Assembly: GCA_010909165.1 (NCBI GenBank)
Contig: VJWM01000389.1
Span: 1 to 23,995 of the forward strand
Direction of reading: 5' to 3'
Length of the DNA stretch: 23,995 nt
From: Anthoceros angustus
Taxonomy: Eukaryota; Plantae; Anthocerotophyta
Shown here piece after piece: positions 1 to 23,995 of this stretch. Position 1 is the stretch's first letter; every line of letters begins with the position of its first letter. Under the pieces are notes generated by a model. It had not been told where the DNA came from and did no database searches. It saw nothing but the letters and a program-made list of their open reading frames with translations. The position numbers were made by a program, and so were the translations under genes.

Positions 1-1440
1 ATAAAATTCATCTTAATCTTTTTAAAAGAGATAGAACATCTATTGCAACAAACTAAGAACTTACCGCTTTCCAAAAGCTCAAGAGGAAGCGTGTTTAGAT
101 ATTTTGCCTAAACTCTTTAAGATATTCCTGTACATGGTAAAGACTACTTATTAAACCAAGAAAGGATAGGCAATTTCAAGTATTCACTCATTCTTGCTTT
201 ACAAACCGAATCATCTATGATCTAGTTTTTAATTTTACCCAATATGGAAGAGATGGATTTATTTTACGCACGCCTCTTTACCACTTTACTGCCTCAAATG
301 GGATGCGGTGGAAGAAATTACATGGAAAATCTTGAATTCATTCAAGGCTCACTCCTAGGAGGAATAAATGGCTTTCTATCTCTTAACATTCAAGCCCACG
401 ACTTTACAATAAAATCTCACCTACCTTTTCGCTAAAGGGAAAGCTCTTTATCGTAAAGCACCCCAGCTTTTCAACTATGAAATGGCTACCTCTACAGATT
501 TAAAGATCTCCCACGTGAAAAAATTCTTAAAAAACATTATGCCGACCTTAGAAAGCTCTATCAACCAAAATTCTCTTGCTATGCTACTAATCTTTCTGGT
601 AGACTTAGTATACCCTCTCATTTCTAATCACTGTATGGACTAGAATACTTTGGAAAATTAAAGAGCCAGCCTTGAATTTTGAACTTCATAAAGAAATTTT
701 AATCGCATAGATAGAAATGAAAGACAAGCTTTTAGCACTGACAACCCCCACTTAGTGCTTTCTTGCGATGCTAAAACTTATGAGGAGATTAAAGCCAGAA
801 TTTTTATGGTCTTCTAGAGATGCACTTCATTCTTATGAACCTTGGAAGGAGACTTCATCCTCTCTCCGTCGCTTCTCAGGGACGCACGATTAGCGCCCGT
901 GGCTTTTATTAACAAAGTTTTCAACACAGTTCCTTATATTCATGAGTATGCGCCTGCTCTAAGCATTGCTGCCTTTTATTTGATAATTTAACTTTACATC
1001 CAAGCATTCGTGAACAAGGAGAGCCTATGGGGAGGGCTGTCAGCAATGCAATGTCTGGTAATTTCTATTTTTATTCATATCGTGATCCCCATTTTTAGTA
1101 CATTAAATGCATTTGAAGCCTCGATCAATCATATTCTTCAGTGAATTTGATGATGAGGATGTAGTCGAAGCTAAATTAGAAATGATTCAAGCAATGGACG
1201 CTCCTGTTTCTCCAGGAGCCGTGCCGATTTGGCATATAGCTGGCTAAGAGAAGGAAACTGCCAGCAAACCTTCCACCAAACTTTTAGCATTAACAAAAAA
1301 GAGATCATAGAGACGGGACTTTATTGCTTGCTAACTGGCAAAGGGAGCAACGATTGCTTTTGCAGGAAAAGAGCTTCTGGAAAAGAAACGCTTTATTAGC
1401 TGAGCATCATCGCTCTCTCTTGCAAATTGAGACAATTTAA
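1..1440 (+). CDS. Insulinase/M16C metallopeptidase (PreP/Cym1-like), C-terminal part; begins before the window; frameshifted
   Basis: C-terminal M16C motifs read across frameshifts: IREQG(G)AYG at ~1006-1030, FYSYRDP at ~1069-1090, MDAPVSP at ~1195-1215; ends ...LQIETI-stop at 1438-1440. Confidence 0.85.
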
Positions 1441-1471
1441 GGTTTTCTCTTTCTAGCATTTTCTATGTAGA

Positions 1472-1490
1472 TCGAGCATTAATAGCTCGA
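1472..1490 (+). terminator. Inverted repeat downstream of the peptidase, possible terminator
   Basis: TCGAGC-attaata-GCTCGA about 30 nt after the stop; no clear U-tract. Confidence 0.3.
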
Positions 1491-1884
1491 GGGATAACAA
1501 ACCTATTAAATCAAGATGAGCTCTAGCTAGTAAGTAAGGGGAACGCCTCGCTCGCTTATTATAAGCTACCTTAAACTCTTAGTAATTTTATCTGGGGAAA
1601 AGCTGAAAACTAAAGAAAAAGAATCAGCTTTCAAGCTTTTAATCTGATCGCTTAAATTTTAACTTTATTTCTTTTTAACTCTATTAGATGGGTGAGAGGT
1701 CTTAGCAGCTGTTTAAATCATTAGGCTTTGAAAAATTATAAATTCAAGAGGTGCGCCCGTATGATAACTATAAACTTCCTTTTATCACATACAAAAGCAG
1801 CTTTCCGCAAACATAGAATCATCTAGTCGAAAGAGTAGGATGTATAAGCATGCATAAATTTTAAGATTTTTTTCGTTCAAAGAT

Positions 1885-1997
1885 AATAGGCTTTTAAGCT
1901 ACTTTCTGCAGCCTGGTAATTTATAAAACCCCCTACTGTTAAGTAGAAAGACACCTTTCAGAGGGCTGGATATGTAGACTGTTTTTGAGCATATAAT
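1885..1997. repeat. Diverged copy of a ~110-bp dispersed repeat also found at ~21705-21820 (IS982 left-end region)
   Basis: ttataaaaccccctactgttaagtagaaagacacctttcagagggctggatatgtagactgtttttgagcatat aligns with ttataaaattccttttattaagtagagagacaactttcagaggttaggtatgcagacttagtttttaaagcgtat. Confidence 0.75.
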
Positions 1998-2000
1998 AAA

Positions 2001-2027
2001 AGCCTAGGTAGAGAATAACCCTAGACT
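2001..2027 (-). terminator. Likely rho-independent terminator of euo
   Basis: AGCCTAGG...CCTAGACT stem with an A-run on the + strand side (U-tract on -), about 30 nt after the euo stop. Confidence 0.45.
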
Positions 2028-2057
2028 TTTTAGAGCATAAATTTGAAAAGATGCAAA

Positions 2058-2483
2058 TTAAACAGCTTTTCGGATATTTTTTCTTCTTAAGAGCTGATTC
2101 GGCATACTGTTTCATGTCTTGTGCATGAATAACCCATGCTGCACCTTTACTGAGCTTTTTAACATACCTACAGGTGGCATAATAGATTTTGCGCTGGGAC
2201 GCTCAGCATCTTAGCTACCTGATTAACCGAATAGTATCCTTTATTATTATCAAACAACAACTCACCATTAAAGGTAGATTTAGAGCGCGAATACTTTTGC
2301 TTGCGATAAGCTTCCAGATCATCTAAATGGATCGTCCAACGGGTAGTCTCTTTACTAGCCTTCAATTTATTTAATTTAATGGCCACATAGATAGCTTGGC
2401 GTATTGCTTTTGTTAAGTTTGGCGGCTTCGGTAATTGAAACCAACTTATTTTCAAACTTCTGATTATCCTTAGGTTTGGTCAT
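2058..2483 (-). CDS. euo: EUO (early upstream ORF), chlamydial HTH repressor of late genes
   Basis: MTKPKDNQKFENKLVSITEAAKL / RQAIYVAIKLNKLKASKETTRW / YRKQKYSRSKSTFNGELLFDNNKGYYSVNQVAKML / KGAAWVIH is the EUO double-HTH signature; ORF track 2168-2455 covers the core. Confidence 0.93.
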
Positions 2484-2825
2484 GGTTTTAATCTCAAAAT
2501 TTTCTGTTTAATAATTTGTGGTAAATATATTTTATGATATTTTTTCAGTCTTGCGACATCTGTGCCACATCTTAACAATTTAAGATGCTTGGCTCACATT
2601 TTCAGAGACTTATATTTTATTGTTTTCTAAAAAGGCCTTAAAATTCTTTAACTTAGGTAATAGTATTGCATAAAAGAATTGAAATCAAGCTTTTCTTTAT
2701 ATGAAATTTTAAATTTTTTATTAGCTATTTACCTTCTGTCAATTGATGTTCAAGGCGTTAAAACCAATATAGAAATAAAGAAGACAAAGCCTTTATATAA
2801 TGAGTTTTAGATTTTTATCAGAGAA

Positions 2826-4730
2826 ATGGATGTCTGGGGTTAAAAAGACCATATTTTGTTATTATATTTTGCTGACCTCTTTCCTCTCTGTAGCAGAAGG
2901 CAAGCTGCCCAGTTAACTCCTGCTATACTTCTATCTACAAGCTGAATGAAATTATGAAAACACATGCTTCTCATAAAGGGCTTACACCTGTCCTCATTGG
3001 AAAGAACTTTAAATAGTACCTCAAATACTCGATCCTAATAAAAGTTATTTCATTGAACCTGATATCGCTCAACACACCTTCTAGCCTTTACTCGATCAGA
3101 TTCTGCAGGATTATCATCGAAATAATTTTAGCCAATTTGAGCAAATTCACCAGATCATGATTCAAACATTAAACGTCGTCAGACATTGGAAGAAAAATTG
3201 ATATAAGCAACCTTCCCAAGTGCGAACAGATGAATTTAAAGGATGAAATGGACTCTTACTGAAAAGAGCTTTTAGCTAGGTTAGAAAGGATAAAAGCTTT
3301 GCAAATAGAGGCTGGAAAAACTAACCCCCGATCAAAAGGTAAAACCCTTAAACGCATCCAGAAACGCCAAGCAAAATATGAAGAGGATATTCTAGTCTGA
3401 CAAACTCTTTAAAACGAGCAATTCCTACTAGCTAATATTTAAAGCGACCGCTTCTGCTTAGATAACCAGCATGCCTATTTACACCTGATGAGGCCGCCCA
3501 GTTCATGATTCATGTGCAACAACGTCTTTTGGATTGGAGCCCAACTAAGAGATGATCTGAATGGTTTTAGTATTATTAAAATCATTGAAGGAGGTCCCGC
3601 AGCAGAAAACAAAATGCTTAAAATTAAAGATCGCATCATCGCTGTAAATGGTGAATCTGTGGTGGGCCTAGACATTACGGATGCTGTAGAGCTCATTCGT
3701 GGAGAAGAAAACAGCCCTGTAACTTTAACAGTGATGATGAGAAGTACCTGAAAATGAGAATAAGATAAAGAAGAAAAAATTGGATGTAACGCTTAATCGC
3801 GGAGAAGTGGTTCTTAAAGACACGCGTTATGAATCTTCTTACGAGCCATTTGGGGATGGAGCCATCGCCTATCTAAAGCCTCTACTCATTCTATCAAGAC
3901 CCGGAAAGCTCATCAGGTGATGATTTAGCTGAGGCACTTAAAAAATTAGAGAGAGCAGCATGTCAAGGGTGATTCTTGATTTGCGCTTTAATTCAGGTGG
4001 TCTGCTTTCCCAAGCAGTTGAGGTTACTAGCCTTTTTATTACAAAGGAATTGTGGTTTCTATCAAAGACGATACAGGTAAAATCCAGCATTTGAGCATTA
4101 GAAGGACGTAGCGTTTGGGAAGGTCCTTTAGTGGTCCTAACCAATCGAGCAAGTGCTTCTGCCTCTGAAATTGTGGCCGGCACTTTGCAAGATTATGGAC
4201 GCGCTATGATCGTAGGAGATGATCATACTTTCGGAAAAGGTTCTTTTCAAACCTTTACTCTAACACCACCATTCAAAACCATGCAGTCAATCCTCAGGGT
4301 GAGTACAAAGTTACACGAGGCCGCTACTACACAGTATCGGGCGCACCCTCAATTGACCGGAGTCACCTCAGATATTGTAATCCCTGGGCCTTTAGCGGAA
4401 ATGAATTAGGAGAACAGTATGCAAGAAATACACTTTAGAAAACGATCAAATAAATCTAACTTTCATGATGATCTTGCTGATATCCCTTTTTCAAAGAATA
4501 CGTATGTTTTTATAGTTATGACCTACAACCTCGCCTAAAACACCTATCAACCTTATGGAACAACTCCAGAAAAAAATGCTACTTATCGCATCGAAAAAAA
4601 TCCTAATTATCAAAATTTTGAAGGAATTAAAAAGAAAGAAATTGCAGATGAGGAAAAAGTAGCAAATTTGGCCAAATGACTTACAATTGACAGAGGCTTA
4701 TAATGTATGAAAGATGTATACATGCAATAA
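2826..4730 (+). CDS. tsp: Tail-specific protease, S41 family with PDZ domain; frameshifted
   Basis: N-terminal hydrophobic signal; PDZ segment GIGAQLRDD...GGPA...DRIIAVNG (ORF 3512-3751); [10 protein letters not shown] at ~3978-4007; catalytic [17 protein letters not shown]...TFGKGS (ORF 4131-4409); DLQLTEAYN near the end. Confidence 0.93.
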
Positions 4731-4938
4731 ACTTTTAAACAATTTAAAATAATTGAATTGCTTCCGAGCTCCAGCTTAAAGTGTGCAGTTTTATTAAGTT
4801 TAACAATTTTTAATGGGCATCTAGAAGGTGTATCCTTCATCTTCCTCTATTTCGTTCATCTAGTTTCCCTTTGAATTCTATGGGCCAACTCAAGGAAAAT
4901 AATCTTTCGATCGTAGATTAACTATAAGGATTTTAGAA

Positions 4939-6427
4939 ATGACTGTTCATTATTATGCTCCCTCCTACAGGCGATCCCCACATTGGAACCAAGCCTATGG
5001 CGCACTTTTAACCTCATCTATGCCCCGCCATCATCAAGGAAAATTTATTTTACGTATTGAAGATACTGATCGTTCACGTAGCCGTCCTGAATATGAGCAA
5101 AACATTTATAGCAGCCTACAATGGTGCAATATTCAATGGGATGAAGGCCTGATGTAGGAGGTCCTTATGGTCCTTACCGTCAATCTGAGCGTTTTGAAAT
5201 TTATAAAAATATGCCTATGAGCTTGTCGACAAGGGTCGAGCTTATAAATGCTTTTGCACGCCAACAGACTTAGAAGAAATGCGTGAATTAGCAACTAGGA
5301 TTAGGCGGCCGGCAAGGTTACGATCGCCGGTGCCGAAATTTAAGCGGAAGAAATCCATCAGCGTGAAACACAAAACCTTCCCTATATTTATCCGTCTCAA
5401 AATGCCTTTAACGGGAGAATGTGTATGAAGATCATATCAAAGAGCCGTATCACTTGTCCGTGGGCCGATATTGATGATCGTTCTTCTAAATCTGATGGAT
5501 TTCCTACTTATCACTTAGCAAACGTGGTTGATGATTATCTTATGAAATTACCTATGTAATCCAGGGGTGATGAGTGGATGAGTTCTACTCCTAAACATAT
5601 TTATCTATATGAGCTTTTGGCTGGGCATCACCTACTTTTATGCATATATGCCTTTATTGTTAGGAAGAGATGGAAAAAGTTATCTAAGCGTAGGAATCCT
5701 ACCTCTATCTTTTATTACCGGGATTCTGGTTATCTAGCAGAAGCTTTGTGTTAACTTCATGACATTGATGGGCTATAGCATGCCTGGTGATAAAGAGATC
5801 TATGCTCTAAAACGAAATTATTCAAGAATTTGATTATAAACGCATTGGTGTTTCTGGAGCCATATTCGACGTGCAAAAGCTGGCCTGGATCAACCAACAG
5901 TATCTTATAAAGAATATCCCCGAGAACAAGCTATGGGAAGATTACGTCAATGGAATTTTAGTGATGAATATATGCAAAAATTAATGCCCTTATGTCATTC
6001 ACGTATTAAGACTTTCAAGCGAATTTATGGAATTATATGATTTTTTCTTTATTAATCATCTCAAATACACACCGAGATTTTTACTGTTAAAGGAATCGCT
6101 TATCAACAAACTCCTCTGATTTTACAGGGGATGATGGCATATGGACGAAAATGAAAATTGGGGAGTACAGGAATAAACCAGGCTTCAAGGAGTATGGCAG
6201 AACTATTGGTGTAAACCATAAGAAACCATTATGCCTCTTTTATTTTACAAGCTAATGGGAAAATTACAAGGTCCTCCTTTATTTGATTCTGCCGCTATAT
6301 TGGGAAAAGATCACTTACATTATAGATTTTTAGAATCCATTGAATTTTAGTGGTATTTCTAATAAAAAATGGATGCATTAAAAAGCCTGGCAGCAAAAAA
6401 GATGCTGACATCTTATTGCCTGAGTAG
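4939..6427 (+). CDS. gltX: Glutamate--tRNA ligase; frameshifted
   Basis: [11 protein letters not shown] (HIGH-like), [41 protein letters not shown] (KMSKS-like), GPPLFDS. Confidence 0.97.
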
Positions 6428-6470
6428 TTAAAAGAGAACTCCAACCAGCTATTAGCCAATGAGGGAAACT

Positions 6471-7488
6471 ATGCAATTAGAATTTATGAACATGTTTCAT
6501 TCCTATCTTATCCTTTACCATGGATGGGACTTATAAATGGATCCTGGAAGCAATAGGAATTGTATTGCTCGTTTTAATTATTAATTTCTTTCAAACGCGG
6601 CTTAGAGAAGCTACATCTCTATTTTGAAAGAACTAATCAAATTTGGAAAGATAGCTTTGTTCAATCTTTTTATCGCCCATGCTTATATATAGTGCTTTAT
6701 ATATCCAGGGACTATTTTTCCAACCTGCCTAAAGTTCTTTCTATTGGCCTTGTTTCAGCCATCGCCTGGTTTCTTGCGCTGGAAAAAGCCATTATTTTCA
6801 ATATGCATTTGCAAAGCCTCAAGCATGATCAGCCTATCGATTCGGGAAAAATTGATGTCATTAATAAAATGTGGACCATCATCATTTTATTTCTTACAGC
6901 TCTATCGGTATTAGAAATAACAGGCCAGAATATTAACACGTTAATTGCCTTTGGAGGTCAGCGGCCTTGCAATTGCTTTTCTTCCCAAGAAATGATCGCT
7001 AACTTTTTGGCGGTTTAATGGTTTACCCAACCTTTTACGGTGGGACTGGATTAACCTGCCTGAGCGCAAGGTGGAAGGAAATGTAGAGGAAATTGGTTGG
7101 TATACGTGTACGTACCTTGAAAAGCGCCTATCTATATTCCAAATTCTATGTTTTCCAAAGTGGTCGTGATGAACCCAGCTAGAATGAGCCATCGCAAATT
7201 TGATGAGATAATTGAATTCGCTACAGTGATATGCCTGTCGCTCGGCATATCATCAGTGATATAACAACAATGCTTGTTGACCATTTCCACGTCGATAGAA
7301 GGTTAGGCCCGACGGTTAATTTAGAGGGCTTTGGCAGCTATGGTTACATTTCCGCTTATTTATTAGATATCGATCATAGAAGCTACATTCAAGCGAAGCA
7401 AAATCCTATTTTCTATCTACAATATTTTAAATAAGCATGGTGCAGAAATTGCCTCCCAACTTCGCTTCAGCTTTATAAGGAAGTATAG
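6471..7488 (+). CDS. Small-conductance mechanosensitive channel, MscS/YnaI-like; frameshifted
   Basis: Several TM segments, LIAFGG, QEMIANF, PFTVGDWI...EGNVEEIGWY, YIPNSMFSKVVVMNPARMSHR, HGAEIA near the C-terminus. Confidence 0.9.
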
Positions 7489-7941
7489 GGGCTTTGTTTT
7501 CAAAAGGGAGAGTAGTCCCCAGTTAGCGTTTAAGAAATATTTCCATGAATAAAACCTGGCGGGTTAACTAATAAGGCCTCAATATATTATCCCCATCAAC
7601 AAATTGATTTTAATTTAGTCTTTGCCATAACGATAAAAGAGACGCTATTCAATAACCCTTCAAGGCTTTCAGACCATCTATCCTAGGGAGCCTGAGCTGA
7701 CCAATCAGCGGATAGAGTTCATTGAGGATATTAAAATGGCAAATTGAGCGATTCATAGAAAACTAATCAAGCTGAATAGACTATTTTAAAATTAAACCGC
7801 CCGTTCAGATTTCTTAAAAATTTCATGCAATATCAAAGCCTGCTTTAAAGATAGAGAAGGCAAATAAATGTGTTTATATAGATCTCATAAATTTATATTG
7901 ATTTAAATCACAAACTTAAATAAGTATGAAGGTATTGTCTG

Positions 7942-8055
7942 TACCTAATACGTAGATAAAGTAAAGGTTAATATTTATTATCAATCTAGGAGTTTTTATA
8001 CCCAATATGTAAATAAAATAACGGTTAATATTTATTATCAATCTAGGAGTTTTAT
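7942..8055. repeat. 57-bp tandem duplication (2 copies) containing the RBS of the downstream ORF
   Basis: Units 7942-7998 and 7999-8055 share an identical 31-bp core ggttaatatttattatcaatctaggagtttt at 7966-7996 and 8023-8053; the second copy is followed by ATG at 8054. Confidence 0.9.
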
Positions 8056-9162
8056 GATCCCTTTTGATCCAAAAGCCAGTTTAGAAAACGATTTTAATAT
8101 TAGTTCCCGAACATGCTTTCAATGCTTTAGTAAACCAAGTAAATGAACAGCAAAAAGCAATTGAGCAGCAAGCCGAGGTGCTTAATGAAAGAATTGACAG
8201 TATTTTCCAAGAATTTCAAGCAACTAGAACAAATTTTAATTAAAAACCAGCAGCTAGAAGAATTAGTTAGAGAACGAAAAGAACTTAGAGAAGAAAATCG
8301 CCTGCATGCCGGTAGAATTATAAATTTTAACATCTGAAAAAAGCTCTGCAAAAGATAAAGATGAGTTAAGAGGACAACTGGATCTTACTGAGAATGAAAG
8401 AGACCAAGCTATCAATAAAGGCAAAGAAATAGAAAAGAAAATAAAATTTTAAAAATACAAAAGAGGAACTTATCCAAAAAATAGCAAATTAGAAGATATT
8501 AACTCTGTGCATGAAGGTGCAGCGCAAGCTTCTTCAGTAATAATTCAAATGCTGAAAGACCATGGAGCCCAGCTTTTATTTAAGAATCAAGAACTTGAAG
8601 TGCGAAATCGGAAAGGGTGAAGCTGAAGGCTGGCAAAGACAACGAAATGATTCTCTTCACTCTCTTCTACGCAAGAAAAGGATTTAAAGGAAAGAATAAA
8701 ATTTATTAAGCCTGCAGCTTCAGCAAAAAAACCTAATGAGGAAGAGGAGATACTAAAATTAATGAGAGGCAGGGAATAAAATTGAATGCCCCTACCTCCT
8801 TATCTGAAGCAGTGGCGCAATTGTTTGACATTCACCGAGGATTAATTGAAAGAATAAAGAATTACAAACAACTGTGATTCGTATTGAGGAGGATATTGGG
8901 GTGTAGAAAAGGCAAAAGTTGTGATGGCATTTTAACAGCTATCAACAACTACATTCACATCTAATACAAGCTTAAAGGAATTAGGAGACAAGCTTGTTGC
9001 CAACAAGCTTTTGCAAGCCATACACTCTAACGAGTTTTAGAAAGTTAAACGCTCTTTAAACGATTACCTTAGATTCAAAAATCAACCTATCTTTGTAAGG
9101 AATTAGGAATAAAATCTGATTCTAATCTAGAAACAATTATAAAGAAATGCAGGAAAAAGTAA
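8054..9162 (+). CDS. Hypothetical coiled-coil protein; frameshifted
   Basis: AGGAG RBS then ATG (MIPFDPKASLENDF...); long E/K/Q/L-rich helical stretches (ORF 8143-8337 and the following purine-rich codons); hairpin right after the stop. Confidence 0.65.
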
Positions 9163-9197
9163 GCCATAAAGAGCGGTATAAGCGCTCATTTTATGGC
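9163..9197 (+). terminator. Hairpin terminator after the first coiled-coil ORF
   Basis: GCCATAAA-GAGCG...CGCTC-a-TTTTATGGC inverted repeat immediately after TAA. Confidence 0.6.
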
Positions 9198-9401
9198 AGA
9201 TTAAATAGATCGACACTTTGCCTTTTATCCTTAGATTTACTAACATATTATAAACATATTAATGGAGTTAATTTATTATCTTTAATAAACCAAATTTACA
9301 TACACACGCTTATTGATTGAATGTAAATATGATTCAGGAAATAAGCTTGCTAACTTTTATAAAAAGAATAAATCTTAAAATTTAAAGTAAGGTTTAACGA
9401 T

Positions 9402-10341
9402 ATGACAGTTGAAAAAATTTATCCGTTCTATACAAGGGCGTTCTTTTAAATCCCTTGAAGCCAGATTAGAGTGGTTACTGCAAAATTAGCGCAATGTGAA
9501 CAGGATTCGCTTGTTCAGAAATGTAATAGACCAGATATTTGTATGGAACTCAAACAAATAGAGGCGGAACGTCTGCCGCCGAGAGTAACATTGTTCATTT
9601 ACAATTGAATGAATTAGAAGATGACTTTGGGCAACTTCGAGAAGAATATCAACAACTTTTATAGAAAACAAGAAATTATTAGAAGATTTTCCGCTTTAAA
9701 TATAGTCTTCTCTGGACTGAGGGTTGAACAGTGTCAACTTAAAAGACTTTGAATTAATAAGCCAAAAGCAGGCAGATTTAATGGAAGCCTTTAAAGCTAC
9801 AAGCAAAGCTCAAGAGCGAATAAACCAAGAGCTAGAAGAAATAGAACAAATGCAACAGCAAATCAGGCAGGAGCAAGAGAGAATAGAGGAAAATCAGAAA
9901 GAATAAGGCGTGATCAAAATTTTTTCAGAAAGGAGGTGGCCAATTTAAACCAAAGCTTTAAAGAAATGAGAGCACAAATGTTGATACTCTGATAGAAAAT
10001 TTTATCCTATCCAGACTGATGAAAATTTAACTGACGAAGAACTAGCTGAAAAAGCTGCCATTAGATAATAGAGCTCATTACTCAAAATTTCATAAGTTGC
10101 AGAGATAGAGCAAGAATATCAAGAAGGAGGCATTGGACTTGCTAAACGTTTACCAAGTAGAATGGCCAACAAGCCTATCCATCCGCCATCAAAGATGAAA
10201 GCCCTGAAAACCAGCAGCTGGCTCTTGAAAATATGAGGAAATCCCTTACCTACCCAAGTCAGCAGGATGGGCAAACCCTTCAAAACTTTTTTTATTCAAG
10301 CAAGGTTACAATTCACAACTCAAGCATACCTTAAAAACTAA
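9402..10341 (+). CDS. Hypothetical coiled-coil protein; frameshifted
   Basis: Start MTVEKIYP at 9402; ORF 9724-9906 reads QERINQELEEIEQMQQQIRQEQERIEENQ with a heptad pattern; helical C-terminal part. Confidence 0.65.
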
Positions 10342-10696
10342 TGATTTTGCCTGCAATCTTCGTTTTGATTGCTATAGCTCAACTAGCTTAGCTTAGCTTT
10401 TGTATATTTTACTGGGATGGTGTAATCCAGGATAAGAAGAATAAAATTCTATTTTATTTCTCCGAGGAAAGCGCGGAAAATTAATTCTAGCTCCTCATAG
10501 AGCCCTCTTACCTATGCTGGTATGCTACTAACGACTCTATCTAGCTTCCCTTTTCTTAAGTCGAAAGGTCATTAGCACTTTACTCATATAGTTTTTAATT
10601 TATTCAACTGTTTATCTCTAGTTTTAGCTTCAAAGCTTGCACTGTTCCACTTAGAAATCAGCCTTGTTTAGGTAAGAGGAAAAAAAAGCTGCCTGT

Positions 10697-11317
10697 TTAT
10701 TTATCTGACTTATAAAAACTTTTGAATGTCGGATTAACATCTGATCCTAAATCATTGGCAGGATAGACTCTTGATTTTTATAACAAAACATTTAAGACAA
10801 TCAAATGTATCTTTTATGAATCCATCCACAGCTCTATTAAAACCTATCTTCTTTAACCTTCCAATCAGTTTAAGCACCGCTATAACTCAACCTATAACTA
10901 AAGGGTAGTAAAAGTGTAGATCCTTTGAAATTGAGGAATCATAATTTTATCGTCAATAGACCTGGAGGCAGATGCTTTGAAAGAAGGCCACTGTAGAAAA
11001 AAGTCCCATCCCAAACAACTCTGGGATTTCAAAAAGTCATTAAAGCAGGCGTCATCCTCTAAAATAATCAACTCGGGTATTTTGTTCTTCTCAATGTGGA
11101 GCCAAAGATGCATATGCGAGAGCATCCTATAGTCCTCGATGTTCATTAAAATCTTTTATGAACAGCTGTTGAACTCTGCGGCAAGTGCTTTCGTCGTTGC
11201 GACCATCGACTGCTTCCCAATAGCAGAATAATCAGTGATACCCATTTCCTTCTTTAACCAAGCTATCCATCATTCGGGATAGCGTTTCAGATTAATAACG
11301 CGCTGGAGGTATTTCAT
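10697..11317 (-). CDS. Glycosyltransferase family 25 (LgtB/Lex2B-like); frameshifted
   Basis: N-terminal VINLKR, EAVDGR, SHMHLW...IILEDDA (ORF 10898-11146), SYRLSYSGA, AVDGF and a late GSDV match the GT25 motif order. Confidence 0.85.
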
Positions 11318-11888
11318 GTAATGCCTCTTTTAAAAGTTAAAAACTGCACTAATATTGCAGATTGCCTAGGAGATAATTCCCAAGCTTTCATCTTTTATTA
11401 ATCCATTCTTGTCAATTTATTAATTATTTTCGTCTAGAATATTTTTTCCGGAATACAATGTTAAAATAGATTAATCCTTAAAAAGCCTTTTCGTCTCGAA
11501 ATGTCATCGCCTTAAGATAAAAGCATAATAGTTTTCTAGCCAACTTACAGCATTTAAAGAAGCGCTACTTGCCTTTTTAAATAGGAAGCATAAATTTTTT
11601 TAGGAGCTGCCAGACATGACTGAAAATAACGTTGATTATCCTTCCTTACCTCTTAAAAATCTTTATAAAATATTAATTTTAAATTGATAGTAGTTTTCTT
11701 TGAAGAGCTTTAGCATTTTACTGTCAAAATATCAGCTAAACTTATTTTTAGAGTTCAGCTGTTGTTTACTCCTATCTACCAAAAATCTTAAGAAAACCTA
11801 GTGATTATTTTAACTAGTTTTAAGCGATTTTATTGATAAAAAAAGGAGCAGATAGGCTAAAATAATGGAAATTTAAATTGTTCAACGC

Positions 11889-12382
11889 ATGCTATTATCT
11901 TTACCTAACAATCTCTTTTTGCTGTATACCTTTGGCTTTTTATTTTACAGGAAAACGTCTTTTGAGTGATATGATCCTGCTAGCAATATGTCTTAGTGAT
12001 GGCCTGGATGGATATCTAGCAAGGCATAAAAATCACTACTAAATTTGGCAACTTTATGATCCATCCACCGATAAATTTTTGTAATTTTTGTGGCTATTGT
12101 TCTTATCAGCGAAGGTCGATTAATGCTTTGGCAAAATATCGCTCTGAGTTGTCGCGATATCGCAGTGATAATTTTTAGTACATCTTCTGCTTGATAAGCG
12201 TTTAGTCACTATCAATTTCGAGCTATTTGTGTGCAAAGTTACCACTTGTTTGCAGTTTATTGTGTTGATAGGGCTAACTTTACAGGCTAGAATTCTGATC
12301 CATTCTTTATTACTTTTATTCTACTAGGACTTTTATCTTTGTAGAGCTAGCCATTCCTAGAAAGAAAGAGACAGTAGGATAA
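11889..12382 (+). CDS. pgsA: CDP-alcohol phosphatidyltransferase (PgsA-like); frameshifted
   Basis: LPN near the N-terminus, SDGLDGYLAR...G...DP.TDK motif, RD and K.TT.LQ motifs, hydrophobic throughout; next to an npt2-type gene as in Chlamydia. Confidence 0.8.
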
Positions 12383-12948
12383 ATTTGGCCTTATTATGGC
12401 TGTCATGGAAGAGCAGTTAAAGGATCAGAAGCTAAAACCTATGGATCATTTTGATCTAAAAATGTAGGTAACTTTAATATTCTTGCTACCGATGGTTAAA
12501 GAAAATTCTTCTAACTTAAAAAAAGAGTACCTTTCCTCCGATTACTAGCCTTGAAACATTCCTTAAACCTCTACGCCTCTAGGTGGCCAGATTTTTCCTA
12601 AGCTTTTTATGAAGGTGCCTTAAAACCCTTGTCTTTACCTTCTTCTTGTGCACATTATTGAAGAATTCTAAAGCCCATGGCTTAATTTCTCTAAGGAGAA
12701 TTGGATTGTTTATCAGCTGATGTTAGAGCCCGATTGATAAAGCAAAAGAAAGTTTTAGAGATTCTCCTCTACTATGCTTTTGATCAACTCCTGTAATCGC
12801 TTACTCTATAAATACATCTCAAAGAGGCAGTTTTCAAAGGGTTGGGTATGCAGGCTTGTTTAAAGCGTAATCTTTAAGCTAGAGGTAAAAATTTAGAAAA
12901 ATTTTACCCAGCTGGATGCGATAAAGCAAGAAAAGCTTAAAAAGATTT

Positions 12949-12965
12949 AAGGAGAGGGTCTCCTT
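12949..12965 (-). terminator. Short hairpin after the ntt2-like gene
   Basis: AAGGAGA-ggg-TCTCCTT about 20 nt past the stop. Confidence 0.45.
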
Positions 12966-12983
12966 GTTTATCCTTTATGAAAG

Positions 12984-14521
12984 TTAGCCTGAGACTACAA
13001 TAGCTTTAGGTACTGCAGGCTGCGTTTGTGCAGGCTCAGAAGGTGCTTGATCTGCTTTGCTGTGTTTCTTGAGATCTTACTAGATCATTAAACTGACGAC
13101 CTAATGATCGACAAGCTACAAACCAAAAGATGATCACCACTAATAAAATAGCTACATATGGAGCACTCATGACTAAATTTCCAAAAAACATTAAAGTCCC
13201 TGATGAATTGGGATCCTCCTGATTTTCCGAGGCGAGAGCCACCGTCAATAGCTGCTTTTCAACTTACATTCATGGCTAAGTGGAATAAAAGCCGCCTTTT
13301 GTGTCAAAAGAGTATTTAGCAGCTTTACTTAGACAATTTTGGGCCGATCCAAAAACAGCAATAGCTAAAGGAGTAGTCCCTGTTAACATGATTACTGTAT
13401 CGGAAGATGGTTTTGAAAAACATAAAACAGAAAAAGCCGGCTGAAGTCACTAACATAGTTAATCTATGTCACTAAAGCTGTAATAGGTCCATCCAAAGCG
13501 GCTGATAAACTTAGCCATAAACAACGCATGACAAATGTTGAGACTACGCCTTGAATAGAAGTAGATTATTTATAAGTATTGTAATCTTTTGGACTGGAAT
13601 AAAGATACCTAAGCTGGTCTTTCCATACTACCTCACGAGGTTGATGACTAGATTATAAGAGACGACTAAAATAGCAATACAAATAAGGTACTTGAACGAT
13701 AAATAAGAAAAGCTTTCGCGAAGGGTTAAGCGTCCTTTTTCTTAATTTCACGTTTATTCATATGAAAATCATCAAGCTAGGGTCTACCAACACATAGCGG
13801 TTTACCCACCTAAAAGTGCACACATAGTAATAATGCCTGAAATGATCACTATGGTGGTTAACATCATGACTGATTTTTCCCAAGCATTATCTATGAACCC
13901 CATATGCTGAGAACAAAAGATGCCTAGGCTGACCAGCAGCTATCGCAGCAAAATTAGAAGCTATACCGAATGTTCCATAAAAGCGCCGGGCTTCATGAAT
14001 GCGTGTCACCTCGTTGGCAAATCCCCAAAATAAAACACTCATTATAGCAGTGCTCCAAAGTTCTGCTCCCACATAAAAGGTAGTTAAAAGCCAATGACGA
14101 TACATCGCTATCATTCCTTTAAAACCCGCAGGAAGAAGGCTTTGAAGATAATCTGCACTGTGGTTGAATTCTACCACTTCACGCAAAGGATAAAGAAGAA
14201 AAGCAAATAGTGCATAAAGATTAAGAAAGCTGAGATCATGATATAAAATACACGTTCTTGGCTAAAATGTTGGAAATTTTAGTAAAATAAGAGTAACCAC
14301 TACTGCCATAGGTAAAAGAACCCATACCTTAATAAATGGTAAGATCTCTGCCCCAGCGGCAGTAATCACCACCGCATCTTTCATGTTACGCAAGATTGTA
14401 TAGTTAAAACATATTAAGAACAGCATGAGAAGCATCGGCAGCATTTTTTAAGCTCATGCCGGTGAATAGGCCAAAACAAAGAACGAAGGGCGCCAAACTC
14501 AGGGTTAACTAATTGAGTCAT
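12984..14521 (-). CDS. Npt/TLC-family nucleotide transporter, NTT2-like; frameshifted
   Basis: EFGALRSLFWPIHRHELKK, FNYTILRNMKD, ILPFIKVW, ELWS...LFWGFANEVT..EARRFY, AVSKYS, AAIDG, SAPYVA. The NTT2 assignment rests on recalled similarity to Protochlamydia NTT2, not a computed alignment. Confidence 0.92.
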
Positions 14522-14622
14522 CACAACCTTTTGTAAATAAAAATTTTAACAAATTGATGATATACATTCAACAAGTAAAACTAAAATTAAAATATTAAAA
14601 ATTCATTTCTTTCTTAAAGAAA

Positions 14623-14659
14623 AGATAGCAACTTAACGTCATCAATCAAGTCGCTATCT
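14623..14659. promoter_or_regulatory. Intergenic hairpin between the two NTT genes
   Basis: AGATAGCAACTT...AAGTCGCTATCT, a 12-bp arm with one non-Watson-Crick position. Confidence 0.45.
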
Positions 14660-14711
14660 GAATTTAGAGAACAATAAAATAGCATATCGCCTATTTTTAG
14701 CAGCCTACATT

Positions 14712-16254
14712 CTAGCCGGCTTTTCTGTTCCTGCAGCTTTCCCTATTTGCTAAGGATATCACTTCAGATAAAGTATCTTTTCTTTCAGGCTTTTTAAGTC
14801 ATTTCATTAAAAAGCCCTAGCCTAACATACGTGTTGCCATCATCCATACAGCTATAACTGCAAATAGAACAAGAGCTACATAAGGCGCACTGGCAGTAAA
14901 TGTAGAAAAAGTAAGTAAAGTAAGGTTTGATGCAATAGAACCACTAGACTCCAAGCCTTGAGTAGACTCCATCAATAGCTGCCTTCTTCTTTAATTTCCA
15001 CTGGCTGATAGAGGAATAAAAGCCATTTCTTTGTAGCATGTACACAGAGTATTTAGCAGCACGACTAAGAATATTTGTACCGAACCAGCAAAGACTACTA
15101 ACATAAGTAGGAGTCATTCAGTTAGCACCATGACAACCTCTGCCAAATGTCCTTTCATGAAAAGAAAAAGAAAAACCCTAAAGAAGAGAATGATGGGAGT
15201 AACATGGCTGTAAAGGTCCATCCCAATGCACATATTCCCGGAAACAAACAAAGCACAAAAGTAGCAATAACTCCAATAATCGTAGAGATTTGCTGGTATA
15301 AAGACTGGTCACTGGATTAGGATACAGTCATGCACTTGCACTTTCCAGATCACTTACGTAAGGTTACATTCACTAAATTATAAGAAAGAACAATAATAGT
15401 ATGTAGATATTTTGATTTAGAAAGATAGGCAAAAGTTTGCCTTAATGATAGCTTTTTATCTTTAAGGTTTTTATCTTCCATGCACGGCTGCATCGTAGTA
15501 GAGAGGATCACTTAGTATACAGCTATTTAACCATCGAAATAAAAGATAGCCCCCAATCCTGATAAAAGGACCAGGAAACTAACATTAACAAGGATTGATC
15601 CCATGCATCTGTCCCATAGAATATTAGGATTATAAGTATGACGACTGATAAAAGACAGACACTTGTCCTGCCCACCCCTGAGAAATTAGTCTGATGCCAA
15701 AGAGACCATAAAACCTTTTAGCTTGCTCACGCGTGTCACTTGGTTAGCAAACCCCAAAACAGCACCGATAAAATGGCACTACTCCAAAGTTCAGACATTA
15801 CATAAAAATCAGAAAGTCCAATTGCGAAACATAGCAATCAATCCTTTGCAACCCAAAGGAAGGATTTGTTGCATTTTATCCAAAGAATGAGGATGCAAGA
15901 CTCACGAGCGGGATGAAGGATGAGAATGAATATAACAAAGTAACTTAAAAAGCCACCTATCATTATATAAAGACATTTTCTCGAGAAAAGCAACTAGAAA
16001 GACGGGTAAATAGGATAGTCATCAATATGGCACTAGGAAACATGACCTTACACTTTAATGAAGGGAATCACTGCACCCGAAGACTTAGCGTAATAACAAC
16101 AGTATCTTTAAGGTTCTTAAAATATTATAGTCAAAAGTAATTAAAAGAAAATTATAGCATCGGAACGAGCTTTCTAGCTCGTAATTATGGACGAGCCACA
16201 AATAGCTCCATTATTTACTAAACTCTGTTCATCTACCGCATTGGACCCTGACAT
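14712..16254 (-). CDS. Npt/TLC-family nucleotide transporter, NTT3-like; frameshifted
   Basis: TFDYNI..LKD, FSRENVFY, MSELW, FWGFANQVT, KRFYGLFG, SRAAKYS, KEMAFIPL, AAIDGV. The NTT3 assignment rests on recalled similarity to Protochlamydia NTT3. Confidence 0.92.
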
Positions 16255-16481
16255 GCAAAACCTTTATATTGAAGATATAGCTAATTTTTACGAGTGGAGG
16301 GGATTCTAAAAGAAAAATGTGACTCAAAAAGAATTTTGAGAATCGAAGAGCAAAGATTGAGGGAGAATACTTATCATATTCCTCAAGTTACATTATCTGC
16401 TGGCTTTCTGTAGGACTATTATAGAAAAGCTTACAAAAGTAAATTTTACATGTCATAAAACATTCTTTTTATTATTCAAGG

Positions 16482-16513
16482 AGTTTTTCCTCTAACCAAG
16501 AGGAGAAAAAACT
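16482..16513 (-). terminator. Inverted repeat downstream of pgk
   Basis: AGTTTTTCCTCT-aacca-AGAGGAGAAAAAACT about 40 nt after the pgk stop. Confidence 0.5.
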
Positions 16514-16553
16514 TAAGATATGATAATAACAGATAGAATGTAGATAGCAAGCC

Positions 16554-17716
16554 TTATGCATTAGAGAGCTTCTATGCCCGGTAGGGTACCTGATTCAAGG
16601 AATTTTAAAGAGGCTCCTGTAGGATATAAGTGATTTTTCCATCAGCCCGGCCTTTTGTAGAGCGGTATAGAATCCTCCTCCTACTAAAGTAGTTGCCGAT
16701 GAATGAGCCAACTTTTCTGCTATAGCTATTGTACCTTAGCAAACTTGATAGCTCAATGACACCTAAGGACCGTTCCAAAAATAGTAGCAGCCTGTTGAAT
16801 AGATGCAAAAAATTGTTGAATGGTTTTAGGGCCGATATCAAATCCCTGATGACCTCTAGGAATTCCTGCTTCGCTTGATATCGTAGACACATCAGCTGAC
16901 TTTTCCAATTGCTGAGCAATAATATGATCGCTGGTAAAACCACTTGTACCCTTTATCCGACTTTCATCTAAGATATCTTTTGCTATACCTACAAATTCTG
17001 GCTCATATAAAGAACTCCCGATAGTATATTGGGCTTTCATAAAAGTGAAAGCCATCGCCCCTCCAATTAAAAGAATGTCTACCTTATTTAACAAAGTTTT
17101 AAAAAGCCCTAGTTTGGTAGATATCTTGGCTCCTCCTATAATGGCGCAAAAGGTTTTTAGCATCTCTTATAAATTTTCTAAAATAGAATTTCTTTTTCCA
17201 TAAGAAAGCCATGGCTGCTTGTTGCGGGAAAAGCTTAGGCAGGTAATAAGTAGAAGTATGCTTGCGATGAGCGGTGCCAAAAGAACATCTACATAGGCAT
17301 CCCCTAACTTTGACAGCTGCTGGGCAAAAGGAATTATGCTCAGGTATTCTTCGGCACGATAAAAACGAAGATTTTCTAATAACATTACCTCAGCAGGCCC
17401 CAGTTTTGTGTACTTGCGCTTCAACGCTTCTACCTACACAGTCAATTGCCATATGTACTGACCGATTAGCGTAGACAAGTGTTTAGCACACGGCCCTAAA
17501 GAAAATTAGAAATTTTGGCCATTAGGTCGTCCTAGGTGGCTCATTAAAACAATGCTCCGCCTTGTTTAAGAATATATTCAATAGATGGCAAAGAAGCTTG
17601 GATGCGTGTATCATCGATAATCCGACCTAAAAGGGATCCAGAGGAATATTAAATCCACTCGCATTAAGATCTTCTTGTGGTGACTTGAAGATTTTAAGAG
17701 AAAGCTTTATCGACAT
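16554..17716 (-). CDS. pgk: Phosphoglycerate kinase; frameshifted
   Basis: LMRVDFNIP, DDTRIQASL, LMSHLGRP, LLENLRFY, IIGGAKIS, LIGGAMAFTF, FDIGPKT, LPGIEAL. Confidence 0.97.
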
Positions 17717-17824
17717 GCAATTCCTAGCATAATGTAATTAGGTTAAATGTCTTCAAAAAAATTTAACAGTATGCTCATAATATAAGGAAAAAGTGTCAAT
17801 ATTTAAAAACCTTTGAAAATTTGA

Positions 17825-18443
17825 ATGAATTTAGAAGAGTTAAGAGCAGAGTATGCAAAAAGTTTTAAACGCGAAGACCTCATGGCTAATCCCAAAACAA
17901 TTTCAAGCTTGGCTAGAAGAAGCTTATACTTTTACAAATTTTAGAACCTAATGCCATGGTCCTTGCTACCTGCTCAAAGCCGGCCTTCCTTCTATACGTA
18001 CAGTGTTACTTAAAAGTTGGACGAGAGGCTTAACCTTTTCACCAACTATGAAAGCCGTAAAGCTCAAGAAATCACTGAAAATCCTCAAGTATCGGTTATC
18101 TTCTTGTGGAAGGAATTGGAGGCAAGTAATTATTCAAGGATTAGCAGAAAAAACTTCGCGAAAAGTCTCGATGAGTTATTTTGATAAACGTGTCAAAGCC
18201 AATTAGGCGCTTTAGGCCTCCCATCAAGGAAGTATTCTTCCTCCTGAAAGATTTTAGAAGAAGAATATGAACGTTTTACTGATGTATGAAGGCCTTAAAA
18301 TACCGTGCCCAGATAAATGGGGTGGTTTTATTATCAAGCCTTATTACTATGAGTTTTGGCAAGGAAGAACTAATCGATTACATGATCGTTTTAGCTATCA
18401 CTTTGCAGAACAAATATGGCATATTCAACGTTTATCCCCTTAA
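17825..18443 (+). CDS. pdxH: Pyridoxine/pyridoxamine 5'-phosphate oxidase; frameshifted
   Basis: LRAEY, EPNAMVLAT, RTVLLK, FTNYESRK, RQVIIQG, WGGF, EFWQGRTNRLHDRF, ends RLSP-stop. Confidence 0.95.
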
Positions 18444-18901
18444 AATATCTTGTAATTAATAATTTCTTTTTTGCCTCCCCACCGCCTCCGTCCTACTTAA
18501 AATTAAATGGATAAAATTTATAAGCTAGAATTTACTGCAATTTCTCGTAGACCTGATTTTCATCTGCTTGAATATTCAAGAAGTTTTTAGCTATTGCACT
18601 TGCTTTAAAAAAATGCCTTTGGGTAGCACTTTTAGAAGAAAACACAAAGATATAGGGCTTAACGCTATCTATGAATAAAGCCGAAACTTTGGAAAGTGGT
18701 AGAGCCTAATATCCATGCATCTAAAAATGCTGATCTAGCTTAAATTTTTTATTATCTTCTATGAAATTAAAAATTTTGAAAAGAAAAGATTTATATTAAC
18801 AAAATTCAAAAATTAAGGTATAGACCTATTTTCTTCTCGCCTCTAGTGAATTTTAAAAATTCTATTAAGGAAAACAAAATTTTATACTGAGGATCTTGCT
18901 A

Positions 18902-20772
18902 ATGATAAATGCCTCTTCTTTCTTCTCGCTCTTCTTTACCTACGCTCAGAAAAGTTACTGACGTTTTTCTGTATTTTGCTGGGGTTTTCTTTAGGCTCTC
19001 CTCTTGAAGCTACCTATATTCTACGTTATACCACCACCGATAATGGGGAATCACTTACAGGAAATACATCGGTCTTTCTAGTATCTACAAGAAAACAATC
19101 CTGGCACAGATGATTCTATTGGCGCCTTTTTATCACTACAGATCCTACCAAGCAAGTAGGAACTCCACCTCATGGCCCTTATCCCTAGGAATTAGTCCAC
19201 CCGCCATGACTTTAAATTACCTTGAAAACAGCTCTTCAGCAATCCTTGATCTACTCCCAGGTAGTACTGTCCTCTATGCCGAATTGGTATGGGAGGAAGT
19301 TATGGTTTCTGGGACACCCCTTTACCTCCTTTACCTAATGTAGCTATCACCTGACTACTCCCCAACAAATCAGTTACACGATTACAGCCGATCCAGCCAC
19401 CAGCCAAGAAGCTATCACACCTGGTTACACGCAATCAGGAAACTATGTAAGAAGTGCCGATGTAACCTCCATTATTCAAGATGCAGATGGCCCATATATA
19501 GCAGGTGGAATATATGGAACCATAGTAGCTACAGATGACACTCATAACAGTGCCGGATGGACGTTGGCCGTCGTCTATGCCAACAACTTTAATGCTGACC
19601 CATAACATGACACTTTTGTAGGCTGTGAGCAAGCCTCGAGAACCATTAATCCTGTAGAGGTGTCGGGTTTTGTGCTCCTCCTTCCGGCGTACTCTCTGGA
19701 AGGCTTTATTAGCGCAATTGAAGGGATGTTAATAAAACAGGTGATTGCCTGCTCTTGCAAAAGTTTACCTCACTCATCGCAGCCAATTCTTTCAGGGTTA
19801 ATAATCCCTCAACAATTTTTTTGCCTCTCAAATTAACACCTGACTTCCTCTTGAGCTAGATCCTATTCATAATAAATACGTAGCCGTAGGCTCTTCTCAA
19901 TTGGATGAAAGAGGTAGCTATGGAAATTTGAACGCTGATCCCTTTAATAATCTCAATAAATCGGTGGTAGGCAGGGATATGATATTACAAGCATAGATGT
20001 TTCTCATGCTATTACCTATAATCAAAAAGGCCTATGCTTTAGGTACGACTACATCGGATGATTATACAGTCAACGCCCTGGGCTTACAGATTCAAGTAGG
20101 AGCACCCATTATAAACTCGAAAAACTGTCAACCGTGCAGTCCATAAGTTCTTCTCTTGGAGAAAGTTACTTTTCTATCCGACTTGAAAATACTGGAACAA
20201 GTGACGCCTTATCTGTAAATTTTAAGGATGTGTTGCCCACGGTCTCTATGTTGTGGGTAGTTTAAAATTGAATAGCCTACCCATTAGCCCTGATCCTGAC
20301 CTTACTCAAGGATTTTTATTGGAGATATGCTTGTCGGTCAATTAAACACGATCGAATTTGAAGCCACATTGCTAGCTATCCTCCTAACGGCAATATCTAT
20401 ACAATAAATCTTAGTTGATTATCAATTTGCAACCTGTGCGGGCAATAATTTTGACCTGTCTGCTCAATCGAATGAGGTCTCTATCTACCCTACAGATCCT
20501 CCTGTCCCTACTGCTGCCGCCTCCTTAAGCAAGTGTAAATACTTACGAACTGAGTACCCGCTAGAGATAACATGGATATCCCCTCACCTTATGTAACTCT
20601 CTATCGTGTCTATCACAAAGGGATTCTTACGGCGCAAATTCCGGCTAGCGCTCCTTTAGTCTATAAAAAATGTTGCAAATCTAAAAAATCTGCAGAAGGC
20701 TATGCAATTGTTGCAGTATATGCAGGCAATAAAGAAAGCATTCCAACTAAAATAAGGATCACTCATGAATAA
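18902..20772 (+). CDS. Secreted or surface protein: signal peptide, DUF3344-like N-domain, DUF11 (CnaB/Ig-like) domain, Pro linker, FN3-like C-terminal domain; frameshifted
   Basis: Signal peptide KLLTFFCILLGFSLGSPLEA; TYILRYTTTDNG; SIGAFITT; NSSSAILDLLPGSTVLYAELVW; YVRSADVT; AGWTLAVVY; FFASQIN; RQGYDITSIDVS; DUF11 motif IRLENTGTSDALSVNFKDVLP at ~20175-20240; DPPVP linker; C-terminal W...YRVY...YAIVAV...ES.P pattern (ORF 20572-20772). Confidence 0.8.
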
Positions 20773-21324
20773 AATTTATATAGGAATCGCATGCCTTTCC
20801 TTCTCAGCATAGGAGAGCTACATGCCTGATAGAGGAGCAGCCAATGACCTTAGAAATCCGTCTCCGGTGCGTTTATTCATGCTAATAAGCTTTAAAAACT
20901 TTATGGGAATATAGGCACAAGCTATCAAATAGAAGCTTCTCTTCCTCTCCTCCTTTTGAATATCTAAGGGTTGGAGCAATTTTGACTATTTCTCTAACCA
21001 TAGTAGAGTTCATAGAGATAGATGTTGTGGCAAAAGTAAAGTAGAGATCCTCAAATTAGCTTTGAATAAAATATATTTATCCGTTCGGGAGTTTCTCGAC
21101 GGATATGTTGGAATAGCCTAGCTTTTCAAGGATTAATGTGACTAATAAATCCTGTTGCCTATGAGAAGGTTTCAAAGTTTGCCGTAGGAGGCATATTAAA
21201 ATCAGGTATTTATTATTCAATGAGTGAACGCATCTTTATGGATGTATTCATTGACTATCTCTACCAGCCATTTTAAAAATATCGCAATGTAGGAACAGGC
21301 GCAGGATTTGGCTATAAGTTTTAA
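20765..21324 (+). CDS. Small outer-membrane beta-barrel protein (~190 aa, probably 8-stranded); frameshifted
   Basis: MNKIYIGIACL... signal peptide; amphipathic strands (SYQIEASL, KYIYPF, DGYVGI, GGILKSGIYY, IFMDVFIDYLYQP); C-terminal beta-signal GAGFGYKF-stop; ATG overlaps the previous gene (catGAATAA). Confidence 0.75.
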
Positions 21325-21617
21325 CTATACCGGTTAAAGAAATTATAGCTATATATTTTAAAAGTAAATTAAATTTATAAAAGCTGGTTCTCTCTCCTTA
21401 AAAACAGGCTTTATTAGGTATGTAACTCAAAGGGCTGCTCAACCTTCATATGCTTTAAACTATCCTTAGGCAATTCCATGTCCTAGGCAACCCCTCTCGT
21501 TAATTAGATAAGCAGCCTTTAGAGAACTGTATGCAGACCTAGTTTTTAAAGCATATCCTTGAATCTCTCTATAGATAAAAAGGCATCCGCATAAAAAATC
21601 CTTTTCCCATTAAAGAT

Positions 21618-21631
21618 TAGAGGTTACTTAA
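21618..21631. repeat. Probable left inverted repeat of the IS5-family element
   Basis: tagaggtta-cttaa matches the reverse complement of ttaagataacctcta at 23220-23234 except for one missing T. Confidence 0.55.
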
Positions 21632-22290
21632 CGCGAATTATCGGATAAGGAAAACAAAGAGGAAAACATCTATCGGTTACCTTTATAAATTCAAACTATT
21701 TAATTATACGCTTTCAAGCTACTTCTTATGCAATCCCGTACTTATAAAATTCCTTTTATTAAGTAGAGAGACAACTTTCAGAGGTTAGGTATGCAGACTT
21801 AGTTTTTAAAGCGTATTATTAAGGATAAAGGAGAAATTTTTGCTTATATGTTAACATCAGGAAATGTGGATGACCCAAGTCCGTGTCTCTGATCTATCTA
21901 AAGGATTTTGGCAAAATGTTTGCCGACGAAGGATCTATCCTCACTAAATGTTTATCAAGCTTTACAGCAAGGGCTTAGAAATTATTAATAGGCTTAGAAA
22001 GAATATGAAAACAAGCTAGTGTCATTGATAGATAAGATTATATTAAGAAAGCAAGGCATCATTGAAAATATTAACAATAAATTGAAAACTCTTGTCAAAT
22101 CGAACATTATCGACATCGCATTGCTTGCAATTTTTATCAATCTTATCAGCGGAATATTGACCTATGCTTACGAGCCCTGTAAGCTGTGCATTCAATGTAC
22201 TTACACGAAAAACAACAGTTAATGAGTTGGCTTACAGCTTAGGTATAATTGAAGCAGCCTTAGAGGGTTTTCTCTGATAACTCGCGTTAA
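21628..22290 (+). mobile_element. IS982-family element, internally deleted (C-terminal transposase part only, ~21821-22200)
   Basis: Terminal IRs ttaacgcgaattatcgga (21628-21645) and tctgataactcgcgttaa (22273-22290); transposase motifs LTSGNVDD, GKMFAD.G, RKNMK, DKIILRKQGIIE, QIEH.RHR, INLISG. Confidence 0.85.
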
Positions 22291-22364
22291 TCTATATTCT
22301 TAAAAACCTTGGAGGGTGCCCAGTGCTTTTAATGTTATAGTTATGAAGACATCTACCTTTTCAG

Positions 22365-22628
22365 CTATAGCTTGAAAACTGTTTACTTTTGCTGGAATGT
22401 TTTCTAGTAGATTCCGCTTTAGCTTAAAATTTAATAGTTTAGTTAGCTGCTCTATCTCTGCCGAAAGGGCTGCTAGTTGGTTGTCGCTTAAGTAGAGCGT
22501 CTGCAGCTTCGATAGCTTCCTATGCTTGCGGAAGAGTAGTTAGCTGCTTATCATATAGCCAAAGATATTGTAGCAGAGATAATCGCCTTATCTCTATTAA
22601 AATGAGGATAAGCTAGTTGTTGCTTAAG
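22365..22628 (-). pseudogene. 3' fragment of a 23-aa LRR protein gene, truncated upstream by the IS5 remnant
   Basis: LSLLQYLWLYDKQLTTLP and LSKLQTLYLSDNQLAALSAEIEQLTKLLNFKLKRNLLENIPAKV; no N-terminus because transposase sequence starts at ~22630. Confidence 0.8.
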
Positions 22629-22629
22629 C

Positions 22630-23234
22630 GCAGTTGGAGGAAATTAATCACATTAAGGAAAAATTAAGAGTTGTATTGGGAAGAGCCTGATCCTGCCTGC
22701 CCTCGTTGATAGCCAGTCTGTTAAAACAGTAGAAAGGCTCACAGGTTATGATGGGCTAAAAGGTTAAGGGGCGTAAAAGCACATTGTAGTAGATACGCAA
22801 GGTTTTTATTAACATGCTGTGGTAGGAACTGCTGACGAAAACGAGCGAGCGGGCTTAATTAAGCTGTTAGACAAATGCAAAAGTTTATTTTCAACCATCC
22901 CCAAAGTTTGGGCGGATATAGGCTATCAAGGCACTTTATTAAAGCAAACCCGCCAAAATAAATATGAGATTGGCTTTGAGATCGTTAGAAGGCCTCCTCA
23001 GGTACTGGATGCATAGGGATAAAATAGCAGAGTTTTCAAAACCATTGATTTAAGCTTTAAAGTCCTCCCCAACAGGTGGATTGTGGAAAGGACTTTTGCA
23101 TGGATTGGGCGTAATCGAAGAACTCTAAAGAGTATGAGTATCTAGCAACTACGAGTGAAAATTGGATTTATCTATCGATGATTAGACTGATGTTAAGGGT
23201 TGATGAGGTAAAGAGGGTTTTAAGATAACCTCTA
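22630..23234 (+). mobile_element. IS5-family (IS1031-like) transposase, 5'-truncated, with right IR
   Basis: [63 protein letters not shown]; stop at ~23209-23211; IR ttaagataacctc. Confidence 0.9.
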
Positions 23235-23242
23235 CAACTATT

Positions 23243-23866
23243 CTACAATTGAAAACGCTGCCTTATCTTTTCTGCAATATCTTTAAAGGATTTTCCGCTA
23301 ATTCAAGCTTGGTAATGAGACAGCCAATTTCTGCAGGAAGACTGGTTAGCTGGTTTTGATTTAAGTAAAACCATTGCAGCTCAGACAGCTGCCGATTTCT
23401 GCAGGCAGAGTGGTGAGCTGGTTTTGATTTAAGTCAAGCATTTGCAGCTGGAGACAGCTGCCCGATTTCTGAGGCAGAGCGGTGAGCTGGTTTTGATTTA
23501 AGTAAAGCGTTTGCAGCTGAGACATCTGCCCGATTTCTGCAGGCAGAGCGGTGAGCTGGTTTTGATTTAAGTAAAGCGTTTGCAGCTAGAGCCGCCAATT
23601 TCTGCAGGAAGACTGGTGAGCTGGTTTTGATTTAAGTAAAGCCATTGCAGCTAGACAGCTGCCTGATTTCTGCAGGCTGGTGCTGGTTTTGATTTAAATC
23701 AAGCGTTTGCAGACAGCTGCCCGATTTCTGCAGGCAGACTGGTGAGCTGGTTTTGATTTAAATCAAGCTCTTGCAGCTGAGACATCCGCCCTATCAGGTG
23801 AGCTGGTTTTGAGCTATGAAGCCTTGCAGCTAGACAGCTGCTGATTTCTGAGGTAAATAAGTCAAG
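23243..23866 (-). CDS. Leucine-rich repeat protein (23-aa repeats), C-terminal part; frameshifted
   Basis: At least 8 copies of LQxLxLNQNQLT(A/S/T)LPAEIGQLSQ; C-cap ELAENPLKDIAEKIRQRFQL-stop. Confidence 0.92.
23325..23866. repeat. ~69-bp tandem coding repeat underlying the LRR
   Basis: Recurring gctggttttgatttaa and ttgcagct motifs about 65-69 bp apart (spacing blurred by read indels). Confidence 0.92.
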
Positions 23867-23995
23867 CTGAATTTGTCGGCTCATTACAACGGACCTCTGT
23901 GTACATCACAGTGATTCTGAAATGCAAGCATCCTCGCCGATGACATAGTGGTACGCTTGCATCGGGAGGAACAAAGCCATTGTTACAACGAAACA

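What the first reader, a model, noticed from the sequence alone, without database searches (positions are those of the whole stretch)
18902..21324. Candidate surface-display pair: secreted DUF11 protein with an FN3-like C-terminal domain, coupled to a small outer-membrane beta-barrel
Seen: gene 1 has a Sec signal peptide, a large beta-rich N-domain, one DUF11 domain, a DPPVP linker and a ~80-aa terminal beta-sandwich-like domain (LEITW...YVTLYRVYHKG...YAIVAVYAGNKESIPTKIRI). Its stop overlaps the start of gene 2 (catGAATAA). Gene 2 is a ~190-aa signal-peptide protein with amphipathic strands ending in the Bam beta-signal GYKF. The pair is flanked by non-coding DNA on both sides. Known: autotransporters fuse passenger and a 12-strand barrel, TpsB partners are large POTRA proteins, and T11SS/Slam and T9SS PorV use separate barrels that recognise cargo C-terminal domains. 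This pair matches none of them exactly. Inference: the C-terminal domain may be a sorting or anchoring module recognised by a cognate 8-stranded barrel that tethers the passenger to the surface. I recall similar tails followed by similar barrels on unrelated passengers in environmental chlamydiae and Dependentiae, but I cannot verify that here.
Basis: partly seen in the sequence, partly recalled or inferred. Interest (0 to 1): 0.8.

Follow-up and report, generated by a model that had tools for sequence, protein, structure and literature searches.

The report
Chlamydial adhesin plus partner barrel pair
This stretch comes from a chlamydia-like bacterium caught in a plant genome assembly. It holds a badly garbled copy of a widespread, undescribed two-gene unit: a secreted adhesin-like protein ending in a small FN3 tail, next to a gene for a small outer-membrane barrel that probably holds the protein on the cell envelope.

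Summary
Gene 1 (18902-20772) has about 22 frameshifts and gene 2 (20765-21324) about 8-10. Every other gene in this Chlamydiota-like window is also broken, most likely by assembly noise.

Intact relatives confirm the architecture:
- Gene 1: signal peptide, an unclassified ~370-aa N-domain, a DUF11/CLIPPER domain, and an FN3-fold C-terminal domain (CTD).
- Gene 2: a 185-275-aa protein modelled as an 8-stranded OmpA/OmpX-like barrel (pLDDT 94).

Linkage:
- 12 of 14 CTD genes with readable context have the barrel gene adjacent. Nine share the same 8-nt ATGAATAA stop/start overlap.
- Two N-domain homologs without the CTD have no barrel nearby.
- One genome puts the same CTD and barrel on an unrelated passenger (YVTN beta-propeller plus IPT/TIG).
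- Two CTD cysteines and two barrel-loop cysteines are present or absent together.

Neither the CTD nor the barrel family has a Pfam or NCBIfam model, and I found no paper describing the pair. The best reading is a modular anchoring cassette, analogous to T9SS type-B CTD with PorP/SprF but not related to it. Binding, surface exposure and the export route are untested. No Dependentiae members were seen. The scan had not noted this on other DNA.

The parts
18902..20772 (+). Gene 1: adhesin-like passenger (about 620 aa if read through). Broken here by about 22 frameshifts and one in-frame TGA near 19841.
   Evidence: Frameshift-aware alignment to P0018 (47% id) and to the P. acanthamoebae homolog L016 (58% id). 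tblastn. phmmer hits.
18902..19011 (+). Sec-type signal peptide region (hydrophobic core, ..PLEA|TY), itself interrupted by a frameshift near 18944.
   Evidence: Aligns with the signal peptides of intact homologs.
19012..20110 (+). N-terminal beta-rich domain (~370 aa) with no Pfam or NCBIfam family. Shared with more than 100 representative proteins.
   Evidence: Modelled at high confidence in P0013. Fold not placed, because the domain was not searched alone.
20111..20494 (+). Single DUF11/CLIPPER (CnaA-like) stalk domain.
   Evidence: Weak Pfam hit in the window piece. Clear hits in homologs. The equivalent residues of the P0013 model match pilin BcpA (Z 13.0) and CLIPPER 9IFR (Z 11.3).
20495..20509 (+). 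DPPVP proline linker before the C-terminal domain.
   Evidence: PPP/PPxP linkers occupy the same place in homologs.
20510..20769 (+). C-terminal domain (CTD) with an FN3 fold and two conserved Cys (..SKC.., ..KKCC..). It ends ..RITHE.
   Evidence: 52% identical to the P0005 CTD. A local HMM finds it at the extreme C-terminus of 21 family representatives and about 12 aa from the end in 2 more. FN3 matches Z 9.6-9.7, rmsd 2.1.
20765..20772 (+). ATGAATAA overlap of the gene 1 stop with the gene 2 start (translational coupling).
   Evidence: The same 8-nt overlap is read as sequence in L013, L015 and the second L030 pair. It follows from gene coordinates in L016, L019, L023, L024 and the P0002 locus.
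20765..21324 (+). Gene 2: small outer-membrane barrel (~186 aa if read through) with a signal peptide and C-terminal ..GFGYKF. Broken by about 8-10 frameshifts and 1-2 in-frame stops.
   Evidence: Frameshift-aware alignment to P0110 (43% id) and to the L025 barrel (38% id). Family of 69 clusters. 8-stranded model at pLDDT 94.4, OmpA/OmpX/Ail/NspA-like.

Best explanation
The region is a sequencing-garbled copy of a conserved two-gene cassette of environmental Chlamydiota.

Gene 1 is a Sec-exported, adhesin-like passenger. It has an unclassified N-terminal head, a CLIPPER/DUF11 stalk, and in relatives extra CLIPPER or Big_9/cadherin-like stalk domains. It ends in a dedicated FN3-fold C-terminal domain.

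Gene 2 is translationally coupled to gene 1 through an ATGAATAA overlap. It is an 8-stranded OmpA/OmpX-like outer-membrane barrel, presumably inserted by BAM through its C-terminal aromatic signal.

Proposed mechanism (inferred): the barrel is the membrane anchor. The FN3 CTD docks on the conserved part of the barrel that should face outward (strand 1, loop 1, strand 7, loop 4, and the tip of the long strand 3-6 sheet). In most lineages the contact would be locked by disulfides between the two CTD cysteines and the two barrel-loop cysteines. This would hold the passenger on the envelope with its head pointing away from the membrane. It is in effect a split version of a C-terminally barrel-anchored fibrillar adhesin.

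Shown: the homology, the domain folds, the gene linkage, the modularity on a second passenger type, and the joint presence or absence of the four cysteines. Inferred: the physical binding, the side of the membrane, and the export route (perhaps the chlamydial type II system). The breaks in the window copy are most likely assembly errors rather than decay.
For: Intact homologs at 47-63% identity with the same architecture.

Linkage:
- The barrel gene is adjacent to 12 of 14 CTD genes, in different genomic neighbourhoods: window, L013, L015, the P0002 locus, L016, L019, L023, L024, L025, L026, and two in L030.
- Nine pairs share the identical 8-nt overlap. One has a 4-nt ATGA overlap.
- N-domain homologs without the CTD (L028, L029) have no barrel nearby.
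- L030 carries the same CTD and barrel on a YVTN propeller (TIGR02276, E 2.7e-90) plus IPT/TIG passenger with its own signal peptide.

Structure:
- Barrel model pLDDT 94.4, 8 strands. Top Foldseek matches are the OmpA TM domain, NspA, Ail, OmpX and OmpW, with TM up to 0.78.
- The CTD is FN3: Z 9.7, rmsd 2.1, 82 of 92 residues aligned.

Conservation:
- Barrel conservation peaks in strand 1/loop 1 and strand 7/loop 4. The periplasmic turns are the least conserved elements.
- All four Cys are present in 8 pairs plus the window, all absent in both L030 pairs, and the stand-alone barrel lacks both.

Context from papers: CLIPPER domains are stalks of fibrillar adhesins, one of which has a fused OmpA-like anchor (bioRxiv 10.1101/2025.04.25.650565).

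Assembly noise:
- Every gene in the window is broken, including gltX and pgk.
- About 30 single-frame shifts occur against 2-3 in-frame stops, and amino-acid identity to relatives is undiminished.
Against: - No direct test of CTD-barrel contact was possible.
- An 8-stranded barrel has no pore, so it cannot explain how a folded 600-1300-aa passenger reaches the surface.
- One CTD gene (L027) is followed by a classical 765-aa autotransporter rather than the small barrel.
- One barrel homolog (L020) has no CTD gene next to it.
- The Cys co-variation rests on only two independent losses. It could equally reflect intradomain disulfides lost together in one lineage.
- Barrel orientation is assumed from canonical OMP topology.
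- The frameshifts are not significantly enriched at homopolymers (16/30 against 39% background, p = 0.09).
Confidence: 0.55

Rival explanations
1. Periplasmic envelope-lattice reading. The passenger is never surface-exposed. It stays in the periplasm and is cross-linked by disulfides to the barrel, forming part of a cysteine-rich outer membrane complex like OmcB/OmcA/MOMP in Chlamydia.
For: DUF11 is the repeat of chlamydial OmcB, whose location was long disputed (PMC2811131). Both partners carry conserved cysteines. An 8-stranded barrel offers no export pore. Some barrels carry long N-terminal, presumably periplasmic, extensions.
Against: The barrel's periplasmic turns are its least conserved parts, and the conserved Cys sit in loops predicted to be extracellular. 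The passengers look like fibrillar adhesins, with a head plus CLIPPER/Big_9/cadherin stalks.
Confidence: 0.15
2. Operon neighbours without specific contact. The barrel is a general small OMP (structural or porin-like) that is merely co-transcribed, and the FN3 tail is only the last stalk domain.
For: FN3 and OMP_b-brl folds are both very common. A stand-alone barrel homolog exists (L020), and one CTD gene has no adjacent barrel (L027).
Against: The CTD-barrel pairing survives a complete change of passenger (L030). It keeps an exact 8-nt translational coupling across families. CTD-less homologs lack the barrel. The four Cys are present or absent together.
Confidence: 0.12
3. Dedicated translocator. 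The small barrel, alone, as an oligomer or together with BAM, exports its partner across the outer membrane. This would be a split, type-V-like secretion pathway, with the CTD as the secretion signal.
For: Gene order and coupling resemble passenger/translocator pairs. The CTD sits at the extreme C-terminus like a secretion signal. In L027 a classical autotransporter occupies the barrel's position.
Against: The model has 8 strands and the closest folds are non-pore barrels (OmpA TM, OmpX, Ail, NspA). There is no POTRA domain and no PF03797 hit in the small barrels.
Confidence: 0.08
4. The window copy is truly dead: a decayed pseudogene pair, for example chlamydial DNA integrated into the plant genome or a degenerating symbiont, rather than a noisy assembly of a live gene pair.
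For: More than 30 frame breaks in 2.4 kb. The genome is a land-plant assembly. The breaks are not significantly tied to homopolymers.
Against: All genes in the window are broken at a similar density while gene order and density stay bacterial, with no plant or transposon insertions seen. Shifts are almost all single-base, with about 10 frameshifts per in-frame stop. That ratio is the reverse of what substitution-dominated neutral decay should give (general knowledge). Identity to relatives equals that among intact relatives. Another agent attributed frameshifts elsewhere in this assembly to sequencing noise (s1-324572; unverified lead).
Confidence: 0.2

Closest known systems
T9SS type-B CTD cargo with cognate PorP/SprF-like outer-membrane barrel (Bacteroidota; e.g. 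SprB-SprF, PG1035-PorP; PMC9143113)
   Same: A C-terminal beta-sandwich domain on diverse surface proteins. A cognate barrel gene lies next to the cargo gene. In that system the barrel binds the CTD and anchors the cargo on the surface.
   Different: Different phylum, and no T9SS is known there. The CTD gives no hit to NCBIfam T9SS CTD models, and the barrel gives no PorP_SprF Pfam hit. The barrel here has 8 strands and about 160 mature residues, much smaller than PorP.
Fibrillar adhesins with CLIPPER stalks and a fused C-terminal OmpA-like anchor (Acinetobacter silvestris B9T28_05395; bioRxiv 10.1101/2025.04.25.650565, PDB 9IFR)
   Same: An N-terminal adhesive head, a CLIPPER/cadherin-like stalk, and an OmpA-type element at the membrane-proximal C-terminal end. 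The CLIPPER fold matches at Z 11.3.
   Different: Here the anchor is a separate polypeptide encoded by the next gene, and an FN3 domain takes its place at the passenger's C-terminus.
OmpX / Ail / NspA / OmpA-TM family of 8-stranded barrels
   Same: Same fold (TM 0.67-0.78), long strands that extend well beyond a membrane's thickness, and a C-terminal aromatic beta-signal.
   Different: Sequence identity is only 11-16%. Most members fall below the Pfam OMP_b-brl cut-off. None of the known ones is described as a dedicated partner of an adjacent cargo gene.
Chlamydial outer membrane complex (OmcB with DUF11 repeats, OmcA, MOMP)
   Same: Same phylum, a DUF11-containing cysteine-bearing envelope or adhesin protein, and a disulfide-linked envelope (PMC2811131).
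   Different: The partner is an 8-stranded barrel, not the OmcA lipoprotein. The passenger has a different head and an FN3 tail. Homology to OmcB beyond DUF11 was not tested.
Type V secretion (classical autotransporters, two-partner secretion)
   Same: A passenger plus an outer-membrane barrel, with adhesin-like passengers. In L027 a classical autotransporter gene sits where the small barrel usually is.
   Different: The genes are not fused. The barrel has 8 strands rather than 12 or 16. There is no POTRA domain and no PF03797 hit.

Membership tests
DUF11 / CLIPPER (PF01345) | Pfam model hit above the gathering score | tested here: inconclusive
   The window piece 20062-20262 scores 14.4 bits (cut-off 24.6), because the domain is split by frameshifts. 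Intact homologs pass: P0005 74.8 bits, P0006 34 bits. TIGR01451 E 1.6e-30.
DUF11 / CLIPPER (PF01345) | CnaA-like beta-sandwich fold | tested here: met
   P0013 model residues 379-519 match BcpA at Z 13.0 and CLIPPER 9IFR at Z 11.3, rmsd 3.0, 117 residues aligned. The isopeptide residues were not examined.
Fibronectin type III fold (CTD) | Seven-strand beta-sandwich superposable on FN3 domains | tested here: met
   Residues 521-614 of the P0013 model match human fibronectin EDB (5n48_B, 2gee_A) at Z 9.6-9.7, rmsd 2.1, 82 residues aligned. Clostridial Fn3-like 3mpc_B gives Z 9.6. There is no Pfam fn3 sequence hit.
OmpA-like 8-stranded outer-membrane barrels (OMP_b-brl PF13505 / OmpA_membrane / Opacity) | 8 antiparallel transmembrane strands, signal peptide, C-terminal aromatic residue | tested here: met
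   Model at pLDDT 94.4 with 8 strands. Foldseek matches OmpA TM, NspA, Ail, OmpX and OmpW at E 3e-9 to 2e-6. Most family members, including the window copy, end in F; a few end in I or Y.
OmpA-like 8-stranded outer-membrane barrels (OMP_b-brl PF13505 / OmpA_membrane / Opacity) | Pfam model hit above the gathering score | tested here: inconclusive
   P0112 passes (31.3 bits against 28.7). P0109 and P0110 do not (14.2 and 13.2 bits). P0115 and P0118 give no hit.
Classical autotransporter (type Va) | Passenger and 12-stranded PF03797 barrel in one polypeptide | tested here: not met
   Two separate ORFs in all intact relatives. No CTD hit inside any barrel-family protein. No PF03797 hit in the small barrels. 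8 strands.
Two-partner secretion (type Vb) | TpsB partner with POTRA domains and a 16-stranded barrel; TPS domain at the passenger N-terminus | tested here: not met
   The partner is 185-275 aa with no POTRA or ShlB hits. The passenger N-domain has no Pfam family.
T9SS type-B CTD / PorP-SprF pair | CTD matching the T9SS CTD models and a PorP_SprF-family barrel, in a T9SS-bearing organism | tested here: not met
   No NCBIfam hit for the CTD at E <= 0.1. No PorP_SprF Pfam hit for the barrels at E <= 1. Presence of T9SS genes in these genomes was not tested.
T9SS type-B CTD / PorP-SprF pair | Cognate barrel gene adjacent to the cargo gene (functional analogy) | tested here: met
   12 of 14 CTD genes have the barrel adjacent.
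T11SS / Slam | DUF560 14-stranded barrel with a TPR periplasmic domain; cargo C-terminal 8-strand barrel domain | tested here: not met
   No DUF560 hit, the barrel has 8 strands, and the cargo CTD is an FN3 sandwich.

The most novel reading that the evidence does not exclude
Environmental Chlamydiota have a previously undescribed, passenger-independent outer-membrane display system. Any Sec-exported protein given this FN3 C-terminal domain would be captured, and in most lineages disulfide-locked, by a dedicated co-translated 8-stranded barrel. That would be a new class of two-component surface anchoring or secretion, independent of types V, IX and XI.
Probability: 0.4. Interest if true: 0.8.

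Novelty: new variant of a known kind. Interest (0 to 1): 0.62.

Why it matters
Little is known about how chlamydiae outside the Chlamydiaceae build and decorate their outer membrane. These organisms are hard to manipulate genetically, so genomics supplies most of the hypotheses.

A modular tail-plus-barrel cassette would explain how adhesin-like proteins without an autotransporter domain are held on the envelope. It would give the CLIPPER/DUF11 proteins of this phylum a membrane anchor. It would also add a third, independently evolved example of a C-terminal domain recognised by a neighbouring barrel, beside T9SS type-B/PorP and Slam.

The system is small, about 90 aa of tag plus about 165 aa of barrel, so it could be tested in E. 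coli and might serve as a display scaffold.

For the scan itself: this contig is bacterial DNA inside a plant assembly and is heavily garbled, so nothing in it should be read as plant biology.

Tried and rejected
- Genome-contig scan with the 88-aa N-domain piece: 210 pattern matches, none a relative.
- Second genome-contig scan with the pgk piece, meant to find a close genome and test synteny: only 34-44% identical Pgk from unrelated phyla, so the source organism was not identified.
No reads could be laid, and I did not try another route.
- PDB sequence searches with window pieces: only chance-level streptavidin matches (E about 0.01) and nothing for the CTD.
- Word-based protein search with the P0005 CTD region found only P0005 itself.
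- The six-sequence CTD alignment was too divergent for a locus scan. A three-sequence alignment then gave only 2 metagenome loci.
- Whole-model Foldseek and VIA searches of P0013 were dominated by the CLIPPER and FN3 domains and did not place the N-domain.
- The homopolymer-enrichment test for the frameshifts was not significant, so I do not claim a specific sequencing platform.
- The promoter/terminator scan of the flanks was at chance level.
- Rfam and tRNA scans of the window found nothing.
- Rejected: the autotransporter, TPS, Slam and T9SS membership readings (see membership tests).
Full report
WHAT IS IN THE WINDOW

The 24-kb window has 32-43% G+C in 1-kb windows and no ORF longer than 136 aa. 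No rRNA, tRNA or Rfam family is found.

Stop-to-stop pieces carry clear bacterial genes in dense order:
- S41 tail-specific protease
- glutamyl-tRNA synthetase
- a TLC ATP/ADP translocase (PF03219, E 4e-34)
- phosphoglycerate kinase
- pyridoxamine-phosphate oxidase
- leucine-rich-repeat proteins
- a DDE transposase fragment

This gene set, together with the relatives found below, points to an environmental member of the Chlamydiota. Earlier notes of the scan say the genome as a whole is a land-plant (hornwort-like) assembly. The contig is therefore most simply a co-sequenced bacterium. Every gene on it is cut into pieces.

CHECK OF THE OBSERVATION

- ATG at 18902 and a signal peptide ending ..PLEA|TY
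- a long beta-rich N-terminal region and one DUF11-like segment
- DPPVP at 20495-20509
- a terminal domain ending ..KIRITHE, with TAA at 20770-20772
- gene 2 ATG at 20765, giving the ATGAATAA overlap
- gene 2 ending ..GFGYKF, with stop at 21322-21324

Neither gene is an ORF, however. A frameshift-aware protein-to-DNA alignment that I wrote needs about 22 frame changes plus one in-frame TGA in gene 1. Gene 2 needs about 8-10 frame changes plus one or two in-frame stops. Read through in that way, gene 1 aligns end to end with intact homologs at 47-58% identity, and gene 2 at 38-43%.

NOISE OR DECAY?

Three arguments favour assembly noise:
1. All genes of the window, including indispensable ones (gltX, pgk), are broken at a similar density, while gene order stays compact.
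2. The breaks are almost all single-frame shifts, roughly ten per in-frame stop. Substitution-dominated neutral decay should give at least as many stops as frameshifts (inference from general knowledge of mutation spectra).
3. Amino-acid identity of the in-frame pieces to relatives (52-63%) is the same as among the intact relatives themselves.

Another agent attributed frameshifts elsewhere in this assembly to sequencing noise (s1-324572). That is a lead, not evidence.

Two points count against certainty. The shifts are not significantly enriched at homopolymers (16/30 against 39% background, p = 0.09). I put noise at about 0.75-0.8.

INTACT RELATIVES AND DOMAIN ARCHITECTURE

phmmer with the longest in-frame piece (19339-19602) against 1.84 billion representatives gave 108 hits. 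The best were at about 60% identity.

The relatives share a signal peptide and a ~370-aa N-domain that has no Pfam or NCBIfam family. After that come:
- one or more DUF11 domains. DUF11 is now named CLIPPER, a CnaA-like domain that can carry an isopeptide bond and forms stalks of fibrillar adhesins (bioRxiv 10.1101/2025.04.25.650565).
- optional Big_9/cadherin-like repeats
- in 23 of the 108, the same ~93-aa domain. It sits at the extreme C-terminus in 21 and about 12 residues from the end in the other two.

An AlphaFold2 model of the 614-aa homolog P0013 has the same architecture as the window gene and a pLDDT of 92.1. Residues 379-519 match pilin and CLIPPER domains (BcpA Z 13.0; 9IFR Z 11.3). 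Residues 521-614 match FN3 domains (fibronectin EDB Z 9.7, rmsd 2.1, 82 residues).

Some family members outside this group end instead in a hydrophobic C-terminal tail (P0009, P0010). Others lack a signal peptide altogether. The passenger type is therefore used with different anchoring solutions.

THE BARREL

Downstream genes of intact relatives encode 185-275-aa proteins with a signal peptide and a C-terminal ..G.G.G..F.

A profile search found 69 clusters, all named 'hypothetical'. E-values run from 1e-83 to 1e-33, followed by a gap to 1e-16. Only a few reach the Pfam OMP_b-brl threshold, and NCBIfam has no model. Named sources are Parachlamydia and Rhabdochlamydiaceae. No Dependentiae member was seen, but the search was not designed to exclude them.

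The AlphaFold2 model, built on 68 sequences, has pLDDT 94.4 and pTM 0.82. It is an 8-stranded barrel with a short helix in loop 1 and long strands 3-6. Foldseek's best matches are the OmpA transmembrane domain, NspA, Ail, OmpX and OmpW, with E 3e-9 to 2e-6 and TM up to 0.78. The protein atlas gives the same picture.

LINKAGE

I could read the context of 14 CTD-bearing genes.

The barrel gene is adjacent in 12:
- the window
- L013 (Parachlamydia sp. AcF125)
- L015
- the P0002 locus (a 187-aa gene, DNA not available)
- L016 (P. acanthamoebae)
- L019, L023, L024, L025
- L026, where the barrel lies 18 nt upstream
- two pairs in L030

The flanking genes differ from locus to locus, so the pair moves as a unit.

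Nine pairs have the same 8-nt overlap ATGAATAA. I read it as sequence in the window, L013, L015 and the second L030 pair. For L016, L019, L023, L024 and the P0002 locus it follows from the gene coordinates. L025 has a 4-nt ATGA overlap, and the first full L030 pair a 67-nt gap. The overlap also explains why so many passengers end in [H/N/Y]-E.

Exceptions:
- L027: the CTD gene is followed by a 765-aa classical autotransporter (PF03797, E 4e-47).
- A third, partial CTD gene in L030 is followed by a degraded barrel start, with ATG changed to CTG.
- One barrel homolog (L020) sits next to an unrelated cytoplasmic-looking protein with weak alpha/beta-hydrolase and DUF676 hits and no CTD.
- The two N-domain homologs without the CTD that I could check (L028, L029) have no barrel within 3 kb.
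- No barrel-family protein contains a CTD, so there are no fusions.

AN UNRELATED PASSENGER

In L030, from a 2.1-Mb contig, the passengers have their own signal peptides once the start is moved upstream. They consist of eight YVTN beta-propeller repeats (TIGR02276, E 2.7e-90), an IPT/TIG domain (PF01833), and then the same CTD (local HMM E 1e-26), followed by the barrel.

CLUES TO THE MECHANISM

Barrel conservation is highest in strand 1 and the loop-1 helix (..R.AAFFP....FR.IYG..), in strand 7 and loop 4 (..F.DYLYQPVHF..), and in the terminal beta-signal strand. With canonical OMP topology, these elements other than the beta-signal strand form one patch on the outward half of the barrel. The periplasmic turns are among the least conserved parts.

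The CTD has two conserved cysteines. The barrel has two more in loops 2 and 3, at the tip of the long strand 3-6 sheet. All four are present in eight pairs and in the window. All four are absent in both L030 pairs, and the stand-alone barrel lacks both. Across the family, 42 of 63 barrels have both loop cysteines, 9 have neither and 12 have one, by a rough window count.

This fits disulfide locking between the partners in a phylum known for a disulfide-linked envelope (PMC2811131). It rests on only two independent losses, though, and intradomain disulfides would fit as well.

Strict translational coupling suggests 1:1 production.

What is not explained is how a folded passenger crosses the outer membrane, since an 8-stranded barrel has no channel. 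The type II system of chlamydiae, or a BAM-coupled route, are guesses.

COMPARISON WITH KNOWN SYSTEMS

The closest functional analogue is the T9SS type-B CTD with its neighbouring PorP/SprF-like barrel, which binds and anchors the cargo (PMC9143113). There is no sequence membership, however: the CTD gives no T9SS CTD model hit and the barrel gives no PorP_SprF hit. The barrel is also far smaller.

The pair also resembles a split version of CLIPPER fibrillar adhesins with a fused OmpA-like anchor.

It fails the defining features of classical autotransporters, two-partner secretion and Slam/T11SS (see membership tests).

Searches of the paper library for a description of this pair found none. 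That library is incomplete.

VERDICT

I classify the pair as a new variant of a known kind: a cognate-barrel anchor for a C-terminal domain, built from different, unannotated families in a different phylum. Interest 0.62.

The scan had not reported this elsewhere; the only nearby note is this same finding.

Noticed in passing
window 1-23995: The whole window is Chlamydiota-like bacterial DNA inside a land-plant assembly: S41 protease, gltX, TLC ATP/ADP translocase, pgk, pdxH, LRR proteins and a DDE transposase fragment. Every gene is broken by frequent single-base frame shifts, and the longest ORF is 136 aa.
   Followed up: partly
window 22303-23905 (- strand): Several leucine-rich-repeat protein pieces (LRR_4/LRR_8, E down to 1.5e-12), interrupted by a DDE_Tnp_1 transposase fragment at 22813-23013 (+). 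I recall LRR proteins being common in amoeba-associated chlamydiae, but did not check this.
   Followed up: no
L030:1-5600: Tandem array of three CTD-bearing YVTN-propeller/IPT genes. Two keep their 199-aa barrel gene. After the first, the barrel start is degraded (ATG changed to CTG) and the barrel is gone.
   Followed up: partly
L027:3001-8775: A CTD-bearing DUF11/Big_9 protein (P0044, 1155 aa; its first CTD cysteine is shifted) is followed 9 nt later by a 765-aa classical autotransporter (PF03797) instead of the small barrel.
   Followed up: partly
P0145, P0156, L023:5269-6093, L024:949-1632: Some barrel-family members carry a 40-180-aa low-complexity extension between the signal peptide and the barrel. 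It is K/A/P-rich repeats in P0145 and acidic in L023 and P0156. It is presumably periplasmic, and its function is unknown.
   Followed up: no
L023:1027-2235 (- strand): A 402-aa protein with a signal peptide and a long collagen-like GPT/GPQ triplet repeat, followed by a globular C-terminal domain, lies close upstream of the adhesin-barrel pair in a chlamydia-like contig.
   Followed up: no
P0009, P0010, P0023-P0055: The unclassified N-domain also occurs in proteins with other endings. Some have a hydrophobic C-terminal tail after a Cys/Gly-rich motif (P0009, P0010). Others have no signal peptide, start MPFVNRF.., and end in acidic EEE tails. The head domain is therefore much more widespread than the CTD-barrel cassette.
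   Followed up: no
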